This document shows positions 1 to 64,000 of a DNA stretch of 64,000 nucleotides, in pieces. The stretch comes from a phage: the sequence record PX104380.1. One strand, written 5' to 3'. The position numbers and the translations under genes were made by a program. How positions within the stretch are numbered: position 1 is the stretch's first letter; each line of letters starts with the position of its first letter. Under the pieces are notes generated by a model. The model had not been told where the DNA came from. It did not search any database and saw only the letters and a list, made by a program, of their open reading frames with translations.

Positions 1-92
1 TTTTCATTAAAAAATTTAGATGTAGTCAGTTCAGCAGTCATTTTAGAAGTGGAAGCTTTAATCAAACGGGATTTTAAATCTGCAATAGACAT
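1..92 (-). CDS. uvsX: UvsX recombinase, N-terminal fragment (gene continues past window start)
   Basis: Minus-strand ATG at 90-92 reads MSIADLKSRLIKASTSKMTAELTTSKFFNEK, matching the T4 UvsX N-terminus from memory; truncated by window edge. Confidence 0.6.
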   Translation of the reverse strand, partial: MSIADLKSRLIKASTSKMTAELTTSKFFNE

Positions 93-169
93 TCATTTTT
101 TCCATAGGCATCATTATATTTTCCTCACTGGTTAAAGATAAAGTAATTATAACACAATAAATTTAGGCA

Positions 170-1018
170 TTAATCAACTGCTATCGGATGAATAGCATTA
201 AACTTATGAAATGCTTCTGATTTTTCTTTACGCGAAACACACATGCGAAGAACCTTTAATGGCTCGTCTTCTTCACCCAACGATTTTCGTTTTTCAATAT
301 TAGAAGTTTTCCAACGAGCTTGCTCTGGAAACTCTCTATTGATTTGCTCAAGCGCTCTATTATGTTTAGAATTACTACGAATTGAACTGCACCCGCCAGG
401 AGCTTGTGCTTTTCCAGATACAACCAGATATTTGAACAAGGCCAAATGCGGATAACCTTGATTAATTAAATTGAGAAATGCATACATATCTTCGCACAAA
501 TCAATTTTTCCATACCCAATTTGTTCTGTCGTAAGTTTTCCAAGGTCATACCATGTATTCGTGAATCCATACGAATTTTCACGATAATTACCCCAAGATG
601 AAGTAATTTTAAAAATAGGTAGACGAGCATGGCCATGATAATACCCACAATCCATGGCATCCTCAACATATTGAATCAATTCATAGAACTGTTCACGGGT
701 TAATTGATTGACTTTATCCACACAACGACGATCATCTCTTTTTCGCATTGAACTCATACGAATAGTAGTATCATCGTCAATCATCCAGATTCGTTGACCT
801 GCATACATATCAGTAATTGCTTTACGAGTACCGGCAATTCCGTTTACATCATCAGGAATAGTTATAATTTTAGCTCTAGACCCATAAGCGTCATGATAAG
901 CTTTTTCTTCATGTTCACGTACTACGATATGAGGTTCATAATCAGTCGGAAACATATCAAGGGCAGAAACTGCCCCTACACGTTGATAGCTCGGAATTAC
1001 GAATTGAATCATTTCCAC
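170..1018 (-). CDS. putative DNA-modifying glycosyltransferase (DDD motif) at the locus where T4 has beta-glucosyltransferase
   Basis: 282 aa track ORF; GTG at 1018, first ATG at 1012 overlaps gene 42 stop (ATGA); IWMIDDDT resembles a GT-A DxD motif; sequence is not T4 beta-gt. Confidence 0.55.
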   Translation of the reverse strand: MEMIQFVIPSYQRVGAVSALDMFPTDYEPHIVVREHEEKAYHDAYGSRAKIITIPDDVNGIAGTRKAITDMYAGQRIWMIDDDTTIRMSSMRKRDDRRCVDKVNQLTREQFYELIQYVEDAMDCGYYHGHARLPIFKITSSWGNYRENSYGFTNTWYDLGKLTTEQIGYGKIDLCEDMYAFLNLINQGYPHLALFKYLVVSGKAQAPGGCSSIRSNSKHNRALEQINREFPEQARWKTSNIEKRKSLGEEDEPLKVLRMCVSRKEKSEAFHKFNAIHPIAVD

Positions 1019-1749
1019 TCACCGTTATAATCTTTTTTCACAATATGAGTTTCGCCAGTATTCCACCAATGATCAACCAAGTAAAAATGACGAGAATATA
1101 CATGAAGACTTCCGACATTCCATATAATAGAACCTGCTTTATATTGCCGCGATGGGTCGCCTGCATTCAAATCAGATACTAATTTATCTAGTACGTATTT
1201 TTGCCAAGCATAATCATTACGATAGCCTGCCCAGCAATCATTGCTTCTCATGCTAACAACCGCATTGACTTTCTTATCACGAATCAGGTACTGTACTGTA
1301 TTAGTACACATGAAATCTGACATACCATCTTTATTGTAGTCAAATTGCATGGATGGACGAGTATAAATCATGATACCACGTCGAGAATCAGGATTTTGAC
1401 CAAGTTCAGCTAAACACATATCATACTGGGCATAGTTATCTTCTGACCAGATAGCCCAACCATAATTTGAGTTAATTTCACCTTTAGAAGATGCTACCTG
1501 CTGCCAAATCTTTGGTGTTTCACCTGGAATATCTTTAACAAACAAGCTCTTAGATTTATACCATTCAAGTTCACGTTGAATGTATTCATCATTAAGAGCG
1601 CCAAAAATAAACGGTTCATCTGCTACAAATGATGCGCCAATAATTTCAATAGTTTTAACGCCAGTTTTATCAACTACGAAATCTTTTTCTTTTAATGCAA
1701 GCCCCAAATGAAGACGGATTTCTTCAACTGTCATAGAGTCACTAATCAT
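1009..1749 (-). CDS. 42: dCMP hydroxymethylase
   Basis: 246 aa, same length as T4 gp42; thymidylate-synthase-like fold motifs; ATG at 1747-1749; synteny next to gene 43. Confidence 0.9.
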   Translation of the reverse strand: MISDSMTVEEIRLHLGLALKEKDFVVDKTGVKTIEIIGASFVADEPFIFGALNDEYIQRELEWYKSKSLFVKDIPGETPKIWQQVASSKGEINSNYGWAIWSEDNYAQYDMCLAELGQNPDSRRGIMIYTRPSMQFDYNKDGMSDFMCTNTVQYLIRDKKVNAVVSMRSNDCWAGYRNDYAWQKYVLDKLVSDLNAGDPSRQYKAGSIIWNVGSLHVYSRHFYLVDHWWNTGETHIVKKDYNGEWK

Positions 1750-1902
1750 TTAAACCTCAATTGATACATTCATATTTAACTTGTAACAGTAATAAACCCC
1801 AACCTAAAATAATAGTTGGAATCATAAGAGGAACCGTTACACTATAGTATATACTTATTATAATCATCAAGATTAAAAGCAACACTGCTATAATTTTGCT
1901 TT

Positions 1903-2154
1903 TCATTCCTTCTCTCTGATGATAATTACCTGATTTGGTTGTGCAGACTTTTTAGTTTCACCCGCAATTGACCAAATAAATGTAATAAACCAACCAATAA
2001 TTGACCAGTTAAACAGTAAAGATGTGAAAAAGATTCCTACTGTCGATTTTGACCCACGCATCAAGGCGATAAACCATGGAAGCATGTATATAATAATAGC
2101 CAACACACCTGAAACTAAAACCATAAAAATTGAACCTGCTACTAAAGTTTCCAT
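1903..2154 (-). CDS. imm: Imm superinfection immunity membrane protein
   Basis: 83 aa, two hydrophobic segments, position between 42 and 43 as in T4. Confidence 0.7.
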   Translation of the reverse strand: METLVAGSIFMVLVSGVLAIIIYMLPWFIALMRGSKSTVGIFFTSLLFNWSIIGWFITFIWSIAGETKKSAQPNQVIIIREKE

Positions 2155-2161
2155 GTTTTCC

Positions 2162-2542
2162 TCACTTAGTCAAATTTTTTACACATGAATTATAAGAATT
2201 CACTACATACTCCATCGGAGCATTTTTACCAGTACGCCATTGGTAATTATTAGCCCAATTAGCCCAAAGCTCGGCGCAGTAGTTTTCAATTTTTTCTTCG
2301 CGTGTAATTACATCCGAATTACGATATGCTTGAGCAGATTCATCTGGACGAATAGCTTCGTCAAAATTCGCCTGCATTTGTTCGACTGTTTGCTTTGGAG
2401 CTTCTTTATAACACTTGACATTAGGATTATAAAATTTGCTTGAACAGTTTACAATTTTTCCTACATCAGACTGATTTACTACCGGTCCTTGAGCTACACA
2501 ACCAGTAAGACCTAATGCAATAACCAAAATAGTGATTTTCAT
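2162..2542 (-). CDS. predicted lipoprotein (imm.1-like)
   Basis: 126 aa; N-terminal signal peptide with LTGC lipobox; Cys-rich mature part. Confidence 0.5.
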   Translation of the reverse strand: MKITILVIALGLTGCVAQGPVVNQSDVGKIVNCSSKFYNPNVKCYKEAPKQTVEQMQANFDEAIRPDESAQAYRNSDVITREEKIENYCAELWANWANNYQWRTGKNAPMEYVVNSYNSCVKNLTK

Positions 2543-2552
2543 AATAATTTCC

Positions 2553-2801
2553 TCAAATGCAAGTAGTAATTACTCCAGTAGTGCTTATGCAGGTATTACC
2601 CATTTGCACACCTAAAGATCCATTTGTATTCACATGAAGATTATCATCAATTTTAACTGATATTTTACCATTAGTGTGAATAACGGTGCTAGATTCAATC
2701 ACAGGTTGAGTATCATTTTCAACACTAACAAATGGAACTGCTGCTAATGCAACTAAACAAACTGCTAAGCATCCAATAACAATTTTCATTTTATTCTCCA
2801 A
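2553..2801 (-). CDS. small secreted protein (43.1-like)
   Basis: 82 aa with N-terminal signal peptide; preceded by conserved early promoter/leader cassette. Confidence 0.45.
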   Translation of the reverse strand: MENKMKIVIGCLAVCLVALAAVPFVSVENDTQPVIESSTVIHTNGKISVKIDDNLHVNTNGSLGVQMGNTCISTTGVITTCI

Positions 2802-2823
2802 ATCTGTATTAGTTGATAGTTGT

Positions 2824-2853
2824 ATAGTACCATGGAAGAACAGTCTTGTAAAC
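2824..2853 (-). promoter_or_regulatory. T4-type early promoter (-35 GTTTACA, 17-nt spacer, -10 TACTAT) with conserved leader
   Basis: Plus-strand atagta at 2824-2829 and tgtaaac at 2847-2853; cassette repeated at five other sites. Confidence 0.55.
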
Positions 2854-2940
2854 AGTTTTGTGAAAATTTTTTAGGGAATTCTAAAGGTCCAGAATCATCT
2901 GTTTTTCATAAGTATAGATTTATATTACTTGTATGAAAAA

Positions 2941-2956
2941 GGGACCCGGAGGTCCC
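2941..2956 (-). terminator. stem-loop followed by U-run downstream of gene 43 (minus strand)
   Basis: gggacccggaggtccc inverted repeat; minus strand reads GGGACCUCCGGGUCCC then UUUUU. Confidence 0.55.
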
Positions 2957-2969
2957 TAGATTTATTCTA

Positions 2970-5666
2970 TCAGCCAAACAGGAAGTCTAACGAAGCTTTT
3001 TCTTCATAGTCCATACCAGCCGATTCACACATGCCCGCAAGCGGTTTAACAAACGATTTTTGGAACAAAGTTGAATAGTCAATCCAAGACAGTACGTCAG
3101 AACGAATTTCTTTTGGAAGTTCTGTACCCGACGGCCAAGCAATGCATTTGTCACCAAATGGATTTCCTTCACGCAATGGAAGAACCATTACTTTATTTCC
3201 ATCCAAAATTGGAGCTACACCTAAACCGCTAACAGCTCGACGATAAGTTAGCACACCACGAATATGGAACGGACATTTAAATCCTGGCCAACCTTTATCA
3301 TCATATTTCGCTATATCGTTCGCAGTTTTTACTTCAGCAATAACTTTATAGTCAAGTTGACGATATTCTTTCTCGAAGTTCTTGTAATATTCTTGGACAG
3401 ACTCTTCACCTTCCTGAAGAATACGACGAATACTTTCTTCAAGAGCTTCTTGGACCGCTTTAGGCGTTGAACTTTGCTGAGTTTCCATACCCATGATTTT
3501 TAGATGCGGTTCAGCAAATCGCTTATCTTCCATATCATAAACGTTCAGAGCATAACGCTTTTTCGCTTTCCAAAATCCACCAACGCCCTTTGAACCAAGT
3601 GGAGGGCAAGAAATAGCTTCACGGTCCATATGCATCAGATGCTCGCGGTTATTCATATAATCACATAACTCACGATATGCAACATCAATCATAGGTTCCA
3701 TCTTTTTCTTACCGAACTGATTCATGAATTCAACTAAATCGTTCTGCTCTTTGAATCGGCCAAGACCAACTTTTTCAATAACTTTATCTACACAAACATA
3801 TACCGAATCAGTATCACCTGCTGCGATGAAATCTTCGCCATTAGTTCCGCATACTTTATTCAGATATTCATTAATTTTACGAGCAATCCACTGAATACCA
3901 ACTTGGCCGAAAATTGTGATAGCAGTAGCATTTCGCAAATCATAGTAACGGAAATGAATATTACCAAGAGCACCATAAAGACTGTTAATAAGAATTTTAC
4001 GGTTCAGCTGATTTGTGTTAGCAAGTGTAGCCGCTTTTTCACATTCTTCAATCAAACTATTGAGAACAGATTCAGTATAATTCGATAGTTCATTTAAGAA
4101 ATCATCACTGAACTTAACATATCGTTCAACTTCAGGTTTAGTTGAACAAGACCCTGCGCCTTTCATAATAATCTTTTTAATAGCTTCGGCATTCATTTCT
4201 TCAGCGAACATTTTCTTTTTCCAATCTTTACGCTGGAAAAATACTTTAGCGATTTCCTTTGGAATGATACCTTCTTGATGCTTATCGTACATCCATCCAT
4301 TCGGAGAACAAGAATATTCATCACTCGGTTTAGGAGCTGTTCCTGCGATATATTCATGAATTGGATGAACTTTAAACTGACCACGAATAGTCTCAGGACT
4401 AATGTTAACCTGACGAATAATGCTCGGATACAGAGAAGTCAAGTCAAAACTCATAATATATCGACGAGCAATTGGTTTAGGTTCAAATACGAATGCACCC
4501 GGAAAACTCTGTTTAACATGCGAACCTTGTTGAGGAATAACCTTATGTTCACCTTTCAATGAGTTAAAAATAATAGCATCCCAGGTTTTAATAGGACTCA
4601 TTACACCAGAAAAAGGCATTTTAGCGTAATAAGACATACTTAAAACTAGATCGATAAACCCGCGAATTTTATCAATTGCTTGAACTGATTCTACGTCAAT
4701 GATGTTATAACTAATGTATCGTTGATGATTAGTCTCACGAAGTTTATTAATAGGACCGTCGTATGGTAATTTACCTTTTTTGGTTTCATGCTGAGCAACT
4801 GATTCCAAAGAGAATGACGGCAAATTAGTAAATGCGAATTTCTTATACAAATCTAAATAATCAAGAATAGATACGCCATCAATAGAATAAATTTCTTTGC
4901 TACCGTACATATTTTGGATAAGTTTAGATTTTACTCGACCGATTGGAGAGAAGCGTTTCATACTACGTTCACCGAGAACCATTTTAACGCGATTCATGAT
5001 ATACGGAACGTCAAACCCCTCAATATTCCAACCAGTAAAAATAGCAGGTCGTTTCTGTTCCCAGAGATTGATATATTCCATGAGCATATCACGCTCATTA
5101 TCGAATGGCATATAAATTACTCGGTCAAGAATTTCTTGAGGAACTTCATCACCACCTTCACAGTCAAGCTTAGCAGCTAACTTTGCATCCCATTTTGATA
5201 CTGAACCATACATTGAATTCAAAAGGTCGAAAACATAAAAACGATCATCAATTGAATCGTAATGAGTGATAGCATCAATTTCATATTCTGCTTTCATTGG
5301 GTCAGGAAATTTATCGCCAGTAACCTCAATGTCACAGTTAGCTACACGAACAAATTTTCGGTCATAAACAATTTCTGAACCGTATGTATCACTGATATAA
5401 GCGAGTTTAAAATCGTTCATACCGAGAGCTTCGAGACCGATATCTTCCATTCGTTTCATCCAATCTCGAGCATCTTTCATTGATGGAAATTTTTGAGGAG
5501 CGCAGTTTTTACCATAGATGTCTTTGTACTTTGACTCTTCCTTACAATGCCTAAACATAGTTGGAAGATATTCTACTTCACGAGTACGTTCCTTTCCGTT
5601 TTCATCAATATAACGTTCAACAATGTTATTTCCGACTGTTTCAATAGAGATATAAAATTCTTTCAT
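2970..5666 (-). CDS. 43: DNA polymerase (family B) with 3'-5' exonuclease
   Basis: 898 aa, same length as T4 gp43; exo motif FDIE, polymerase motifs SLYPS and YGDTDS; ATG at 5664-5666. Confidence 0.95.
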   Translation of the reverse strand: MKEFYISIETVGNNIVERYIDENGKERTREVEYLPTMFRHCKEESKYKDIYGKNCAPQKFPSMKDARDWMKRMEDIGLEALGMNDFKLAYISDTYGSEIVYDRKFVRVANCDIEVTGDKFPDPMKAEYEIDAITHYDSIDDRFYVFDLLNSMYGSVSKWDAKLAAKLDCEGGDEVPQEILDRVIYMPFDNERDMLMEYINLWEQKRPAIFTGWNIEGFDVPYIMNRVKMVLGERSMKRFSPIGRVKSKLIQNMYGSKEIYSIDGVSILDYLDLYKKFAFTNLPSFSLESVAQHETKKGKLPYDGPINKLRETNHQRYISYNIIDVESVQAIDKIRGFIDLVLSMSYYAKMPFSGVMSPIKTWDAIIFNSLKGEHKVIPQQGSHVKQSFPGAFVFEPKPIARRYIMSFDLTSLYPSIIRQVNISPETIRGQFKVHPIHEYIAGTAPKPSDEYSCSPNGWMYDKHQEGIIPKEIAKVFFQRKDWKKKMFAEEMNAEAIKKIIMKGAGSCSTKPEVERYVKFSDDFLNELSNYTESVLNSLIEECEKAATLANTNQLNRKILINSLYGALGNIHFRYYDLRNATAITIFGQVGIQWIARKINEYLNKVCGTNGEDFIAAGDTDSVYVCVDKVIEKVGLGRFKEQNDLVEFMNQFGKKKMEPMIDVAYRELCDYMNNREHLMHMDREAISCPPLGSKGVGGFWKAKKRYALNVYDMEDKRFAEPHLKIMGMETQQSSTPKAVQEALEESIRRILQEGEESVQEYYKNFEKEYRQLDYKVIAEVKTANDIAKYDDKGWPGFKCPFHIRGVLTYRRAVSGLGVAPILDGNKVMVLPLREGNPFGDKCIAWPSGTELPKEIRSDVLSWIDYSTLFQKSFVKPLAGMCESAGMDYEEKASLDFLFG

Positions 5667-5669
5667 AGA

Positions 5670-5705
5670 TATTCCTTAGTTTATAGCCCGAGTTATTAGG
5701 CTCTT
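5670..5705 (-). promoter_or_regulatory. gene 43 translational operator (hairpin plus Shine-Dalgarno)
   Basis: Minus strand reads GAGCCUAAUAACUCGGGCUAUAAACUAAGGAAUAUCUAUG, recalled as the T4 gp43 autoregulatory operator. Confidence 0.6.
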
Positions 5706-5726
5706 GATATATTATACTCCAAATAA

Positions 5727-5740
5727 GGGGCCGAAGCCCC
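5727..5740 (-). other. UUCG-tetraloop RNA hairpin (GGGGCUUCGGCCCC on minus strand)
   Basis: Plus ggggccgaagcccc; one of a family of nine intergenic hairpins. Confidence 0.5.
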
Positions 5741-5744
5741 TTGC

Positions 5745-5966
5745 TTAAATTAGTACTATTTGTCGGTGAAAAATTGTCATTCCATCTGCATTAATTGACT
5801 TAACGACTGCAGTAAAGTGTTTTTGTTCTGGGTGAATTAATTTTTGAAATTCTACCTGAAATTTTAGTTGAAGATTTTCTGGTAAATCGAAAAGTGTTTC
5901 TGTTGCAGAAAGATTATATTTTTCTTTAAGAGACGCCATGTATTCTTGTGGAGTTATAGCAGTCAT
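5745..5966 (-). CDS. hypothetical small protein between regA and 43
   Basis: Track ORF 5745-6008; internal ATG at 5964-5966 sits 1 nt after the regA stop, giving 73 aa; no gene recalled here in T4. Confidence 0.35.
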   Translation of the reverse strand: MTAITPQEYMASLKEKYNLSATETLFDLPENLQLKFQVEFQKLIHPEQKHFTAVVKSINADGMTIFHRQIVLI

Positions 5967-5967
5967 A

Positions 5968-6336
5968 TTAATTACCAATCGTATATTTAGGAACGAGTTT
6001 CCATTCATGTTTTTGTTTAAAAGAAATAACTCGGAAGTTATTAGTTAAATCTTTCATAAAAGTTCTTTGACCAGGAACGATTTCAATCAGTCCCCAATCT
6101 TCTAATAGCCATGCAATCGAATCACGACGAACTTCATCTTCTTCTGTCATTTCAACTTGGCGACCATCCATACGAAGCATTTCTTTAAAATGAACGATAT
6201 AATATAGTCCTTTTTTCTGAAGAATATGACAGGACTGATACAGAACTTTATCTTTATTATTAGCAATTCCCATACGAGTCAAAGTTTCTTTTACTTTCAG
6301 AAAATCTTCAGGTTTTTTAAGAGTAATTTCAATCAT
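5968..6336 (-). CDS. regA: RegA translational repressor
   Basis: 122 aa, same length as T4 RegA; between 62 and 43. Confidence 0.85.
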   Translation of the reverse strand: MIEITLKKPEDFLKVKETLTRMGIANNKDKVLYQSCHILQKKGLYYIVHFKEMLRMDGRQVEMTEEDEVRRDSIAWLLEDWGLIEIVPGQRTFMKDLTNNFRVISFKQKHEWKLVPKYTIGN

Positions 6337-6337
6337 T

Positions 6338-6901
6338 TTACCATTCCAATGCTAGTTTTTTGAGTTGTTTCTGTTCTTTTACGTTCTTAGTCACTTCTTT
6401 CAAAAAATCATCCGTGACTAAACCTTTTAGTTCTTTTAATACTAAAGGTAGTTTTCCATTTTTAGTAAGAATTGATTTATAGTTAATTGCATCATTTGTG
6501 TTAACTTGATACCGCTTAGCAAGTAACTTAATAATCAATACTTCGGTGGAATCTTCAACCAGTTTTGCCCATTTACCATATCTTTTACCACGAGGAACTG
6601 CAGCCATTAGATAATTAAAATGGGCTTCATCACTTAAGCCTGATCCAATTAAATTCATAGCATATACAGCTGGCATGCACTCTGGAAATTGTGACAATGC
6701 ATTTTCAACCATGAATTTTGAATAATCTTTTTGAGCAATAGAGCATTTAGTTTTATTATTAATAGCTCCAATTATTTCAAAAAATTCATTTTCAGCTTTT
6801 TCTTTAAAAGAATCAGCAGCGGATTGGACAGCTGTCCAATCTTTAGAATACCAAGCAACTTGATGCTCGTTTAATTGAATATCATCTTCAAATAAGCTCA
6901 T
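6338..6901 (-). CDS. 62: clamp loader small subunit
   Basis: 187 aa, same length as T4 gp62; tightly coupled to gene 44. Confidence 0.85.
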
Positions 6902-6902
6902 A

Positions 6903-7877
6903 TCACTTCCACTGCATTTCGCATGCTAATTGAATGAAAAGATAAGCTAGATGCAATTCAGTATTAGCTGCAATACCATGATACTGATTATTTTCGCCGA
7001 CAATTTCGTACATACGAATAATACTCTGTGGTGTTACACGTGAATAGATTTCTTCGGCAAGTTTACCAACAAACCAAGAATAATCTGCTGCATATTTTGG
7101 TGCTAAAGCTCTGAGTTGTTTAACATCTTTATTTTTGAGAGACTCAAGAACATCATCAATAGCACCACGATCGTTAGTAACCAGTGATAAAATACCAGCA
7201 TCCAAAACACCTTTAGATGAATAACTATCGAGCTCGCCAATAGTTTTACGAAAATCAGGAAAATTCTTTTTAACCAAAGCTGCTACAACTTTCATATCAG
7301 CTATAGCAATACCTTCATGTTTACAGATTTCAGTCAACCGACGAATCATCTGCTTCATCATTTCAATTTTATCTTCATCGGTCGGTTGACCGAATGTGAT
7401 AACTCGACAGCGTGACTGAAGCGGTTTAATAATACCATCAATATTGTTAGCAGTAATAATAATACTACAGTTCGAACTATAAGCTTCCATAAAGGAACGA
7501 AGATGTCGCTGAGACTCTGCTAATCCTGAGCGGTCAAATTCATCAATAACAATTACCTTTTGACGACCATCAAATGAAGCGGCGCTGGCAAAATTAGTCA
7601 AAGGACCACGAACGAAATCAATTTTACAATCTGATCCATTCACAAACATCATATCAGCATTTACATCATGGCACAATGCTTTTGCTACAGTTGTTTTACC
7701 TGTTCCTGGAGAAGGAGAATGAAGAATAATATGTGGAATCTTACCTTTACTTGTAATAGATTTAAAGGTTTCTTTATCAAAGGCGGGAAGAATACATTCA
7801 TCGATAGTAGATGGACGATATTTCTGTTCAAGAATGTGTTCTTTTTCATTTACGGTAATCATAATTTCCTCATTCAA
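6903..7877 (-). CDS. 44: clamp loader ATPase (RFC-like)
   Basis: AAA+ motifs GTGKTT and VIDEFD; likely true start at internal Met (7862) giving 319 aa as in T4. Confidence 0.9.
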
Positions 7878-7896
7878 GTTTTAGTGTAAATTATAA

Positions 7897-7910
7897 AGGG
7901 CCGAAGCCCT
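7897..7910 (-). other. UUCG-tetraloop RNA hairpin between genes 45 and 44
   Basis: Plus agggccgaagccct. Confidence 0.5.
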
Positions 7911-7913
7911 CTA

Positions 7914-8600
7914 TTAAAAATCGTGGGTAGAATCAGCTTCAAGAGCTACTACATAATTCGCGTGTTCACCTTCAAATTTAGCAGCACCTTGTTTACCTTT
8001 TGCCCAGAGCAGAAGTTTATAATTTCCTGGTTGCATTTTCATATTTGCCATATTGATAATGAAATTAAATGTATTTTCACCATCATAATCACCAAGAGTC
8101 AAAGAATATTTAACACGTGTCAGAGCAGAATCTTCTACTTTATTAAAACCGTTAATTACGATTTTACCTTCTTTTACCGTGATAGCAATTGTATCAATTT
8201 GCAGACCACGAGATACACGCAACAGTTGTTGAAGGTCTTCAGCTTTAATTTCAGTAACAACAGATGCTACCGGGAATGGAATTGGTTTATTAGGAGCAAC
8301 TACTGTACTCGGATCGGCTGCTGGCCAAAAAATTGTTGAACGGGCATCAGCAATTTTAATATTTCCATCTTCTGACTGGGAAATTTCTGCATCATCATTA
8401 ACTAGAGACAGAATACCGAGAAAACCGTTCAAATCGTAAATTGCTACATCAAAATCAATAGTGTCAGAAATATTTGCTTCCGCATAAGTTGTACCATTAA
8501 CTGCGCGAGTCATAATAAATTGACCGGATTTAAGCATAATACCGGAGTTAATAGTAGCGAAATTTTTCAAAATATTCAGTGTGTCTTTAGATAATTTCAT
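7914..8600 (-). CDS. 45: sliding clamp
   Basis: 228 aa, same length as T4 gp45; synteny. Confidence 0.9.
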   Translation of the reverse strand: MKLSKDTLNILKNFATINSGIMLKSGQFIMTRAVNGTTYAEANISDTIDFDVAIYDLNGFLGILSLVNDDAEISQSEDGNIKIADARSTIFWPAADPSTVVAPNKPIPFPVASVVTEIKAEDLQQLLRVSRGLQIDTIAITVKEGKIVINGFNKVEDSALTRVKYSLTLGDYDGENTFNFIINMANMKMQPGNYKLLLWAKGKQGAAKFEGEHANYVVALEADSTHDF

Positions 8601-9484
8601 TTCAATTTCCTATTTACATAATAGTTAGACCAGGACCGTACAGCACCCTGATAAGATTCGTCGTTAAACCCATTAGCTACTGCAATTTTACGAAATTTAT
8701 TATAACTCGGTTTTCCGTAAGCATGCCATAAAGATTTTAATTCATCTTCATGTTCAATCCAAGTTCCTCTAGCTTTAGATTTTCTAAATTTTGATTTGAA
8801 TTCCGGTGAATTATTTCTAACAGTTGCTTGAATTGAAGCTCTCTGTCTTCTTTCAGCATTATTCCATAACTCTTTTTGAGATTTAGAAATTTTTGATTTT
8901 ACACTTTCTGAATTCATTATATCACTAAACTTTTTAGCATAACTGCAATCAAGATATTTCAATTTCATCTTATTTGAAAGTTTAAGCTTTTTCTCATCGG
9001 TCCAGTGATTCTTCATTGAATTAGATATTTTGTATTTTACGTCAGAACTATGTTTGTAACCTTTACGAATACCAACATAATCGGGCGTAATTTCAGATTG
9101 CGAAAGCTTTACAATTTTTCCAGTTAAAACATTTTTATATGTTCCATATCCTTTAGCGCCAATTAAAGTATTTTCATCTGCGTATGCTTTATTAAAATAT
9201 TTTATATTACTTTTTGCTTTAACTTTTAATTGAAAAAATCTTTCCAATTTTCTTGGATCTAATATAGTTTCAGCTAAAATTTTGACGGTATATTTAGTGG
9301 TTTTAATAAGCTCAAAATATTCATCGCTATAACTCGATGACACGCTTCCAGTATAAATCTTTCCAGCTGAATCAATTATATTTGTTCCATCGAAAATTGC
9401 GTCAATTTTCGAACCTATATAATAACATGGAAAAATATTTTTAGCTTCCCGCTCTGGAAAGCTAATAAGATATACTAAATTCAT
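8597..9484 (-). CDS. free-standing homing-endonuclease-like protein (degenerate GIY-YIG, NUMOD-like C-terminus)
   Basis: 295 aa inserted between 45 and rpbA; N-terminal VYLISF...YYIGSK; C-terminal repeats [10 protein letters not shown] and [11 protein letters not shown]; 4-nt overlaps at both ends. Confidence 0.5.
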
Positions 9485-9870
9485 TTATTAAAATCAGCCA
9501 CAATTGTTTCCGCAACAAGTTGAGCAGCAACAATTAGACGTTCATCTGCATTACCGCAATAATCATCTTCAAGACGTTCACCGCATGAAGTCATAATAAA
9601 TTTAGCGCCAGCATTTAGAGATTCTGTCGTATGTTTACGCATTAGTTCAATCCATTTATCACTCACTTCACGATCGATAGCTTCATAATACGCATGACGA
9701 GCAGGTGCAGATTTAATTTTGTTCTGTATAACTTCCATTGCGTTATCAGAAAGAGACAAAACCCATGCTCGACGAATTTTATTTTGGTTTTGCGGATTTG
9801 ATTCAGAACGCACGTGTTTTGGCTGAATATCTTTTACATCAACAGTATAATTCACAGTAATTTTAGTCAT
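9481..9870 (-). CDS. rpbA: RNA polymerase binding protein RpbA
   Basis: 129 aa, same length and position as T4 rpbA. Confidence 0.7.
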
Positions 9871-9879
9871 AATACACCT

Positions 9880-10068
9880 TTAGTCATAATAATCAGTAAC
9901 AGTCCAAGCTTCATTTCTATTGGACATTATTTTTGTATATTCTGCTTTAAATGCATTCCTAAGCATAGATTCAGTAACTATATGCTCTTCATTGGAAAAA
10001 TTATTTCTCAGAATATATCGTTTTATTTCAGGAAAAGTTAATAAATGCTGTCCAGTTGAATATTCCAT
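9880..10068 (-). CDS. hypothetical small protein (45.2-like)
   Basis: 62 aa; position between rpbA and 46. Confidence 0.5.
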   Translation of the reverse strand: MEYSTGQHLLTFPEIKRYILRNNFSNEEHIVTESMLRNAFKAEYTKIMSNRNEAWTVTDYYD

Positions 10069-10123
10069 GTTTTTCCTCCATAGAGATTATACTCTAATAA
10101 ATTAAAGCATAATCTCTTATAAA

Positions 10124-11806
10124 TTAAACCATTACAGTAAATCGACCAACTTTCTTCATTTGAAGATGCTGACCGTATTCTTGTGGGTCATGGTCTTTAT
10201 GCGAAATTATAAAAACATTAGTGTTTTTCATTGAATTTATAATATTAGCTACACCTTTAATACCTTCGGCATCAAATGACCCATCAAACACTTCATCGAG
10301 TATTAATGTACTAATACTAACACCAGATACAATAGAAGCAATATCACGCCAAGTAAATAAAAGAGCAATATCGATTCGTGCCTTTTCACCTTCACTAAAT
10401 GAAGCATAACTAAAATCTTCGCGACCACGGGATTTAATTGTCTCATTAAATTCTTCATCTAATGTAAACACATAATCCGCTTCCATTATTTTAAGATAAT
10501 GGTTAATCTGCTTATTAAATAATGGAATGTACTTTTTAATAATAGCACCTTTAATACCAGAATCTTTGAGCATATCAGTCAAAATTCCTCGGTGGTATTT
10601 TTCCATTACTAAATTAGTTTTTGTCTTAACAATTTTATCAAGTTCTTCTTGAAGCAGTGCTATTTCATCAGCATGGTCAATAAACTCAGAAGATGCTTTT
10701 TCTATAGCCGCTTTAACTTTTTTAGCTTTATCTACCGTCGTGATTAGAGATTGCTTTTTATTGCGAATATCATTTGCCAACGACTGTTGGGTTTTAATAT
10801 TATCTCGGTATTCATCAACAAGAACTTTTAAATTATCACGATGTGTTGAAAGCTGTTCAAACGAATGCGTGCATTCAGAAACTTTATCTTTAATTTTAGA
10901 AACAACTTTATCACCGGAACTCAATTGTGACAAACAGGTTGGACATAATCCACTTTCGTGATACATATTAATGACTTTATTATACGAGTCAATTTTTGAT
11001 TTAATTAAAACTGCTTCTTGACCGATTTTATTAAATGCATCAGTCGGGTCTTCATCCAAAACAATATTAACTAATCTTTCATTAGCTTCTTCTATTTCCG
11101 ATTTTAGCGTTCTAGCTTCTTTTGCCAAATCATCATACATATTTTGAAGACGAGTAAGGTTGTCACCTGTTAATTTTTTCTGGCGTTCAACGTTATCATT
11201 ATATATTTTAATTTGTTGGATAATACTATCTTTTTTAACATCAAGCACTTGGTTTTGTGAATTTAATTCACGTATTAGTGCTTTATTAAGCTTATCCATT
11301 TCAGCTAATGTTCCTACCTCAAGCAGGTCTTCCACAAGCTTTCTTCGCGCAGGGGTCGACAAACCCATGAAAGGGGTATACCCTGCTGTACCAAGGACAA
11401 CAATCTGCTTGAAACTGGCATATGACATTCCGATAAGCTGTTCAAATTCTGCTTGGAAATCTTTACTGCTGGCAGATTCATTAAGACGTGTACCGTTAAC
11501 GGTGATTTCGAAAACGTTTGGTTTTTGTCCTCTTTTGATATAATACTTTTTCTCATCATATTCCATCCACAGTTCAACTAAAAGTTCTTTCTTATTTGTG
11601 CTGTTTATTAATTGACCTTTCTTTACATCACGAAATGGCTTACCAAAAAGCCCAAATGTGATGGCTTCTAACATAGTAGACTTACCACCGCCATTTCGTC
11701 CAGTAATAAGAGTTTTTTGAACCTTATCTAATTGAATGTCAACTCCATTTTGACCAACTGACATTATATTTTTATATTTTACTCGGTTTAATTTAAAATT
11801 CTTCAC
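10124..11806 (-). CDS. 46: recombination nuclease ATPase subunit (SbcC/Rad50-like)
   Basis: 560 aa; Walker A GRNGGGKST, long coiled coil with CPTC zinc hook, C-terminal LILDEVFD. Confidence 0.9.
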   Translation of the reverse strand: MKNFKLNRVKYKNIMSVGQNGVDIQLDKVQKTLITGRNGGGKSTMLEAITFGLFGKPFRDVKKGQLINSTNKKELLVELWMEYDEKKYYIKRGQKPNVFEITVNGTRLNESASSKDFQAEFEQLIGMSYASFKQIVVLGTAGYTPFMGLSTPARRKLVEDLLEVGTLAEMDKLNKALIRELNSQNQVLDVKKDSIIQQIKIYNDNVERQKKLTGDNLTRLQNMYDDLAKEARTLKSEIEEANERLVNIVLDEDPTDAFNKIGQEAVLIKSKIDSYNKVINMYHESGLCPTCLSQLSSGDKVVSKIKDKVSECTHSFEQLSTHRDNLKVLVDEYRDNIKTQQSLANDIRNKKQSLITTVDKAKKVKAAIEKASSEFIDHADEIALLQEELDKIVKTKTNLVMEKYHRGILTDMLKDSGIKGAIIKKYIPLFNKQINHYLKIMEADYVFTLDEEFNETIKSRGREDFSYASFSEGEKARIDIALLFTWRDIASIVSGVSISTLILDEVFDGSFDAEGIKGVANIINSMKNTNVFIISHKDHDPQEYGQHLQMKKVGRFTVMV

Positions 11807-12066
11807 AAAAGATTCCTTTTAATGTATCTTTTAGACCATTCTATCATATCATCATAATCTAAAAAGTATTCATCAAATTCAGCCATGCAAACAACACCTT
11901 GTGCTGCTTTTGATGTGATATAAATTATTCCAACATATCTAGAATCTTCTTCGGTATAATCAATATTTGCTATGAATTCATCATTAATGTCAAATGTCGA
12001 AAACTTCACTGTATGCATCCTTAATACAAGATACAGCCATATCTCGTAATGATTTAGGTGTGTCAT
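11803..12066 (-). CDS. hypothetical protein (46.1-like)
   Basis: 87 aa ORF tightly coupled downstream of 47. Confidence 0.4.
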   Translation of the reverse strand: MTHLNHYEIWLYLVLRMHTVKFSTFDINDEFIANIDYTEEDSRYVGIIYITSKAAQGVVCMAEFDEYFLDYDDMIEWSKRYIKRNLL

Positions 12067-12253
12067 TATCTAAAATGTTGAAGTTAAAAGATACAGCCCA
12101 GTCAGTGCAGACCGTGACCTTTTTAATACAATTATCTTCAACCTCTAGCGGTTCAAACCAATATTCAATAATTTCTTTATGCCCAATATCATCTTTTACT
12201 TCGCATTCAAAATGCTGACTCATCATAACATTTTTAAATTCATCAAAAGTCAT
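11990..12253 (-). CDS. hypothetical protein (46.2-like)
   Basis: 87 aa; overlaps previous ORF, so one of the starts is probably internal. Confidence 0.4.
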   Translation of the reverse strand: MTFDEFKNVMMSQHFECEVKDDIGHKEIIEYWFEPLEVEDNCIKKVTVCTDWAVSFNFNILDNDTPKSLRDMAVSCIKDAYSEVFDI

Positions 12254-13269
12254 TGTGTTGCCTCTACATATAACTGATTTGCATATTGAATAAGTGCTTC
12301 ACGGTCAGAATCAGTGATGTCTGGAATTGCATTAATGTATTCTTCCATCAACGTCTGAAGCGATTGAACTTCAACTTCTTCACTATCATCTGACTCGACA
12401 GAGTTATCAATCTTTGACACAACTCGTAATGAATGCACAACTTTTTCTAGTTCAGATTCGAACTTCGTTAGATTTTTGTCTACTTCAGTTACTATAACAC
12501 GTACTGATAGATTTGTAAAATCTTTATAGTCAATTTTTCCTTTAAATGGATAATGAATTCTACGATGCCAGGTAGTATTGTTTGGAATAAATTCCATTCG
12601 TTCTGTTTCTGTATCAAACATCCAGAACCCACGAGGGTCATTCTCGTCACCTGCAGTTAGTGTCCATGGTGTCCCAATATATCTGACATTAGCAGCCTCA
12701 GAGATAGTATGGAAGTGACCAGACCACACTTCTTTATAAGTCTTAAGGAAATCAGGTTCAAGACCATGAGATTTCATTCCTTTATAAAAATAAAATCCGT
12801 TCAGTTCCCAGTGACCAACACAAAAAGAAGCAGATGAAGTTTTGATGTGCTCAAGAATTTCACCAGTATTTTCTTCACACATCCAAGGAATTAAATCAAT
12901 TAAACATCCGTCAAAATCTACCGTAGTAGGCTTATCATATACTTTAACATTAGGATATTTAGCCAAAAGCTCAGTAGAGGCATTTGGGGTTAAAGTATTT
13001 TTAAAGTGCATATCATGGTTTCCTACAACAGTATGTAGGGTAATACCGGCATCATCAAGCATTTGAACTATTTCACGAGCGAACTCCATAGTTTTATGCG
13101 TGATCGCTTTTCGTACATCAAAAATATCACCATATTGAATCCATACAGTAATTCCATTTTTCTTAGAATATTCTATCGCTTGCTTAATTCCATCAATTTG
13201 AATACCGCGAATCCACTCATCATCAGCTTTAACGCCTAAATGCCAATCACCTAAATTTAAAATTTTCAT
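12250..13269 (-). CDS. 47: recombination nuclease subunit (Mre11/SbcD-like phosphoesterase)
   Basis: 339 aa; calcineurin-like motifs GDWH, GDIFD, GNHD. Confidence 0.9.
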   Translation of the reverse strand: MKILNLGDWHLGVKADDEWIRGIQIDGIKQAIEYSKKNGITVWIQYGDIFDVRKAITHKTMEFAREIVQMLDDAGITLHTVVGNHDMHFKNTLTPNASTELLAKYPNVKVYDKPTTVDFDGCLIDLIPWMCEENTGEILEHIKTSSASFCVGHWELNGFYFYKGMKSHGLEPDFLKTYKEVWSGHFHTISEAANVRYIGTPWTLTAGDENDPRGFWMFDTETERMEFIPNNTTWHRRIHYPFKGKIDYKDFTNLSVRVIVTEVDKNLTKFESELEKVVHSLRVVSKIDNSVESDDSEEVEVQSLQTLMEEYINAIPDITDSDREALIQYANQLYVEATQ

Positions 13270-13432
13270 ATATCAAGAACCGTCATTGAAATGCAAAATA
13301 AAATTATTGAAATAAACCCATCTGGTGTGCTAAAGAACCCAATCCAACATGCTCTAGTGAATAGATAAAATGCAAGAAAAAGTATCACATATCCAAGAAA
13401 TATCATTGTATCAAACCTCCGTATAAAGCTAA

Positions 13433-13446
13433 AGGGCCGAAGCCCT
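13433..13446 (-). other. UUCG-tetraloop RNA hairpin between a-gt and 47
   Basis: Plus agggccgaagccct immediately downstream of a-gt stop. Confidence 0.5.
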
Positions 13447-14649
13447 TTATTTTGTAATAATGTCAAACTGTTCTTTAAAGCAGAAGCTTGAATCTTGATG
13501 CTGATACAAAAATTCATAAGCTTTTTCGCGTTCGCGGTCATAAAGAGTTCGGTCAGATGACAGTTCTTTAATACGCTCGAATGTTGATTCCATGTCATTT
13601 TCATCAAACCAAACGATACCGCTATCATGAGAAATTAATGGAGTGTTATCAACACGGAATTTTAAATTTTCGCCAGTAGATTTCCAAAATACCGGAATTG
13701 TTCCACATGCACCAAGCTCGAGATGAGTATATTCTAAAGAACGCTGTAGATATTTTTTGTCCAACTTACTCAGCTGATAACCAAAACCGGATTTACTCAT
13801 ACGTTCAAGCATTTCGCTATTTACATAACGGTCAAGAATTTGCGTTGGCAAATTAGGAGCAATTTTAATTTGGTCTACTTGATGAAGACGATAATACTCG
13901 TATGGAATTCCTTTTTCTTTAATAGGAATGAACGCTGGAGAACGTTCCAGACCTTCCATAATAGTACTTAGTCCTGCAGGTTTAAGATGTTTTTCATGAA
14001 AATCAAACATCTGATAAAAACCTTTCCATGTAGTCGTACGACCAATCCAACGGTTGATATTCATGTTAATTTCAGAAACATCTTTCCAGTAGGTTGACCG
14101 AACCTTCGCAATATCCATAGGAGGCTGAAAGTTATATACGGTCGGCGCTTCTTCAATATCATCAAACAGAGAAACAGTTTCTGGATACCATTCTTTCATC
14201 AGAACTTTATTAAAATCACCATTATCAGAATGGCTAAAAATAACATCAGCTCGACGAACAGTTTCTTCTAATCCCAAATTTCGACGCAAAGAAAGAGAAG
14301 AATGGTCGTGTTGATAAACTACAACACGAACAGAAGGTTTAATGTTATCAATAATTTTTTTATAGTTATTAATAGTGTCTTCTTCAACCGAAGTAGCAGG
14401 AACCGAATTGATAATTAGAATATCACAATCATTTACCAGCTTAAGTGTTTTATCGTATTCTTTTGCCAATAAAACCGGAATTGAAAATGATTTATAATCA
14501 TGCGCACAATTACGAGTAAATGATTTATCTTTAGCATAAACCAAAGTTACTTCATGACCATTTTTAATAAACCAATCACGTTGCTCAAGAGAAAATTTAG
14601 TTACACCACAACCTTCAAGACCTCGAGCCATAAAAATACATACTTTCAT
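13447..14649 (-). CDS. a-gt: DNA alpha-glucosyltransferase
   Basis: 400 aa; near-identical over long stretches to T4 alpha-gt as recalled (CIFMARGLEGCGVTKFSLEQRDWFIKNGHEVTLVYAKDKSF). Confidence 0.9.
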   Translation of the reverse strand: MKVCIFMARGLEGCGVTKFSLEQRDWFIKNGHEVTLVYAKDKSFTRNCAHDYKSFSIPVLLAKEYDKTLKLVNDCDILIINSVPATSVEEDTINNYKKIIDNIKPSVRVVVYQHDHSSLSLRRNLGLEETVRRADVIFSHSDNGDFNKVLMKEWYPETVSLFDDIEEAPTVYNFQPPMDIAKVRSTYWKDVSEINMNINRWIGRTTTWKGFYQMFDFHEKHLKPAGLSTIMEGLERSPAFIPIKEKGIPYEYYRLHQVDQIKIAPNLPTQILDRYVNSEMLERMSKSGFGYQLSKLDKKYLQRSLEYTHLELGACGTIPVFWKSTGENLKFRVDNTPLISHDSGIVWFDENDMESTFERIKELSSDRTLYDREREKAYEFLYQHQDSSFCFKEQFDIITK

Positions 14650-14700
14650 TTAATATCCTCTTTGTTTTGGTTTATTTTACCAAAAATTTATAAAGCAATA

Positions 14701-14718
14701 TAGGAGCCGAAGCTCCTA
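14701..14718 (-). other. RNA hairpin (UUCG-type loop)
   Basis: Plus taggagccgaagctccta. Confidence 0.45.
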
Positions 14719-14889
14719 TCCACATAATACATCATACAAAGGCTCATTAGAGCTTCTAAATTTTATGCGCTTATATGTTATAGTTCCTTCTGCTTTAGCT
14801 TTATCATGAGACTCTTTAAAGAGTCTCATCATTTCCTCTTTAGAGGAACGAATTTTATTATAATCTATTTCAGAAGTCTGGGTGTTCAT
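14716..14889 (-). CDS. hypothetical small protein (57 aa, below track cutoff)
   Basis: Hand-translated: ATG at 14887-14889 directly after upstream stop; MNTQTSEIDYNKIRSSKEEMMRLFKESHDKAKAEG... Confidence 0.3.
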   Translation of the reverse strand: MNTQTSEIDYNKIRSSKEEMMRLFKESHDKAKAEGTITYKRIKFRSSNEPLYDVLCG

Positions 14890-14892
14890 CTT

Positions 14893-15099
14893 TCATAACT
14901 GCCACCATTTTTTGACTTGATAAGAATCAACCCACACTTTCATATTAGGGTCTGCTCTTACAATAGGAGGATTAACTTCTTTAATTGAACTATCATGGTA
15001 TTCTTTTTCAGAAATTTTCACACAAAGATGACCATTCAAAGATTCAGTAAATCCTGCATTAATTTTAAGACGCTTGAATTTTACGTGTGTAAGCATCAA
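14893..15099 (-). CDS. hypothetical protein
   Basis: 68 aa track ORF between a-gt and 55. Confidence 0.4.
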   Translation of the reverse strand: MMLTHVKFKRLKINAGFTESLNGHLCVKISEKEYHDSSIKEVNPPIVRADPNMKVWVDSYQVKKWWQL

Positions 15100-15382
15100 T
15101 CATATCCTCAATTTGCGATCTAGTAGTCTTCCAAAGAATACTGATGAGTTCATCGTTATATGGCTGTTTTAGAATATCCCGACTTTTCTTGATAGCATAT
15201 TCGTATTGAGCAAAATTATTATTTTCAGCTGCAATCTGAGCGTGCTTATAAAGACGATTCAGTTCGCGTTTGTTTTTAGACAATAACTTATTTGCTTTTC
15301 TTTCTGCTTCAAGACGGTTCTTTTCTTCAATAGAAGAAATAAGCTTTTCCACTTCATCATTAATTTCGGGTTTATCAGTCAT
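15065..15382 (-). CDS. hypothetical coiled-coil protein
   Basis: 105 aa, charged helical. Confidence 0.5.
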   Translation of the reverse strand: MTDKPEINDEVEKLISSIEEKNRLEAERKANKLLSKNKRELNRLYKHAQIAAENNNFAQYEYAIKKSRDILKQPYNDELISILWKTTRSQIEDMIDAYTRKIQAS

Positions 15383-15383
15383 A

Positions 15384-15602
15384 TTATTTCTCTAATATAA
15401 AATAAAAATCATCATCTGTTAAATGATACCGATAGTTTAATTCTACACCATTAGATTTAAAAGCGGTATCATACGGATTTTCTGGATCAATATCAATGTC
15501 AAGAGCTAAAACTTCCCTGAGATACATTTTAAGTAAATAGGGAATAGCTTCAACTTCAGGTATTTCTTCCAAGAATCCGGAGAGGTTAATCGTTAGCCTC
15601 AT
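15384..15602 (-). CDS. hypothetical protein
   Basis: 72 aa, tightly coupled downstream of gene 55. Confidence 0.5.
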
Positions 15603-16149
15603 ATAAAAAATCCAAACTAGGAGAATCGTCTACAACACTTTTCTTTTCAGCCCCCGGTGTTCTATAGGTTGATTCTTCGTAATGCGTCATTTTATCGTAG
15701 ATGTCTTGAATAAAAGTTTCATCTACTAACGCAACCATATCGTCGTCACGACTGTCATAGACATTGTGAACGAAGTAACTATATTTCTTTGCAACTTCCT
15801 TACGTTCTTTTTTAATACGCTGGACGAATGCATTAAAACAAGCTTGAGTTATATATGCATGTGGGTTTTTATATTTCGTTTCATCAAAATTATGAAGTCC
15901 TTTAATAGAAGCTTCTATACCATCTGCAATCATTTCTTGTTTCCAAGACTGGGTGTATCCTGAAAAGTTGAAACGTTTAGATAAGCCTTCTGCAATAAGC
16001 ATAATGGCTAATCCGATAGTATCATTCTGACGAACTACTTTATTTGGGTCTTTATTATTTGCTAATTCTGTTTTCCAATCAATAATAGCTTGTAAAAGCT
16101 CTTTATTGTTTACGTAATTATATTTAGGCTTAGTTTCTGACATTTTCAC
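15586..16149 (-). CDS. 55: late-transcription sigma factor
   Basis: Internal Met at 16143 gives 185 aa starting [18 protein letters not shown], matching T4 gp55. Confidence 0.85.
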
Positions 16150-16225
16150 CTCTTAGCTCAATTCATAGATCTATTATATCATAATATTTGAAGATCTATC
16201 TTAAAGCATAGAGGATGAATCAATT

Positions 16226-16441
16226 TCAAGCATTCATCAGCTTAGCCGCTCCAAGAGCTGTATCTAGTGAATCAAATTGGTCAACATATTCAATCAATTC
16301 GCCGTAATTAGCATATAACCACCATTGGCTAAATTCATACTCAAGGATGAATCCGTTTCCTTCAATTTGAGTTAAACCATTGCCGTTTGTATTTACTTCA
16401 TATCCGGCAAGACGCAAATCGTTAATAAGAGCTTCGTTCAT
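16226..16441 (-). CDS. hypothetical protein (55.x)
   Basis: 71 aa track ORF. Confidence 0.45.
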   Translation of the reverse strand: MNEALINDLRLAGYEVNTNGNGLTQIEGNGFILEYEFSQWWLYANYGELIEYVDQFDSLDTALGAAKLMNA

Positions 16442-16443
16442 AA

Positions 16444-16770
16444 TTATACCTTAGTAATTTTCAGGTCTGCAAATTTTTTCTTGCGTTGATTTTTCATGCG
16501 ACGAATAGTTTTATCGGAAATTTCATGCTTTTGATAAGCTTTAGATTCTACACCAAAAGCTTTAACATCAAATTCTGACAAGATATATTGAACCAACAAT
16601 TCACGGACAGTATTGCGTCCAATCTTCTGATCATTCTGTTTCATCGTTTGATGAAGCTCTTTTTCCCATTTATCCAAAATTTGAGGAGTTACAATATCGC
16701 CTTTTTCTAGCAAAGAAACTACTTTATCATATGCGTAAGAATTAATGACGTTTTTAATTTGAATAGTCAT
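16444..16770 (-). CDS. hypothetical protein (55.x)
   Basis: 108 aa, basic C-terminus. Confidence 0.5.
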   Translation of the reverse strand: MTIQIKNVINSYAYDKVVSLLEKGDIVTPQILDKWEKELHQTMKQNDQKIGRNTVRELLVQYILSEFDVKAFGVESKAYQKHEISDKTIRRMKNQRKKKFADLKITKV

Positions 16771-16809
16771 ACATTATCCTCAATTACGTTAAAATTTTAT
16801 TATCCAAAA

Positions 16810-16823
16810 AGGGCCGAAGCCCT
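16810..16823 (-). other. UUCG-tetraloop RNA hairpin
   Basis: Plus agggccgaagccct. Confidence 0.5.
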
Positions 16824-17023
16824 TAGCTAAACTGTTTGGCACCCTTCCAGCCTTCGTACATCATTGCGGCTGATATTAATATTGCTCCTGAGCAACTTGA
16901 ATATTTGTGATTCCAAAACCAGTTTAGAAAAACTTCGTCATCAATACCTTGAGCTATCATATTTTCAAAGAACTGACGACGAGATTCGGCAATTCGTTGT
17001 GATAATTTAGATTCAGGATTCAT
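16823..17023 (-). CDS. hypothetical protein (55.x)
   Basis: 66 aa track ORF. Confidence 0.4.
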   Translation of the reverse strand: MNPESKLSQRIAESRRQFFENMIAQGIDDEVFLNWFWNHKYSSCSGAILISAAMMYEGWKGAKQFS

Positions 17024-17239
17024 TTAAATTTCCCAATTACCATTTTCATCAATAAATTTAATCCAGTCATTTACTGACCACTTAGTCGTATCGCCTTTTG
17101 GAGTAACATTTAAAGTATATAGCCCTTGCTTAAAAAGCATTCGTTTGATATTCATAATTTCCTCAGCTGTAACGATAACACTCGTTTGATTTACGTTTAG
17201 CAACTCGTTGAGAAGTATTATAATCAAAATCATCGTCAA
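17024..17239 (-). CDS. hypothetical protein (55.x)
   Basis: 71 aa; TTG start in track, ATG at codon 3 and codon 29. Confidence 0.4.
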   Translation of the reverse strand: MTMILIIILLNELLNVNQTSVIVTAEEIMNIKRMLFKQGLYTLNVTPKGDTTKWSVNDWIKFIDENGNWEI

Positions 17240-17495
17240 TGTAAACTGATTTTTTCAACTTTCTTACTTCACCACGTAATTGGCGATTTAGCTCATCTTT
17301 AACTTCTGAATCAATACCTTTCATTCTACGCCATTTATCTGAGCGAAAAATGTTTTCAACCATATCTTTATGACTTACCCCATCAGGAGCTTTACGCTTT
17401 CCGAAATAGTCATAATCACGCACTTTTAAGTCTTTACGACGATATGTTTTACCCATGGAGTTTAATTTCCTTAGCAACTGAACTAAATACAGCAC
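17163..17495 (-). CDS. hypothetical basic protein (55.x)
   Basis: 110 aa; likely starts at internal Met near 17456. Confidence 0.45.
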   Translation of the reverse strand: MLYLVQLLRKLNSMGKTYRRKDLKVRDYDYFGKRKAPDGVSHKDMVENIFRSDKWRRMKGIDSEVKDELNRQLRGEVRKLKKSVYIDDDFDYNTSQRVAKRKSNECYRYS

Positions 17496-17631
17496 GATCG
17501 CAAATCATACGTTTATGTAACTTGAGTATAATATAGCAAACTTCAAAACTATTTACATGAGTAACGCGAACAACATTACCATTAATAAAATAATATTGTC
17601 CCTTTTTAATTTCTTTATCAACCATAACCAT
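17449..17631 (-). CDS. hypothetical protein (55.x)
   Basis: 60 aa; ATG at 17629-17631 downstream of early promoter. Confidence 0.45.
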   Translation of the reverse strand: MVMVDKEIKKGQYYFINGNVVRVTHVNSFEVCYIILKLHKRMICDRAVFSSVAKEIKLHG

Positions 17632-17661
17632 ATCAATTCCTCAAAGGTAATTCATATGTTA

Positions 17662-17691
17662 ATAATACCACGGTTTGAACTTGTTGTAAAC
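17662..17691 (-). promoter_or_regulatory. T4-type early promoter
   Basis: Plus tgtaaac at 17685-17691 (-35 GTTTACA on minus) and ataata at 17662-17667 (-10 TATTAT). Confidence 0.45.
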
Positions 17692-17772
17692 AACTTTGTG
17701 AAAAATATTTTAGGGAATGATAAGAAGGGAACGATAGCTTAGAATGGTAATATACAGAATGTAAGAAAGAAA

Positions 17773-17785
17773 GGCCCAGAGGGCC
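17773..17785 (-). other. short GC hairpin
   Basis: Plus ggcccagagggcc. Confidence 0.35.
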
Positions 17786-17789
17786 CGTC

Positions 17790-18113
17790 TTAGTCTTCTA
17801 TGATATCTCTATCATATCCAAGTGAAATGAGAGTTTCTTTGAAGTGTTTAATGTTCTTTTGTCTAGAATCATTAATGAAAATGACAGGATACCGAATATT
17901 AAGAGATGTGAATCCAGCGCGTTTAGCAAGAGATACAATCAATGGGCGATCGTACTCAATCTTACCATTATTAGTAAGAACTTTATAGAAAGTAAAAGGA
18001 GCATTGAGCTCCTTTAGAAGTTTTGTAACTGATTGACATCCAGGACAACGACCTACTTCATCTGGAATTCCATAGACTTCAATCTTATTCTTTAAGTTCG
18101 AGTTTTGTTCCAC
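17790..18113 (-). CDS. nrdH: glutaredoxin-like NrdH
   Basis: CPGC redox motif; the 150-aa track ORF has an implausible hydrophobic N-terminus overlapping the upstream gene; GTG at 18111-18113 would give about 107 aa. Confidence 0.5.
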   Translation of the reverse strand: MEQNSNLKNKIEVYGIPDEVGRCPGCQSVTKLLKELNAPFTFYKVLTNNGKIEYDRPLIVSLAKRAGFTSLNIRYPVIFINDSRQKNIKHFKETLISLGYDRDIIED

Positions 18114-18396
18114 GAGAAATAATTCCTTGGTAAGCCCAATAAGGAGGATTAGCAGAATCCTCACCAGAGTTTTCTTCAGGAAAATAAACCTGGATAACGA
18201 AGCCGGATTCATCAAAGGTAAAATAAACCGTAGGCAGTTCACCTAACAAATCGGCACGAGCGTTGATTTCTTCGAGGTCTTGTTCACGTCCAGCCCAGAA
18301 GCTTGGGTTCAGACTACATTCATAGAAATAATAGTCATTACCGAACATATCAAAACCATTCCAACTCTCTACTACATACCGCTCAAAACTAATCAT
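18085..18396 (-). CDS. hypothetical protein
   Basis: 103 aa track ORF. Confidence 0.5.
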   Translation of the reverse strand: MISFERYVVESWNGFDMFGNDYYFYECSLNPSFWAGREQDLEEINARADLLGELPTVYFTFDESGFVIQVYFPEENSGEDSANPPYWAYQGIISRGTKLELKE

Positions 18397-18398
18397 AA

Positions 18399-18614
18399 TT
18401 AAGCCTTTTTATCAAGAACCGCATTCAGCTTGTTAGTAATTTTATCCAGACGCTCATTGAACTCACTAGAAGATAAGCCCTTTTCTGGAGAAATCAAACT
18501 AATTACGAAAAATATAACAATAAAAGGAATAAGGAAAATAGCTCCAACTGCCATGAACAAAAAGAATGTTACAGTTGTAAGAAAATCAGCTAAACCTTTA
18601 CGAAATTTATACAT
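18399..18614 (-). CDS. hypothetical membrane protein
   Basis: 71 aa with one long hydrophobic segment. Confidence 0.45.
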   Translation of the reverse strand: MYKFRKGLADFLTTVTFFLFMAVGAIFLIPFIVIFFVISLISPEKGLSSSEFNERLDKITNKLNAVLDKKA

Positions 18615-18729
18615 ATTTTACCCTTAATTGATTAACCAAGCATTGATAAGCACTAAACTATATTGCGAATAAAATTCTGGACCAAAATGAAAAATCATAT
18701 CATTTATAGTATCCATAATGTAATTCAAT

Positions 18730-19221
18730 TTAATCATGTGTCCACACCCCATCGGTATTTGACCAAAGTCGCTGATTATCTGATCCTCGCCACAGCTTTT
18801 TAGTCGGAAGATTTTTCTCATACTTCCCATCAATAATAACATCAACATATTTAAGCATTTCTAGTTGTTTAATATCTTCAAACTTATATCCTGTCCACAA
18901 CCAAATGCTTTTATTGGGATAAAGATTTTTAATAGTTTGAACCACAGAGTGAATCACGTCTCTGTTATCAGGATAAAGAGGGTCACCTCCGGTTATAGTT
19001 AATCCTTCTATATAATCATTATTCAAACATTCAATCAATTGTTCTAGTGTTTCACCAGTGAATGGAATACCATTTCTAGCATTCCATGTTGATTTATTAT
19101 AACACCCTTCGCATTTATGCAAACAACCTGTAACGAAAAGAACGACCCTGCATCCAGGGCCATTCACAAAGCAGCACGGGTATATTCTGTCATAATTCAT
19201 AATAATATCCAATTTTTCCAA
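18730..19221 (-). CDS. nrdG: anaerobic ribonucleotide reductase activating protein (radical SAM)
   Basis: CxxxCxxC-like cluster (CRVVLFVTGCLHKCEGC); internal Met at 19200 gives 156 aa as in T4. Confidence 0.85.
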   Translation of the reverse strand: MEKLDIIMNYDRIYPCCFVNGPGCRVVLFVTGCLHKCEGCYNKSTWNARNGIPFTGETLEQLIECLNNDYIEGLTITGGDPLYPDNRDVIHSVVQTIKNLYPNKSIWLWTGYKFEDIKQLEMLKYVDVIIDGKYEKNLPTKKLWRGSDNQRLWSNTDGVWTHD

Positions 19222-20027
19222 GCTTCATCAGTAGAATTACAGCGTTTTAGTATAAGATGTCTAGAAACTTTTATGGCATTTGAGCACTTTTTAATTGAAT
19301 CATATTTAATACCGTCAACTGAAACGGTTTTGCTCGTTGGAGAAATTTTTCCATACATTGGATTTTTTGAACCAACTTGAAGTCCTTTTAAAGCTTTTGA
19401 AAGCTTTTGTCTAGATTCCAATGACATGGGAGAATTCTTTTTACCTTCAATAATTCGCTTGCGATGAAGTTCGCGTTCTTCTTCGCTCAAAGAATTGTAA
19501 TATTTTTTAACACCGTTTGATATAGATAATTTATCTTTCTCAGACCGCTCTCCAACTAATTTACTTCTAACATCTTTTCGCTTCATAGCTATGCTTACAG
19601 CTTTATTTAAATTTGCTTGATGCTCTGGCGTACGTTTATATTTCTTTAAAGCACGTGAAATAGCTATTTTAGTTTCTACTGTTTTCTTTTTACCTTTATT
19701 TGCTAAACTATTTTTGTGGCGATGTTCAAGTGTCTGTTCATAAGCAGTTCCACCTTTTCCACCGGGTTTAATATTATATGTATTTTCTTTTAGACAATAC
19801 TCTTCGGTTACAAGTTCAGCTTCTTTATCATACATTTGTTTTTCATTATCAAAAACATGTAAAATTTCTTTATTAAAATTTTTTCTACCATATTTTAATA
19901 AAGCGGCACGAATCAATGTTCCTGATCCCATATAACCGTCATTTATGTTATCGGTGCTATGCGCACCGATATATTCCTTTGAATTAATTATATTTGTTAT
20001 TTTATAAATTATATAATACCTATGCAT
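19197..20027 (-). CDS. free-standing GIY-YIG homing endonuclease (Seg-like)
   Basis: 276 aa; N-terminal YYIIYKITNIINSKEYIGAHS, then NINDGYMGSG; NUMOD3-like repeats ETKIAISRAL and SRQKLSKALKG; overlaps nrdD stop and nrdG start. Confidence 0.7.
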   Translation of the reverse strand: MHRYYIIYKITNIINSKEYIGAHSTDNINDGYMGSGTLIRAALLKYGRKNFNKEILHVFDNEKQMYDKEAELVTEEYCLKENTYNIKPGGKGGTAYEQTLEHRHKNSLANKGKKKTVETKIAISRALKKYKRTPEHQANLNKAVSIAMKRKDVRSKLVGERSEKDKLSISNGVKKYYNSLSEEERELHRKRIIEGKKNSPMSLESRQKLSKALKGLQVGSKNPMYGKISPTSKTVSVDGIKYDSIKKCSNAIKVSRHLILKRCNSTDEAWKNWILL

Positions 20028-21837
20028 GTTTTACTCGTTTTACCATTTCTTTCATTTTACCTAAATTCCATGGAACAACGCTAGGAGTTCCAAGATATCC
20101 GCATGTTCTTCTTATGGTATTCATCTTTTTAGGATCAGTTTCTCCACAAATAGAACAAACAAATCCGTTTTCAGTAGGAGTCATTTCATGGGTACTTCCA
20201 CATGTAAAACATTTATCTACTGGCATATTAACACCAAAATAATCTAAATGTTGTGCAGCATAATCCCATACGGCCTCAAGACCCTTTAAGTTATTTTTCA
20301 TATCAGGAAGTTCAACATAAGAAATGTGGCCGCCTGTCGCAATGAAATGATATGGCGCTTCACGAGAAATCTTTTCAAACGGAGTAACATTTTCTTCTAC
20401 TGAAACGTGGAAACTGTTAGTGTACCAGCCTTTATCGGTAACATCTTTTACACTTCCATATTTTTCGGTATCAAGTTTACAGAAGCGATAACACAGGTTT
20501 TCAGCAGGAGTAGAATACAAGCTAAAAGCAAATCCGGTTCTTTCTGTCCACTGCTTAAGACGAGCATTCATTTTAGTTAAAATTTCTTGTCCAATATCAC
20601 GACCGACAAGAATATTCAATTCGTGAATACCAATGTATCCTAAGGACACTGAACTTCTACCGTTTTTAAATAACTCAATTATATCATCATCAGGTTTAAG
20701 ACGAACCCCGAATGCACCTTCTTGGTAAAGAATAGGAGCAACAGTCGCTTTAACTCCTTTTAAGGAACTAATTCTACACATCAAAGCTTCAAAACACAGA
20801 TCCATTCGTTCATTAAATAGCTCAACAAATTTCTGCTCATTGAATTGAGTTCCAATATAAGAATCTAATGCGATGCGAGGAAGATTCAATGTTACAACAC
20901 CAAGATTATTACGTCCATCAAGAATTTCATTACCGGTTGAATCTTTCCACACACTCAAGAAACTACGACAACCCATTGGAGAAACAGGAGTAGATGAGCC
21001 GGTGATAGCTTTATTGTTCTTAGCCGAAATGATGTCAGGATACATTCTTTTGCTTGCGCACTCTAGAGCAAGCTGTTTAATATCATAGTTCGGGTCGTCT
21101 TTATAAAGATTAACACCTTCTTCAACGAACATAACAAGTTTAGGGAAAATAGGAGTTATCCCATCACGACCAAGACCTTTAATACGATTTTTCAGAATTG
21201 CTTTCTGAATCATTCGTTCAGTCCAGTCAGTTCCCGTACCAAATGTAATTGTTACAAAAGGCGTTTGTCCGTTTGAACTAAAGAGAGTATTTACTTCATA
21301 TTCATAAGCTTGGAATGCATCGTATACATCTTTTTCTGTTTTAGATTGAGCATAATTCAACGCATCAGCGATTTGCCATTTTTCTGCATCCTCAATATGT
21401 TTTGCATAGGTGCGTTTAACATAAGGAGAAAGTACTTTATCTACATTCGCAAAAGTCGTTCCGCCGTATTGATGGGAAGCAACCTGTGCAGTAATTTGTG
21501 CCATAATTGCAGTAGCAACACCGATTGATTTAGGAGTTTCAATCTGTGCATTACCAAGCTTAAATCCGTTCTCAAGCATTCCTTTTAAATCTACTAAACA
21601 ACAATTAGTAAATGGAAGAGCAGGGGAATAATCAATATCATGGAAATGAATAATTCCGCTTTCATGCGCTTTCATAATAAAAGACGGGACCATATTTTTG
21701 GCAATGTGTTTAGACACAATACCAGCCATAAGGTCCCGTTGAGTTGGAAAAACACGAGAATCTTTATTAGCATTCTCGTTTAAAAGGTCTTTATTAGTTT
21801 TATGAATCAATCCTTCAATTTCTTTTTCAATTGTCAT
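20020..21837 (-). CDS. nrdD: anaerobic ribonucleoside-triphosphate reductase (glycyl radical enzyme), uninterrupted
   Basis: 605 aa single ORF; C-terminal zinc ribbon CFTCGS...CSICG and glycyl radical region. Confidence 0.9.
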   Translation of the reverse strand: MTIEKEIEGLIHKTNKDLLNENANKDSRVFPTQRDLMAGIVSKHIAKNMVPSFIMKAHESGIIHFHDIDYSPALPFTNCCLVDLKGMLENGFKLGNAQIETPKSIGVATAIMAQITAQVASHQYGGTTFANVDKVLSPYVKRTYAKHIEDAEKWQIADALNYAQSKTEKDVYDAFQAYEYEVNTLFSSNGQTPFVTITFGTGTDWTERMIQKAILKNRIKGLGRDGITPIFPKLVMFVEEGVNLYKDDPNYDIKQLALECASKRMYPDIISAKNNKAITGSSTPVSPMGCRSFLSVWKDSTGNEILDGRNNLGVVTLNLPRIALDSYIGTQFNEQKFVELFNERMDLCFEALMCRISSLKGVKATVAPILYQEGAFGVRLKPDDDIIELFKNGRSSVSLGYIGIHELNILVGRDIGQEILTKMNARLKQWTERTGFAFSLYSTPAENLCYRFCKLDTEKYGSVKDVTDKGWYTNSFHVSVEENVTPFEKISREAPYHFIATGGHISYVELPDMKNNLKGLEAVWDYAAQHLDYFGVNMPVDKCFTCGSTHEMTPTENGFVCSICGETDPKKMNTIRRTCGYLGTPSVVPWNLGKMKEMVKRVKHA

Positions 21838-22307
21838 TTTAAACTCTTTCTAAGCTGCTTCTTGAATGAAGCTATTAATTGTGTTTTGGTGTCAGATTCA
21901 TTATATTCAAATCCTCTTTGAAGCATCTCGGCAATCATTTCCTCTTTTCCTAAACGAGAAAATTCCTTTGATTTATCTCCAACAAAGTTAGGGTGAATAT
22001 TATTTTGGGTGTAATCGGATTTTAAATAAGTAAGTAAATTTTCTAACCATTCAAGATAATCAACACCTTGCCCCTTTAAGCCAGAACGATTAAATTTATG
22101 TTTCATTTGACCTTCCGCGGCATTGCAGAGATTACAAAGCAATCCACGTACCTTTCCTGCTTTTGGTCCATTTAATTCATGGTCATGGTCAAGGTGATTA
22201 GCTTGAACATCAGGATTTAATTCTCGTTGGCAAATTAAGCATTTACCATTTTGTGCATCATAAAATTTCTGTTTTTCTTCTTTATATAATTTGCCAGTCA
22301 ATAACAT
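21834..22307 (-). CDS. 49: endonuclease VII (Holliday junction resolvase)
   Basis: 157 aa, same length as T4 gp49; CLIC...CNLC zinc site and HLDHDH. Confidence 0.8.
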   Translation of the reverse strand: MLLTGKLYKEEKQKFYDAQNGKCLICQRELNPDVQANHLDHDHELNGPKAGKVRGLLCNLCNAAEGQMKHKFNRSGLKGQGVDYLEWLENLLTYLKSDYTQNNIHPNFVGDKSKEFSRLGKEEMIAEMLQRGFEYNESDTKTQLIASFKKQLRKSLK

Positions 22308-22348
22308 AATAAACCCTTACCTTAAATAGATAAGGGTATTTATTATTT

Positions 22349-22852
22349 TCAAGTATTGTAAAACATTCGATGCAATCGCTTATATTGCCGAATCTTTTGG
22401 TCAGAAAAAGAAATTTGGGTTTCAAGCCATTCAATATATTCTGCCGCAGCTTGCATCAGGTTACCTTCATAGCCATCGTTATTTTCTTGCGCAGCTAATT
22501 TAGCTAATGCGTATGAAATACGTTCACCTTGAAAATCGGCTTTAGGCTTCTGAACAACTTGATTAGTTCGCTCTACAACTTCTTCAATTTCGCCATTTTC
22601 AACGGATTCAGTATTCCATAAGCACCAATACGTAATTGGCTTATCATAGATATTAATAATCTTTCCGTCGGAAAGTTCAATTTCAATAATTCCAGTATCA
22701 GGCTCTATATCATCTTCACATTCTTTTGCAAGTTCACGAACTTTAAAGACAGTACCTGCGCTAAGTTCCGGCCAGTAATTACACAGCCCTGTATCAGCAC
22801 GATTAATTCTAAACCACTTATCTACTGTAATCATGTCCCATCTCCATATCAA
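22349..22852 (-). CDS. hypothetical protein (position of pin/49.x)
   Basis: 167 aa; assignment to pin is by position only. Confidence 0.35.
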   Translation of the reverse strand: MIWRWDMITVDKWFRINRADTGLCNYWPELSAGTVFKVRELAKECEDDIEPDTGIIEIELSDGKIINIYDKPITYWCLWNTESVENGEIEEVVERTNQVVQKPKADFQGERISYALAKLAAQENNDGYEGNLMQAAAEYIEWLETQISFSDQKIRQYKRLHRMFYNT

Positions 22853-22956
22853 TTAAGTCATTTATCGTTGGTTCATTATATACTGTTTCTTCATCAGTGT
22901 AAACCGGTTCTTCCGGCTCTGGCTCTACAGTTTCCCATCTAGCCGCCCACCAAGGT

Positions 22957-23166
22957 TTAACCCCGAAGCTTATTAAGTTCTTCATCATCAATCCAGGATT
23001 CTAGTCCTGTTGGCAGGTCACATTCAATTTCCCAAAGAAGTTCTTCAATTTTCTGAAGACGATCTAGTTCTTCAGCAGGAATAGTAACCATTGACGGAGC
23101 TCTTGCTACATTAATATCGTAAATCATATTTACCCCAGTTTGACCATACAATCGCCGTATTTCCAC
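22957..23166 (-). CDS. hypothetical protein
   Basis: 69 aa track ORF. Confidence 0.4.
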   Translation of the reverse strand: MEIRRLYGQTGVNMIYDINVARAPSMVTIPAEELDRLQKIEELLWEIECDLPTGLESWIDDEELNKLRG

Positions 23167-23345
23167 TTAGAAATAGACTTTTCACCATTAGAATAATAAA
23201 CTTCAAGTTTAGCACGATTATTTTTAATTTGAATAACCTTGGCTGTCATCAAAGTTCCATACCCATAATAAACTGCAACTTCATCACCTACATATACCGC
23301 GCTTCCGCGGTAATCATGGATATAATCAGTTCCTTCGAGCATCAT
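23130..23345 (-). CDS. hypothetical protein
   Basis: 71 aa track ORF. Confidence 0.4.
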   Translation of the reverse strand: MMLEGTDYIHDYRGSAVYVGDEVAVYYGYGTLMTAKVIQIKNNRAKLEVYYSNGEKSISKWKYGDCMVKLG

Positions 23346-23605
23346 TTAAAGTATTCCCGCAATTGGTCAAATCCACCAATATGACTTCCATCAGGAGCAA
23401 ATACTTGTGGCATTGTCAAACCAATTTGAGTATCACGACCTAGTTTAGTCAGAAGCTCAGCGATTTTCTCATCATCAAAAACACCTTTTTCCGGCATAAT
23501 GTTGATAAATTCAAACGGCTGTTTCTTCACGGTCAAAAGACGTTTTGCATTATCACAATACACGCATTTGTGGATGTTGCTATCATAACCATATACTTTA
23601 AACAT
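23342..23605 (-). CDS. nrdC: phage thioredoxin/glutaredoxin
   Basis: 87 aa, CVYC active site, same length as T4 NrdC. Confidence 0.8.
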   Translation of the reverse strand: MFKVYGYDSNIHKCVYCDNAKRLLTVKKQPFEFINIMPEKGVFDDEKIAELLTKLGRDTQIGLTMPQVFAPDGSHIGGFDQLREYFK

Positions 23606-23606
23606 A

Positions 23607-23849
23607 TTATTCCTTAATTCCTAGTACTTGTTTAAAAGTCTCGTCGTAATCAAGACTTTGACCCGTTTGTTCTTTATGTTTGTATATAATATCACTTACT
23701 TCTGATAGCATATTTTTATATGAACGAGTTAAAGCAGATTTAAGCACGCTGTATCTATCAGGAAATTTACCATGTTCATTATAATAAGCTATTGCTAATT
23801 CACGGACTGCCTTTTCAGCAGCCTCCATATATTCTTTACGCTTGGTCAT
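23607..23849 (-). CDS. hypothetical protein (nrdC.1-like)
   Basis: 80 aa. Confidence 0.5.
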
Positions 23850-23851
23850 TT

Positions 23852-24241
23852 TTAATCCAAAATATTATTAGGCATTGGTTGAACACTCACAAGTTCTTTA
23901 AAGAACTCAGTAGAATCAGGCAATTTAACCATTTCCGGAGCATGCTTACTGAATTTATGTTTACATTGACGGCATTTATATTCAAGCTCTGGTTTACGCC
24001 AGTTAATCAATTGAACTTGTTCAGTACCGCATTCAGGGCAATTAGGAACATTTTTAGAAGCTCTTTCACGTCGTTCAACCATAACCATAATGGCATCCCA
24101 AGCAGGAGGTTTAAAGTCTAAATCGTCACAACCATGAATCTTTCCACGCATTTCCAAATCGTCTTCTTCACCAGCCATAATAATTTTAATTAGACTAGAA
24201 TTACTTGAAGCTGCAATATCTTCTAATAAACGCTTTTTCAT
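23852..24241 (-). CDS. zinc-ribbon protein
   Basis: 129 aa; CPECG...CRQC four-Cys motif. Confidence 0.5.
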
Positions 24242-25164
24242 TTCAGTACCTCAATAGCATCACGTAAACCATTTGCTTTGGCGGTTAAAGCCTTAAGAAC
24301 TTTAGTATGCTCTTCAATTTGTTTTTCAACTTCAATCAAACGAGCATTGAGATATTCGCGTTCTTCTTTCATAGTATCATTTCCATGATTGGATTTTGGT
24401 GTAGGTTTAAATTCACTAGGGTCCTTTAACTTAATAACAAATTTAGTTTCAAACAGTGAAAGACCATAATTCGTATTATCATCAAAGGATTTAACTACAT
24501 CCATATTAGATAATAACTCATGCAAATTATAAGACAAAGAACTAATAGTTTCATTGTGTTTATTAGCTTCGCGTGGTTTCATATACGGAAGATTTTTATA
24601 TATCTCATGCGGAGCGCAAACGATAATTGACAATTCAAATTGTCCATTCTGGGACGATGGAATGAATTTAGCCGTAACCCAGTCTTTTACATTCACATTA
24701 ATAGTACGGTTATCACCATGACAAAACAGTCTACGAGAATGCTTAAAAAGCATATTCACGTTATTATTGAATTCGTGTGAAAATTCACTAGCAAATTTTT
24801 CTTTACTATCTTTAGAAAACCATTCTTCTAAATAAGTTCTTTTCACGTCATTAATAATATTAAATGTAACAACACTAGCATTTGATACATTAGTCTTAAT
24901 GTAGCTTGGATACATAAATTTTTTAACATTATTAACAGCTATCACAGAAGATAGTAATCGGGAACGTTTGAACCACTCGAGCAAAGAACCAAGAGAATGT
25001 GAATACGCATTTTGTGTATCTTTACAAATATGGTTTTCCCATCCAATATAGTCTAAAAAATCACGAAGAATATTATTGATTACTGCTCTGTGTCCGATCT
25101 GATAATTACGATGTTTAGTAATAAGACTGTCAAAATAATCAATATAATGTTTACGAGTTTTCAT
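24238..25164 (-). CDS. hypothetical protein with C-terminal coiled coil (paralog family member 1)
   Basis: 308 aa; begins MKTRKHY; shares LFKHSRRLFCHGD-type motif and C-terminal coiled coil with the next three genes. Confidence 0.55.
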   Translation of the reverse strand: MKTRKHYIDYFDSLITKHRNYQIGHRAVINNILRDFLDYIGWENHICKDTQNAYSHSLGSLLEWFKRSRLLSSVIAVNNVKKFMYPSYIKTNVSNASVVTFNIINDVKRTYLEEWFSKDSKEKFASEFSHEFNNNVNMLFKHSRRLFCHGDNRTINVNVKDWVTAKFIPSSQNGQFELSIIVCAPHEIYKNLPYMKPREANKHNETISSLSYNLHELLSNMDVVKSFDDNTNYGLSLFETKFVIKLKDPSEFKPTPKSNHGNDTMKEEREYLNARLIEVEKQIEEHTKVLKALTAKANGLRDAIEVLK

Positions 25165-25216
25165 GTTCTTCTCACTTGGTTAATGATTTATACTCCGAGC
25201 CATCCTTGGCTTTAAA

Positions 25217-26269
25217 TTACTTAATTAACTGTAAAGCCTGTTCTAAACGATCAAGACGATTAACAGATTCTTCCCAAATCCTTTTAGCCTGCTCATATTC
25301 TTTCTGCGCTTTATTAGAAATTTCTAGAACTTCTTTATAAGCTTTTTCTAATGCAATAACTTCTGGACGAATTTCTACCGGTTCAGGTGAATCATCAAGA
25401 CATTCCATTAGTTCCTCAAGGGTAGTTTCTTCTTTAGGAGTATTCACAATTTCATCACATTTTTGTTGGTAAATTTCTTTACTAGTAGGTGAATAAGTAC
25501 ATTTCACTTCACGAAGACTAACTACAATTTTATATCCTTCCCAACCGCATATATTCTTAAAAGGATATGTATGAATATTTTCTACCGTTTCCATACAAAG
25601 TAATGCAGTCTCTAACTGATGAGTTGTATCACTAGCAATTGAGAAAAATTTATTAATATTCTTTTGATTAGCTTCTGGTGTAAAAAATTCATAATTCACA
25701 AAAATAGCTGCTTTATTTTTATCAAGTTCATATTCTTTTATGATAATCATATCAGAAGCCAAAGGATGAATTTGACGATAATCGCCATAACATAATTTAG
25801 AAGCTGATTTTAGAATTTGCTTCTTGAAAAGTCTAAAATTACTAATCCAACGACGAGTAAAAATATTCTCAGGGTCTTCTTTATTATTAAGATGATAAGA
25901 ATTAACATCACCGAACCAACTGTATCCTACTACATCTTTGGTTCGTTTAATTTCTTTCCCAAAATTACTAAGAATATCTTGATTAACTAAATATGAAAGA
26001 AGACGAGACCCTTTAAAGGTTTCCTTAATATCATCTTTATCTACACGACTAGAAATTTTATGAACTTCATGAATAAATTTGCTGGAAGAAACAATACTTG
26101 CATCAGTATTGTTGAGCCACTGATTGATAATAGAAAGAACACTATTCTGACTAGACATAGGTTTAACTTTATCATCAATAACACTATTGAATGATTTGAT
26201 ATATTCGTTACGAGTCATATTAATCTCCTCAGTAGAAAGTAAGAACATTATACCACATCCTTGTGGCAA
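25217..26269 (-). CDS. hypothetical protein with C-terminal coiled coil (paralog family member 2)
   Basis: Track start lies inside the promoter; ATG at 26216-26218 (MTRNEYIKSF) with GGAG leader is the likely start; FRLFKKQILKSASKLCYGD motif. Confidence 0.55.
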   Translation of the reverse strand: MPQGCGIMFLLSTEEINMTRNEYIKSFNSVIDDKVKPMSSQNSVLSIINQWLNNTDASIVSSSKFIHEVHKISSRVDKDDIKETFKGSRLLSYLVNQDILSNFGKEIKRTKDVVGYSWFGDVNSYHLNNKEDPENIFTRRWISNFRLFKKQILKSASKLCYGDYRQIHPLASDMIIIKEYELDKNKAAIFVNYEFFTPEANQKNINKFFSIASDTTHQLETALLCMETVENIHTYPFKNICGWEGYKIVVSLREVKCTYSPTSKEIYQQKCDEIVNTPKEETTLEELMECLDDSPEPVEIRPEVIALEKAYKEVLEISNKAQKEYEQAKRIWEESVNRLDRLEQALQLIK

Positions 26270-26276
26270 AGTAAAC
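26247..26276 (-). promoter_or_regulatory. T4-type early promoter (-10 TATAAT)
   Basis: Plus attata at 26247-26252 and gtaaac at 26271-26276, 18-nt spacing. Confidence 0.5.
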
Positions 26277-27280
26277 TAGTTCAGTGCATTTAGTGCGTTG
26301 TTCAATTTAGAACGTTGCTTCGTGAGATTTTTTACTTTTTCTTGAGCTTTTTCTAGCATCTTTTCAGCTTCTAACACTTCATTAGTTGCTTTAACGAGTT
26401 CATCATCTACTGCCTTGATAGACTTCTCAATCGCATCCGCGTGCCATTTTTCAACAGGTTTAAGACTCGGATTTTCAACAGGAAGAAAATTCACTTTATT
26501 GAATTTCCATGCATCATTATTACCTGAACTATACATCCAAAATTTAGGATCGTTTGATGAGTAATTAGTTTGGTGTTCAGGTTTTTTCTCTTGTATAACT
26601 TCGTCCTTTCTCAAAAAATCGTATTTAAATGAAACGATCATATCAAGTTCATACGTTGTTGTGTCTAATTTAAATCGTTCAAAACGAGGTAAAATCTTAG
26701 ATTGAACAGCAGCAACAACATCCATATACTTAAATGCTTCTGTCAGCTGTGATTTAAGACATTCACAAATTGAAAGAGAATTTTTTGTATTAGGTTTAAA
26801 GCTAATTCGTGCAGTTCTATTATTTTCTTTTAATGGTCTTACTTCCATCTGAAGAGTATAACCATCAAATTTCAGGTTCTTTAAGTTAATGTCAGAACCT
26901 TTTAATCGACTAGCCGTCGACAAAATTTGCTTTAATTGTTTACGGAATAGAGCAATAAATCTCCATTCAATACGATAATGATTTGGATTGAAAAATCCAG
27001 ATGATAAATCGACCTTACTTTGACCAACGCCTTGAACAAATAAAGGATTTTTATAATCAATAGTTTTACAGAAATCGGTGAGCTGCTCACGAGCAGTCAT
27101 TTGTGTAATATACCCTGCTTCATTAAAATTACGCACCCATTCACTGCTATTCATATATTTAAAGTGAATGGAACTATTAACTTTATCAGGGTCTAAATTA
27201 TTTTGGCACAAAAATGTCATAACATCACGAGTATAGCTGGCATTACGAACCATATCTTCAATTTGAGAACGAGTTTTCAT
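26276..27280 (-). CDS. hypothetical protein with C-terminal coiled coil (paralog family member 3)
   Basis: 334 aa; begins MKTRSQIEDM; ALFRKQLKQILSTASRLKGSD motif. Confidence 0.55.
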   Translation of the reverse strand: MKTRSQIEDMVRNASYTRDVMTFLCQNNLDPDKVNSSIHFKYMNSSEWVRNFNEAGYITQMTAREQLTDFCKTIDYKNPLFVQGVGQSKVDLSSGFFNPNHYRIEWRFIALFRKQLKQILSTASRLKGSDINLKNLKFDGYTLQMEVRPLKENNRTARISFKPNTKNSLSICECLKSQLTEAFKYMDVVAAVQSKILPRFERFKLDTTTYELDMIVSFKYDFLRKDEVIQEKKPEHQTNYSSNDPKFWMYSSGNNDAWKFNKVNFLPVENPSLKPVEKWHADAIEKSIKAVDDELVKATNEVLEAEKMLEKAQEKVKNLTKQRSKLNNALNALN

Positions 27281-27288
27281 GGTGTTCC

Positions 27289-28191
27289 TTAAGATTTAAG
27301 TAAATCAACAATTTTAATTAATTTTTCACGTTCAGATTTAGCTTTACTACTCAATCCGGATAGTCTAAAGATTTCATCGTCATACTGTTGAATAGAAATA
27401 TTTAGCTCTTCAATTTGCTTATTAAAATAATCAATTTGCTCAGAATGTTTTTCGTTACTGCGAACTGGTACAGGTTTTGTAGGCAATTTAGTTAAACTGG
27501 ATTCATCCGGGCGATAAATTAAAATACAACTTGAACCAATCGGGCATTTTGCACCAGATGAATATTCTAATGTTCCGGCTTCTTTTAAAACTTCAAAAGC
27601 TAAACAGAGATGATGCCCCATATTAACATAATCTGTAGAGCGAGCTCTGACGTAATAATCATCGCCGCGAATACTAAATTTAAAGCATTTAAGGTCTTCT
27701 GTATTATTGGTCTTAAAAATCATTTGTTTATCTAGACCTTTAGCTAATCGAGCGCCTAATGCTAATAATCGTCGTTGATTTTCCCACAAATCTGCGATCA
27801 TTTGGTCAAATGATAATTTCGGCATTAGTCGACCATAAAGGTCATATCCTTTATTATAATTACGAAGGATTTCACTCGCGTTAATACGAGACAATGCTCC
27901 AATTTTATTAAGGGCTTTCATAATGCGATTAGATAAACCCATTCCAGACCCGTTTGTTCGCTGCAAATGTTTTTCTAATCCAAATCCAATATCAACTTTA
28001 AACTTATCTAAAATTTCTGCATGAACATCTCTGTCAATAACATTCAAATCCAAAGTTGGGTTAAATCTATGAAAAAATTTATCTGGCTCTCCACGACGAA
28101 GTACAGTCCATTCATTCATTTTTTTATTAACTAAAGATTTAATTACTGTATTGACATTATTAATTACTACTGACATATTTTTCTCACTCAA
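27289..28191 (-). CDS. hypothetical protein with C-terminal coiled coil (possible family member 4)
   Basis: 300 aa; weaker similarity (RLLALGARLAKGLD), same C-terminal architecture. Confidence 0.5.
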   Translation of the reverse strand: MSEKNMSVVINNVNTVIKSLVNKKMNEWTVLRRGEPDKFFHRFNPTLDLNVIDRDVHAEILDKFKVDIGFGLEKHLQRTNGSGMGLSNRIMKALNKIGALSRINASEILRNYNKGYDLYGRLMPKLSFDQMIADLWENQRRLLALGARLAKGLDKQMIFKTNNTEDLKCFKFSIRGDDYYVRARSTDYVNMGHHLCLAFEVLKEAGTLEYSSGAKCPIGSSCILIYRPDESSLTKLPTKPVPVRSNEKHSEQIDYFNKQIEELNISIQQYDDEIFRLSGLSSKAKSEREKLIKIVDLLKS

Positions 28192-28592
28192 TTTTCAATT
28201 TTACTAAATACACAGAATATGATGGAAAAGACTATATAAGCACCGCATACAGATTGAACTAATACCATTCCAAAGAACCAAACAATATTATCAAACAATG
28301 TCTGTTTTACGTCGAAAGGACGTAAACTTACAGTAATATTATCGCCTTTTTCTATTGATGAATACATCTCTGGTGAAATATATTCGCTAAATCTATAACC
28401 ATCATTCAGCTCATATACAGCAATAAACGATAAACTAGACCCCTTTCCTTGTGTTCCTGTAATAGTATTAACTACAGTAACATCATAATCTTTATAATGC
28501 ATATAATCATTAATTGCATAATAACCATATGCAATTACTATACATAAACAACATATCAATAAATTCAATCTTTTAATTATCAACTGTTTCAT
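28188..28592 (-). CDS. hypothetical membrane protein
   Basis: 134 aa with N- and C-terminal hydrophobic helices. Confidence 0.5.
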   Translation of the reverse strand: MKQLIIKRLNLLICCLCIVIAYGYYAINDYMHYKDYDVTVVNTITGTQGKGSSLSFIAVYELNDGYRFSEYISPEMYSSIEKGDNITVSLRPFDVKQTLFDNIVWFFGMVLVQSVCGAYIVFSIIFCVFSKIEN

Positions 28593-28647
28593 AATAATCT
28601 CAATTAAAAGGGCTTAGAACCATTATACCATCCTTGGTATAAAGCGG

Positions 28648-29175
28648 TTATGCGAGTACCGTCTTTAACCGTTCTTCAAACTTCCGAAGAGTATTCTGGC
28701 GTTCAGCTCTTTGCTTTTTGTAAGTTTCAATACGCTCTGAAATGAGAGTGTATCGTTCATTTACTGATTCTTTCATAAAATCAGGAATTTCACGAGAAGC
28801 TTTAATCTCATCAAATTTATCAATAACAGCTTGCTCTTCAGCAATTAAGTTATCATACATCAAAATATCTTTCTTGATGAACTCAATATCTTCTTGAGTT
28901 ACACGAGATAACTTAGATGCTTTATCCTTTTTGTACTGTTCGTTAGTATCACGAGACCAGTGTAATGTACGATTTTTATTCGTATTTTTGTAAATTTCTA
29001 CGATACCAATCTCATCAATAATAACGATCCAATTCCAACGGGATTTGTAAATTTGTCCTCCATCAACTGTGATTTCACCTCCGATTGAGATGTCATTAAA
29101 GAACTTGCTTTGTGCTTCAGATTTAAATTTACCATCGTTGTAATTTACCAAGTTGAAAATATCTTTAGCGTTCAT
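28648..29175 (-). CDS. hypothetical protein
   Basis: 175 aa; ATG at 29175 preceded by conserved early promoter/leader cassette. Confidence 0.55.
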   Translation of the reverse strand: MNAKDIFNLVNYNDGKFKSEAQSKFFNDISIGGEITVDGGQIYKSRWNWIVIIDEIGIVEIYKNTNKNRTLHWSRDTNEQYKKDKASKLSRVTQEDIEFIKKDILMYDNLIAEEQAVIDKFDEIKASREIPDFMKESVNERYTLISERIETYKKQRAERQNTLRKFEERLKTVLA

Positions 29176-29203
29176 TTTCTGTTCCTCTGTAGTTGATAGT
29201 TGT

Positions 29204-29233
29204 ATAGTACCACAGAGGAACAGTCTTGTAAAC
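29204..29233 (-). promoter_or_regulatory. T4-type early promoter with conserved leader
   Basis: Plus atagta at 29204-29209 and tgtaaac at 29227-29233. Confidence 0.55.
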
Positions 29234-29235
29234 CA

Positions 29236-29550
29236 CTAAAAGAAACTTCTTTCACAATTTTTTCCACTGAACCACGCGCTCACTGCTTTCTTAGTCTCAG
29301 GAGCAGTGTTATCCATAAACCATTCAAAGGCAGCCTTTTTATGATTCTGGAGGGCTTCTCGGGCTTTAATCTGCTCACGGTCTATTAACACTAACATATG
29401 AGCCTTTCTTGTCACCAAGGGCTTCTTATGATTTTTTGAATACTCCCAATCATTTGTCCATCGCATCGTTGTTGCGAACTGAAATACTGCTTCTTTAATT
29501 TTAGTTTCGTAAATTTCACGAGCCTTTGAGTATAACATCATTACCTCCAT
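29236..29550 (-). CDS. hypothetical protein
   Basis: 104 aa track ORF. Confidence 0.5.
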   Translation of the reverse strand: MEVMMLYSKAREIYETKIKEAVFQFATTMRWTNDWEYSKNHKKPLVTRKAHMLVLIDREQIKAREALQNHKKAAFEWFMDNTAPETKKAVSAWFSGKNCERSFF

Positions 29551-29620
29551 TTACTAGTTTAATTCTAGTCATCTTTTTGATGGCAGTCCATATAATCTAT
29601 TTCTGAACTGCCTTTTTGTC

Positions 29621-30340
29621 TTAGGATTCTTCTAAATGTCTTTTCTGAAAAGTTGATACCATACTACGATACGGTTCATTTGGATACCCGTGTTTTATAG
29701 CTTCCTTTGTAAATTTTCTCCATCCATATTTAGTTTCTTTCCAAAGCTCGAATAATTCATCTTCATACTGCCATATAGTTAAATGAGAACGCTTTGCAGC
29801 TTTAATTCCATTAATATGCTTTTCTTTTACTACAGGATTGCTTAGTTTCTTTTTAATAATATTACTAACTTTTCTAACAAAAACTGGGTCCTTATATCGT
29901 TGCGAAGTTTTTATTGAAGTGTTTAATTTAGCTTCCGGTGTGGATGTGACCTCTTTCATCTTTTTCTTCATATGCTGTATATGATTAGGATTTTTCCATA
30001 AATTTATAGAATGCTTTTTGCATTTTATCCTAGTTTCATCTGCAACCTTTCCTCCTTCACCTCCGTATGACAGGTTAACACAGTTTTTTCCATATTTCAA
30101 TTTACCTGCCATGATATATAATATTTCAGCTTGTACCATTTTATCATAATTATCAAAAACTTCTAAAACCGTTTTTGATAATATGTGGTCATTTGACACT
30201 TTTACACGTTCTATATAATTTCCACTACCAACATACGAATCATTGATGTTATTAGTTATATGTCGACCATAATAGTATTTCTTAATACCTGTCTTTAAAT
30301 TTAATATTTCAGTTTTATAGATAGTAAAATATTTTTTCAT
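29621..30340 (-). CDS. free-standing GIY-YIG-like homing endonuclease
   Basis: 239 aa; FTIYKTEILNLKTGIKKYYYGRH then NINDSYVGSG, the same motif as the 19197-20027 protein. Confidence 0.6.
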   Translation of the reverse strand: MKKYFTIYKTEILNLKTGIKKYYYGRHITNNINDSYVGSGNYIERVKVSNDHILSKTVLEVFDNYDKMVQAEILYIMAGKLKYGKNCVNLSYGGEGGKVADETRIKCKKHSINLWKNPNHIQHMKKKMKEVTSTPEAKLNTSIKTSQRYKDPVFVRKVSNIIKKKLSNPVVKEKHINGIKAAKRSHLTIWQYEDELFELWKETKYGWRKFTKEAIKHGYPNEPYRSMVSTFQKRHLEES

Positions 30341-31473
30341 TTTAATAATACCGTTTCAGCAATTTCTTCCCAATGATTTTTGTCGGTCATAATAAAGTCA
30401 GCAAGATAAAGAGCAGTACGCAGTGAAACATTGCGTAAACGATTAACATTGACTTTCATCCATGATAATGCTTTATAAGTTTCTTCATCAGAAAGACCGC
30501 GCTTTTGCATCATGTCAGTTGAAAGAATAACATCTTCAACCCTGACCATAATTTCTTCATTAGTGTGAACACCCAAATCCAAATAAACTGAGCGGGACAC
30601 TAATGCTTGTAAATGTGGAGCAAGTTTAGTACCACGGTCTAATTCGCGGTCAATGTCAACGTTTGTGATAAAAACAATCGTTCCTTTAAATTCAAACTCA
30701 CGCTCAATGCCTTTTTCTTCTAAGTAAGAAGATGCGGTGCTCCAGCAGACTTTACGGGTCTCTCCAGTGTCCAGAGCAGCTTTCAGAAGATTAAGAATGT
30801 CCATATCAGAGAAAACATCCACATCATCAATCAAAAGGACAGAATTCTCTTCACGATTATTCCAAAGCTGTTCATAAAGACCGATACCAGAGATTTTACC
30901 ATTAATGCTTTTATACTCAATGTATCCAATATCATTTGCTTTATTTAAAGCTTTATCTAAAGAATACGTTTTACCAATACCCGCCGCGCCAGAGATAATT
31001 AATGAACGAATGTTTCCGTTAATAATACCATTCGTCATCATTCCCATAACATTAAATCTTTTATTAATGCGGGTTTTCATATCTTCATACGATTCTTTAA
31101 CTTCTTCAACTTTTACACCATCATATGAAATGTCTGATTTGTAAACCCAAACACCGCGACGTTTACCGTCAATTTCAACAAAAACTTTACCATCTCCTTG
31201 TGCATCTACTGGAGCATTATCAGGGAACCACTCACCTAAGAGTTCAAAGGTTCCAGAGATTTCTTTGCCAAAGTAAATACCCTTATTGATAGTTACAGTT
31301 TTCATTTTATTCTCCAAATCTGTATCAGTTGATAGTTGTATAGTACCATAAAGCTTTATGCTTGTAAACAACTTTGTGAAAAATTTTTGAAATAAAAAAA
31401 GGGAGCCCGAAGGCTCCCTATCATTTATAATAACTTCGATGGTTTTCAAGATAGACCTTCTCAAGGAAGTCAT
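30337..31473 (-). CDS. AAA-type P-loop ATPase (nrdC.10-like)
   Basis: Walker A GAAGIGKT, Walker B LLIDDVD; track N-terminus runs through the promoter; ATG at 31303-31305 with GGAG leader gives about 322 aa. Confidence 0.7.
   Translation of the reverse strand: MTSLRRSILKTIEVIINDREPSGSLFLFQKFFTKLFTSIKLYGTIQLSTDTDLENKMKTVTINKGIYFGKEISGTFELLGEWFPDNAPVDAQGDGKVFVEIDGKRRGVWVYKSDISYDGVKVEEVKESYEDMKTRINKRFNVMGMMTNGIINGNIRSLIISGAAGIGKTYSLDKALNKANDIGYIEYKSINGKISGIGLYEQLWNNREENSVLLIDDVDVFSDMDILNLLKAALDTGETRKVCWSTASSYLEEKGIEREFEFKGTIVFITNVDIDRELDRGTKLAPHLQALVSRSVYLDLGVHTNEEIMVRVEDVILSTDMMQKRGLSDEETYKALSWMKVNVNRLRNVSLRTALYLADFIMTDKNHWEEIAETVLLK
31340..31369 (-). promoter_or_regulatory. T4-type early promoter with conserved leader
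   Basis: Plus atagta at 31340-31345 and tgtaaac at 31363-31369. Confidence 0.55.
31401..31418 (-). terminator. stem-loop between the nucleotidyltransferase-like gene and the promoter
   Basis: Plus gggagcccgaaggctccc, flanked by A-run on plus (U-run on minus). Confidence 0.5.
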
Positions 31474-32434
31474 CCCAGAAACTCATATCTACCTTATCAG
31501 GCATACCGTTCTTAGAAGCTTCAGTAGATGCTGCTTCTACTTGATCAACCACATCTTCCAAAAACTCTTGAACTGTTTTAAATGGATGTTTACCCAGCTT
31601 CACGTCGAGAATAAATGGAGCATCTTGAAGTGGATAAATTAAGTCGCCAGTTTTGTAAATTTCCAATAGTTGGAGTCCACCACGACAAGCATGACTCAAA
31701 GCTTTCCAGTCAATGCCTTCATTGGCTTCGGCTTTACGAGCACGTTCACCGTATTCAGCATCTAATTTGTTCAGTGACTGCTTAAGCTCAATAAGAGAAA
31801 GCGTTGTCTGATATTTACGACCCAACACAGTGTAGAACGTTTGTGGGCCTGTTTTCTCATGATTATGGAACACCCATTCACAGAATTCGTTTTCTGGAAG
31901 ACGATGCTTAATATCTTCAATTTTAGTGCGACGTTGTCCTTGTGTTCCATCTTCTCGGTAGACATTCCGTTGATCAGGAATTTGATTAATTACTTTCAAC
32001 ACATCACGTAATGCAGCTAGACGAGAACCTTTAACACCATATTTAGAAGCTTGCTTGCGAACATATCCTAAATAGGATTTCATGTTAGTCGTATAAAAAC
32101 GAGAACGGTTGTCTTGAATAAACTTCCACACATCAGGCAAATCAGATTTAACCACTAGTTCAGGTGGAGTGTGTAGCATATCCAATGCTACAGTTTCACC
32201 ATCTGCTGCTAATTTAAAGAAATATTTAAGACTGTATAGTTCATGGTCAATATCATCTTTAGTGTTTTTAGATGATGTGTTGTTAGTGTTTTTACTCATG
32301 TGCTCTTTGACATTTCCGATAAGAATATCGCGAGCAGGAGGAACAAAGATTTCTTTAAAATCTACATCAGATTCTGGAGTAGAAATTCCATAAAGATGAC
32401 TACCAAAATAGCTTTTCATTACTGTTTTCATCAT
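31421..32434 (-). CDS. Pol-beta-superfamily nucleotidyltransferase-like protein (nrdC.11-like)
   Basis: 337 aa; N-terminal FGSHLYGISTPESDVDF fits the GS-x(9-13)-DxD nucleotidyltransferase signature. Confidence 0.55.
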   Translation of the reverse strand: MMKTVMKSYFGSHLYGISTPESDVDFKEIFVPPARDILIGNVKEHMSKNTNNTSSKNTKDDIDHELYSLKYFFKLAADGETVALDMLHTPPELVVKSDLPDVWKFIQDNRSRFYTTNMKSYLGYVRKQASKYGVKGSRLAALRDVLKVINQIPDQRNVYREDGTQGQRRTKIEDIKHRLPENEFCEWVFHNHEKTGPQTFYTVLGRKYQTTLSLIELKQSLNKLDAEYGERARKAEANEGIDWKALSHACRGGLQLLEIYKTGDLIYPLQDAPFILDVKLGKHPFKTVQEFLEDVVDQVEAASTEASKNGMPDKVDMSFWDDFLEKVYLENHRSYYK

Positions 32435-32892
32435 TCAGCCTTATATTCAATAACAGGACATACTTTAGCTTTACGAGCTTTTAAAAATTCAACGATAATC
32501 GATTTCTTGGGTTGAATAGGAGGTAAACCTTTATTTTTCCTATCAATGTTTTCTACGTGTAAAGCATAATCCTTTTTCCATTTATAATCTTTATATTTTT
32601 CACGCAAATGTACAGGAATAACAAATGAACCAATAATAAGTAAAACAACCAAAAGCGCAAGTATAAATGCTGATGGAAGCAAAGTCCATAAACTACCAAA
32701 AATAAGCCAGCGCTGTAAACTTTCTGCACAAATAATTGTCAGCCCTACGAGTATAGCACACCCAAAAATAGAAACGAAAAATGTAGGGATAACAATAGAC
32801 CAAAAGTATGCACATAGCGTCTTAGGTCGTTGCCATTCATCGTTAAACAATTTGAATAATTTATAGTGCCAAGAGTTTTCATTAATAATCAT
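32431..32892 (-). CDS. hypothetical integral membrane protein
   Basis: 153 aa with three predicted transmembrane helices. Confidence 0.5.
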   Translation of the reverse strand: MIINENSWHYKLFKLFNDEWQRPKTLCAYFWSIVIPTFFVSIFGCAILVGLTIICAESLQRWLIFGSLWTLLPSAFILALLVVLLIIGSFVIPVHLREKYKDYKWKKDYALHVENIDRKNKGLPPIQPKKSIIVEFLKARKAKVCPVIEYKAE

Positions 32893-32894
32893 AA

Positions 32895-33416
32895 TTATCC
32901 TTTCATTGAAGGCGTAACGGTTGTTAAATACTTAATCATAGCTTCAGCTTCTGATTTTGATAATGAAATTTCTCCATTGTTTTGACGAATAGAAATAAAA
33001 TCCGGATGACGGTCACCACCAGCTTTTAAAACGCACATATAAGTATCAACTTCGCCTTCAATATTTGAAATGATTGAAGCAGTTCCACATGAATGCGGTT
33101 TTTGATAAATCAATGCAGCTTTTCTTCCGCCATTTGACTGTTCATAAACTTTTAATACATCAAACAAATCACTTCTTTTATCAATAGCTAAAATGTTATT
33201 TTCATCTTCAATGTTAAATCCTTCGGATACTTCATAAAGTGTCACCCATAAATCGCCAATATCAATAACAGCGTTCACTTTTCCATGACTTTCAAGAGCA
33301 TGACAAATTTTCTTGATTTCGTCATAACCCATTTTAATAATATCATCTCCTTGAATAAGAAAGATGTCATTTTTAAATTCAACACGAATTAAACCACTTC
33401 CACTTGAAATAAACAT
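32895..33416 (-). CDS. hypothetical protein (tandem paralog A)
   Basis: 173 aa; C-terminus EAEAMIKYLTTVTPSM resembles the next gene. Confidence 0.5.
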   Translation of the reverse strand: MFISSGSGLIRVEFKNDIFLIQGDDIIKMGYDEIKKICHALESHGKVNAVIDIGDLWVTLYEVSEGFNIEDENNILAIDKRSDLFDVLKVYEQSNGGRKAALIYQKPHSCGTASIISNIEGEVDTYMCVLKAGGDRHPDFISIRQNNGEISLSKSEAEAMIKYLTTVTPSMKG

Positions 33417-33422
33417 ATTTCC

Positions 33423-33977
33423 TCACTTTGAAATCATAGTTGGAATGACAGAATCAAGATAATTCTTTAGCGCAATAGCTTCGTCTTTGGTAAATGTGAC
33501 AATATGTGCTCGAGAATCATCATTTTGGCGAACAAGTACGACATCGCCATCTTCATAAGAAGTCTTGACATCCAAAGTCGTAGTATAGTTTGCAGCTACT
33601 GGATTAATAATGCTAGCACCGCGATCTTTAGCCCATTGAAGTTTAACCTTTTCGGGTGTTTCGACTGTTTCAGATTCCAAGAATTCTTTCACCTTGGTAA
33701 CGAATGTTGCCCAATTGTTGATAGAAAGACACATAAATTCAGTTTCAATATTACCGCCGTAAAGGCCACGATAAAAACGAACTTGGAGGTCGCCTGTAAT
33801 ATTAGTTACACCGGTAACTCCTGAGGGAGCATAAGATAAAATCGCAGCCAGTTCCATAGGGAGAATAGTAATACTATCGTCTTCCTGCGTCAGAACGTAT
33901 ACATTATCACGTTTTTCGATAACCAGGTCACCGAACAAATCAGTTGTTTCAATTACAGCTTTCATATTATTTACCAA
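33423..33977 (-). CDS. hypothetical protein (tandem paralog B)
   Basis: 184 aa; C-terminus DEAIALKNYLDSVIPTM. Confidence 0.5.
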   Translation of the reverse strand: MVNNMKAVIETTDLFGDLVIEKRDNVYVLTQEDDSITILPMELAAILSYAPSGVTGVTNITGDLQVRFYRGLYGGNIETEFMCLSINNWATFVTKVKEFLESETVETPEKVKLQWAKDRGASIINPVAANYTTTLDVKTSYEDGDVVLVRQNDDSRAHIVTFTKDEAIALKNYLDSVIPTMISK

Positions 33978-34152
33978 TTAAAGTTTCAATATAAGAATCA
34001 AGATTTACTTTAGCTTCTTCCATAAGAATTTTGTATTTAATCTTGTTAGCATGTCCGGAGAAAGCTGATTCATCAATAATTGTTGATGTATGAACAGCTC
34101 TACTATACGTCTCAATTAATTCTCTTAATTTAAAAGCCTGCTCACTTGTCAT
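33967..34152 (-). CDS. small helical protein (small-protein family member)
   Basis: 61 aa; MTSEQAFKLRELIETY...LDSYIETLIGK. Confidence 0.5.
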   Translation of the reverse strand: MTSEQAFKLRELIETYSRAVHTSTIIDESAFSGHANKIKYKILMEEAKVNLDSYIETLIGK

Positions 34153-34256
34153 TACATACTCCTTTGAATAATATCAATAATGTTATTCACCAGATTATAA
34201 GTAAACATTGGGTAATTATATTGAATCATCACATACACAACAAACAAAACTTTCAT
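34152..34256 (-). CDS. possible 34-aa hydrophobic peptide
   Basis: Hand-translated: ATG at 34254-34256 after aaggag; stop overlaps next start (TAATG). Confidence 0.25.
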   Translation of the reverse strand: MKVLFVVYVMIQYNYPMFTYNLVNNIIDIIQRSM

Positions 34257-34284
34257 TCTCTTCTCCTTGGCAGTTGACAAGATT

Positions 34285-34314
34285 ACTATACCATAACCTT
34301 GCCAACTTGTAAAC
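34285..34314 (-). promoter_or_regulatory. T4-type early promoter
   Basis: Plus tgtaaac at 34308-34314, actata at 34285-34290 (-10 TATAGT), 17-nt spacer. Confidence 0.45.
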
Positions 34315-34316
34315 CA

Positions 34317-34490
34317 TTAAATGACGTTTTCGATAAAATTCTGAAGCTTTGTATGAGCATCAACCATGATTTTCATTTCTTCCTTTGCGAAAGCTGTGCC
34401 TCTTTCACGAGAAGAACATTCATAGTCAGAAACTGCATTAGCATATTCTTCAATTAGCTTCATTAAAAACATCTGCTTTTCAGTTTTCAT
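34317..34490 (-). CDS. small helical protein (family member, 57 aa, below track cutoff)
   Basis: Hand-translated MKTEKQMFLMKLIEEYANAV...LQNFIENVI; ATG at 34488-34490 overlaps upstream stop. Confidence 0.4.
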   Translation of the reverse strand: MKTEKQMFLMKLIEEYANAVSDYECSSRERGTAFAKEEMKIMVDAHTKLQNFIENVI

Positions 34491-34674
34491 TATTCCACCT
34501 AATCATTTCAAGATATTGAACTAACTTAGCTTTGGATTTATCCAAATCCTTTTTAGCTGTTGCTATACCTTCGTATGAATATCCTTCACAATGCTCAACT
34601 GCTAATTGATATGAATCTATTTCAACATCACGTGCTAATTTAATGATTTTTTCAAACTGTTCGTGTGTTAACAT
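34480..34674 (-). CDS. small helical protein (family member)
   Basis: 64 aa; MLTHEQFEKIIKLARD...LVQYLEMI. Confidence 0.5.
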   Translation of the reverse strand: MLTHEQFEKIIKLARDVEIDSYQLAVEHCEGYSYEGIATAKKDLDKSKAKLVQYLEMIRWNNEN

Positions 34675-34676
34675 AA

Positions 34677-34916
34677 TTAAACTCTCGTATTATGATCGAT
34701 AATTTCATCAAGAAACATATCTAACGCTTCTATAGCATTATCCACTTTAGTTTCAAAGTCTTTAATGCCTTTATTCGAAATACCCGATGAATACCAAGCA
34801 AAGTCAATCAGCTCTTCATCTGCTTTGCGAATTGAAGCCACTAATTCCTTGATTTTATCTGCTTGCTCTACGCTAATCATTATTCCACCACATATGACAG
34901 AGAGAATATTGCACAC
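34677..34916 (-). CDS. small helical protein (family member)
   Basis: 79 aa; [16 protein letters not shown]...LDMFLDEI. Confidence 0.5.
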
Positions 34917-35113
34917 GCCATGTGAGTTGCAACTTCATCACACATATTATAACGTTTCTTAAGAAGTTCTACAAGTTCTTCACTAGTAACTTCATCCATG
35001 TCGACGAAAAAATCACCATTAATGATGACGTAGATATTTCCTTCTTGATTGAGTGCTTCAATTTTCATGATGTTCTCCTCTTTATCCGATGGTTGTATAG
35101 TATCACAGCTCAA
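34880..35113 (-). CDS. hypothetical small protein
   Basis: Track start lies inside the promoter; ATG at 35066-35068 (MKIEALNQ) gives about 62 aa. Confidence 0.45.
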
Positions 35114-35126
35114 ACGGAAAGTAAAC
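35097..35126 (-). promoter_or_regulatory. T4-type early promoter
   Basis: Plus atagta at 35097-35102 and agtaaac at 35120-35126. Confidence 0.45.
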
Positions 35127-35142
35127 CGGTAAAATGAAAAAA

Positions 35143-35158
35143 GTCTCCCGAAGGAGAC
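35143..35158 (-). other. UUCG-tetraloop RNA hairpin
   Basis: Plus gtctcccgaaggagac. Confidence 0.45.
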
Positions 35159-35163
35159 TAATG

Positions 35164-35550
35164 TTATTCGAGGGAAAGAAGATACTTACTCTGGTAAAAC
35201 ATTCCAGTAATATCATCTATCGTGCTTTGAATGGCTGGAGGCATTTCTTTATAAATGCTGTTAGATTGGTCTAGTATGCGATCAATCATTTTAATTGTGT
35301 CGGTAGGAAGTTTACTGGCATCTGGAATTGAAGGCGTGTATTTTCTACCAGAATACCCCAAATATTGCTCACCAAATTTATCAATCAAATCTGGCAATTC
35401 GGAGAAAATAAAATCGTATGCTTTGTGTCTAGCATAACTTTTAGTTTCAAAATGCGCAGAATGAAAATAAGCTTGTGCAGCCATTAATAAACCTAAGTAT
35501 TCATCTGCCTTTGAAGGTTTTCCACTTTGTGAAAAGTCGCTGAATTTCAT
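35164..35550 (-). CDS. hypothetical protein (rI.-1-like)
   Basis: 128 aa; immediately downstream of rI. Confidence 0.55.
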
Positions 35551-35840
35551 TCAGTCTCCAATTTAATGTTCATAATTCTAGCGTATGATTGTGCCATCTC
35601 CGCGCCTCGTTCTATACATTCGAAATCAGAAGAGCACGGGTCATTTTTATAGGTCGTTCTCATAAAACTATAGAACTGTTCAGATGATTCTACGCTTTTA
35701 TTTTCAAAAAGCATATAAACATGTCTAATACCAGATTCCATAAATTTATCAAAATGAGGATCGACATTCGCTTCAATTGGTGGAGATAAAGCAAATGACA
35801 ATCCTAGCATGGCAAATAGTGCCGTTGCTTTTAAGGCCAT
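35547..35840 (-). CDS. rI: lysis inhibition regulator RI
   Basis: 97 aa, same length as T4 RI; N-terminal signal-anchor; adjacent to tk. Confidence 0.7.
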   Translation of the reverse strand: MALKATALFAMLGLSFALSPPIEANVDPHFDKFMESGIRHVYMLFENKSVESSEQFYSFMRTTYKNDPCSSDFECIERGAEMAQSYARIMNIKLETE

Positions 35841-35852
35841 AAAGGCCTCCTA

Positions 35853-36065
35853 TCATTTTTGTCCTGTATTTACTTTATGCCGATGCACGGCCTTAACTTT
35901 ATCAAGGTATTTTTCAAAATTTCGCAATCTAGTATAGTCTGCCGGAGATTGGTTGAGTGATACTTCTCGACGCAAAGCTGAAATGATATTTCCAACTTCC
36001 CTACGAATTTCATCTAATTGAAGCACAGTAAGATTGCGAAGTTGCTTTTCAGTTAATTGTAGCAT
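35853..36065 (-). CDS. small helical protein (rI.1-like; possible family member)
   Basis: 70 aa; [12 protein letters not shown]...FEKYLDKV. Confidence 0.5.
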
Positions 36066-36107
36066 ATATACCCCTTTAGTTAGATAAACCTATTTATAAC
36101 TTTTGCA

Positions 36108-36689
36108 CTAACCGAGCTTTTTAGTTAATTCGTTCCAGTGTTTTCTACACAAAGAAACATAAATTTCATCACCAATACAGATTTGATTACCTTCTTTAAC
36201 TGGTGTTCCATCTTCCATTAATCGAGCTGTCATAATCGCTTTTTTGCCGCAATGACAAACTGCCTTTAGTTCAATAAGTTTATCTGCAATCGCTAAAAGT
36301 TCTTTAGAACCTTCAAACAATTTTCCAGCGAAATCAGTCCTTAACCCATAAGCCATAACAGGAACATTATATGTATCAACAATTCGACTCAATTGATGCA
36401 CTTGTTCAGTTTTTAAAAATTGGGCTTCATCTACAAATACGCAATGAATATCTTTTTGTGCTTCAGCCCATTTATAGAACTCGAAAATATCCATATCATC
36501 TGTAATAATATTCGCTTCCTGTTTAATTCCAATGCGAGAAACAACTTCACAGACAGAATCACGAGTATCAATAGCAGGCTTAAGAACTAATACACTCATT
36601 CCACGTTCTTTATAATTATGTGCAGCAGTCAAAAGAGAAGCAGATTTTCCAGCATTCATTGCTGCATAAGTAAAAATTAAACTCGCCAT
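36108..36689 (-). CDS. tk: thymidine kinase
   Basis: 193 aa, same length as T4 Tk; P-loop AAMNAGKS; C-terminal Cys cluster. Confidence 0.9.
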   Translation of the reverse strand: MASLIFTYAAMNAGKSASLLTAAHNYKERGMSVLVLKPAIDTRDSVCEVVSRIGIKQEANIITDDMDIFEFYKWAEAQKDIHCVFVDEAQFLKTEQVHQLSRIVDTYNVPVMAYGLRTDFAGKLFEGSKELLAIADKLIELKAVCHCGKKAIMTARLMEDGTPVKEGNQICIGDEIYVSLCRKHWNELTKKLG

Positions 36690-36690
36690 C

Positions 36691-36879
36691 TTAGTCCTTA
36701 GTTAAATTTTCTAAATATGTTTCTAAATCATTTTCAGCTTTATCGATAGATTTTACTAATTCGTAATATGTTTCGGCATCTCCATATTCAGAAGATATTT
36801 CAAAAGACAAATCCTTTTCTAAACTAATAATTTCACCAACTAAAAATAATATTTCGTTCTTTTGTTCGCGAGTAATCAT
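36691..36879 (-). CDS. small helical protein (tk.1-like, family member)
   Basis: 62 aa; MITREQKNEILFLVGEI...LETYLENL. Confidence 0.5.
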   Translation of the reverse strand: MITREQKNEILFLVGEIISLEKDLSFEISSEYGDAETYYELVKSIDKAENDLETYLENLTKD

Positions 36880-37061
36880 AAGGAATTTATATAATCAATG
36901 AGTTCTTGTTCTTTATTATCAAATTCTTTGGAAAGTTCTTCATATTCATTTGCGCTAAAAGGACCGCATTCATTACAAACTTTTTCCAATTCACTATTTT
37001 TATCCATAATTTCGTGGATAAGAGAAAAGAGTTTGTCTTTTTGTTCTTTGCTTAGGCTCAT
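36876..37061 (-). CDS. small helical protein (tk.2-like, family member)
   Basis: 61 aa; MSLSKEQKDKLFSLIHEI...LIDYINSL. Confidence 0.5.
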   Translation of the reverse strand: MSLSKEQKDKLFSLIHEIMDKNSELEKVCNECGPFSANEYEELSKEFDNKEQELIDYINSL

Positions 37062-37231
37062 ATATTAATTTCCAGAAGTTTTAAAATAATTCGCTTTTGC
37101 TTAAATATTTCCACAGTTAAATGATCAGTATCTTTTTGACCAATTCCAATGGCAAAACCTTTATTAACAGCGAGTTCAATTAAATTATCAAGTTCACGTA
37201 ACACTTCATATTGTAACTCAGAACTATTCAT
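37058..37231 (-). CDS. small helical protein (family member, 57 aa, below track cutoff)
   Basis: Hand-translated MNSSELQYEVLRELDNLIELAV...; ATGA overlaps at both ends. Confidence 0.4.
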   Translation of the reverse strand: MNSSELQYEVLRELDNLIELAVNKGFAIGIGQKDTDHLTVEIFKQKRIILKLLEINI

Positions 37232-37455
37232 TTCGGTTTACCTTCTTTAACGAAATCTGGATAAGGATAAAATCCCGAATAAAATCCTTCACCTTTATGA
37301 TTGATGCATCCTTTATTAGAACAATAGCACCAATAATCGAAATCACAAGCCATTTCATCGTTACATAAAGCAAAAACAACCGGCCACTTACACTTTTCAC
37401 AGTGGGCATTTTTAAGAATACTAGTTTGGCTCATAACCATGTAACCTTTAAGCAA
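37228..37455 (-). CDS. Cys-rich small protein (probable zinc binding)
   Basis: 75 aa with CEKCKW and several further Cys/His. Confidence 0.45.
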   Translation of the reverse strand: MLKGYMVMSQTSILKNAHCEKCKWPVVFALCNDEMACDFDYWCYCSNKGCINHKGEGFYSGFYPYPDFVKEGKPK

Positions 37456-37643
37456 TATTCTTCTACATGTTGTTTACGACCTTTCTTATCAATAAAGGTA
37501 TATTCAACGAATGTTCCAATGTAGTCTTTATCTACATCATGTGGACTATTAATTGGGCATTTAGTACGGCAAATGCGTTCCCATTGACGAATAATTACTG
37601 CTTTGTTTTTAGGATCAAACGGATGTGGGTAATGTACTTTCAT
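37431..37643 (-). CDS. hypothetical protein
   Basis: 70 aa track ORF. Confidence 0.45.
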   Translation of the reverse strand: MKVHYPHPFDPKNKAVIIRQWERICRTKCPINSPHDVDKDYIGTFVEYTFIDKKGRKQHVEEYCLKVTWL

Positions 37644-38094
37644 AATCCACCACTATTAAATCAATATCAGGAGTAAACATGTCGATTAATTTAGAAACCT
37701 TATCCCAATCGCCGCCAGCAATACCACAACCTATACGTGGAATGTAAATTACTGGTTTAAACAAAAGGGTTTCTGCCTGTAGATTTAATTCTATCATGCA
37801 GTTTACTAAAGCACCATAATCAAGATTAGGACCTGGTTCGTATTGCGTATACAAGTTATAACATATGCCAAACCCATTAGGTTTATGTTTAAAAACAATA
37901 GACATATCGCCTAATTTATCACGAGAACCGTACTCAGTAGTGGTTTTATCTATTTCTAAAATTTTGGGATAGGCTCTTGCTAATTGACCAGCTACACCAC
38001 TGCCCATTGTATGAAAACAGTTACACCCGTGCGCAATAATATTACCTTCAAGAAAGAGGGCGACAATATCGCCCTTGATATATTTTACAATCAT
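37615..38094 (-). CDS. macro-domain (ADP-ribose binding/processing) protein
   Basis: 159 aa; IKGDIV, IIAHGCNC and MGSGVAGQLARAYP resemble macro-domain GDIT, VNAAN and GGGVxGAI motifs. Confidence 0.55.
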   Translation of the reverse strand: MIVKYIKGDIVALFLEGNIIAHGCNCFHTMGSGVAGQLARAYPKILEIDKTTTEYGSRDKLGDMSIVFKHKPNGFGICYNLYTQYEPGPNLDYGALVNCMIELNLQAETLLFKPVIYIPRIGCGIAGGDWDKVSKLIDMFTPDIDLIVVDYESTLPTSV

Positions 38095-38438
38095 CTAGTA
38101 CTCAATCCTCGATTATAAGAATCTACTAAACGGTCAACCATTGAATGACAAGCGGCTTTATCTTTTTCCTCCGCAACTGAACATTCTAGGGTATTCCACT
38201 TTTTAGCATATCGTTTTAATAATGTATCGTTTTTGTATCTGCTTGATTTATCTCTTTCTCCGTCTTTATATGCATATATTAATTTCTGCGCAAATTCAGC
38301 TTGGCATGCTTTATTTTTCCCGCAATAATCTGCCGCAGTGCGGTTCACATACTCCCTAATTTCAGTATATGATGTATCTGCTGACGCATAAGCAGAAAAT
38401 GAAATTAATCCTATACATAAAACCAAAATTTTAGTCAT
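38091..38438 (-). CDS. secreted Cys-containing protein
   Basis: 115 aa; N-terminal signal peptide. Confidence 0.5.
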   Translation of the reverse strand: MTKILVLCIGLISFSAYASADTSYTEIREYVNRTAADYCGKNKACQAEFAQKLIYAYKDGERDKSSRYKNDTLLKRYAKKWNTLECSVAEEKDKAACHSMVDRLVDSYNRGLSTR

Positions 38439-38976
38439 TTACTATTTCCAAAAGTTTATTATTTTTAAGGTAATTAGCCTTTTCTAGGACTTCAGAAGCA
38501 TATTTAGAACCTGCTTTAACATTCCATCCCGAATTATAAGAGGATATTGCTTTTCTTATATCGCCCTTATGTATATTTAACCAATAAGAAAGTTCAATGT
38601 ACGCCCAGGAAGCTGAATTGGATCGTTTATTCAACATTCTTTTTATTTCAGCATCGGTCATATTATAACCAAGTTCCTTAACTCTCGCTCGCATAGTAGG
38701 CAAATAATTTTGGAACATTCCGTAAGCATGATGTTTTGGTTTAGATTTTAAATTAACTCCGCCAGAGCTTTCTTGCCATAAAATAGCAGCCATTATATGA
38801 CCTAATCCGCTCTTGTGGATATTTTTGTGTGTTTTATATTTTCCATCCTTAGAAAATTGTTCCCCGAATTGATACGCGTAACGCATGTTATCGAGTTGGA
38901 CATTACTGAAAGTATGCTCGGAGCTATGTGCCATCATTGAAATGGCCAATAGACCAGCGAGTAGTGCTTTTCTCAT
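38431..38976 (-). CDS. secreted protein with lytic-transglycosylase-like motif
   Basis: 181 aa; signal peptide; AILWQESSGG resembles the SLT catalytic E-S motif. Confidence 0.45.
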   Translation of the reverse strand: MRKALLAGLLAISMMAHSSEHTFSNVQLDNMRYAYQFGEQFSKDGKYKTHKNIHKSGLGHIMAAILWQESSGGVNLKSKPKHHAYGMFQNYLPTMRARVKELGYNMTDAEIKRMLNKRSNSASWAYIELSYWLNIHKGDIRKAISSYNSGWNVKAGSKYASEVLEKANYLKNNKLLEIVND

Positions 38977-38983
38977 GTTTACC

Positions 38984-39445
38984 TCATTGAGTTTTAATTA
39001 CTGCTTTAGAAGCCTTTCCTGGTAAACGACGACTGTTGATAATTGCCATCCTACATTGAAGTGACGGGTCTTTGAACTTCTCATTAGGTTTACAAACTGT
39101 AAATCCAAGCCAAAGATTTCCATCTGTAATTTCTAAACGTCCAGGACGATATTCAACTCCATCAATAAAATCCTCATCAATGTCAGGACGCGGAGGCATA
39201 CTCAGGAATTCATTAACTTCTAAAACATGGTCTTTTATTTTATGGAATAATTCAAAAACATATGTCTCATCAATCTCCCGTTGAATTGCACGATCAAGAA
39301 GATGTTGAGAATATTTTAGATGAAACGATGAGACCCCTGCTGCTTTTGATGCCTCACGAATCTCATTGTTAATTTGACGAAACTCCGACTCAAAGTGACG
39401 ACGAAGCTTATTTCGACGGATAAAAACTTCTGTATTGATAGTCAT
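38984..39445 (-). CDS. regB: RegB site-specific endoribonuclease
   Basis: 153 aa, same length as T4 RegB; ATG at 39443-39445 behind an early promoter. Confidence 0.7.
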   Translation of the reverse strand: MTINTEVFIRRNKLRRHFESEFRQINNEIREASKAAGVSSFHLKYSQHLLDRAIQREIDETYVFELFHKIKDHVLEVNEFLSMPPRPDIDEDFIDGVEYRPGRLEITDGNLWLGFTVCKPNEKFKDPSLQCRMAIINSRRLPGKASKAVIKTQ

Positions 39446-39472
39446 GTTATTCTCCTCTTAACTGATAGAAAA

Positions 39473-39502
39473 ATTATACCACAGTCAAGAGGAAAAGTAA
39501 AC
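39473..39502 (-). promoter_or_regulatory. T4-type early promoter (-10 TATAAT)
   Basis: Plus attata at 39473-39478 and agtaaac at 39496-39502. Confidence 0.5.
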
Positions 39503-39504
39503 AG

Positions 39505-39825
39505 TTATTCTTTAAATCTAATCAATTTATTCATAGACTTTGAAACTTCTGCACGAACCTCATGTAAGTTTTTAAGCTGTTCAAGACGCTGCGTATAGTA
39601 AGCAATTTCATCTTCTTCGAGACAGTCCTGTGAATCTTCTTTAAGATAACGTGCATAGTCCTGAAAAGCTTTACGGACTACTTCCTGGAAGTCATCAAGA
39701 CTTTGAATTTTCTTAGGAGCGGCAGATACACGACGAGGTGCAGTATAATACTCATAACCAAACCCTGCACTTAATTGAGCCATTAGTATTTTTCCTCTGG
39801 TTGGAACACTGCACGACAAGCCCAC
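39505..39825 (-). CDS. hypothetical protein (vs.x region)
   Basis: 106 aa track ORF. Confidence 0.45.
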
Positions 39826-40085
39826 ATACTGGCTTCTTTGAGTTTCGTTTTAGCAATAGTTAACTGATCGAGGCTTTCAGCATAATTCTTCGCGAGTTCA
39901 TCATCTTCACAGCTATCAAATGCTTCCCAAAATTCATCGTATAAAGCATCAAAGATAAGTCCTAAACGAACTTCAGCGTCTTTGATAGCATTCACTTTAC
40001 TGATTTTCTCTTCGGTATGCGGCTTATAACCCTTAATATCTTCAATCATATTTGACTTCCTTACCAGTACATAAATCATATTCAA
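39783..40085 (-). CDS. hypothetical acidic protein (vs.x region)
   Basis: 100 aa. Confidence 0.45.
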
Positions 40086-40263
40086 CTAAACGAATAGGTT
40101 CATGAATGCCATATCCCTGAACAGAAATTTCTGTCGTGGGATAAATTCCATCAATATCACCCATATTCCAGGCTTCATTAAATTGCTGTTCGCCTGAATT
40201 ACTAAACCACTCGGCGAAAGCATTTAGCACATCTTCAGAACCTTCAATAATTATCTTTGCCAT
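40042..40263 (-). CDS. hypothetical acidic protein (vs.x region)
   Basis: 73 aa. Confidence 0.45.
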   Translation of the reverse strand: MAKIIIEGSEDVLNAFAEWFSNSGEQQFNEAWNMGDIDGIYPTTEISVQGYGIHEPIRLVEYDLCTGKEVKYD

Positions 40264-40625
40264 TACAAACTCTCGGTGAAGGTACGAGCGATAACGTCGC
40301 GCTGCTGTTCCGGAGTCAGAGAGTTAAAGCGAACTGCATAACCGGATACACGGATGGTCAGCTGCGGATATTTTTCCGGATGCTTAACTGCATCTTCCAG
40401 AGTTTCACGACGCAGAACGTTAACGTTCAGGTGTTGACCACCTTCAATTTTAACTGTAGGTTGTGTTTCAATTTCAATTTCACGGGCATGCAAACCGTAG
40501 AAAATTTCCGGGTCTACAAAAGAGTCCTCTTTAAAGGTTTTAGAGACAATAATTCGTGCTTGAATACCATCTTCAAAATAAATAGTACCTTTATGTGTGC
40601 CTTCAAGAATTTGATATGCTTTCAT
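40263..40625 (-). CDS. autonomous glycyl radical cofactor (GrcA/YfiD-like)
   Basis: 120 aa; C-terminal [31 protein letters not shown] matches the glycyl-radical motif RVSGY. Confidence 0.8.
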
Positions 40626-40632
40626 ATAAACC

Positions 40633-41013
40633 TCAATTAGAAAATAAATTTATCCAAGATTGTTCTTTAATTAAAAACGGCTCAGAATCATATGCCATTA
40701 AACTTTGCGTAATTAATCCTTTAAAAGGTCCATCAATAAATTCCATGGTAAAATATGGAATTTTATTCATTAGCCGTGCATTAGGAGCAGTACATAAAAC
40801 TCTGCATCCTTTGAATACACCTTTTTGTAATTTGTATTGCTTGGGATAAAATTCGCTCAAAATGTTATTATTTGCTAAAATTTCAAAATGATTCACCAAT
40901 TTATTTTTAATAGTTTTTGGCGAAAAATAAAGATATTCGAAAAGTTGCGTATCTGTCATCATTGCATTCCAATTACGAAAAACTGCGGACGAGTAATACC
41001 ACCAATACAGCAT
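40633..41013 (-). CDS. hypothetical protein
   Basis: 126 aa; likely starts at internal Met near 40960 overlapping the upstream stop. Confidence 0.45.
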
Positions 41014-41612
41014 TTACTATTGCAGCAATATTGCACAGTTTCAATATGAATATCGTAAATTTTATCCATATCAGGAGATTTAACAGGCTCATCGATTATA
41101 TACAAAATTCGAGAAAGCGATAAACCTCTGAACTTGCTACCTCTATTACCAACAAAACTACGGACAGAATCAGTAAATAAACGAAAACGTATATCATCAT
41201 TAGAATAACGCGAAAATTCCTTTTTAATGTTATTTGCAGAAATTTCAGCGTAAGCTGAAGTATTAGAAAGAACAATAACTGTTCCGCCATCATACAGCCA
41301 ATTAGCAGCAAAGTTAGTCACAGCAATTGATTTACCGGATTGACGTCCACCATCTATACGAAGTGTGCAGTACTGTTTAAGTAATTCTTCAAATGGCGGG
41401 ATATATTCGTTTTTACAAATTTCTTCTACTCTAGCATCAGAATGGTGTGTAAAAGCATTCATCAGGGATAGATACGGGCCAGTTAAAAATGTTCTCATAT
41501 TATTTCTCTTAAGGTTTTTGGGCCATTCCATGGCACATGAGTTGTCCATTCCTGCATTACCCATTACCGCACTTGGGCTCGACCTTATTACAGGTTGGCG
41601 GGAATCCCTCAT
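40959..41612 (-). CDS. small P-loop NTPase of unknown function
   Basis: Walker A GGRQSGKS and Walker B ILYIIDEP; several in-frame Met starts. Confidence 0.55.
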   Translation of the reverse strand: MRDSRQPVIRSSPSAVMGNAGMDNSCAMEWPKNLKRNNMRTFLTGPYLSLMNAFTHHSDARVEEICKNEYIPPFEELLKQYCTLRIDGGRQSGKSIAVTNFAANWLYDGGTVIVLSNTSAYAEISANNIKKEFSRYSNDDIRFRLFTDSVRSFVGNRGSKFRGLSLSRILYIIDEPVKSPDMDKIYDIHIETVQYCCNSKCCIGGITRPQFFVIGMQ

Positions 41613-41641
41613 AGAATCATGAGGTCCAGGTTGTTCCCATA

Positions 41642-42115
41642 TTATTTGAACGATTTAACGTACTGAATAGAACCTTTACTATTTACAAAGGCAATTTTAC
41701 CATTTTTATTATACATGGTAGCAGTACGTTGATAACCATAAGTTTGTTTACCAGATTGATAACCAACTAATGCGAAATTATCTTCGCCCATTTTATTCTG
41801 TTTAGCGCGAATGCGTTCATGACCATGTGCCATAAGAACCTTAGCATCACCAGTTACAATGGATCGACGAGTTTTTTCATCTTCAACTGTATTAACAAAG
41901 TCGTCAAATGAATCAAATTTAGCATGAGATTTATTATACAGTTTTCCATCTACTGCATAATTATATCCCTGTACATCCATCTCAACTTCTGTACCATCAT
42001 CCAATACAGCAGTAATTTTCTGTCCTTTTTTAAATTTCAAAAGATCAGTAAAAGATTCAGCAATAATTTGAGAATTAATAGCTGCTTCAGTGATAAATTC
42101 TTGATATGTTTTCAT
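41642..42115 (-). CDS. capsid internal protein (IPII/IPIII-like)
   Basis: 157 aa beginning MKTYQEFITEA, the capsid-targeting sequence of T4 internal proteins; upstream of gene e. Confidence 0.7.
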   Translation of the reverse strand: MKTYQEFITEAAINSQIIAESFTDLLKFKKGQKITAVLDDGTEVEMDVQGYNYAVDGKLYNKSHAKFDSFDDFVNTVEDEKTRRSIVTGDAKVLMAHGHERIRAKQNKMGEDNFALVGYQSGKQTYGYQRTATMYNKNGKIAFVNSKGSIQYVKSFK

Positions 42116-42168
42116 GTGTTTCCTTTAAATATTTTAATTAGTAATTTGTCTCTTCAAGCAACTGTGAA

Positions 42169-42198
42169 TATACTATCACAATTCTAGGAGAAAGTAAA
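42169..42198 (-). promoter_or_regulatory. T4-type early promoter
   Basis: Plus agtaaac at 42192-42198; -10 around 42169-42174. Confidence 0.4.
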
Positions 42199-42203
42199 CA
42201 ACT

Positions 42204-42734
<531 letters not shown>

Positions 42735-43190
42735 TTAAAAGAGGCTGTTCATTATTCGGTAAAGTGAAGGACCCATCACATATTGCCACTGAGTACGAGG
42801 AATAAGAGCAAAAGCATCCATCTCTGGAATCATAACGCCATCTTTATTTTCAAAATAAGACTCGCAATGGCAATTTCTGAACATCTCATGCTCTACTGGA
42901 ATCGTATAATAAAATAACTGTAAGTCTTTATTACTAGAATATTTAAATACACCTAGGTCTTCTAGAAGGTCTGGATTATAATTGCTAAAACCGGTCTCTT
43001 CTAAGCATTCTCTTTTTGCAGCTTCCAATGCATTCAAATCAGAATTTTCTACGCGGCCCTTTGGAATATCCCAACGATGTGCCATCATTCCAGGCTTACG
43101 AGAACCAGTAACCCGACCCATAAATAAATCTTTATCTTCTGTCATAAAGATAATACCAGCTGATAGTGTTTTCATTTTAATTTCCTGCAT
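42735..43190 (-). CDS. nudE: Nudix hydrolase
   Basis: 151 aa; Nudix box GRVENSDLNALEAAKRECLEETGF. Confidence 0.85.
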   Translation of the reverse strand: MQEIKMKTLSAGIIFMTEDKDLFMGRVTGSRKPGMMAHRWDIPKGRVENSDLNALEAAKRECLEETGFSNYNPDLLEDLGVFKYSSNKDLQLFYYTIPVEHEMFRNCHCESYFENKDGVMIPEMDAFALIPRTQWQYVMGPSLYRIMNSLF

Positions 43191-43660
43191 TCAGTGATAA
43201 AGTTATTTAAATTTTGAGTATATTTCTTTTCATCAAAAATCTTTTGTTGTCTGCGTAAACGCCATGGCATTTCAATGAACACGCACCACATTCCTGATAA
43301 TATTGCTGCTGTCAAAATATTAACAAGCATAATTAAAAGAATCCAATCTCCTGTTCTGCCTATTGGACTTTCACCAAAGAAGCAAAATACAAATGATGTC
43401 ACAGGAAAACTAATGATATACCACAGAATCATAATCTTATTTGTAAACCAATCAGCGTTCGTTAGCTTAGCGCGACCATTATGAATACACACGAATTTAT
43501 CATCTGTTATAATAGATGGCTTAGCTGCTTGATATCCCATTCTAAACTCCCTAATCAACAAATTTTTCATATCTTCGGAACAACCATTCCAGTCAACTCT
43601 ATTAACTGAAATGCCATCATCCCCATCATCTAAATCATACCAGCGAGTTTTTAAAATCAT
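43172..43660 (-). CDS. hypothetical membrane protein (e.x region)
   Basis: 162 aa with central transmembrane segments. Confidence 0.5.
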   Translation of the reverse strand: MILKTRWYDLDDGDDGISVNRVDWNGCSEDMKNLLIREFRMGYQAAKPSIITDDKFVCIHNGRAKLTNADWFTNKIMILWYIISFPVTSFVFCFFGESPIGRTGDWILLIMLVNILTAAILSGMWCVFIEMPWRLRRQQKIFDEKKYTQNLNNFITECRKLK

Positions 43661-44019
43661 TTAATTTTCCTGCAATCACTCACAAACTCTTCCATTGATT
43701 CTTTTTCAATATAAGACATGTAGTTGTTATATTCCTTTAATTGTATTTTGTAATCCTTTTTTCTTTGCCAATTTATTTTAAAATTATCATAATGAAAATA
43801 TAACATGGTACCAAAGAATGAAAATAATGAAATAATTTTAGTATAGTGAAGTTCACTCCAAACTTCTATTATATTTACTGTGCCGTCAATGTTTAAAATA
43901 ATACAGTCAATTAACAATCCAAAAAGACTACCCGCAAGAGCTGCAGCCAACGCCACAGCAAAAATTAAAAATGACTCAGGAAGAGAATATTTGACTTTAT
44001 TTAGTTTTGGCTTTTGCAT
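43657..44019 (-). CDS. hypothetical membrane protein (e.x region)
   Basis: 120 aa, two hydrophobic helices. Confidence 0.5.
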   Translation of the reverse strand: MQKPKLNKVKYSLPESFLIFAVALAAALAGSLFGLLIDCIILNIDGTVNIIEVWSELHYTKIISLFSFFGTMLYFHYDNFKINWQRKKDYKIQLKEYNNYMSYIEKESMEEFVSDCRKIK

Positions 44020-44393
44020 CGTGATTCCTTAACAAATTTCATAATTTCATCAAATTCATGTGCAGCAAGTTTAAGCTGATGTTCCTTTTTAATCTTTTTA
44101 CACTGGGCTTTCCAATCACGTACACGTTTACGATAGTGTCTTCCTTGATACCAGTATCCCACCCAATTTACAGGTACTAATAAAAATGGAACTATCATTG
44201 GAAGAATTAGTGTTGACGCAAATATTACATTAGATTCAATATCAGTCATAACATCTATAACTATTCCAACCCCCAGTAGAATTACAAATGATACAGCTAT
44301 TACAGGACCTATTAATACATCAGTAGAAATTAGCTGGCGCTTTAATTCATACTTCAACGGTTTACTTGGAAGATACATTGATGGCTTTGACAT
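44001..44393 (-). CDS. hypothetical membrane protein (e.x region)
   Basis: 130 aa, two hydrophobic helices, basic C-terminus. Confidence 0.5.
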   Translation of the reverse strand: MSKPSMYLPSKPLKYELKRQLISTDVLIGPVIAVSFVILLGVGIVIDVMTDIESNVIFASTLILPMIVPFLLVPVNWVGYWYQGRHYRKRVRDWKAQCKKIKKEHQLKLAAHEFDEIMKFVKESRCKSQN

Positions 44394-44970
44394 ATTCTCT
44401 ACATTCCTTCACAAATTTTTCTAATAATAAATCGCTTTCAAAATTGGGATTTTCCACGAATTTATCAAAAAGATCATCAACAATAGTTAAGATATTCTTT
44501 TTACTAAGAATACGCTTATTTTCATGCTTCGTTTCAGAATCAACTATAAGAGTAAAGAAATATTTCTTGCCCTGAAATTTTACAGTAGTATCAATATAGA
44601 ATAAATTTGACTTTTGTAAATTACGTTTAAACCATGCATCACTTAAACTATAAACGCCAAGATAATCATAATCGTCGTTTAAATAACAGACCGTCCATTC
44701 AGGAGAAACAAAATCAGTAAATTCAACGTCAAAATCGCATGTTAATGAATGAATTGATTCAATACTGTTAATAAGTATTCCAGGACGTATTAAAGACTTT
44801 TTACCTCTAGAAAATCTTCCAGAAAGATTTTCATCAGTTTCATATGAAGAACCCCAATAATAATTACGTCCTTCTGCCATACGTTTAAGAGCATTTAATA
44901 ATTGGTCTGGAACATCAACTCGTCTTTGGAACTCTTCAAACATTGAATTGAAATCACTTTGCATTTTCAT
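44362..44970 (-). CDS. hypothetical protein (e.x region)
   Basis: 202 aa. Confidence 0.5.
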   Translation of the reverse strand: MKMQSDFNSMFEEFQRRVDVPDQLLNALKRMAEGRNYYWGSSYETDENLSGRFSRGKKSLIRPGILINSIESIHSLTCDFDVEFTDFVSPEWTVCYLNDDYDYLGVYSLSDAWFKRNLQKSNLFYIDTTVKFQGKKYFFTLIVDSETKHENKRILSKKNILTIVDDLFDKFVENPNFESDLLLEKFVKECREYVKAINVSSK

Positions 44971-44990
44971 TCCTACTTACTCCAAGTAAT

Positions 44991-45006
44991 AGGGGCCGAA
45001 GCCCCT
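44991..45006 (-). other. UUCG-tetraloop RNA hairpin
   Basis: Plus aggggccgaagcccct. Confidence 0.5.
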
Positions 45007-45011
45007 TATCA

Positions 45012-45605
45012 TTATTTCAGAGAATTAATGTATTCCTGAACATCGGCAGAGGTAGTTTCAACCCCAGAAATATTGCCATTAAAGGTTTCAACTCGGGCAA
45101 GAGTATCTTCAATATCAACCTTAGTCAGTGCTGCAATTTCAACTACATCATCAGCAGTACTAATTCCAAGTGCATTCGCAGCACGAGTTTCACGGATATA
45201 TTCCAATTTAACTGCAAGTTCTTGACGAGCATCATCTAACTCAACTACTTTCTTGGCGATTTCAATTCGCATTTCAGCATAACCATCAGCTTTAGTAGTC
45301 AACTGCTCAGCTGTTCGACGATATAGTAAACCGAGTTTAGCATGCATTGTTACATCTTGACCTTCAGAAAGGAGCTTGCGAATTTCGCGCTCTTTTGATT
45401 CGGCCTGCTTATTCTTTTCGACAATAAGTTCACGAATACGCTTTTCTTCGTTAATAGATTTAATGGAAGCAGTTTTTAGGTCTTTAATCTTATCAAGTAG
45501 TTTTGCTGCTGCAGCAGTATACTGTTCTTCAACAGATAGATTTTTAGCCATAGCAGAACCAAGTTTAGTGCGAATAAACTCAACAATTTTCTTCAGTGTG
45601 TTCAT
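45012..45605 (-). CDS. coiled-coil protein, possibly PspA/IM30-like
   Basis: 197 aa, almost entirely helical with heptad-like charge pattern; resemblance to PspA is impressionistic. Confidence 0.45.
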
Positions 45606-45647
45606 AGTATTTCCTTAGGTTGATTAAAATTAAAATCCACAGAAAAA

Positions 45648-46181
45648 TTATATCATGCTATTTAAGAGATGTAAACTATTTTTAATTTTACAAATTCGTT
45701 CAGCTTCTTCAACAGCGGCAGTGATAATGCTTTTAGCTATAGGAGTACTAATACTAGTAGCTTTTACACTTAACACGATTTCTTTATCTTTACCAGGCCA
45801 ACCCCACGATTTTTCACCATGAGTGCCTTTAATTACAGCAGACACCTCAAGTGAGCATCCATTATCACATGTTTTTACATTAACAACCCAAGTGTCACTT
45901 TTCTCAACCGGTTTATCCCAGTAAATATTAAGAATACGTGGGACATCAAATTTAGCAGGGCAAATCTTAACAGTAAGACCTTCGCTTTCTAGCCAATTAA
46001 TAAGAGGGCGTTCATACATGCGGCGATGTGGGCTTTGAACTCGACAAGCTTTGTACCCATTGCTTGCGGCTTCACTAAGCTCTTCTAATACCTGCTTTTG
46101 CATTATTGATAAGATACCATCAAAAGATTTTTCGGAAGTTTCATTCAGTTCGGTATAAAGAGACATAACAGTTTTCCTCAA
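45648..46181 (-). CDS. hypothetical protein
   Basis: 177 aa; track start is TTG, first ATG at 46164-46166. Confidence 0.5.
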   Translation of the reverse strand: MRKTVMSLYTELNETSEKSFDGILSIMQKQVLEELSEAASNGYKACRVQSPHRRMYERPLINWLESEGLTVKICPAKFDVPRILNIYWDKPVEKSDTWVVNVKTCDNGCSLEVSAVIKGTHGEKSWGWPGKDKEIVLSVKATSISTPIAKSIITAAVEEAERICKIKNSLHLLNSMI

Positions 46182-46192
46182 ATTATAGGCTC

Positions 46193-46222
46193 ATAATATC
46201 TCAATCATGAGCCTATGTAAAC
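46193..46222 (-). promoter_or_regulatory. T4-type early promoter
   Basis: Plus tgtaaac at 46216-46222 and ataata at 46193-46198. Confidence 0.45.
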
Positions 46223-46498
46223 TTATTTCATATTATTGAAATATTCTTCTGCAATTTCGTCGTTATCATGATAAACTTTAGAAGACAGTTTAACATAACC
46301 TTCAGCAGTGAACATGTTAATCACAACCTTTACAGTATACCACTGACCATCTTCATTACCCATTACTGCGTAAGTTTCAAACATCGGATGATCAGGACCG
46401 ATAACTTTAATATCATTCACTGTACGACCAAAATCTTCTGAAACACATTTCATAAAGAAGTTGAACAGTTCGCCGTAATTATCCATTTCATTCTCCAA
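46223..46498 (-). CDS. hypothetical protein
   Basis: Track start is TTG; ATG at 46484-46486 (MDNYGELF) preceded by conserved ggagaatgaa leader. Confidence 0.5.
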   Translation of the reverse strand: MENEMDNYGELFNFFMKCVSEDFGRTVNDIKVIGPDHPMFETYAVMGNEDGQWYTVKVVINMFTAEGYVKLSSKVYHDNDEIAEEYFNNMK

Positions 46499-46529
46499 GT
46501 TGTTTTCTGTATCAGTAGTTGATAGTTGT

Positions 46530-46559
46530 ATAGTACCATAGAAGAACAGGGATGTAAAC
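46530..46559 (-). promoter_or_regulatory. T4-type early promoter with conserved leader
   Basis: Plus atagta at 46530-46535 and tgtaaac at 46553-46559. Confidence 0.55.
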
Positions 46560-46697
46560 AGTTTTGTGAAAAATTTTTTAAAAAGTTTTGGGGAATTCTA
46601 GGGCAAGGAGGGGAAATTAAAGGATAGGATAATATATTATAAAGGGTAGAAACTAAATGATGCCTAGAGAGGCCTGGAAAGGCCTAGATACCAAAAA

Positions 46698-46719
46698 GCC
46701 CCAACCTTTCGGTCGGGGC
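46698..46719 (-). terminator. rho-independent terminator (minus strand)
   Basis: Minus strand GCCCCGACCGAAAGGUUGGGGC followed by UUUUU. Confidence 0.55.
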
Positions 46720-47030
46720 TAAGCCTTGCGGCAACCTTGTCGGGGTTCCACCTGCTAAGGCAAGTGTTTGTACGAAACGCCGGGATTCGAACCCGGTTAT
46801 TAAGCAGTTGACGCTACTCAATATTTTTAAAAGGCCATATCTCGACCATATCCGAACGTTCCGTCAAAAACGCTACTCGGCTTACGGCAAAGATATTTCC
46901 TCGAATCGATAATTCGGTGCGCCGTTTCTGCTGTGATGTAAGAGGGCATCAATAAACGCAAGGATTATTAACGCAATTCCTTACTCAGGGAACATCAGTC
47001 CGACGACTTACCGGTAGCGACCCGGTTTCT
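46720..47030 (-). ncRNA. candidate stable structured RNA with tRNA-like T-arm, downstream of tRNA-Arg
   Basis: No ORF of 60 aa or more; minus strand contains CCGGGUUCGAAUCCCGG (5-bp stem, canonical T-loop) near 46779-46795 and ends at the terminator. Confidence 0.4.
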
Positions 47031-47380
47031 TAATATTCTTTTAAAGCATAAATCTGTTTACGGCGTTCACGCCATAAATCAATTGCTTCATACGCGGATT
47101 CAACATTTCGAATTGGACGGCATTTATATAAAGATTTGTGATTTTGATATTGCGTAGATAACGGAATTTTATCTAAAAGGTCTTTACGTTCAAAGTATTC
47201 GTAACCATCTAAGCCAAATGAACGATTTTTGAGAAATTGCCAATGACCAAATTCGTTTTGAATATAAATATAATCCGCGTGTTGATAAAGTAAATTAATT
47301 TCACGAAATGAGATATGTTTTTCATATTCATTGAAGTAAAATGTTAAATCATGAACTACTAAATAAACATTACCTTTCAT
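47030..47380 (-). CDS. hypothetical protein inside the tRNA region
   Basis: 116 aa ORF between tRNA-Arg and the structured RNA. Confidence 0.45.
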   Translation of the reverse strand: MKGNVYLVVHDLTFYFNEYEKHISFREINLLYQHADYIYIQNEFGHWQFLKNRSFGLDGYEYFERKDLLDKIPLSTQYQNHKSLYKCRPIRNVESAYEAIDLWRERRKQIYALKEY

Positions 47381-47398
47381 ATTTTCCTCACTTATAAT

Positions 47399-47474
47399 TG
47401 GTCGAGGCAGTAGGGATCGAACCTACGACCTAGGACTTAGAAGGTCCTTGCTCTTCCTTCTGAGCTATGCCCCG
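47399..47474 (-). tRNA. tRNA-Arg (anticodon UCU)
   Basis: 76 nt cloverleaf by hand folding; acceptor CGGGGCA/UGCCUCG, anticodon loop CUUCUAA, T-loop UUCGAUC, CCA encoded. Confidence 0.85.
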
Positions 47475-47478
47475 TAAT

Positions 47479-47554
47479 TGGGGTGACCGATGGGAGTCGA
47501 ACCCATGACTACGAGAATCACAATCTCGAGTTCTACCAACTGAACTACGGCCAC
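47479..47554 (-). tRNA. tRNA-His (anticodon GUG)
   Basis: 76 nt; anticodon stem CGAGA/UCUCG, loop UUGUGAU, discriminator C73, CCA encoded; no encoded G-1. Confidence 0.8.
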
Positions 47555-47668
47555 ATTAATACCTACTCCAACAATCAAGATGTCTTCACACGAAATTAAG
47601 AGAAGAGTGATCAGTTCAACCCCTATAATCGCGTCAAGTAGATATTAATGTGACAGTTGTCACAAATT

Positions 47669-47743
47669 TGGCGGACGTGATAGGATTCGAACCTATAACC
47701 AATCGCTTAACAGGCGATCGCTCTGCCATTGAGCTACACATCC
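47669..47743 (-). tRNA. tRNA-Asn (anticodon GUU)
   Basis: 75 nt; anticodon stem AUCGC/GCGAU, loop CUGUUAA, T-loop UUCGAAU, CCA encoded. Confidence 0.8.
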
Positions 47744-47747
47744 AAAT

Positions 47748-47834
47748 TGGTGGGGAGTGGTGGAGTCGAACCACCCGAGTCGCAATGACAATGAATTTAC
47801 AGTCCACACCGCTACCTCTACGGGATAACTCCCC
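47748..47834 (-). tRNA. tRNA-Tyr (anticodon GUA), class II
   Basis: 87 nt with long variable arm; anticodon loop CUGUAAA; acceptor GGGGAGU/ACUCCCC; CCA encoded. Confidence 0.75.
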
Positions 47835-47843
47835 AAATTAATT

Positions 47844-47918
47844 TGGTGGCCCTGGGTGGAATTGAACCACCATCTGGCGATTATGAGTCGCTTGCTTGAA
47901 CCTTCCAGCTACAGGGCC
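47844..47918 (-). tRNA. tRNA with CAU anticodon (Ile2 by position, or Met)
   Basis: 75 nt; anticodon loop CUCAUAA; acceptor GGCCCUG/CAGGGCC; CCA encoded. Confidence 0.75.
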
Positions 47919-47919
47919 T

Positions 47920-47995
47920 TGGTGCTGATTAACGGAATCGAACCGCCGACCTTCTCATTACAAGTGAGTTGCTCTACCTACTGAGCTAAATCAGC
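47920..47995 (-). tRNA. tRNA-Thr (anticodon UGU)
   Basis: 76 nt; anticodon loop CUUGUAA; T-loop UUCGAUU; CCA encoded. Confidence 0.8.
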
Positions 47996-48000
47996 AAAAC

Positions 48001-48090
48001 TGGCGGAGGTGATAGGATTCGAACCTATGAATCGCCGGAGCGACTGCCGGTTTTCAAGACCGGTGCATTCAACCACTCTGCCACACCTCC
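48001..48090 (-). tRNA. tRNA-Ser (anticodon UGA), class II
   Basis: 90 nt; anticodon stem CCGGU/ACCGG, loop CUUGAAA; long variable arm; CCA encoded. Confidence 0.8.
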
Positions 48091-48092
48091 AG

Positions 48093-48166
48093 TCTCCATA
48101 CAAGGATTTGAACCTTGGACCTCCTGATCCCAAATCAGGCGCTCTACCAAACTGAGCTACACGGAG
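48093..48166 (-). tRNA. tRNA-Pro (anticodon UGG)
   Basis: Anticodon stem CCUGA/UCAGG, loop UUUGGGA; C1-G72; 3' CCA not encoded. Confidence 0.8.
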
Positions 48167-48176
48167 TAAATTAAAT

Positions 48177-48250
<74 letters not shown>

Positions 48251-48255
48251 AAATT

Positions 48256-48342
48256 TGGTGCGAGAAGTGGGACTCGAACCCACAAGGAAATCATTCCGCA
48301 GCATTTTAAGTGCTGTGCCTTTACCAATTTGACCATTCTCGC
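48256..48342 (-). tRNA. tRNA-Leu (anticodon UAA), class II
   Basis: 87 nt; anticodon stem CAGCA/UGCUG, loop CUUAAAA; long variable arm; CCA encoded. Confidence 0.8.
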
Positions 48343-48343
48343 G

Positions 48344-48416
48344 CTGGGAATAAAGGACTCGAACCTTTGCATCCTGGAATCAAAATCCAGTGCCTTACCA
48401 ACTTGGCTAATTCCCA
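48344..48416 (-). tRNA. tRNA-Gln (anticodon UUG)
   Basis: 73 nt; U1-A72; anticodon stem CUGGA/UCCAG, loop UUUUGAU; CCA not encoded; 1 nt from tRNA-Leu. Confidence 0.8.
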
Positions 48417-48513
48417 ATTATTAACAAAGGCTCTCAAGCAAGAACCCTTGATGATAGAGGGTATTAATCAGTGCGGTATGAGTTAATAATAACAAATAAT
48501 TCTTAAAGCATAT

Positions 48514-48801
48514 TTACCATTTATGATAATACATATTTACGATGCACTCAAGACCCAAAGGATTCTTGAAAATATCATATTCAAGAGGACCTTTTTCTGT
48601 TTCAATAAAGAAATCAAAATTTACTGTATTAAATTTATGGTCTTCCTTCACTAATTTAACTTGAGAAGATGAACGGTCAATGTAAACTTTTTCAACTTCA
48701 AAACATGTTAAAATACCATAATCATCAATCAAGGCTTTAGCTGCTTCTTGATCATATTTATATCCATTTTCAATGGATGATACTTTTGCATAAAGAATCA
48801 T
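48514..48801 (-). CDS. hypothetical protein
   Basis: 95 aa, tightly coupled to upstream ORF. Confidence 0.5.
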   Translation of the reverse strand: MILYAKVSSIENGYKYDQEAAKALIDDYGILTCFEVEKVYIDRSSSQVKLVKEDHKFNTVNFDFFIETEKGPLEYDIFKNPLGLECIVNMYYHKW

Positions 48802-48804
48802 TAT

Positions 48805-49224
48805 TTACCCTTCATCAACAATAGTATGAGTGTGGGCATTTACAATTTGCCACCAATCAAAGCGATTAGAACCATACATTGGTTTGTTCTCATTTTCTTT
48901 GATAATGTCACGGAGTTCATCTTCGGTAGCGGCTTTCGCGATTAAATCAGCATACCCACCGCGAGGATAATAATTATCACCCGCAAAAAGTAAAAAGTTC
49001 GGTTTAATATTATTGAACTCTTCAAGAGTAATAACTTTTCCTGTCGGTTGAACAATCTCTACATATTTATATCCTAATTTTTGAGCAGCATCTACTGCTT
49101 CAAGCAGGGTATCATGAGCCCATCCAATTTGGCAATCTGGCTTTTCAGATGGATTAGCCTGATAATCCGCGTACACTTTATACATTCTATTCACCTTTAG
49201 AAATTTTATCCATAACGATAGCAA
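48805..49224 (-). CDS. hypothetical protein
   Basis: 139 aa; probable start at internal Met (MYKVYADYQ). Confidence 0.5.
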   Translation of the reverse strand: MLSLWIKFLKVNRMYKVYADYQANPSEKPDCQIGWAHDTLLEAVDAAQKLGYKYVEIVQPTGKVITLEEFNNIKPNFLLFAGDNYYPRGGYADLIAKAATEDELRDIIKENENKPMYGSNRFDWWQIVNAHTHTIVDEG

Positions 49225-49372
49225 TTAAACCAATTAAAAATGCTACTACAAGTGAAAAAACATTTTCTGCTGTAGTCAATAATCCGCATATAAATCCAAC
49301 AAACATTGAAAAACTAAAAGCAGAAGCAGAAATTGCAATAGCAACATTTCGAATTAATTCACAGCGTTTCAT
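49187..49372 (-). CDS. small membrane protein
   Basis: 61 aa, almost entirely hydrophobic; behind an early promoter. Confidence 0.45.
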   Translation of the reverse strand: MKRCELIRNVAIAISASAFSFSMFVGFICGLLTTAENVFSLVVAFLIGLIAIVMDKISKGE

Positions 49373-49400
49373 TTTATTCTCCTCAGTAGTTGATAGGGTA

Positions 49401-49430
49401 ATAGTATCACAACTAAAACCCTATGTAAAC
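49401..49430 (-). promoter_or_regulatory. T4-type early promoter in a stem-loop context
   Basis: Plus atagta at 49401-49406 flanked by inverted repeat tagggt...accctat; tgtaaac at 49424-49430. Confidence 0.5.
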
Positions 49431-49448
49431 AACTTTGTGAAAAATTTA

Positions 49449-49733
49449 TTACAAAAGATTTTTAGCAATAATTTTAAGCTGAGCTACTGAAATATGCTTG
49501 GCTTTAAACAAAGCAGTTTCTTCAGCAGGGGAGATAACGATTGTAGCACCATCTTTCTTAGCGGACCATCCATCACCCAGGTAAACAGTACCTTTGACTT
49601 CTTCGCCATCAACCAGGCTAATCATCGGTTTACCTTCACGTCCTTTGTTTGCTTTAATAACTTCAGAAGTAAGGGTCGCTTCAGTCAAAGTAGAAGCGTT
49701 AGTGGTTGAAGTGAATTCTTGATAAGTTTTCAT
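49449..49733 (-). CDS. ipI: capsid internal protein I-like
   Basis: 94 aa beginning MKTYQEF (capsid-targeting sequence); T4 position of ipI next to 57B; strong early promoter upstream. Confidence 0.7.
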   Translation of the reverse strand: MKTYQEFTSTTNASTLTEATLTSEVIKANKGREGKPMISLVDGEEVKGTVYLGDGWSAKKDGATIVISPAEETALFKAKHISVAQLKIIAKNLL

Positions 49734-49762
49734 TTTATTTTCCTAATTAATTTTGATGAGGT

Positions 49763-49792
49763 AATAGTATCACTACCTCATCAGCATGTAAA
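49763..49792 (-). promoter_or_regulatory. T4-type early promoter in a stem-loop context
   Basis: Plus atagta at 49763-49768 inside inverted repeat tgatgaggta...tacctcatca; tgtaaac at 49786-49792. Confidence 0.5.
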
Positions 49793-49805
49793 CAACTTTG
49801 TGAAA

Positions 49806-50502
<697 letters not shown>

Positions 50503-50503
<1 letters not shown>

Positions 50504-51267
50504 TATAGTACCTTTAGTGTATTTTTAATTTTAGAAAAAAGTTCTTCAAGAGAACCATCGTTTGTAATTACTAAATCGCCATCACGAATTGGCAATCCAG
50601 CTTCTGTAATATGTGTATCATTGGATTTTTGACCAGGACGAACTACATGAATTACTGTAGCACCCATCGCCCTAGCCGCATCCATTTCATGATCTTGACG
50701 AGTATCAGGAACGATATAATAATCATAACCTGAGTTAAATTTATCAAGATAATCTAAAGCAAATAATTTTACCCAGTACATGCGGTCGAAGTTATTAACA
50801 ATCAAATCCGTACCTAGGGCTTGCATCAGACGACGGACTGACCATTGATCTTCAATATTATTTATAACGTCAATAATCTTGTTAAATGCTACGGAATTAA
50901 CTGATTCTTGTCCTTCGTCATCAAAAACAAACACACCCTTAATTGGGCTTTTACCGTTAAGATAGCAAAATGCTTGTTCCATAATCGTGATTACTTCTGA
51001 TTTAGTCAGATTTAAATTAGTCTCACGATCATAGTCAATTCCTTCAAACTCTTTACGAGTTAAGCAAGGATAGTCAGTGTTTTCTGCAAATACGCCCCAT
51101 GCATAAGCCAATGCATCCTTAATAGGACCAGCAAGTTGGTATTTAACTGCAGAATAATTGCTCATGATAAAATCAGCAGTAGTATCTTTTCCACTACGCT
51201 TTACACCGCTTAAAAAGATTAGTTTCATGTGTTTCTCCTCAAATTTAATTAAGATTATAACACACAA
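50503..51267 (-). CDS. 1: deoxynucleoside monophosphate kinase
   Basis: P-loop GVKRSGKDT; internal Met at 51228 gives 241 aa as in T4 gp1. Confidence 0.85.
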
Positions 51268-51277
51268 AACTGAAGCA

Positions 51278-51889
51278 TTAAACTTCCGCTATAATTTTTC
51301 CATCTTTTTCTACTTGAAAATACGTATAAGGAATCGTTGCTGTACATACTAAAGCCGGGTCTGAATCTTCTGTGTAGCTAAATTCTACTTCAGATAGGTC
51401 AGAAACCCAAGGCTTATAAAAATTTATTGACATCACGATTTCAGTTTTGCTATTATCTAAAATGTAAAGCGTAATGTATTCAGGACCTGTTTTTTGGGCA
51501 GTATTTTCACCTGTAAGATAGTTGCTAGTTCCTAGCATCCATTCATACATTCCTATCCATGACTTAAGTTCTTCATCAACTATAAATCTCACGATGAGTG
51601 GATCGTACTCAAATGTAGCACCTGGACGTTGTGCTCGGCCCAGTCCAAACGGCCCAGTCACGGTATCGGTAACAGGTATCCTAATTCCAGGAATAGGAAC
51701 TGACTGAGCATTTAAAGTAAAAGCAGATGTAGTATTACTATGTGGTATTGATACTACAAAGTTAGTTGTATTTGCTTGGTTAAAAATTTGTTGCAGTGCT
51801 TGCGACATATATTCCTCATAATGCTTTATAACTGTTGGTGGTATAATGGGTCTAAGTCCCTTCCATTCAATTCCATTTAGAACAAACAA
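51278..51889 (-). CDS. 3: tail completion / sheath stabiliser protein
   Basis: Internal Met at 51808 gives 176 aa as in T4 gp3; synteny 1-3-2-4. Confidence 0.75.
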   Translation of the reverse strand: MFVLNGIEWKGLRPIIPPTVIKHYEEYMSQALQQIFNQANTTNFVVSIPHSNTTSAFTLNAQSVPIPGIRIPVTDTVTGPFGLGRAQRPGATFEYDPLIVRFIVDEELKSWIGMYEWMLGTSNYLTGENTAQKTGPEYITLYILDNSKTEIVMSINFYKPWVSDLSEVEFSYTEDSDPALVCTATIPYTYFQVEKDGKIIAEV

Positions 51890-51914
51890 CAGAAAAGAAT
51901 GGAAGATAATAGAA

Positions 51915-52739
51915 TTAGATATTTGACCAGACTTTGTTTGCAGAGAAACGTTTTCCTTTTGAAACGAACTGCTGAAGTGGCATTAACACAACGTTCGCCC
52001 AGTCTTTCGGGGCGATTTCAACAAGGCTACCCATAATATTACCGGGGATATATGCCTTAATCATTTGGTCTGCACCCCTAAATCCTTTCACTTGACTCCA
52101 ATCAATTTTTAATTTCGTTTTATTAGTAATAGTAGGTGTATTTGAATATTGCTTTAAAAGCTCTTCTAGAAACTGTTGACGAGCTTTAGGTGGAATATAG
52201 TGCAAGTTTAATCCATACATTAAATTATGCTTACCTAAACCAAGGTAAATTATTAAAGGAAATTTATCCCAGTAAGGAAGAGTTTCCTTGTGTTTAGCAT
52301 CATAAGCAAAAGCATATATTCGTCCCGGCTGCGGGCGAACAACTTTATGTCCTTTTACTTGCTTAATAGTTTCAGCAAACCATTTTCTGGTTTTATTATT
52401 AATTGCTGCACCTTCATTACGAATTTTATCGCGCAATGTTTGTCTGAATGAATTTATCATAAGCAGTTGTCTTTCTTGCTTATTGAGCTTATTCATTGGT
52501 TTTGATTCAAGCTTTTGAATCTTTTCAGCTGTTTTAATTCCTGAAGCATATTTTGACATTGCTGAAGTAAACGTGGAGTATTTGATTCCTCTTTCTTCAG
52601 CAAATTGTTTTCCTGTCATTCCTTTTGCTTTGGCCTTTTTATATTCAAGACCTATTTGAATCCATTTCTTTTCGTTTAATGATTGCTTAACCTTTGGAAC
52701 TTGGGGAGTGCTTTCATTAATTATTTGAAAAATAGCCAT
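51915..52739 (-). CDS. 2: DNA end protector protein
   Basis: 274 aa, same length as T4 gp2; synteny. Confidence 0.8.
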
Positions 52740-53191
52740 TATGCCCCCTTAAAGCCAAGAGCTCGTAATCCATCTTCTGTTAGAATTCTAAATTTTATTC
52801 CACGCTTTTCAGCTAAAGATTGCGCTGCTTTCCATTTGTCGGTGTTAACAGACCAGGTATAAATTTCATTCATAAATCTTTTCTTCGCTGCGGTTGTTAG
52901 ATGCGCCGGTTTAACTGGTGGTTGTGTTTCTTTTTTAGGTTTTATTTCAATAAAAAATTCTTGTCCAGAAGAATCTTTCATCCAAATATCCATGAAGTAT
53001 CTACGTTTTTTCCCTTCTGCATTACAAAAATAAGGAATTACTGCTGTTTCACTACCCCATGCAATAATTTCTGGATTTTTATCTAACCATTCAAAAAAGA
53101 ATTTTTCCCAATTTGATCTATACGTAATTTTTTTAGGGTCACCTCTATATTTTGATATATTTTTAGGAACCCATTTTCCAGAATATGCCAT
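52739..53191 (-). CDS. 4: head completion protein
   Basis: 150 aa, same length as T4 gp4; ATG at 53189-53191 downstream of a minus-strand late promoter. Confidence 0.8.
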
Positions 53192-53202
53192 TGGATTCTC
53201 CT

Positions 53203-53210
53203 TATAAATA
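53203..53210 (+). promoter_or_regulatory. late promoter TATAAATA for gene 53
   Basis: Exact TATAAATA about 30 nt upstream of the gene 53 ATG. Confidence 0.6.
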
Positions 53211-53217
53211 GATAATA

Positions 53218-53225
53218 TATTTATA
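53218..53225 (-). promoter_or_regulatory. late promoter TATAAATA (minus strand) for genes 4-2-3-1
   Basis: Plus tatttata is TATAAATA on the minus strand, about 27 nt upstream of the gene 4 ATG. Confidence 0.55.
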
Positions 53226-53238
53226 AACAGGAGGGCCC

Positions 53239-53829
53239 ATGCTCTTTACATTTTTTGATCCGATTGAATATGCGGCCAAAACGGTGAATAAAAACGCGCC
53301 GACTATTCCTATGACAGATATTTTTAGAAACTATAAAGACTATTTTAAACGCGCTCTTGCGGGATACCGCTTACGTACTTATTATATTAAAGGTTCACCA
53401 CGCCCGGAAGAATTAGCAAATACTATATATGGAAATCCACAGTTGTATTGGGTTTTATTGATGTGTAATGATAATTATGACCCGTATTATGGATGGATTA
53501 CTTCGCAAGAAGCTGCTTATCAAGCATCTATACAAAAATACAAAAACGTAGGTGGAGACCAAATAGTATATCATGTGAATGAGAACGGTGAAAAATTTTA
53601 TAATTTAATATCATACGATGATAATCCATATGTTTGGTATGACAAAGGTGATAAAGCTAGAAAATATCCTCAATATGAAGGAGCACTTGCTGCTGTTAAT
53701 ACGTATGAAGCTGCTGTTCTTGAAAATGAAAAACTTCGTCAAATAAAAATAATAGCAAAATCAGACATCAATTCATTTATGAACGACCTTATACGTATAA
53801 TGGAGAAATCTTATGGAAATGATAAGTAA
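53239..53829 (+). CDS. 53: baseplate wedge protein
   Basis: 196 aa, same length as T4 gp53; first gene of the plus-strand late module. Confidence 0.85.
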   Translation: MLFTFFDPIEYAAKTVNKNAPTIPMTDIFRNYKDYFKRALAGYRLRTYYIKGSPRPEELANTIYGNPQLYWVLLMCNDNYDPYYGWITSQEAAYQASIQKYKNVGGDQIVYHVNENGEKFYNLISYDDNPYVWYDKGDKARKYPQYEGALAAVNTYEAAVLENEKLRQIKIIAKSDINSFMNDLIRIMEKSYGNDK

Positions 53830-55540
53830 TAACCTTAATTGGTTTGTTGGTGTTGTTGAAGATAGAATGGACCCATTAAAATTAGGTCGTGTTCGTGTTC
53901 GTGTGGTTGGTCTGCATCCACCACAAAGAGCACAAGGTGATGTAATGGGTATTCCAACTGAAAAATTACCATGGATGTCAGTTATTCAACCTATAACTTC
54001 TGCAGCAATGTCTGGAATTGGAGGTTCCGTTACTGGACCGGTAGAAGGAACTAGAGTTTATGGTCATTTTTTGGACAAATGGAAAACTAACGGAATTGTT
54101 CTTGGCACGTATGGTGGAATAGTTCGCGAAAAACCGAATAGACTTGAAGGATTTTCTGACCCGACTGGGCAATATCCTAGACGTTTAGGAAATGATACTA
54201 ACGTACTAAACCAAGGCGGAGAAGTAGGATATGATTCGTCTTCTAACATTATCCAAGATAGTAACTTAGACACCGCAATAAATCCCGATGATAGACCACT
54301 ATCAGAGATTCCAACTGATGATAATCCAAATATGTCAATGGCTGAAATGCTTCGCCGTGATGAAGGATTAAGACTAAAAGTTTATTGGGATACAGAAGGA
54401 TATCCGACAATTGGTATTGGTCATCTTATCATGAAGCAGCCAGTTCGTGATATGACCCAAATTAATAAAGTTTTATCAAAACAAGTTGGTCGTGAAATTA
54501 CCGGAAATCCAGGTTCTATTACAATGGAAGAAGCGGTAACTTTATTTGAACGCGATTTGGCTGATATGCAACGTGACATTAAATCACATTCTAAAGTAGG
54601 ACCAGTCTGGCAAGCTGTCAACCGTTCTCGTCAAATGGCATTAGAAAATATGGCATTTCAGATGGGTGTTGGCGGTGTAGCTAAATTTAACACAATGTTA
54701 ACTGCTATGTTAGCAGGAGATTGGGAAAAAGCATATAAAGCCGGTCGTGATTCATTGTGGTATCAACAAACAAAAGGCCGTGCATCCCGTGTTACCATGA
54801 TTATTCTTACGGGGAATTTGGAATCATATGGTGTTGAAGTGAAAACTCCAGCTAGGTCTTTGTCGGCAATGGCTGCTACTGTGGCGAAGTCTTCTGATCC
54901 AGCTGACCCTCCTATTCCAAATGACTCAAGAATTTTATTCAAAGAACCAGTTTCTTCATATAAAGGCGAATATCCTTATGTGCATACAATGGAAACTGAA
55001 AGTGGACATATTCAGGAATTTGATGATACCCCTGGGCAAGAACGATATAGATTAGTTCATCCAACTGGAACTTATGAAGAAGTATCACCGTCAGGGAGAA
55101 GAACAAGAAAAACAGTTGATAATTTATATGATATAACCAACGCTGATGGTAATTTTTTGGTAGCCGGTGATAAAAAGACTAACGTCGGTGGTTCAGAAAT
55201 TTATTATAACATGGATAATCGTCTTCACCAAATAGATGGAAGCAATACAATATTTGTACGTGGCGATGAAACTAAGACGGTTGAAGGTAATGGAACTATC
55301 CTAGTTAAAGGTAATGTTACTATTGTAGTTGAAGGTAATGCTGACATTACAGTTAAAGGAGATGCTACTACTTTAGTTGAAGGAAATCAGACTAATACAG
55401 TAAATGGAAATCTTTCTTGGAAAGTTGCTGGGACAGTTGATTGGGACGTTGGTGGTGATTGGACAGAAAAAATGGCATCTATGAGTTCTATTTCATCTGG
55501 TCAATACACAATTGATGGATCGAGGATTGACATTGGCTAA
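53813..55540 (+). CDS. 5: baseplate hub / cell-puncturing protein with lysozyme domain
   Basis: 575 aa; internal T4-lysozyme-like domain (MAEMLRRDEGLRLKVYWDTEGYPTIGIGHL); C-terminal VxGxxxxx beta-helix repeats. Confidence 0.95.
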   Translation: MEMISNNLNWFVGVVEDRMDPLKLGRVRVRVVGLHPPQRAQGDVMGIPTEKLPWMSVIQPITSAAMSGIGGSVTGPVEGTRVYGHFLDKWKTNGIVLGTYGGIVREKPNRLEGFSDPTGQYPRRLGNDTNVLNQGGEVGYDSSSNIIQDSNLDTAINPDDRPLSEIPTDDNPNMSMAEMLRRDEGLRLKVYWDTEGYPTIGIGHLIMKQPVRDMTQINKVLSKQVGREITGNPGSITMEEAVTLFERDLADMQRDIKSHSKVGPVWQAVNRSRQMALENMAFQMGVGGVAKFNTMLTAMLAGDWEKAYKAGRDSLWYQQTKGRASRVTMIILTGNLESYGVEVKTPARSLSAMAATVAKSSDPADPPIPNDSRILFKEPVSSYKGEYPYVHTMETESGHIQEFDDTPGQERYRLVHPTGTYEEVSPSGRRTRKTVDNLYDITNADGNFLVAGDKKTNVGGSEIYYNMDNRLHQIDGSNTIFVRGDETKTVEGNGTILVKGNVTIVVEGNADITVKGDATTLVEGNQTNTVNGNLSWKVAGTVDWDVGGDWTEKMASMSSISSGQYTIDGSRIDIG

Positions 55541-56069
55541 TATACTTCCAATGAGCGCTGATTTAGGAGAATCCATGGAAGGTTCTTCTATCGACGTCAC
55601 CTTTACCGCTCAATTAGAAACAGGTGAAACGTTAGTATCTATAAATATAACTAGTTACGAAGAAACTCCTGGGGTTTTAGTAGAAGAAAATCGCTTATAT
55701 GGAACATATGAATCTGTGTTTGGATTTGGAAATGACGCGTTGAAATATCGTTTAGGTGATGAATTTAAAACTGTTGCTTCATGGGAAGAACTTCCTACTG
55801 ATTCTGATACTCAGTTGTATTTGTGGAAAGCTCCTCAAAATCTCCAGAAGACATTCACTTACGAAGTAACATTAATATATGACTACCAAGAACAAAGTGA
55901 ATCTGGAGGTTCTGGCAGTAATTCTAGGTCATCTTCTGATACTACTGAACCAACAGATCCTCCTGCTCCAGTAAGAAAAACTCTCGTTAAAAATTATACT
56001 AAAACTATAGTTGGAAATTGGAGTCGTTGGGCTAATAAATTAAGAAGCTATGTGTATGAGAGGTCATAG
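55512..56069 (+). CDS. hypothetical baseplate-region protein (5.1-like)
   Basis: 185 aa between genes 5 and 5.4. Confidence 0.6.
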
Positions 56070-56363
56070 ATGTCAGGATTAAGTTATGATAAATGTGTTA
56101 CTGCTGGTCATGAAGCATGGCCTCCAACAGTTGTGAATGCTACACAAAGTAAAGTATTCACTGGAGGAATTGCTGTTCTCGTAGCAGGCGATCCAATTAC
56201 AGAACATACAGAAATTAAAAAGCCATATGAAACACATGGCGGAGTGACACAACCTAGAACTTCTAAGGTATATGTCACTGGAAAGAAAGCTGTTCAAATG
56301 GCTGATCCAATATCATGCGGTGATACTGTGGCTCAGGCATCATCTAAAGTATTCATTAAATAG
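56070..56363 (+). CDS. 5.4: PAAR-repeat spike tip protein
   Basis: 97 aa, same length and position as T4 gp5.4. Confidence 0.7.
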
Positions 56364-56371
56364 GATTTAAA

Positions 56372-58354
56372 ATGGCAAATACCCCTGTAAATTATCAATT
56401 AACAAGAACAGCAAATGCTATTCCCGAGATATTCGTCGGGGGTACGTTTGCTGAAATAAAACAAAACCTCATTGAATGGCTTAATGGCCAAAATGAATTT
56501 TTGGATTATGATTTTGAAGGCTCAAGATTAAACGTTCTGTGCGACCTTTTAGCTTATAATACATTGTACATTCAGCAGTTTGGTAATGCTGCTGTATATG
56601 AAAGCTTCATGCGTACTGCTAACTTACGAAGTTCAGTTGTTCAGGCTGCACAAGATAACGGATATTTACCTACTTCAAAATCCGCTGCGCAGACCGAAAT
56701 TATGTTAACATGCACCGACGCATTGAATAGAAATTACATTACTATTCCTCGCGGTACTCGCTTTTTAGCATATGCAAAGGATACTTCTGTTAATCCATAT
56801 AACTTCGTTTCTACCGAAGATGTTATTGCTATTCGTGATAAAAATAACCAATATTTTCCACGATTAAAATTAGCTCAAGGACGTATAGTAAGAACTGAAA
56901 TCATTTATGATAAATTAACACCTATTATCATTTATGACAAAAACATAGATAGAAACCAAGTTAAACTATACGTTGATGGAGCAGAATGGATTAACTGGAC
57001 AAGAAAGTCAATGGTTCATGCTGGTTCTACATCAACAATTTACTACATGCGTGAAACTATTGATGGAAACACTGAATTCTATTTTGGCGAAGGTGAAATT
57101 TCTGTTAATGCGGCAGAAGGAGCTCTAACTGCTAACTATATTGGAGGTCTTAAACCTACCCAGAACTCTACTATTGTTATTGAGTACATCAGTACTAACG
57201 GTGCAGATGCGAATGGTGCAGTCGGATTTTCATACGCAGATACATTAACAAATATAACTGTCATCAATATTAACGAAAATCCAAATGATGACCCAGATTT
57301 TGTTGGGGCAGATGGCGGTGGCGATCCAGAAGATATTGAGCGTATTCGCGAATTGGGTACTATTAAACGCGAAACCCAGCAACGCTGCGTAACCGCAACT
57401 GACTATGATACATTTGTCTCAGAAAGATTTGGTTCTATTATTCAAGCTGTTCAGACTTTCACTGATTCTACTAAACCTGGGTATGCATTTATTGCTGCTA
57501 AACCTAAATCAGGACTATATTTAACTACTGTGCAACGTGAAGATATTAAAAATTATCTCAAAGACTATAATTTAGCTCCTATTACGCCATCAATTATTTC
57601 TCCTAATTATCTTTTTATTAAGACTAATTTAAAAGTCACATATGCTTTAAATAAACTACAAGAATCCGAACAGTGGCTTGAAGGTCAAATAATTGATAAA
57701 ATTGATCGCTATTATACCGAAGATGTAGAAATTTTTAACTCATCTTTTGCCAAGTCTAAGATGTTAACTTACGTAGATGATGCAGATCATTCTATCATTG
57801 GTTCATCAGCGACTATTCAAATTGTTCGTGAAGTACAAAACTTCTATAAAACGCCTGAAGCAGGTATTAAATACAATAATCAAATAAAAGATCGTTCTAT
57901 GGAATCTAATACGTTTTCATTTAATTCTGGACGAAAGGTTGTAAATCCTGATACCGGTTTAGAAGAAGATGTATTATATGACGTTCGTATAGTATCAACA
58001 GACCGAGATTCTAAAGGAATTGGTAAAGTTATTATTGGTCCATTTGCTTCTGGCGATGTTACAGAAAATGAAAACATTCAGCCGTATACAGGCAACGATT
58101 TTAACAAATTAGCAAATTCTGATGGACGCGACAAATACTATGTTATCGGTGAAATAAATTATCCAGCTGACATGATTTATTGGAATATCGCTAAAATTAA
58201 TTTAACATCTGAAAAATTTGAAGTTCAGACTATTGAATTATATTCTGACCCAACCGATGATGTTATCTTTACTCGCGATGGTTCACTGATTGTATTTGAA
58301 AATGACTTACGTCCACAATACTTAACTATCGATTTGGAGCCTATATCACAATGA
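56372..58354 (+). CDS. 6: baseplate wedge protein
   Basis: 660 aa, same length as T4 gp6; synteny. Confidence 0.9.
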   Translation: MANTPVNYQLTRTANAIPEIFVGGTFAEIKQNLIEWLNGQNEFLDYDFEGSRLNVLCDLLAYNTLYIQQFGNAAVYESFMRTANLRSSVVQAAQDNGYLPTSKSAAQTEIMLTCTDALNRNYITIPRGTRFLAYAKDTSVNPYNFVSTEDVIAIRDKNNQYFPRLKLAQGRIVRTEIIYDKLTPIIIYDKNIDRNQVKLYVDGAEWINWTRKSMVHAGSTSTIYYMRETIDGNTEFYFGEGEISVNAAEGALTANYIGGLKPTQNSTIVIEYISTNGADANGAVGFSYADTLTNITVININENPNDDPDFVGADGGGDPEDIERIRELGTIKRETQQRCVTATDYDTFVSERFGSIIQAVQTFTDSTKPGYAFIAAKPKSGLYLTTVQREDIKNYLKDYNLAPITPSIISPNYLFIKTNLKVTYALNKLQESEQWLEGQIIDKIDRYYTEDVEIFNSSFAKSKMLTYVDDADHSIIGSSATIQIVREVQNFYKTPEAGIKYNNQIKDRSMESNTFSFNSGRKVVNPDTGLEEDVLYDVRIVSTDRDSKGIGKVIIGPFASGDVTENENIQPYTGNDFNKLANSDGRDKYYVIGEINYPADMIYWNIAKINLTSEKFEVQTIELYSDPTDDVIFTRDGSLIVFENDLRPQYLTIDLEPISQ

Positions 58355-61300
58355 CAGTAAAAGCACCTTCAGTCACTAGTCTCAGAATTTCCAAGTTATC
58401 CGCTAATCAGGTGCAAGTACGCTGGGATGACGTTGGTGCTAATTTCTACTATTTTGTAGAAATCGCTGAGACAAAATCAAACTCGGGAAAAAATCTCCCG
58501 AGTAATCAATATCGTTGGATTAATTTAGGATATACAGCAAATAATAGTTTCTTTTTTGATGATGCTGATCCATTGACATCATATGTTATTAGAGTAGCTA
58601 CAGCTGCGCAAGATTTTGAGCAGTCTGATTGGATTTATACCGAAGAGTTTGAAACTTTTGCTACAAATGCTTATACATTTCAAAACATGATTGAAATGCA
58701 ATTAGCCAATAAATTCATTCAGGAAAAATTTACTCTTAATAATTCTGATTATGTTAATTTCAATAATGACACAATAATGGCTGCGTTGATGAATGAATCA
58801 TTTCAGTTCAGCCCATCGTATGCTGATGTCTCATCAATCAGTAATTTTATTATTGGTGAAAACGAGTATCATGAAATACAAGGTTCTATCCAGCAAGTAT
58901 GTAAGGATATTAACCGAGTTTATTTGATGGAATCAGAAGGGATTCTATATCTTTTTGAGCGTTATCAACCCGTAGTTAAAGTATCAAATGATAAAGGACA
59001 AACTTGGAAAGCTGTAAAGCTCTTCAATGACCGTGTAGGATATCCTTTATCTAAGACTGTATATTACCAATCTGCAAACACAACATACGTTCTAGGATAC
59101 GATAAGATTTTCTATGGCCGTAAATCGACTGACGTTAGATGGTCAGCAGATGATGTCAGATTCAGTTCACAGGATATAACATTTGCTAAATTAGGAGACC
59201 AACTTCATTTAGGATTCGATGTTGAAATCTTCGCTACTTATGCGACTTTACCAGCGAATGTATATCGTATAGCTGAAGCCATTACTTGTACGGATGATTA
59301 TATCTATGTTGTTGCCAGAGATAAAGTTAGATATATAAAAACGAGTAATGCACCTATAGATTCTGACCCGTTATCACCAACATACTCGGAAAGACTTTTT
59401 GAACCTGATACAATGACTATAACTGGAAATCCTAAAGCTGTATGCTATAAAATGGATTCTATTGGTGATAAAGTTTTTGCTCTTATTATTGGTGAAGTTG
59501 AAACATTAAATGCTAATCCTAGAACATCAAAAATAATTGATTCCGCTGATAAAGGAATATATGTTTTAAATCATGACGAAAAAACATGGAAAAGAGTTTT
59601 TGGTAATACCGAAGAAGAAAGAAGACGTATTCAACCCGGATATGCGAATATGTCAACTGATGGTAAATTAGTTTCTCTGTCTTCGAGTAATTTTAAATTT
59701 TTAAGTGATAACGTTGTTAATGACCCTGAAACTGCTGTAAAATACCAGTTAATCGGTGCTGTCAAATATGAATTTCCTCGCGAATGGTTAGCTGATAAAC
59801 ATTATCATATGATGGCGTTTATAGCGGATGAAAAATCTGATTGGGAGACTTTTACTCCTCAACCGATGAAATACTACGCAGAACCGTTCTTTAATTGGTC
59901 TAAAAAATCTAACACTCGTTGTTGGATAAACAACTCTGATAAAGCTGTTGTAGTTTATGCAGATTTGAAATACACCAAAGTTATTGAAAATATTCCAGAA
60001 ACGTCACCAGATAGATTAGTGCATGAATACTGGGATGATGGCGATTGCACTATAGTAATGCCAAATGTTAAATTCACTGGATTTAAAAAATACGCATCAG
60101 GAATGCTTTTTTATAAATCTTCTGGTGAAATAATTTCTTATTATGATTTTAACTATCGCGTGAGAGATACAGTAGAAATTATTTGGAAGCCGACTGAAGT
60201 ATTTTTAAAAGCATTTTTACAAAACCAAGAGCGTGAAACTCCTTGGTCACCAGAAGAAGAACGTGGATTAGCTGACCCTGATTTAAGACCATTAATTGGC
60301 ACAATGATGCCTGATTCTTATTTGTTACAAGATTCTAATTTTGAGGCATTTTGCGAAGCATATATTCAGTATCTTTCTGACGGATATGGAACTCAGTATA
60401 ACAATTTACGAAATTTAATTCGTAACCAATATCCACGAGAAGAGCATGCGTGGGAATATTTATGGTCAGAAATATATAAAAGAAACATTTATTTAAATGC
60501 TGACAAACGCGATGCTGTTGCAAGATTTTTTGAATCACGTAGCTATGATTTTTATTCTACTAAAGGAATTGAAGCATCATATAAATTTCTTTTTAAAGTT
60601 CTTTATAATGAAGAAGTTGAAATTGAAATTGAATCGGGAGCAGGTACTGAATATGATGTAATCATTCAATCTGATTCTCTTACAGAAGATTTAGTAGGAC
60701 AAACTATCTATACTGCAACCGGAAGATGTAATGTTACTTATATAGAAAGAAGTTATTCTAATGGTAAATTGCAATGGACCGTGACTATACATAATCTTTT
60801 GGGGCGGTTAATAGCAGGACAAGAAGTTAAAGCAGAAAGACTTCCGGGCTTTGAAGGCGAAATTATTCGTGGGGTTAAAGGAAAAGATTTGCTTCAAAAT
60901 AATATAGACTATATTAATAGAAGTAGATCATATTATGTAATGAAAATTAAATCCAATTTACCTTCTTCTCGTTGGAAATCTGACGTTATTCGTTTTGTTC
61001 ATCCAGTAGGATTTGGATTTATAGCAATCACGCTTTTAACTATGTTTATTAATGTCGGTTTAACTCTTAAACACACAGAGACAATAATTAATAAATATAA
61101 AAACTATAAATGGGATTCTGGATTGCCTACTGAATATGCTGATAGAGTAGCTAAATTGACTCCAACTGGTGAAATTGAGCATGATTCGGTAACAGGCGAA
61201 GCAATTTATGAGCCTGGCCCAATGGCTGGTGTAGAATATCCTCTTCCTGATGACTATAATGCTGAAAATAACAATTCAATATTTCAAGGTCAATTGCCGT

Positions 61301-61449
61301 CTGAACGACGTAAATTAATGAGTCCTTTATTTGATGCATCTGGAACAACATTTGCACAATTTAGAGATTTAGTTAATAAACGTCTAAAAGATAATATAGG
61401 AAATCCAAGAGACCCTGAAAATCCAACACAGGTTAAAATAGATGAATGA
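58351..61449 (+). CDS. 7: baseplate wedge protein
   Basis: 1032 aa, same length as T4 gp7; synteny. Confidence 0.9.
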   Translation: MTVKAPSVTSLRISKLSANQVQVRWDDVGANFYYFVEIAETKSNSGKNLPSNQYRWINLGYTANNSFFFDDADPLTSYVIRVATAAQDFEQSDWIYTEEFETFATNAYTFQNMIEMQLANKFIQEKFTLNNSDYVNFNNDTIMAALMNESFQFSPSYADVSSISNFIIGENEYHEIQGSIQQVCKDINRVYLMESEGILYLFERYQPVVKVSNDKGQTWKAVKLFNDRVGYPLSKTVYYQSANTTYVLGYDKIFYGRKSTDVRWSADDVRFSSQDITFAKLGDQLHLGFDVEIFATYATLPANVYRIAEAITCTDDYIYVVARDKVRYIKTSNAPIDSDPLSPTYSERLFEPDTMTITGNPKAVCYKMDSIGDKVFALIIGEVETLNANPRTSKIIDSADKGIYVLNHDEKTWKRVFGNTEEERRRIQPGYANMSTDGKLVSLSSSNFKFLSDNVVNDPETAVKYQLIGAVKYEFPREWLADKHYHMMAFIADEKSDWETFTPQPMKYYAEPFFNWSKKSNTRCWINNSDKAVVVYADLKYTKVIENIPETSPDRLVHEYWDDGDCTIVMPNVKFTGFKKYASGMLFYKSSGEIISYYDFNYRVRDTVEIIWKPTEVFLKAFLQNQERETPWSPEEERGLADPDLRPLIGTMMPDSYLLQDSNFEAFCEAYIQYLSDGYGTQYNNLRNLIRNQYPREEHAWEYLWSEIYKRNIYLNADKRDAVARFFESRSYDFYSTKGIEASYKFLFKVLYNEEVEIEIESGAGTEYDVIIQSDSLTEDLVGQTIYTATGRCNVTYIERSYSNGKLQWTVTIHNLLGRLIAGQEVKAERLPGFEGEIIRGVKGKDLLQNNIDYINRSRSYYVMKIKSNLPSSRWKSDVIRFVHPVGFGFIAITLLTMFINVGLTLKHTETIINKYKNYKWDSGLPTEYADRVAKLTPTGEIEHDSVTGEAIYEPGPMAGVEYPLPDDYNAENNNSIFQGQLPSERRKLMSPLFDASGTTFAQFRDLVNKRLKDNIGNPRDPENPTQVKIDE

Positions 61450-62446
61450 TTCAAGTGTTATCTATCGTGCGATAGTTACTTCAAAATTTAGAACAGAAAA
61501 AATGTTGAATTTTTATAATTCAATTGGAAGTGGTCAGGATAAAAACACTATCTTTATCACATTTGGAAGATCAGAACCGTGGTCATCAAATGAAAATGAG
61601 GTGGGCTTTGCCCCACCTTATCCTACCGATTCTGTATTAGGTGTAACTGACATGTGGACGCATATGATGGGAACAGTAAAGGTTCTTCCATCTATGCTTG
61701 ATGCAGTTATTCCTCGTCGAGATTGGGGAGATACTAGATATCCGGATCCATACACATTTAGAATTAATGATATTGTAGTGTGCAACTCAGCTCCTTACAA
61801 CGCTACTGAATCAGGCGCGGGATGGTTAGTGTATCGCTGTTTAGATGTTCCTGATACTGGAATGTGCTCAATAGCATCTTTAACTAATAAGGATGAATGT
61901 CTTAAATTAGGTGGAAAATGGACTCCTTCTGCTAGGTCAATGACTCCTCCTGAAGGCCGAGGAGATGCTGAAGGAACAATTGAACCTGGCGATGGATATG
62001 TATGGGAATATCTTTTTGAGATTCCGCCTGATGTATCTATAAATAGATGCACGAATGAGTATATTGTAGTTCCTTGGCCCGAGGAATTAAAAGAAGACCC
62101 GACTAGATGGGGGTATGAAGATAATCTCACTTGGCAGCAAGATGATTTTGGATTAATTTACCGTGTTAAGGCAAATACTATCCGTTTTAAAGCATATTTA
62201 GATTCAGTTTATTTTCCTGAAGCTGCATTGCCAGGAAATAAAGGATTTAGACAAATATCAATAATTACGAATCCTCTTGAAGCTAAAGCTCATCCAAATG
62301 ACCCAAATGTTAAAGCTGAAAGGGATTATTATGATCCGGAAGATTTAATGAGGCATTCGGGCGAAATGATTTATATGGAAAATAGGCCACCTATTATTAT
62401 GGCAATGGATCAGACAGAAGAAATCAATATTCTGTTTACATTTTAA
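61442..62446 (+). CDS. 8: baseplate wedge protein
   Basis: 334 aa, same length as T4 gp8; synteny. Confidence 0.9.
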   Translation: MNDSSVIYRAIVTSKFRTEKMLNFYNSIGSGQDKNTIFITFGRSEPWSSNENEVGFAPPYPTDSVLGVTDMWTHMMGTVKVLPSMLDAVIPRRDWGDTRYPDPYTFRINDIVVCNSAPYNATESGAGWLVYRCLDVPDTGMCSIASLTNKDECLKLGGKWTPSARSMTPPEGRGDAEGTIEPGDGYVWEYLFEIPPDVSINRCTNEYIVVPWPEELKEDPTRWGYEDNLTWQQDDFGLIYRVKANTIRFKAYLDSVYFPEAALPGNKGFRQISIITNPLEAKAHPNDPNVKAERDYYDPEDLMRHSGEMIYMENRPPIIMAMDQTEEINILFTF

Positions 62447-62451
62447 ATTAA

Positions 62452-62474
62452 GGGAGCCCATGGGCTCCCTTTTT
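62452..62474 (+). terminator. rho-independent terminator after gene 8
   Basis: Perfect inverted repeat gggagcccatgggctccc followed by ttttt. Confidence 0.7.
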
Positions 62475-62477
62475 CTT

Positions 62478-62485
62478 TATAAATA
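62478..62485 (+). promoter_or_regulatory. late promoter TATAAATA for gene 9
   Basis: Exact TATAAATA about 25 nt upstream of the gene 9 ATG. Confidence 0.6.
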
Positions 62486-62509
62486 CTATAAACTCATAAG
62501 GAAACCGCT

Positions 62510-63376
62510 ATGTTCATTCAAGAACCAAAGAAATTGATTGATACCGGCGAAATTGGTAACGCTTCTACTGGTGATATCTTATTCGACGGTGGTAATAAAA
62601 TTAATAGTGATTTTAACGCAATTTATAACGCGTTTGGCGATCAACGTAAAATGGCAGTAGCAAATGGCACTGGAGCAGATGGTCAAATTATCCATGCTAC
62701 TGGATATTATCAAAAACATTCTATTGCAGAGTATGCAACTCCAGTAAAAGTTGGCACTAGGCATGATATTGATACCTCTACTGTAGGTGTTAAAGTTATC
62801 ATTGAAAGAGGCGAACTTGGCGACTGCGTTGAATTTATTAACTCAAATGGATCAATATCAGTTACTAATCCTTTAACGATTCAAGCTATTGATTCAATTA
62901 AAGGCGTTTCAGGTAATTTAGTAGTAACTAGTCCATATAGTAAAGTTACCTTACGTTGTATTTCATCTGATAATTCTACGTCGGTTTGGAATTATTCTAT
63001 TGAAAGTATGTTTGGTCAAAAGGAATCACCTGCTGAAGGTACATGGAATATTTCTACATCTGGATCAGTTGACATTCCACTATTTCATCGCACTGAATAC
63101 AATATGGCTAAATTGCTAGTTACGTGCCAATCAGTAGATGGAAGAAAAATTAAAACAGCAGAAATAAATATTCTTGTGGATACTGTTAATTCAGAAGTTA
63201 TTTCTTCTGAGTATGCTGTCATGCGAGTTGGAAATGAAACAGAAGAAGACGAAATCGCTAATATTGCATTTAGTATTAAAGAAAATTACGTAACGGCGAC
63301 TATAAATTCTTCAACTGTCGGCATGAGAGCAGCAGTTAAAGTTATCGCTACGCAGAAAATCGGGGTGGCTCAATAA
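62510..63376 (+). CDS. 9: baseplate wedge / tail-fibre socket protein
   Basis: 288 aa, same length as T4 gp9; synteny. Confidence 0.9.
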   Translation: MFIQEPKKLIDTGEIGNASTGDILFDGGNKINSDFNAIYNAFGDQRKMAVANGTGADGQIIHATGYYQKHSIAEYATPVKVGTRHDIDTSTVGVKVIIERGELGDCVEFINSNGSISVTNPLTIQAIDSIKGVSGNLVVTSPYSKVTLRCISSDNSTSVWNYSIESMFGQKESPAEGTWNISTSGSVDIPLFHRTEYNMAKLLVTCQSVDGRKIKTAEINILVDTVNSEVISSEYAVMRVGNETEEDEIANIAFSIKENYVTATINSSTVGMRAAVKVIATQKIGVAQ

Positions 63377-64000
63377 TGAAACAAAATATTAATATCGGTA
63401 ATGTTGTAGATGATGGTACCGGTGACTACCTGCGTAAAGGTGGTATAAAAATAAATGAAAACTTTGATGAGCTTTATTATGAACTCGGTGATGGTAATGT
63501 TCCATATTCAGCCGGTGCCTGGAAAACTTATAATGCTTCATCTGGGCAAACATTAAAAGCTGAATGGGGAAAATCATACGCTATTAATACTTCGTCTGGA
63601 AGAGTAACACTGCAACTTCCTAAAGGAACTGTTAATGATTATAATAAAGTAATTAGAGCTAGGGATGTATTTGCAACATGGAATGTTAATCCAGTTACTT
63701 TAGTAGCCGCTTCTGGTGATACTATCAAAGGATCATCGTCATCGGTTGAAATTAACGTTCAATTTAGTGATTTAGAGCTAGTTTATTGCGCTCCGGGTCG
63801 TTGGGAATATGTCAAAAATAAACAAATTGACAAAATTATTAGTTCAGACATTAGCAATGTAGCTCGTAAAGAATTTTTAGTCGAAGTTCAAGGACAAACA
63901 GACTTTTTAGATATTTTCCGTGGAACTAGTTATAATGTTAATAACATCAGAGTAAAACACCGCGGTAATGAATTGTATTACGGCGATGTTTTTAGCGAAA
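63376..64000 (+). CDS. 10: baseplate wedge / short tail fibre attachment protein, N-terminal part (continues past window end)
   Basis: ATG at 63376-63378 overlaps gene 9 stop (TAATG); reads MKQNINIGNVVDDGTGDYLRKGG, recalled as the T4 gp10 N-terminus; open to the window end. Confidence 0.8.
   Translation, partial: MKQNINIGNVVDDGTGDYLRKGGIKINENFDELYYELGDGNVPYSAGAWKTYNASSGQTLKAEWGKSYAINTSSGRVTLQLPKGTVNDYNKVIRARDVFATWNVNPVTLVAASGDTIKGSSSSVEINVQFSDLELVYCAPGRWEYVKNKQIDKIISSDISNVARKEFLVEVQGQTDFLDIFRGTSYNVNNIRVKHRGNELYYGDVFSE

Follow-up and report, generated by a model that had tools for sequence, protein, structure and literature searches.

Profile comparisons of the encoded proteins show that NrdC.3, NrdC.4 and NrdC.5, the products of consecutive genes of a T4-like phage, form one old and strongly diverged paralogue family, and NrdC.6, encoded by the adjacent gene, is probably a paralogue of the other three. 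The genes themselves were already known. What is new here is a modest link at the family level, as three families that the databases keep separate (NrdC.3/NrdC.4, NrdC.5 and NrdC.6) are joined, firmly in the case of NrdC.3/NrdC.4 with NrdC.5 and tentatively in that of NrdC.6.

The window (the whole stretch of 64,000 nucleotides analysed, from record PX104380.1) belongs to a Tequatrovirus genome, and the DNA of the region is 96-97% identical to Tequatrovirus genomes. The four genes are consecutive ORFs on the minus strand, orthologous to T4 nrdC.3, nrdC.4, nrdC.5 and nrdC.6; these names are used in the annotations of related phages, and Pfam and PHROG agree with them. The nrdC.3 orthologue (24238..25164, 308 aa) is annotated as such in KMB42, T4 and RB6, and its product matches PHROG 1435 over its full length (E 4.6e-100, residues 2-308), as does that of nrdC.4 (25217..26218, 333 aa; E 5.3e-166, residues 1-333), all of whose homologues carry PF26897. 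NrdC.5 (26276..27280, 334 aa; PHROG 2351) was assigned to DUF7235 (PF23882) by a score above the Pfam gathering cut-off across the whole domain, reaching 393.6 bits (cut-off 30) with residues 1-334 aligned to all 307 positions of the profile. It is 92% identical to T4 NrdC.5 and has the same neighbours. NrdC.6 (27289..28176, 295 aa) falls in PHROG 2257 (E 1.1e-152; residues 6-300 when the ORF is translated from 28191, giving 300 aa), and its homologues carry PF26899. The direct T4 orthologues of NrdC.3 and NrdC.4 (PHROG 1435, PF26897) and of NrdC.6 (PHROG 2257, PF26899) are uncharacterised early ORFs. Many GenBank records label these proteins as thioredoxin or glutaredoxin; this identity was rejected, as none of the four has such a match in Pfam or NCBIfam, and the label appears to have been copied from the gene name nrdC.x.

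The sequence-only reading had placed four consecutive ORFs in an early region, and both points hold, although the start that it gave for the second gene (26269) is wrong and that for the fourth (28191) probably is too. We place the start of nrdC.4 at the ATG at 26218 (MTRNEY) because a promoter and a ribosome-binding site lie upstream of this codon, and because this agrees with the T4 annotation. Both signals, GTTTACT-17-TATAAT (26275-26247) and GAGGAG, fall within the longer ORF. The promoter, located between nrdC.5 and nrdC.4 on the minus strand (26247..26275) by a consensus scan and the sequence itself, is of the early type (TTTACT-17-TATAAT with TG). Early promoters have been annotated here in T4, and the corresponding position of the T4 record U76612 is labelled "early promoter 50.0". 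In the case of nrdC.6, the start is most likely the ATG at 28176, which matches the annotated orthologues.

It had also been suggested that these genes are tandem duplicates that have since diverged, a claim that would fall if alignments revealed no significant similarity. Direct comparison gives little: BLASTP among the four proteins finds only the pair NrdC.3-NrdC.4 (E 0.007), and the other five of the six pairs are not significant, as would be expected if the resemblances were due to chance or to coiled-coil composition and no paralogy existed. Profiles, however, tell otherwise. NrdC.3 and NrdC.4, both covered full length by one PHROG, are clear paralogues according to their sequences, with an hhalign value of 98% (E 3e-14), and the combined NrdC.3/NrdC.4 profile matches NrdC.5 at 95% (E 2e-8), NrdC.4 with NrdC.5 giving 88% (E 3e-6). 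To belong to the superfamily, a protein had to resemble the others significantly in profile-profile comparison of its globular core, with no contribution from the coiled-coil tail, and such similarity was found for NrdC.3, NrdC.4 and NrdC.5. With the tails removed, hhalign still gave 98% for NrdC.3-NrdC.4 (E 4e-14), 90% for NrdC.3/NrdC.4 against NrdC.5 (E 1.4e-6), 70% for NrdC.4-NrdC.5 and 62% for NrdC.3-NrdC.5. As the first two similarities survive this removal, the link is not an artefact of coiled-coil composition. Additionally, the controls were flat, since reversed sequences scored 12-20, compared with 50-100 for the real pairs, and the neighbouring NrdC.8, used as an unrelated protein, did not exceed 1% with any of the four families. 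The absence of paralogy, a reading with next to no chance of being right, is thus already refuted for these three proteins, and tandem duplication followed by divergence is upheld for their genes by the profile alignments, the fourth gene being only probable.

The proteins would share a common build, in which a variable N-terminal helical part is followed by a conserved alpha/beta core, a flexible linker and a C-terminal helical tail. The core would run in the order two helices, motif helix (..A-S-[KR]-L..G.D), beta-hairpin, helix and second beta-hairpin. The internal motif reported from the sequence was confirmed, and in each family it is part of the block with the highest conservation. It corresponds to FNNNVNMLFKHSRRLFCHGD in NrdC.3 (residues 132-151; 24712..24771, minus strand, as are all the following; from the superfamily alignment), FRLFKKQILKSASKLCYGD in NrdC.4 (residues 128-146; 25781..25837; from hhalign with NrdC.5 and NrdC.6), FRKQLKQILSTASRLKGSD in NrdC.5 (residues 112-130; 26891..26947; model helix 99-126) and LWENQRRLLALGARLAKGLD in NrdC.6 (residues 130-149; 27730..27789; model helices 123-144). 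By contrast, the N-terminus M(K)TR..Y, thought to be common to all, is found in NrdC.3, NrdC.4 and NrdC.5 but not in NrdC.6.

All four proteins end in a helical tail of 40-60 residues. A coiled-coil tail was understood as a continuous C-terminal helix with heptad hydrophobic periodicity, and the heptad scores of NrdC.3 (residues 270-308, 24241..24357, score 0.79), NrdC.4 (residues 289-333, 25220..25354, score 0.70, aligning with the other tails) and NrdC.5 (residues 275-334, 26279..26458, score 0.90) were reached by 0/100 shuffles each. The C-terminal coiled coils previously proposed are consequently retained for these three. In NrdC.6 the tail (residues 242-295, 27292..27453) is instead a predicted helical hairpin (residues 242-294 of the AF2 model), and its heptad score, reached by 6/100 shuffles, is not significant. 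The model of NrdC.5 is poor as a whole (pLDDT 55); in it the tail forms a single helix (275-333), for which the block means of pLDDT are 55-91 and exceed 80 only from about residue 301. The model of NrdC.6 has a pLDDT of 78.9.

These features bear on the position of NrdC.6, which might be an unrelated early protein whose size, helical tail and motif-like helix resemble those of the others by chance. In single hhalign comparisons it reaches only 13-24% (P about 1e-3). Without tails, the values against the other three span only 0.5-24% (NrdC.4, 19-24% with E about 1e-3; NrdC.5, 4-5%; NrdC.3, 0.5-3%), and a value of 91% with NrdC.3, obtained via a Tegunavirus intermediate, is largely owed to the tail. 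The lack of the M(K)TR N-terminus and of significant heptads points in the same direction, as does Foldseek against BFVD, where the NrdC.6 model retrieved no Tequatrovirus NrdC.3, NrdC.4 or NrdC.5. Nevertheless, the alignments NrdC.4-NrdC.5, NrdC.4-NrdC.6 and NrdC.5-NrdC.6, which are independent of each other, are in register, with the same residue pairing in 34/45 shared columns that form two separate blocks about 40 residues apart. Real pairs with NrdC.6 obtain scores of 25-32, whereas the reversed controls stay at 11-16 and NrdC.8 at 16-19; the secondary-structure elements follow one another in the same order in the AF2 models of NrdC.6 and NrdC.5; and all four families share the C-terminal ending L..A[LI]..LK. 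Moreover, the BFVD matches of both models include Merlin gp91 and a Cronus protein, and nrdC.6 always lies directly upstream of nrdC.5 across genera. We consequently regard an unrelated NrdC.6 as rather unlikely, and a remote paralogue as the probable alternative.

Comparison across relatives, covering both copy number and selection, revealed that the number of these genes differs between genera and that they diverge faster than their flanks. With the genes given in the order nrdC.6, nrdC.5, nrdC.4 and nrdC.3, Tequatrovirus has all four, Mosigvirus has nrdC.6, a variant of nrdC.5 (C′) and nrdC.3, and other Tevenvirinae have nrdC.6, C′ and nrdC.4. In the Moonvirus Merlin the same region contains one candidate relative, gp91, which has weak structure and profile matches only. 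The four genes evolve much faster than their flanks, as identity between genera is 23-28% for NrdC.5, 33-51% for NrdC.6, 40-51% for NrdC.4 and 55% for NrdC.3, compared with 66-91% for NrdC and 67-85% for NrdC.8; NrdC.3 falls into two allele classes, one >90% identical and the other about 60%. The dN/dS values calculated within the genus are 0.10-0.37 for nrdC.3, nrdC.4 and nrdC.5 (0.04-0.37 over all four) and 0-0.06 for nrdD, gene 49, nrdC and nrdC.8, while the flanking nrdC.1, nrdC.2, nrdC.7 and nrdC.9 reach 0.12-0.24. The values are below 1 throughout; selection is relaxed or episodic, and it is not demonstrably positive.

The suggestion that such genes act in host interaction or against defence fits the published genetics of T4 nrdC.5, and the accompanying statement that they have no known function no longer holds for this gene, although it still applies to nrdC.3, nrdC.4 and nrdC.6. 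Srikant, Guegler and Laub (eLife, 2022; PMC9391042) found that T4 nrdC.5 overcomes Dsr1, a SIR2-type NAD+-depleting defence protein, and that it enables a T4 deletion mutant to plate again on cells with Dsr1 of ECOR17. This activity is known for the T4 allele only, of which the copy in the window is the 92%-identical orthologue; the paper gives no mechanism and does not treat NrdC.3, NrdC.4 or NrdC.6 as relatives of NrdC.5. The neighbourhood of these genes is an anti-defence island. For instance, gp49.2 inhibits OLD (PMC13096335), nrdC.1 inhibits Septu, and bas37_0203, a 528-nt gene at the nrdC.8 position, inhibits Druantia III (bioRxiv 10.1101/2025.11.20.689424). Like the four, gp49.2, NrdC.1 and Bas37_0203 are accessory products of an early, dispensable gene block, but they are not homologous to them; NrdC.8 does not resemble any of the four in profile comparison, and gp49.2 and NrdC.1 are small proteins that lack the core-plus-tail build. 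In K-12, neither T4 nrdC.3 to nrdC.6 nor the Bas37 orthologues of these genes are essential. As regards other systems, the abstracts of three reports describe DSAD1, from an SPbeta-type phage, as counteracting or repressing DSR2 (PMC10981675, PMC11087589, PMC10973363). DSAD1 is like NrdC.5 by analogy of function only, each being a phage protein that counteracts a SIR2 NADase; the target is DSR2 rather than Dsr1, and the phage group is another. A DSAD1-type inhibitor was not recognised by sequence, since the NrdC.5 and NrdC.6 profiles found no relative of solved structure among the PDB chains; up to E 1, the only match to any PDB chain sequence was a chance ribosomal one.

The best explanation of these observations, to which we give slightly better than even odds, is one old paralogue family of early-expressed, dispensable coiled-coil immune antagonists that would act stoichiometrically. 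Because NrdC.5 disarms Dsr1, NrdC.3, NrdC.4 and NrdC.6 are good candidates for new immune-evasion proteins. According to the T4 genetics, NrdC.5 neutralises Dsr1, and it would probably do so by binding it directly. Dsr1 has a TPR sensor domain, and in a co-expression screen it was triggered by the major capsid protein of the Drexlerviridae phage ZL19 (PMC12803255); NrdC.5 would be made early, ahead of the accumulation of the late capsid protein, the reported trigger. The conserved core and tail could serve as scaffold and for oligomerisation and the variable surfaces for target specificity, and NrdC.3, NrdC.4 and NrdC.6 might act likewise on other host immune proteins or on other Dsr1 variants.

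We infer that the family consists of binders rather than enzymes, because the columns conserved across families are mostly hydrophobic and no enzyme family was matched. An enzymatic family would counter defence catalytically, for instance by acting on the metabolism of NAD+ or ADP-ribose, or through a modification of Dsr1 or of what triggers it. Precedents exist, since phages have other counter-measures against NAD+-depleting systems that work enzymatically (the NARP pathways), and in each family a polar block of its own is conserved (e.g., YNKGYDLYGR in NrdC.6). No polar or catalytic-type residue is common to the families, however, as nearly all shared columns are hydrophobic, the exceptions being one Arg and a small number of charged positions in the tail, and Pfam, NCBIfam and PADLOC gave no family match other than the DUF itself and no enzyme signature. 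Consequently, we consider catalysis highly improbable.

A more serious alternative, which we still consider unlikely, is that only NrdC.5 is an immune antagonist, while NrdC.3, NrdC.4 and NrdC.6 are paralogues with unrelated early functions or are drifting to loss. Host takeover and nucleic-acid or membrane-associated roles are examples of such functions. These three have no published phenotype, and the HIDEN-SEQ study (bioRxiv 10.1101/2025.11.20.689424), in its text, attributes roles against defence to nrdC.1 and to the orthologue of nrdC.8 and none to the four. The basic pI of NrdC.3 and NrdC.6 would also suit this alternative; NrdC.3, NrdC.5 and NrdC.6 are basic (pI about 9.1-9.2), which would fit nucleic-acid binding as well. 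Furthermore, nrdC.4 is split in one metagenomic phage (L010) and deletion fusions occur in P0120 and P0235, so loss is tolerated. On the other hand, dN/dS values of 0.04-0.37 indicate that purifying selection still acts on all four genes, the order nrdC.6, nrdC.5 and nrdC.4 or nrdC.3 is maintained across genera, and several published anti-defence genes surround them.

Within the preferred reading of a family of immune antagonists, a more specific version, which we regard as speculative and rather doubtful, is that the four paralogues constitute a modular set of sensor-blocking antagonists, with variable heads tuned to different host pattern-recognition proteins and conserved tails that assemble homo- or mixed oligomers. 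The candidate targets would be different members of the capsid-sensing group with TPR sensors, which includes Dsr1 and Avs7. If this were true, one early gene array would protect the phage broadly, and it would gain new specificities through duplication and divergence of the heads.

The window comes from a T4-like phage of the genus Tequatrovirus, and its DNA at 23000-29500, which matches 727 phage records, is 96-97% identical to that of phages such as KAW1E185 and KMB42. The four genes considered here are named nrdC.3, nrdC.4, nrdC.5 and nrdC.6 in KMB42, RB6 and the T4 record U76612, and will be called A (24238-25164, 308 aa), B (25217-26218, 333 aa), C (26276-27280, 334 aa) and D (27289-28176, 295 aa, with the ATG start of the annotated orthologues), respectively. 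They are flanked by the glutaredoxin gene nrdC on one side and by nrdC.7 to nrdC.11 on the other, the whole set being encoded on the minus strand. A longer ORF for B, extending to 26269, encloses a GTTTACT-17-TATAAT promoter (26275-26247), at a site whose T4 homologue is annotated as 'early promoter 50.0', and a GAGGAG ribosome-binding site is found immediately upstream of the ATG at 26218. The NrdC.6 of the old T4 record (U76612, 6623-7450) has 275 aa and a divergent C-terminal end, whereas the current T4 annotation lists nrdC.6 at 891 nt (296 aa), so that the old record probably contains a frameshift sequencing error in the NrdC.6 tail.

In many deposited T4-like genomes (e.g., OR539221.1), the genes nrdC.1 to nrdC.11, these four among them, are labelled 'thioredoxin'. 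As no thioredoxin domain or fold match was obtained for any of the four in Pfam or NCBIfam, this label appears to have been taken over from the nrdC.x gene names, and the present analysis corrects a widespread annotation of nrdC.3 to nrdC.6. C corresponds to Pfam DUF7235 and PHROG 2351, and D to PHROG 2257.

Further along the same strand, a 239-aa ORF (29621-30340, minus) lies between nrdC.9 and nrdC.10, where T4 has no ORF and RB6 carries a 720-nt gene annotated as 'putative site-specific intron-like DNA endonuclease'. This ORF gave no Pfam match at E below 1e-3, and it overlaps the start of the AAA-type NrdC.10 ORF. A strong terminator hairpin (31400-31419, minus; 8 pairs, 6 of them G-C, then a T-run) is directly followed by a promoter-like site (31340-31368, minus), and both correspond to the T4 terminator and 'early promoter 54.4' upstream of nrdC.10. 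Given this agreement with the T4 layout, the listed 378-aa NrdC.10 ORF probably starts further downstream than 31473.

The sequence-only reading had proposed that three to four of these genes are tandem paralogues. Pairwise BLASTP was too insensitive a test of this relationship, as A-B was the sole pair detected among the four proteins (E 0.007, 24% identity over 266 residues). The PHROG 1435 profile, however, spans the whole of A and the whole of B. When family alignments, built from database homologues and orthologues extracted from related phage loci, were compared using hhalign, A matched B at 98% (E 3e-14 to 6e-14), the combined A and B family matched C at 95% (E 2e-8 to 6e-8) and B matched C at 88% (E 3e-6), with reversed-template controls scoring 11-20. 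Once the coiled-coil tails were cut off, A-B still reached 98%, and the combined family matched C at 90% (E 1.4e-6), which places the link in the globular core and argues against a coiled-coil artefact. The NrdC.8 family, used as a negative control, gave at most 1.1% with all four families and was thereby ruled out as a fifth member. An early round with shallow families had recovered only A-B; its NrdC.5 set included P0120, a natural nrdC.5/nrdC.3 fusion. Because this protein caused a false match of the NrdC.5 profile on RB6 NrdC.3, it was left out of all later profiles. Profile comparison, with and without tails and against the reversed controls, shows A, B and C to be paralogues, bearing out the proposal for these three genes, and points to a single clan for Pfam PF26897, PF23882 and perhaps PF26899.

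The features originally invoked for this relationship fared unequally. The internal motif (..A-S-[KR]-L..G.D) is real and, in the C family as in the D family, falls in the block with the highest conservation. By contrast, the N-terminus M(K)TR..Y is confined to A, B and C, and the tails show significant heptad periodicity in these same three proteins, while that of D is predicted as a helical hairpin in its AF2 model. A 173-aa database protein, P0231, joins an unrelated 120-residue head to a tail 100% identical to that of the window NrdC.5. It could have arisen through a module swap or by chimeric assembly, its 803-bp ENA contig being too short to tell, and it was set aside.

Whether D is the fourth paralogue is a subtler question, as single profile comparisons were weak (13-24% probability, P ~1e-3). 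Adding the Tegunavirus intermediate Yen_94 raised A-D to 91% in hhalign, a value that rests largely on the tail and was not counted as proof. Nevertheless, four independent observations favour homology. Firstly, of the 45 columns common to the B-C, B-D and C-D alignments, 34 are residue-for-residue consistent, and they fall into two distinct blocks. Secondly, the AF2 models of D (pLDDT 78.9) and C (poor, pLDDT 55, and yielding only TM ~0.2 in a BFVD search) present the same order of elements: two helices, the motif helix, a beta-hairpin, a helix, a second beta-hairpin, a disordered linker and a terminal helix. Thirdly, four blocks line up in all families in a joint MAFFT alignment, and the C-terminal ending L..A[LI]..LK is common to them all. 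Finally, in all genera examined, D is the gene immediately upstream of C. We therefore regard D as a probable member of the family.

The gene order is D-C-B-A in Tequatrovirus, D-C'-A in Mosigvirus and D-C'-B in other Tevenvirinae loci from IMG/VR, C' being the gene at the position of C. In Moonvirus Merlin, a single candidate relative, gp91, was found in the same region, with weak structure and profile matches only. In T4-like genera at a greater distance, look-alike proteins sharing the block-1 helix, the motif helix and an L..A..L tail, with weak profile support, occur singly or dispersed, and are encoded in Yersinia phage fHe-Yen9-01 (14459-15337 and 21382-22323) and Citrobacter phage Merlin (15166-16170). 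In Foldseek, fHe-Yen9-01 gp111 and Merlin gp91 matched at E below 1e-3, Yen_94 having profile support only, and these proteins are candidate remote members. When BFVD was searched with the D model using Foldseek, twelve proteins scored E below 1e-3, all of 280-378 aa, named only 'uncharacterized' or 'thioredoxin', and from T4-like phages of Escherichia, Shigella, Enterobacter, Pectobacterium, Acinetobacter, Klebsiella, Citrobacter, Erwinia and Yersinia. With HMMER, just 13 of 1.84 billion representative proteins matched the NrdC.5 profile, with no bridge to other families, which indicates a narrow family confined to this phage group. Scanning IMG/VR with the NrdC.6 alignment brought in nothing more divergent than 45-51% identity.

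Evolution within the array is much faster than in its surroundings. Between genera, identity is 23-28% for NrdC.5, 33-51% for NrdC.6, 40-51% for NrdC.4 and 55% for NrdC.3, compared with 66-91% for NrdC and 67-85% for NrdC.8. Within Tequatrovirus, dN/dS is 0.10-0.37 for nrdC.3, nrdC.4 and nrdC.5 and 0.04-0.15 for nrdC.6, compared with 0-0.06 for nrdD, gene 49, nrdC and nrdC.8; nrdC.1, nrdC.2, nrdC.7 and nrdC.9 reach 0.12-0.24. Additionally, NrdC.3 occurs in Tequatrovirus as two allele classes (>90% and ~60% identity to the window copy; compare RB6 nrdC.3 at 6001-6930) in otherwise near-identical genomes, most flanking genes remaining 87-100% identical, a pattern that looks like allelic replacement by recombination. 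The adjoining NrdC.2 has 61-81% variants too. DNA repeats between the paralogues are reduced to remnants of 14-22 nt, so the duplications must be old. Natural rearrangements within the array are also observed: P0120 lacks nrdC.4 (junction near NKVN/NNVNM), P0235 (48 aa) fuses the N-terminus of nrdC.5 to the C-terminus of nrdC.4, and one metagenomic phage (locus L010, 7950-8982) has nrdC.4 split into ORFs of 193 and 158 aa.

For one member, published genetics support the suggestion of a host-interaction or anti-defence role, the others being candidates. An evolved T4 deletion mutant lost plating on ECOR17, and plating was restored by deleting dsr1, the host gene for a SIR2-domain defence protein, or, on dsr1-carrying cells, by expressing T4 nrdC.5 (Srikant, Guegler and Laub, eLife 2022, PMC9391042). 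The window NrdC.5 is 92% identical to that of T4. According to a 2026 preprint (PMC12803255), Dsr1 shares its TPR sensor domain with Avs7 and is triggered by a phage major capsid protein. Nearby, gp49.2 counters OLD (PMC13096335), while nrdC.1 is reported to counter Septu and bas37_0203 Druantia III (2025 preprint, bioRxiv 10.1101/2025.11.20.689424), a study in which T4 nrdC.3 to nrdC.6 were scored as non-essential in K-12. The window nrdC.1 (23607-23849) is the orthologue of the T4 anti-Septu gene, and nrdC.8 (28648-29175, 528 nt) is that of bas37_0203 by size and position. The presence of nrdC.1, nrdC.5 and nrdC.8 together marks the region as an anti-defence island.

Hydrophobic residues account for almost all columns conserved across the four families, the exceptions being one Arg and a few charged positions in the tail; no enzyme signature is apparent, and searches of Pfam, NCBIfam and PADLOC gave no family match beyond the DUF itself. 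A, C and D are basic (pI ~9.1-9.2), which would also fit nucleic-acid binding, a possible alternative role. The overall picture is one of a conserved scaffold with variable surfaces, in early genes that are dispensable in the laboratory host, fast-evolving and variable in copy number, and on these grounds we propose that the proteins are stoichiometric immune antagonists. As such, NrdC.5 would bind Dsr1 ahead of the late capsid trigger, the tail would oligomerise the protein, and NrdC.3, NrdC.4 and NrdC.6 may address other host immune proteins or other Dsr1 variants.

These genes are long-known T4 ORFs, and the modest novelty lies in the link at family level. We found no paper treating NrdC.3 to NrdC.6 as one family or describing the mechanism of NrdC.5, one of a small number of phage proteins known to counter Dsr1, a widespread defence protein of the SIR2 type. 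Comparison of the members offers a variable head in which to look for specificity, and a conserved motif helix and tail for a shared mechanism. Since NrdC.3 and NrdC.4 share the NrdC.5 core, and NrdC.6 probably does so, the link nominates all three as candidate immune antagonists, available for immediate study in the best-studied phage family.

Follow-up and report, generated by a model that had tools for sequence, protein, structure and literature searches.

The present analysis identifies two minus-strand genes in a 64,000-nt stretch of phage DNA (record PX104380.1; the window) as nrdC.11 and nrdC.10; the former encodes a nucleotidyltransferase (NTase) belonging to the RlaP family of RNA-repair enzymes, the latter an orphan AAA+ ATPase. 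NrdC.11 is a member of that family with a conserved catalytic site and an NTase fold, and its orthologues occur in RNA-repair neighbourhoods. We infer that it would add nucleotides to RNA 3'-OH ends with damaged tRNA as the target, and its most likely role would be to replace the missing nucleotides of tRNA damaged by nucleases, ahead of ligation by Pnk and Rnl1. On balance we favour reading the two as independent accessory genes, nrdC.11 for an RlaP that would repair RNA and nrdC.10 for an orphan ATPase with a putative early-type promoter of its own.

The source phage is T4-like (Tequatrovirus), with 97% nucleotide identity to RB51 and RB68 and the same gene order, and in protein comparison NrdC.11 and NrdC.10 are 95% and 98.8% identical to their T4 counterparts. 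Both genes are on the minus strand, and the coordinates are those of the first-pass annotation except for the start of the ATPase gene, which is revised below. The prediction that one product is a nucleotidyltransferase and the other an AAA ATPase dates back to 2006, and of six T4-like phages compared by Nolan et al. (2006) three had nrdC.10. More recently a 2025 preprint named T4 NrdC.11 as an RlaP of SSN cluster 5 (PMC12776372), and restoration of excised nucleotides by RlaP before ligation was predicted in PMC7824862. The annotation's statement that neither gene has an assigned role is outdated for the NTase, which is T4 NrdC.11, an RlaP (PF10127) already named as such in PMC12776372. Because both the family assignment and the repair idea are in print, what is added here is mainly the corrected gene boundaries, the separateness of nrdC.10, and the pairing of long with canonical RlaP in bacteria. 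As the two genes are separate transcription units and neighbours in some phages only, the finding is real and largely explained already.

Sequence and architecture of NrdC.11

Table 1. Features of the nrdC.11 and nrdC.10 region, in coordinates of the window
Feature	Coordinates	Strand	Remarks
nrdC.11	31421..32434	-	337 aa; RlaP-family (PF10127) Pol-beta-type nucleotidyltransferase
NTase catalytic domain, residues 7-135	32030..32416	-	region of PF10127 and hhalign match
G11-S12	32404..32399	-	
D23-x-D25	32368..32360	-	
D63	32248..32246	-	third carboxylate
Beta-rich insertion, residues ~150-210	31805..31987	-	without counterpart in the Pfam RlaP match or canonical RlaPs
C-terminal helical bundle, residues 214-336	31427..31795	-	invariant R231, K244, H248, R251; motif DWKAxSHAxR
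Terminator-like hairpin	31393..31419	-	GGGAGCC-UUCG-GGCUCCC plus T-run; directly 3' of nrdC.11 stop
Sigma-70/T4-early-type promoter-like site	31340..31368	-	(G)TTTACA, 17 nt, TACTAT, TG upstream; 9/12 matches
nrdC.10	30337..31305	-	322 aa; GGAG 31315..31312, ATG 31305
NrdC.10 N-terminal beta domain, residues 1-62	31305..31120	-	
Walker A, residues 106-113	30990..30967	-	GAAGIGKT
Walker B, residues 157-163	30837..30817	-	LLIDDVD

The Pol-beta signature first noticed at the extreme N-terminus was borne out by the motif itself, by the family match and by conservation. Within the N-terminal sequence MMKTVMKSYFGSHLYGISTPESDVDFKEIF, G11-S12 is followed by ten residues (H13 to S22) and then by D23-V24-D25; translation may begin at the second ATG, as in the RB51 annotation. 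PF10127 matches the protein at 45.9 bits (cut-off 23, E 7.7e-12), spanning profile positions 23-142 of 249, and is recorded for every homologue among those listed. G11, S12 and the catalytic Asp residues D23, D25 and D63, whose conservation had been raised as a check, are invariant both in 50 homologues of 34-54% identity and in 66 of 38-95% identity, and N57 is likewise invariant down to 34% identity.

Profile alignment with canonical bacterial RlaPs (hhalign probability 93%, E 3.5e-7) places D63 opposite the invariant D82 of the canonical enzymes and ends at about residue 133-135. Beyond this point neither Pfam nor hhalign on sub-alignments significantly aligned the C-terminal half of the long RlaP with that of the canonical proteins; the best local match there, in the helix where similarity was expected, K244-x3-H248-x2-R251 against canonical K160-x3-Y164-x2-R167, was non-significant (E 0.094). 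Since only the N-terminal 130 or so residues align, substrate specificity could differ from that of the Pseudomonas enzymes. The beta-rich insertion, with AF2-predicted strands at 155-159, 165-169, 185-192, 196-203 and 206-209, shows the greatest variability and the most gaps when the family is aligned.

Gene neighbourhoods and a proposed role

Of 80 bacterial loci, 31 had canonical RlaP or an RNA-repair gene no more than 6 kb from the full-length orthologue, the neighbours being canonical RlaP (about 24), RtcB (10), Hen1 (5), Pnkp-ligase (3-4) and Ro60/TROVE (2-4). No recognised repair neighbour was present in the other 49 or so, many of which are on short contigs and some of which probably represent phage DNA that was assigned to MAGs in binning. 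The long RlaP of the NrdC.11 type pairs with canonical RlaP in bacterial repair operons, usually lying directly upstream of the short gene, whereas T4-like phages have the long type only.

Phage neighbourhoods were heterogeneous. Across 34 divergent phage loci the commonest neighbours of the NTase gene were NAD-salvage genes (NAMPT, Nudix), Band_7 and HD rather than RNA-repair genes, with DNA methylase also represented and PolyA_pol twice, so that phage context alone is weak and the bacterial loci are more informative. Individual phages did carry repair genes nearby: a distant homologue in Bacillus phage KLEB27-3 is surrounded by RNA ligase, Pnk and metallophosphoesterase genes, one phage contig (L011) has an RNA ligase about 3.4 kb upstream of the NTase, and another (L087) has RtcB 3.3 kb off. 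No RNA ligase or kinase gene lies beside nrdC.11 in this phage or in T4-like phages generally, and its neighbours here encode a membrane protein, y05I-type proteins, NrdC.10 and a homing endonuclease. RB51, the closest annotated relative, encodes pseT, rnlA and stp, with pseT and rnlA about 80 kb from nrdC.11.

Biochemical data come from two Pseudomonas enzymes, PfRlaP and PaRlaP, which add 1-2 NMPs to the 3'-OH of RNA without modifying DNA or protein, prefer mimics of tRNA halves, and restore aminoacylation of tRNA missing one anticodon-loop nucleotide (PMC12776372). In the literature searched, no experiment on NrdC.11 itself was found. A T4 deletion of nrdC.11 to mobD.3 is viable in the laboratory (PMC9825161), and such dispensability is as expected for a counter-defence gene.

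In the mechanism we propose, a host nuclease would cut or trim tRNA or another RNA, and phage Pnk (pseT) would clear the 2',3'-cyclic or 3'-phosphate from the end. The putative two-metal site of NrdC.11 (G-S, D23-x-D25 and D63) would then add 1-2 NMPs, untemplated, to the RNA 3'-OH and so replace the lost nucleotides, after which T4-type Rnl1, a 5'-phosphate RNA ligase, would seal the break; alternatively, the repaired 3' end would go on to CCA maturation. With its 3'-OH end, the product of an RlaP is well matched to 5'-phosphate ligases such as Rnl1. NrdC.11 would in this way extend tRNA repair by T4 Pnk and Rnl1 to nucleases that excise nucleotides, for example those of the RloC type.

An alternative explanation, which we consider unlikely, is that NrdC.11 acts on RNA 3' ends for some other task, either mending or extending the tRNA 3'-CCA together with a CCA-adding enzyme or tailing RNAs of the host or the phage so as to alter their stability. 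T4-like phages of this type are not known to encode a CCA enzyme, which counts against this explanation, as does the occurrence of bacterial orthologues with ligase-based repair (RtcB, Pnkp/Hen1), which handles internal breaks. Pointing towards it is a CCA-adding-type PolyA_pol gene directly upstream of and overlapping the NTase gene, and translationally coupled to it, in two distant phages (Vibrio phage 1.084.O and Alishewanella phage Slicko01), together with an RNase T-family gene near the NTase in two phage contigs (L011 and L014). In total E. coli RNA, moreover, RlaPs labelled not only tRNA halves but also full-length tRNA and species the size of rRNA (PMC12776372), but given a choice between the acceptor 3' end and the 5' half of a cleaved tRNA the Pseudomonas enzymes favoured the latter (PMC12776372). 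Refilling of damaged tRNA before ligation is preferred.

nrdC.10 as a separate gene

The downstream gene had been described as a Walker A/B AAA-type ATPase, and the homologues agree: 54 of them (54-88% identity) all retain G106, G109, G111, K112, D160 and D161, and the fold matches are to AAA+ proteins. The ORF matches phrog_1250 ("unknown function") at 1.1e-165. Its start, initially placed at 31473 to give a 378-aa ORF (31473..30337), was over-extended and belongs at 31305. The first 56 residues of the longer ORF cross the terminator-like and promoter-like sites, lie outside the phrog_1250 profile alignment (residues 57-378) and are broken in relatives by 1-nt and 7-nt indels, and RB51 nrdC.10 is annotated from the ATG equivalent to 31305. 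With this start the genes do not overlap, and 115 nt lie between them. Where protein identity between phages falls to 76-81%, compensatory substitutions preserve the pairing of the terminator-like hairpin, and in the promoter-like site GTTTACA is invariant and TG-N-TAnnAT kept in five phages. The earlier suggestion that the ATPase gene has an early promoter of its own is thus upheld as a sequence feature, its elements being conserved in relatives.

The AF2 model of NrdC.10 (pLDDT 90.2) gave Foldseek matches to ORC/Cdc6, Hda, RFC, RuvB and sigma-54 activators (E 3e-6 to 1e-4, TM about 0.4, probability 1.0), and of 187 PDB matches at E <=1e-3 the best 50 listed were all AAA+ proteins. With ORC/Cdc6, the DnaA-related Hda, RFC and RuvB it shares Walker A and B, the AAA+ alpha/beta core and a helical lid, but identity to initiator and clamp-loader AAA+ proteins is 11-16% and no Pfam AAA family threshold is reached. 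AAA_14, AAA_22 and AAA_16 fell below gathering scores in NrdC.10 and the 54 homologues, 50 of which had sub-threshold matches to generic AAA families, and clamp-loader PHROGs matched NrdC.10 weakly (E 1.6e-4). Compared with these proteins the N-terminal beta domain of NrdC.10 is unique, and jumbo-phage homologues lack it. NrdC.10 is a generic AAA+ protein, with beta domain, core and lid, of an uncurated phage family. Its gene lies beside topoisomerase II gp52 in KVP40-like contigs, near UvsW at three loci and within the replication module of RDJL6; beyond these few replication genes its neighbours in divergent phages are inconsistent. The generic fold and these neighbourhoods, from a few syntenic phage genomes, hint that NrdC.10 might take part in DNA metabolism.

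Although the first-pass annotation had presented the two genes as if a pair, their adjacency is local synteny only. Of 78 viral loci with the NTase gene, 37 had the ATPase gene within 8 kb, the spacer measuring 112-2290 nt, and the other 41, which include close relatives at 80% identity in the NTase, did not; four Aeromonas-type T4-like genomes carry both genes at a distance of 39-111 kb from each other. In VR26, RB43 and Slopekvirus the ATPase was found neither within 8 kb of the NTase nor in a pattern-based IMG/VR scan, and conversely 121Q, RDJL6 and phiA8-29, which are unrelated phages, have the ATPase with no NTase nearby. Phage records numbered 1562 for the NTase and 1313 for the ATPase overall, 286 and 149 in Klebsiella phages, and 59 and 121 in Vibrio phages.

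These data bear on the idea that NrdC.11 and NrdC.10 form a two-gene module in which, for example, the ATPase remodels or delivers the substrate of the NTase. Both genes are widespread in T4-like phages, and order and strand are the same at all 37 close loci, as a module would have it, but related Tevenvirinae and Acinetobacter T4-like phages are syntenic, which accounts for the shared order. A conserved terminator and a separate promoter-like site stand between the genes, and the bacterial orthologues pair instead with RlaP, RtcB, Pnkp and Hen1, in conserved neighbour clusters without an NrdC.10-type ATPase. We judge a module to be very unlikely and reject it on the co-occurrence data, that is, the variable spacing, the absence of the ATPase nearby, the wide separation in some genomes and the solitary ATPase in others.

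Structural relatives and known systems

As a check on whether NrdC.11 has an NTase fold, structure prediction (AF2) gave a Pol-beta-type fold followed by the C-terminal helical bundle, and the fold search returned nucleotidyltransferases. The best structural match was HalB (PDB 9dbh), a 217-aa template-independent NTase that synthesises oligodeoxyadenylate, and hence DNA and not RNA, priming on its own tyrosine and partnered by the HalA channel. Identity to HalB is 17%, with the alignment restricted to the core, and NrdC.11 differs in having no HalA-like partner and in its sequence family and gene contexts. Neither cGAS or CD-NTase structures nor the PfRlaP crystal structure were among the matches (for the former, the top matches; for the latter, those in the structure library searched). 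A sequence search of PDB chains with both proteins and the NTase family profile gave no meaningful match, and neither protein matched NCBIfam or PADLOC.

The first-pass annotation had raised a CD-NTase or signalling function, and the resemblance to HalB might suggest that NrdC.11 makes a signalling or decoy nucleotide or oligonucleotide as a new sort of anti-defence enzyme, in the manner of a CD-NTase or with an oligo-dA that keeps a Hailong-type channel closed. The CD-NTase or signalling option is unsupported, and we consider this reading as a whole extremely improbable: the similarity is that of the common NTase core, with KNTase and 3c18 scoring nearly as high as HalB; PADLOC, including its CBASS cyclases (E up to 0.01), and the Pfam CD-NTase families give no match; and the sequence family is RlaP, whose characterized members did not extend DNA, with RNA-repair genes as neighbours of the orthologues. 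Equally improbable is nucleotidylation of a small molecule or protein, as by an aminoglycoside NTase or an AMPylating enzyme of the MNT/HEPN type, even with a fold that resembles kanamycin/ANT(4') and lincosamide NTases and a C-terminal bundle that resembles HEPN-type domains. Kanamycin NTase/ANT(4') and the JCSG structure 3c18 share the general plan of NrdC.11, an N-terminal Pol-beta NTase with a C-terminal helical (substrate-binding) domain.

The likeness to RlaP consists of an above-threshold PF10127 match, the set of G-S, D-x-D and third Asp, a C-terminal domain predicted to be helical, and orthologues that adjoin RtcB, Pnkp and Hen1. NrdC.11 departs from canonical RlaP in being about 80 residues longer, with the beta-rich insertion at about 150-210, and the phage gene, unlike RlaP in its RNA-repair contexts, is not adjacent to a ligase. 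There is some chance, though we rate it as modest, that NrdC.11 represents a structurally distinct long RlaP clade, marked by the beta insertion and a divergent helical bundle, which in bacteria works in tandem with canonical RlaP in RtcB or Pnkp/Hen1 operons and which in T4-like phages, on its own, serves as the missing third enzyme beside Pnk and Rnl1, re-inserting the nucleotide or nucleotides excised by anticodon nucleases of the RloC type. If this were true, NrdC.11 would defeat an RloC-type defence that has been thought repair-proof.

RNA repair was first discovered in phage T4. The known system closest in purpose is the T4 pathway of Pnk (pseT) and Rnl1 (rnlA), directed against the PrrC anticodon nuclease, and the job proposed for NrdC.11 is the same, i.e. 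mending tRNA cut by the host. The classical pathway has two enzymes and lacks the nucleotide-refilling step that NrdC.11 would supply, and a working NrdC.11 would add that step to the textbook account of T4 RNA repair.

Assignment of NrdC.11 to the RlaP family

NrdC.11 very probably belongs to the RlaP nucleotidyltransferase family. The family's Pfam profile (PF10127; cut-off 23 bits) matched residues 7–135 with a score of 45.9 bits. The N-terminus, MMKTVMKSYFGSHLYGISTPESDVDFKEIF, reads G11-S12, exactly ten residues and D23-V24-D25, just as the first-pass annotation had described its GS, ten residues, DVD signature. When 1.84 billion cluster representatives were searched, full-length relatives made up 819 families at E < 1e-30. 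In 50 relatives with 34–54% identity G11, S12, G16, S22, D23, D25, N57 and D63, together with Y132, R231, K244, H248, R251 and P268, were invariant, as were the same residues in a second set of 66 homologs. The AlphaFold2 model (pLDDT 87.8) comprised an N-terminal alpha/beta nucleotidyltransferase domain, a beta-rich insertion at approximately residues 150–210 and a C-terminal helical bundle. Profile-profile comparison with canonical bacterial RlaPs was significant over residues 7–133 (probability 93%, E 3.5e-7), with D63 aligned to their invariant third aspartate, but no significant alignment was detected between the C-terminal halves, where the best local match, K244-x3-H248-x2-R251 to canonical K160-x3-Y164-x2-R167, reached an E of only 0.094. 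NrdC.11 thus represents a longer and divergent RlaP branch.

[quoted passage not shown] Two Pseudomonas RlaPs characterized in a December 2025 preprint by Carruthers, Fatma and Huang preferred Mn2+, extended RNA 3′-OH ends by one or two NMPs (or dNMPs), were inactive on DNA and proteins, favored the 5′ half when offered a mimic of cleaved tRNA, and partially rescued aminoacylation of a tRNA lacking one anticodon-loop nucleotide; “T4NrdC.11” was placed in the family in that study (SSN cluster 5) (PMC12776372). With a family assignment and a functional hypothesis in print, the earlier statement that neither gene had an assigned role does not apply to the nucleotidyltransferase; it does hold for the ATPase.

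The strongest context evidence for NrdC.11 is in bacteria, where 80 loci (L093–L172), many on short contigs, contained full-length relatives with 31–53% identity. In approximately 24 of these, the next gene downstream of the long RlaP, in the same orientation, encoded a canonical RlaP (250–270 amino acids) that matched PF10127 over its full length (E 3.9e-75), an arrangement which, read from gene order, suggests division of labor or a heteromer. RtcB was present in 10 loci, Hen1 in five, the kinase-phosphatase-ligase Pnkp in three or four and Ro60/TROVE in two to four, and at least one of canonical RlaP, RtcB, Hen1, Pnkp or Ro60 occurred in 31 of the 80 loci, whose contigs are in many cases short. 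RtcB, Hen1 or Pnkp frequently lay near the tandems. Canonical RlaP was found neither in the window nor in any phage locus examined, T4-like phages having the long form only.

There was no RNA-repair gene adjacent to nrdC.11 in the window, and in phage RB51 pseT (Pnk), rnlA (Rnl1) and stp are positioned approximately 80 kb away. Neighbors at 34 divergent phage loci were mixed and included NAD-salvage genes, Band_7, HD proteins and methylases. A 141-kb contig has RNA ligase, RNase T and NADAR upstream of the nucleotidyltransferase, another phage contig (L087) has RtcB at 3.3 kb, and in Bacillus phage KLEB27-3 a more distant homolog is surrounded by genes for RNA ligase, polynucleotide kinase and metallophosphoesterase. 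Two further phages, Vibrio phage 1.084.O and Alishewanella phage Slicko01, have a CCA-adding-type PolyA_pol gene whose end lies within the start of the nucleotidyltransferase gene, and these two RNA 3′-end nucleotidyltransferases appear translationally coupled in both phages.

The present analysis contributes RlaP membership, an intact two-metal catalytic site, the nucleotidyltransferase fold and the RNA-repair neighborhoods of orthologs, while extension of RNA 3′-OH ends by one or two nucleotides is an RlaP activity known from the literature and not from NrdC.11. RNA 3′-end extension in repair is a reasonably probable role: a tRNA would be cut, and perhaps trimmed, by a host nuclease during infection, phage Pnk would convert the ends to 3′-OH and 5′-P, NrdC.11 would refill the missing nucleotide or nucleotides, and Rnl1 would seal the break. 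The 3′-OH product of RlaP suits a 5′-phosphate ligase such as Rnl1 better than RtcB, a problem raised previously (PMC12776372). NrdC.11 may act at tRNA 3′ ends instead of in refill-and-seal repair, in keeping with the linkage of its homologs to CCA enzymes in the two phages. A specific anti-RloC function is doubtful. T4 tolerates deletion of nrdC.11–mobD.3 in laboratory conditions (PMC9825161).

NrdC.10 and its relation to NrdC.11

The description of the downstream gene as a Walker A/B AAA-type ATPase was borne out, with GAAGIGKT and LLIDDVD invariant in 54 homologs and an AAA+ fold in the model (pLDDT 90.2), which had an N-terminal beta domain (residues 1–62), AAA+ core and lid. Foldseek matched ORC/Cdc6, Hda, RFC, RuvB, NSF and sigma-54 activators (E 3e-6 to 1e-4, TM approximately 0.4), Pfam gave only sub-threshold generic AAA matches (50 of 54 homologs), and there was no match in NCBIfam or PADLOC; the phage AAA+ family to which NrdC.10 belongs (phrog_1250, “unknown function”) is uncurated. 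Away from the nucleotidyltransferase, the ATPase adjoins topoisomerase II gp52 in KVP40-like contigs, lies approximately 1.4 kb from the UvsW helicase, or is embedded in the replication module of Roseobacter phage RDJL6; these positions hint weakly at a role in DNA metabolism.

Both adjacent genes are real and were rightly described as a nucleotidyltransferase and an AAA+ ATPase. Their adjacency is synteny and not a system. Among 78 IMG/VR loci centered on the nucleotidyltransferase, 37 had the ATPase at most 8 kb away, in each case downstream in the same orientation, with spacers of 112–2290 nt; the other 41 had none within that distance, including some with 80% nucleotidyltransferase identity and nearly all loci below 52%. 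Four Aeromonas-type T4-like genomes have both genes 39–111 kb apart, the ATPase occurs without the nucleotidyltransferase nearby in jumbo phage 121Q, RDJL6 (Xiamenvirus) and Aeromonas phage phiA8-29 (Ackermannviridae), and record counts of the two differ between host groups. A single system was rejected given the unpaired loci, variable spacers and distant or solitary ATPases, and nrdC.10 is not tied to nrdC.11. The same range of spacers among relatives marks the neighborhood as an insertion hot spot.

The 115-nt intergenic stretch has a GGGAGCC-UUCG-GGCUCCC hairpin and T-run directly 3′ of the nucleotidyltransferase stop, then TTTACA-17 nt-TACTAT with an upstream TG, GGAG and ATG at 31305. 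In phages with 76–81% protein identity the stem is preserved by compensatory changes, GTTTACA, TG-N-TAnnAT and GGAG-ATG are conserved, and 1-nt and 7-nt indels occur in the remaining spacer. The ATPase promoter proposed earlier is therefore present as a conserved promoter-like site, a prediction from sequence. The true start of nrdC.10 is 31305, in agreement with the PHROG alignment, which covers residues 57–378, and with the RB51 annotation; the 378-amino-acid frame (31473..30337) was rejected as an over-extension reading across terminator and promoter. The same over-long form (377/378 amino acids) also comes out of automated gene calling (cluster P0121, 246 member sequences).

Coordinates of features in the window and at compared loci
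Feature	Coordinates	Strand	Remark
Promoter-like site, strong	34313..34285		near y05I-type paralogs
y05I/mobD.1-type tandem paralogs	33977..33423; 33416..32895	-	upstream of nucleotidyltransferase operon
Small membrane protein	32892..32431	-	between y05I-type genes and nrdC.11
nrdC.11, nucleotidyltransferase	32434..31421	-	
Over-long NrdC.10 extension	31306-31473	-	
nrdC.10, ATPase	31305..30337	-	3′ of nrdC.11
seg-like GIY-YIG homing endonuclease	30340..29621	-	phrog_314; downstream of nrdC.10
nrdC.9-like genes		-	downstream of seg-like gene
tRNA cluster, 11 genes	47399-48416	-	
PolyA_pol head-domain gene / NrdC.11 homolog	L005:5610-6947 / 6926-7924		Vibrio phage 1.084.O
PolyA_pol head-domain gene / NrdC.11 homolog	L006:5652-6905 / 6905-7888		Alishewanella phage Slicko01
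Long then canonical RlaP	L158:6001-6945 then L158:6976-7767		example of bacterial tandem
ATPase next to gp52, near UvsW or within replication module	L220:7039-8322; L218:4595-5920; L225:8455-9912; L003		

Locus and comparison with known T4 genes

The window has approximately 35% G+C, with negative GC skew across the first 52 kb, and the studied stretch has 97% nucleotide identity and identical gene order with Tequatrovirus phages RB51 and RB68. Every gene in the area is on the minus strand. Both y05I-type paralogs are mobD.1-like with T4_y05I N- and C-terminal domains (PF24449/PF24448, “putative transcription factor”). The seg-like endonuclease start codon overlaps the nrdC.10 stop (ATGA); T4 lacks this gene 3′ of nrdC.10 and has mobD upstream of nrdC.11 instead. 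The tRNA cluster encodes Arg, His, Asn, Tyr, Met/Ile-CAU, Thr, Ser, Pro, Gly, Leu and Gln, without tRNA-Lys; its His and Pro genes are unannotated in RB51, the closest relative, whose cluster contains a homing endonuclease gene. Many GenBank/UniRef records of nrdC.10 and nrdC.11 homologs are labeled “thioredoxin”, a name apparently taken from the gene symbol nrdC, and one is labeled “HNH homing endonuclease”; these are annotation errors.

Both genes are the known T4 open reading frames nrdC.11 and nrdC.10, with 95% and 98.8% protein identity to T4, already reported as a COG3541 nucleotidyltransferase and an AAA ATPase by Nolan et al. 2006 (PMC1524935), and annotated in RB51 as nucleotidyltransferase (alias tk.-11) and hypothetical protein. 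What is added here is modest, namely a revised start for the ATPase, conservation of the terminator/promoter boundary, the tandem of long and short RlaPs in bacterial repair operons, and the probable coupling to a CCA enzyme in two phages.

Follow-up and report, generated by a model that had tools for sequence, protein, structure and literature searches.

Six diverged DUF7438 paralogues in the mobD.2–tk.2 early region of a T4-like phage: predicted helical hairpins with a possible protein-binding role

The DNA analysed here, a 64,000-nucleotide stretch of phage record PX104380.1 (the window), belongs to a Tequatrovirus and shares 99.7% identity with phages ECP52 and G4507. On its minus strand, in the region corresponding to the T4 mobD.2–tk.2 early region, lie six small genes spanning positions 33967 to 37061 that are, with near certainty, diverged paralogues within a single family restricted to phages, Pfam DUF7438 (PF24219). 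They comprise a copy of the RB14-ORF101c type, mobD.2a, mobD.3, mobD.4, tk.1, and tk.2. The name "DUF7438 family protein" is already in use at NCBI for such products, hence the low novelty of the set, which is ordinary, previously catalogued phage "dark matter."

Four of the copies are on the mobD side of the locus. The first (33967 to 34152, minus strand; RB14 ncORF101c type, 61 aa, pI 6.1) matches PF24219 at an E value of 2.8e-14 (53.7 bits), belongs to phrog_4859, has an AAGGAG Shine-Dalgarno sequence, and overlaps mobD.2 through TAATG. Its relatives are labelled "helicase loader" in RefSeq and PHROG; however, BLASTP against gp59 of phage G4507 gave only E 0.82 over 8 residues, and since the product matches DUF7438 and not gp59, this label is an annotation artefact. 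The following copies, also on the minus strand, are mobD.2a (34317 to 34490; 57 aa; Pfam E 3.7e-15), with a product identical to that of T4 at 57 of 57 residues and named "DUF7438 family protein" by NCBI; mobD.3 (34480 to 34674; 64 aa; Pfam E 2.6e-15), 57/64 residues of which are identical to T4; and mobD.4 (34677 to 34880, with its ATG start at 34880; 67 aa; Pfam E 1.3e-15), the T4 counterpart of which is shorter by 7 residues owing to a deletion at the hairpin tip. Relatives of mobD.4 carry the RefSeq label [quoted passage not shown] a mislabel for a gene that matches DUF7438. The remaining two copies, again on the minus strand, are tk.1 (36691 to 36879; 62 aa; Pfam E 6.8e-15) and tk.2 (36876 to 37061; 61 aa; Pfam E 6e-19, 68.6 bits), identical to their T4 orthologues at 62/62 and 59/61 residues, respectively.

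With near certainty, the six genes are distributed over two polycistronic early units and are coupled to adjacent genes through stop and start codons that overlap or abut. The ATGA and TAATG overlaps reported in the preliminary description are indeed present, the former at ORF111c/ORF110c, ORF110c/tk.2, and tk.2/tk.1 (tk.2 having one at both ends) and the latter at mobD.5/mobD.4 and mobD.2/ORF101c type. In addition, an 11-nt overlap joins mobD.3 to mobD.2a, and spacers of 1 to 2 nt separate mobD.4 from mobD.3 and tk.1 from tk, the spacer directly upstream of tk being 1 nt. The annotated thymidine kinase gene tk (36108 to 36689, minus strand) is, by synteny, conserved as the gene that follows the tk.1-type copy. 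Shine-Dalgarno sequences are weak or absent in tk.1 and tk.2. The coupled unit mobD.5-mobD.4-mobD.3-mobD.2a begins with mobD.5 (34880 to 35068, minus strand; 62 aa; phrog_3024), which is unrelated to the family (−0.4 bits against the family profile). Between rI.-1 and mobD.5, a terminator-like hairpin followed by a T-run (35142 to 35159, minus strand), which the G4507 record lists as a putative terminator, separates the tk-side and mobD-side transcription units. A promoter-like site, TTTACA-17-TATAGT with an upstream TG, is found as a consensus match between mobD.2a and mobD.2 (34285 to 34313, minus strand). The earlier picture, of small helical proteins encoded by a translationally coupled family of early-region genes, thus agrees with the junctions seen here and with the early expression known for the T4 orthologues.

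Although pairwise identity among the six members is just 12 to 37%, all of them match the 57-position DUF7438 model from position 1 to 56 or 57, with E values of 6e-19 to 3e-14 and scores of 53.7 to 68.6 bits against a curated gathering cut-off of 25 bits. In leave-one-out searches of the 1203 six-frame ORFs of the window, profiles built from five copies ranked the omitted copy first (E 2.6e-4 for the ORF101c-type copy, 7e-5 for mobD.2a, 6e-3 for mobD.3, 2e-3 for mobD.4, 3e-5 for tk.1, and 6e-6 for tk.2, i.e., 6e-6 to 6e-3), the best nonmember having an E value of at least 0.17. A profile made from external sequences only recovered 6/6 members (E 3e-19 to 2e-4), and subfamily-versus-subfamily comparison with hhalign gave probabilities of 96 to 98% (E 5e-9 to 5e-14). 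Pfam, leave-one-out, and AlphaFold results bear out the proposed multicopy family of small helical proteins for six members. The count of "at least seven" genes given in the preliminary description is by contrast reduced to six by Pfam, profile search, and hhalign. Its N-terminal motif matches only mobD.4 as written, whereas a relaxed form matches five of the six members; its C-terminal motif is found in four of the six but also at 6 unrelated sites (3.7 expected by chance); and of the two genes it placed below 60 aa, both of which encode 57 residues, mobD.2a alone belongs to the family.

The other gene of that length (37058 to 37231, minus strand; phrog_3452), which had been counted as a seventh copy, is of the RB32ORF110c type and absent from T4, which lacks it between tk.3 and tk.2. 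The suggested eighth, rI.1 (35853 to 36065, minus strand; 70 aa; phrog_1826), encodes a basic protein (pI 10.2) with its own Pfam family, PF26904 (Phage_T4_Y05Q), carried by 22 of 22 listed rI.1 homologues. Neither gene matched DUF7438 at E ≤ 1 in the Pfam search or appeared in the results of the window and genome family-profile searches. Direct scanning with the widest family profile gave −0.7 bits for 37058-37231 and 2.9 bits for rI.1, and hhalign against the family returned probabilities of 0.8% (8 columns) and 7% (16 columns), compared to 96 to 98% for the positive controls. Both candidates thus fail every one of these sequence tests. The product of 37058-37231 is itself a predicted helical hairpin (AlphaFold2 helices 3-27 and 32-52, pLDDT 83.5), which probably explains its resemblance to the family. 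That the larger family is correct after all, with these two genes as extremely diverged members, is very improbable and has already been largely refuted: 37058-37231 does encode a two-helix hairpin of equal size within the same ATGA-coupled chain, but hairpins of such size easily arise independently, each gene has its own PHROG, rI.1 is basic and belongs to PF26904, and neither gene is detected by Pfam, the family-profile searches, or profile-profile comparison.

AlphaFold2 modelled the Tk.2 monomer as an antiparallel hairpin with helices at residues 5-30 and 34-60 (pLDDT 91.8), a two-helix structure in line with the helical character previously proposed, and each member is with near certainty predicted to form an antiparallel two-helix coiled-coil hairpin of ~60 residues. 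Hydrophobic positions follow a heptad 3-4 spacing in both helices (11/14/18/21/25 and 40/43/47/50/54/57/61), with additional ones (12, 15, and 58) at the termini end only. Positions 3-18 and 54-61 show low column entropy and positions 19-46 high entropy, i.e., the termini-bearing end of the hairpin is conserved and the loop end variable. The family as a whole is acidic (median pI 4.4, median net charge −8), with net charges of −10, −8, and −7 for tk.1, tk.2, and mobD.4 (pI 4.2 to 4.4) and just −1 to −3 for the ORF101c-type copy, mobD.2a, and mobD.3. Foldseek returned no significant match (best E 0.82 in PDB and 0.10 in BFVD), the helical hairpin being a generic shape, and a PDB sequence search gave nothing below E 0.035.

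In T4, early RNA has been recorded for all five members present and protein for four of them, MobD.3, MobD.4, Tk.1, and Tk.2; MobD.3 combines early RNA with early protein, while Tk, Tk.1, and Tk.2 fall into one expression class, early RNA/middle protein (PMC9697503 supplement). An early promoter upstream of T4 mobD.5 was mapped by primer extension on early-infection RNA (PMC1702504). The five T4 members are nonessential in laboratory Escherichia coli, where transposon insertions in them are neutral, and the hits reported with RexAB, RnlAB, CBASS, DarTG1, or DarTG2 or in minimal versus rich medium include none of them (HIDEN-SEQ preprint). Redundancy among the five copies could, however, mask a conditional effect. 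The T4 nrdC.11-mobD.3 block is also deletable (PMC9825161). Our literature search found no interaction, toxicity, phenotype, or structural data for these genes, nor any functional discussion of them.

DUF7438 is confined to enterobacterial T4-like phages, which carry between 1 and 6 copies near tk; among 1.84 billion proteins, only 31 representative clusters were retrieved at E ≤ 1e-3, with no cellular homologue. In Tequatrovirus, Gelderlandvirus, Gaprivervirus, Marfavirus, and several metagenomic T4-like contigs, the gene directly preceding tk belongs to DUF7438; in Moonvirus KM16, the two are a single gene apart. This arrangement, together with the 1-nt tk.1/tk gap and the expression class shared by Tk, Tk.1, and Tk.2 in T4, would fit a part in thymidine kinase function and phage nucleotide metabolism, as accessory subunits or as regulators, with the tk.1-type copy coupled to Tk in a fixed ratio and binding Tk or the dNTP-synthesising complex. 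We consider such a function unlikely. Four of the six copies lie 1.2 to 2.1 kb downstream of tk, past the terminator-like hairpin and transcribed in one or two units of their own; in Karamvirus, Gualtarvirus, Slopekvirus, Krischvirus, and an Aeromonas phage, tk has no detectable DUF7438 gene closer than 4 kb (with Zn-binding or DUF7202-like small genes filling the slot upstream of tk in the examples from Karamvirus and Gualtarvirus); and the comparison of minimal and rich medium listed none of the five T4 members.

The copy number near tk, anywhere from 0 to 6 in relatives, and a hybrid tk.2/tk.1 gene in one metagenomic phage might instead suggest genes that do little or nothing themselves, being either duplicated filler ORFs that persist where the genome is hyperplastic or relays whose translation only delivers ribosomes to downstream genes such as tk. 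The dispensability of the T4 members and their absence from the reported conditional hits would agree with this, as would the reliance of tk.1 and tk.2 on ATGA coupling. Yet the coding frames are under purifying selection at the amino acid level (pooled pN/pS 0.17 versus RB14), protein-level motifs and length are conserved despite the low identity, and the proteins are detected in infected cells. Moreover, the paralogue lineages are old, and each of those of tk.1, tk.2, mobD.3, and mobD.4 is found again in other genera, which speaks for separate roles having been kept. Mere filler or relay ORFs are an unlikely explanation.

With low confidence, we suggest that the DUF7438 proteins may be small modules that bind other proteins and serve host takeover or counter-defence; the idea put forward in the preliminary description, that they are inhibitors of host proteins, is plausible. 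Acting stoichiometrically, each would present at its conserved end the N-terminal half of helix 1 packed on the C-terminal half of helix 2, with a widened hydrophobic stripe. This end could provide an interface common to the family, either for self-association into a Rop-like four-helix bundle, a putative homodimer deduced from the further hydrophobic positions (12, 15, and 58), or for docking to a shared partner; its conservation could also reflect folding alone. The hypervariable, indel-prone, and mostly acidic loop-proximal half would then give each old paralogue lineage a separate target, the whole set forming a battery, redundant in part, that binds or inhibits host proteins. Such a role is consistent with the accessory character of the genes, as seen in their nonessentiality in T4, the deletable block, and the variable copy number, and with their surroundings, which include proven counter-defence genes: tk.4/AdfM, active against DarTG2, and, upstream in related loci, a gene of the Acb2/Tad1 type. 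Searches of the members with PADLOC gave chance-level matches only (E about 0.01, 12 to 13 bits), NCBIfam gave none above cut-off, and Pfam detected no Acb2/Tad1 (PF24729) or other anti-defence domain at E ≤ 1.

By analogy with the acidic DNA mimics Arn and Ocr, the proteins might alternatively fill the sites at which host nucleases or nucleoid proteins bind DNA, which is really a special case of the protein-binding-module explanation. Early expression and the strong acidity of tk.1, tk.2, and mobD.4 speak for mimicry, but three members are near neutral, a 60-residue hairpin is short even as a dimer, and fold searches revealed no likeness to known mimics, making this variant improbable. Nucleic-acid-binding regulators, whether Rop-like RNA binders or CsoR/FrmR-like DNA-binding helical bundles, are less probable still: Rop, FrmR, and CsoR do rank among the top structural matches (TM 0.82 to 0.84), but not significantly so (E 0.9 to 3.6), the proteins are acidic rather than basic, and no sequence relationship was found in Pfam, NCBIfam, or PDB.

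Compared with known systems, the window genes are the same genes as those of T4, Pfam DUF7438, and PHROGs 653, 2758, and 4859. T4 differs in lacking the sixth copy (RB14-ORF101c type, phrog_4859) and in its shorter MobD.4, and PHROGs split into three groups what Pfam and our own profiles treat as one family. Rop, the ColE1 repressor of primer, and other helical hairpins that dimerise into four-helix bundles share with DUF7438 a pair of antiparallel helices in ~60 residues, packed in heptads (TM 0.84 against Rop variants); however, Rop entries are not significant in Foldseek (E 1.5 to 4.2) and show no sequence relationship, and Rop binds RNA, whereas the DUF7438 proteins are acidic. The Acb2/Tad1 hairpin domain (PF24729), encoded a few kilobases upstream in related loci, is small, helical, and phage-specific like DUF7438, but Acb2 and Tad1 exceed it in size, and DUF7438 offers no basis for inferring a ligand-binding pocket. 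Small early T4 proteins that bind host proteins and reprogram them, such as the anti-sigma factor AsiA, have no homology to DUF7438, and AsiA is single copy, as opposed to five or six copies. They resemble the DUF7438 proteins in being small and early, in having all-helical or simple folds without enzyme motifs, and in acting stoichiometrically, as proposed here for DUF7438.

Six small genes on the minus strand of the window matched the full model of DUF7438 (PF24219) with 53.7 to 68.6 bits (cut-off, 25): an RB14-ncORF101c-type copy (33967-34152), mobD.2a (34317-34490), mobD.3 (34480-34674), mobD.4 (34677-34880), tk.1 (36691-36879), and tk.2 (36876-37061). They are the known T4 genes mobD.2a, mobD.3, mobD.4, tk.1, and tk.2 plus a sixth copy of the type found in RB14 and its relatives. 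With gene names taken from the RB14 record, the minus-strand order, read downstream from high to low coordinates, is vs, tk.4, tk.3, RB32ORF111c, RB32ORF110c, tk.2, tk.1, tk, rI.1, rI, rI.-1, mobD.5, mobD.4, mobD.3, mobD.2a, mobD.2, the RB14-ncORF101c-type copy, and two mobD.1-like genes. The corresponding 3.4-kb stretch is 99.7% identical in the Escherichia phages ECP52 and vB_EcoM_G4507 and 95 to 99% identical in most of the 550 matching T4-like records.

The six members share only 12 to 37% identity and are divided in PHROGs among phrog_653, 2758, and 4859, groups that cross-match. Nevertheless, a profile built from any five of them placed the sixth copy at the top of 1203 six-frame ORFs of the window (E, 6e-6 to 6e-3; best nonmember, E ≥ 0.17), indicating that their relationship is not a chance pattern. 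A profile made from external sequences alone likewise recovered all six, and when the family was divided in two, hhalign between the parts gave probabilities of 96 to 98% (E, 5e-9 to 5e-14). The preliminary description had counted at least seven members, with rI.1 as a possible eighth; six genes stood up to testing, and two had been wrongly included. The supposed seventh, the 57-aa RB32ORF110c-type gene at 37058-37231, had no DUF7438 match, scored -0.7 bits against the widest family profile, and aligned by hhalign over 8 columns with a probability of 0.8%; rI.1 (35853-36065) also had no DUF7438 match, with 2.9 bits against the same profile and an hhalign probability of 7% over 16 columns. Each falls in a PHROG of its own. 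The rI.1 product is a basic protein (pI 10.2) with PF26904-bearing homologues, while the 37058-37231 product, encoded by a gene missing from T4, is a predicted helical hairpin of the same size as the family members, which probably explains the visual resemblance. As a hidden DUF7438 member, mobD.5 was rejected on a family-profile scan.

The N-terminal motif by which the genes had been recognized fits only mobD.4 in its literal form, but a relaxed form fits five members, against none expected after shuffling; by itself, the C-terminal motif was near chance level (10 matches versus 3.7 expected). The tight coupling of the genes was borne out, the junctions consisting of ATGA, TAATG, an 11-nt overlap, and 1- to 2-nt spacers. 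Profile searches turned up no further DUF7438 copy in the 64-kb window. In the closest complete genome, the sole marginal candidate outside the window was a 76-aa gene in the pseT-Rz region (L005:7838-8068, the G4507 locus, between pseT and Rz-like spanin genes), with an E of about 1e-3 against the family profiles and no Pfam match. Its product has DUF7438-like termini (MISWHQFEHLKGLI... and ...LHDYIQSLVE) separated by a longer middle and may be a remote seventh genomic member.

The family is narrow, with just 31 clusters among 1.84 billion representative proteins at E ≤ 1e-3. Two long proteins excepted, those of the clusters are 38 to 76 aa in length, and at both extremes of this range are truncated or frameshifted versions of these genes. 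Neither long protein is a homologue: P0019 (936 aa, metagenomic) is a repeat protein with at least 13 tandem 23-residue repeats (…TLSSEQRSTLTELLHTIESTSET…) that match only by mimicry of the N-terminal motif, and P0013 (3490 aa) lacks a qualifying stretch. The family alignment contains no conserved run of 7 to 10 columns. Related loci, identified by exact-protein look-ups and tblastn, place members in Tequatrovirus, Gelderlandvirus, Moonvirus, Gaprivervirus, Marfavirus, and metagenomic T4-like contigs, where one to three copies lie just upstream of tk and sometimes more lie downstream of rI.-1. In a neighbor-joining tree, the tk.1-, tk.2-, mobD.3-, and mobD.4-type copies cluster by type across genera; the paralogues thus arose by old duplications, and their lineages have persisted. 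Pooled pN/pS against RB14 was 0.17 (23 synonymous and 17 nonsynonymous changes). On an 86-kb metagenomic T4-like scaffold (L016:3001-3153), the two genes upstream of tk are replaced by a 50-aa in-frame hybrid of the Tk.2 N-terminal half and the Tk.1 C-terminal half. Unequal recombination between tandem paralogues would be expected to yield such a product, and the hybrid looks like one, although it could conceivably be an assembly artefact or collapse.

The AlphaFold2 model of Tk.2 (pLDDT 91.8) consists of two antiparallel helices (residues 5 to 30 and 34 to 60). In a 26-sequence family alignment, hydrophobic columns are heptad spaced in both helices, with extra hydrophobic positions (12, 15, and 58) near the termini only. 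Sequence conservation centres on the first half of helix 1 (approximately M-[IL]-[TS]-x-E-Q-x-x-K-[IL]-x-x-L-[VI], its Ser/Thr positioned as a helix cap) and is high as well in the second half of helix 2 (approximately L-x-x-[YF]-[LIV]-x-x-[LI]); these two stretches lie opposite one another across the hairpin. Variability is strong in the loop-proximal half, which also accepts indels, T4 MobD.4 being 7 residues short there. Most members are acidic (family median pI 4.4, net charge -8), including Tk.1 (-10), Tk.2 (-8), and MobD.4 (-7); the other three window copies range from -1 to -3. Foldseek-type searches with the Tk.2 model returned only generic hairpins from the PDB (Rop, FrmR/CsoR, and designed bundles; best E 0.82) and only uncharacterised phage proteins from BFVD (best E 0.10). 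A sequence-profile search of the PDB found no solved relative, and the PADLOC (defence) and NCBIfam libraries gave chance-level matches only.

T4 has exactly five copies in the same region. Their products match the window proteins exactly or almost exactly, except for MobD.4, whose window form shares 49 residues with the T4 form and is 7 residues longer. In T4, mobD.3 and mobD.4 belong to early RNA and early protein classes, tk.1 and tk.2 combine early RNA with middle protein, and mobD.2a has early RNA and no protein class (PMC9697503 supplement). A promoter before mobD.5 was mapped by primer extension on RNA of early T4 infection, its transcript being insensitive to RegB (PMC1702504); in the window, a terminator-like hairpin precedes this position (35142-35159, minus strand) and a promoter-like site lies between mobD.2a and mobD.2 (34285-34313, minus strand). 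Neither tk.1 nor tk.2 has a good Shine-Dalgarno sequence, and both are therefore probably translated via termination-reinitiation. By T4 transposon sequencing all five members are nonessential, and none was a hit with RexAB, RnlAB, CBASS, DarTG1, DarTG2, or minimal medium (bioRxiv 10.1101/2025.11.20.689424). The nrdC.11-mobD.3 block can be deleted (PMC9825161).

Several neighboring genes deserve mention in their own right. About 0.55 kb upstream of tk.2 lies a macro-domain gene (37615-38094, minus strand), the orthologue of T4 tk.4, which a 2025 preprint reports to be AdfM, an anti-DarTG2 factor, and Acb2-type genes occur in the neighborhood of the family in related loci. The RB32ORF110c-type hairpin gene is accompanied by a zinc-binding gene (PF23895, RB32ORF111c type) in the window (37058-37434, minus strand) and in RB14; T4 lacks both and tk.3 abuts tk.2, an indel in an ATGA-coupled chain. 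A second family with duplicated genes follows immediately downstream of the DUF7438 copies: two adjacent tandem paralogues (173 aa, 32895-33416, and 184 aa, 33423-33977; both minus strand), each with T4_y05I_N and T4_y05I_C domains (mobD.1 family, "putative transcription factor"). The 34-aa hydrophobic peptide encoded by mobD.2 (34152-34256, minus strand; GRAVY 0.68) has no family match; its gene is TAATG coupled to the 33967-34152 copy and lies just downstream of the promoter-like site at 34285-34313. The rI.-1 product (DUF5856; 35164-35550, minus strand) has 128 aa in the window and RB14 and about 60 aa in T4 records (L023:5140-5322, the T4 locus), where about 300 nt before mobD.5 carry no annotated gene; the T4 reference rI.-1 may thus be a truncated or deleted form.

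The genes were already annotated as ORFs in the T4 record X04567, the tk-side pair as ORFs 59.7 and 59.9, and NCBI already uses the label "DUF7438 family protein." RefSeq/GenBank relatives of 33967-34152, 34480-34674, and 34677-34880 nevertheless carry wrong product names. "Helicase loader," which entered via phrog_4859, is an annotation artefact, there being no similarity to gp59, and [quoted passage not shown] confuses the T4 locus name mobD with bacterial MobD. The 90%-identity cluster with Tk.2 (61 aa) also lists many 70-aa DUF7202 (tk.3-type) proteins and 43-aa "Tk.2" fragments, which looks like an artefact either of clustering or of gene calling where genes overlap in the source collection.

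A literature search on DUF7438, mobD.x, and tk.x found no functional study, the genes being mentioned in genome-scale data sets only. Judging from their anatomy, the hairpins would be small modules that bind proteins stoichiometrically. Their conserved end, with the two termini, would provide a common interface, for self-association into a four-helix bundle or for docking on a shared partner, and the variable acidic end would set specificity. As a hypothesis, the set would then form a battery, redundant in part, of proteins that bind or inhibit host proteins and serve takeover or counter-defence, a reading that we regard as possible but tentative and that agrees with the genes being accessory, early, and located near tk.4/AdfM and Acb2-type genes. 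Somewhat less probable is a more specific form of it, in which five or six diversified and partly redundant stoichiometric inhibitors or decoys would keep one docking or dimerization end while the variable acidic loop-proximal surface of each old lineage would neutralize a different host protein, whether of defence or of housekeeping. Single knock-outs would then be silent either through redundancy or because E. coli K-12 lacks the targets. A role linked to Tk is weakened, since four of the six copies lie in other transcription units and tk occurs without the family: obligatory linkage was rejected because five T4-like groups at greater distance (Karamvirus, Gualtarvirus, Slopekvirus, Krischvirus, and Aeromonas phage UP87) have tk but, within 4 kb of it, no detectable copy. 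DNA mimicry, a special case of the binder battery, does not fit the three near-neutral window copies. The net charge contradicts a role in nucleic-acid binding, and near-neutral filler or relay ORFs are contradicted by purifying selection, retention of the lineages, and detection of the proteins.

Overall, nothing here overturns current knowledge, and the family is already curated as a DUF. The gains are a corrected membership, a structural picture of conserved and variable ends, and the clearing of misleading database names. Grouping the genes as one family also implies that single-gene screens, such as transposon and CRISPRi maps, may overlook a function that the copies share or cover redundantly. 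Of the virulent phages, T4 is the most thoroughly studied, and about 40% of its genes are still without function. DUF7438 accounts for five such genes in T4 and six in the window phage. They are expressed early, are kept as distinct lineages in several genera, and lie beside proven counter-defence genes such as tk.4/AdfM.
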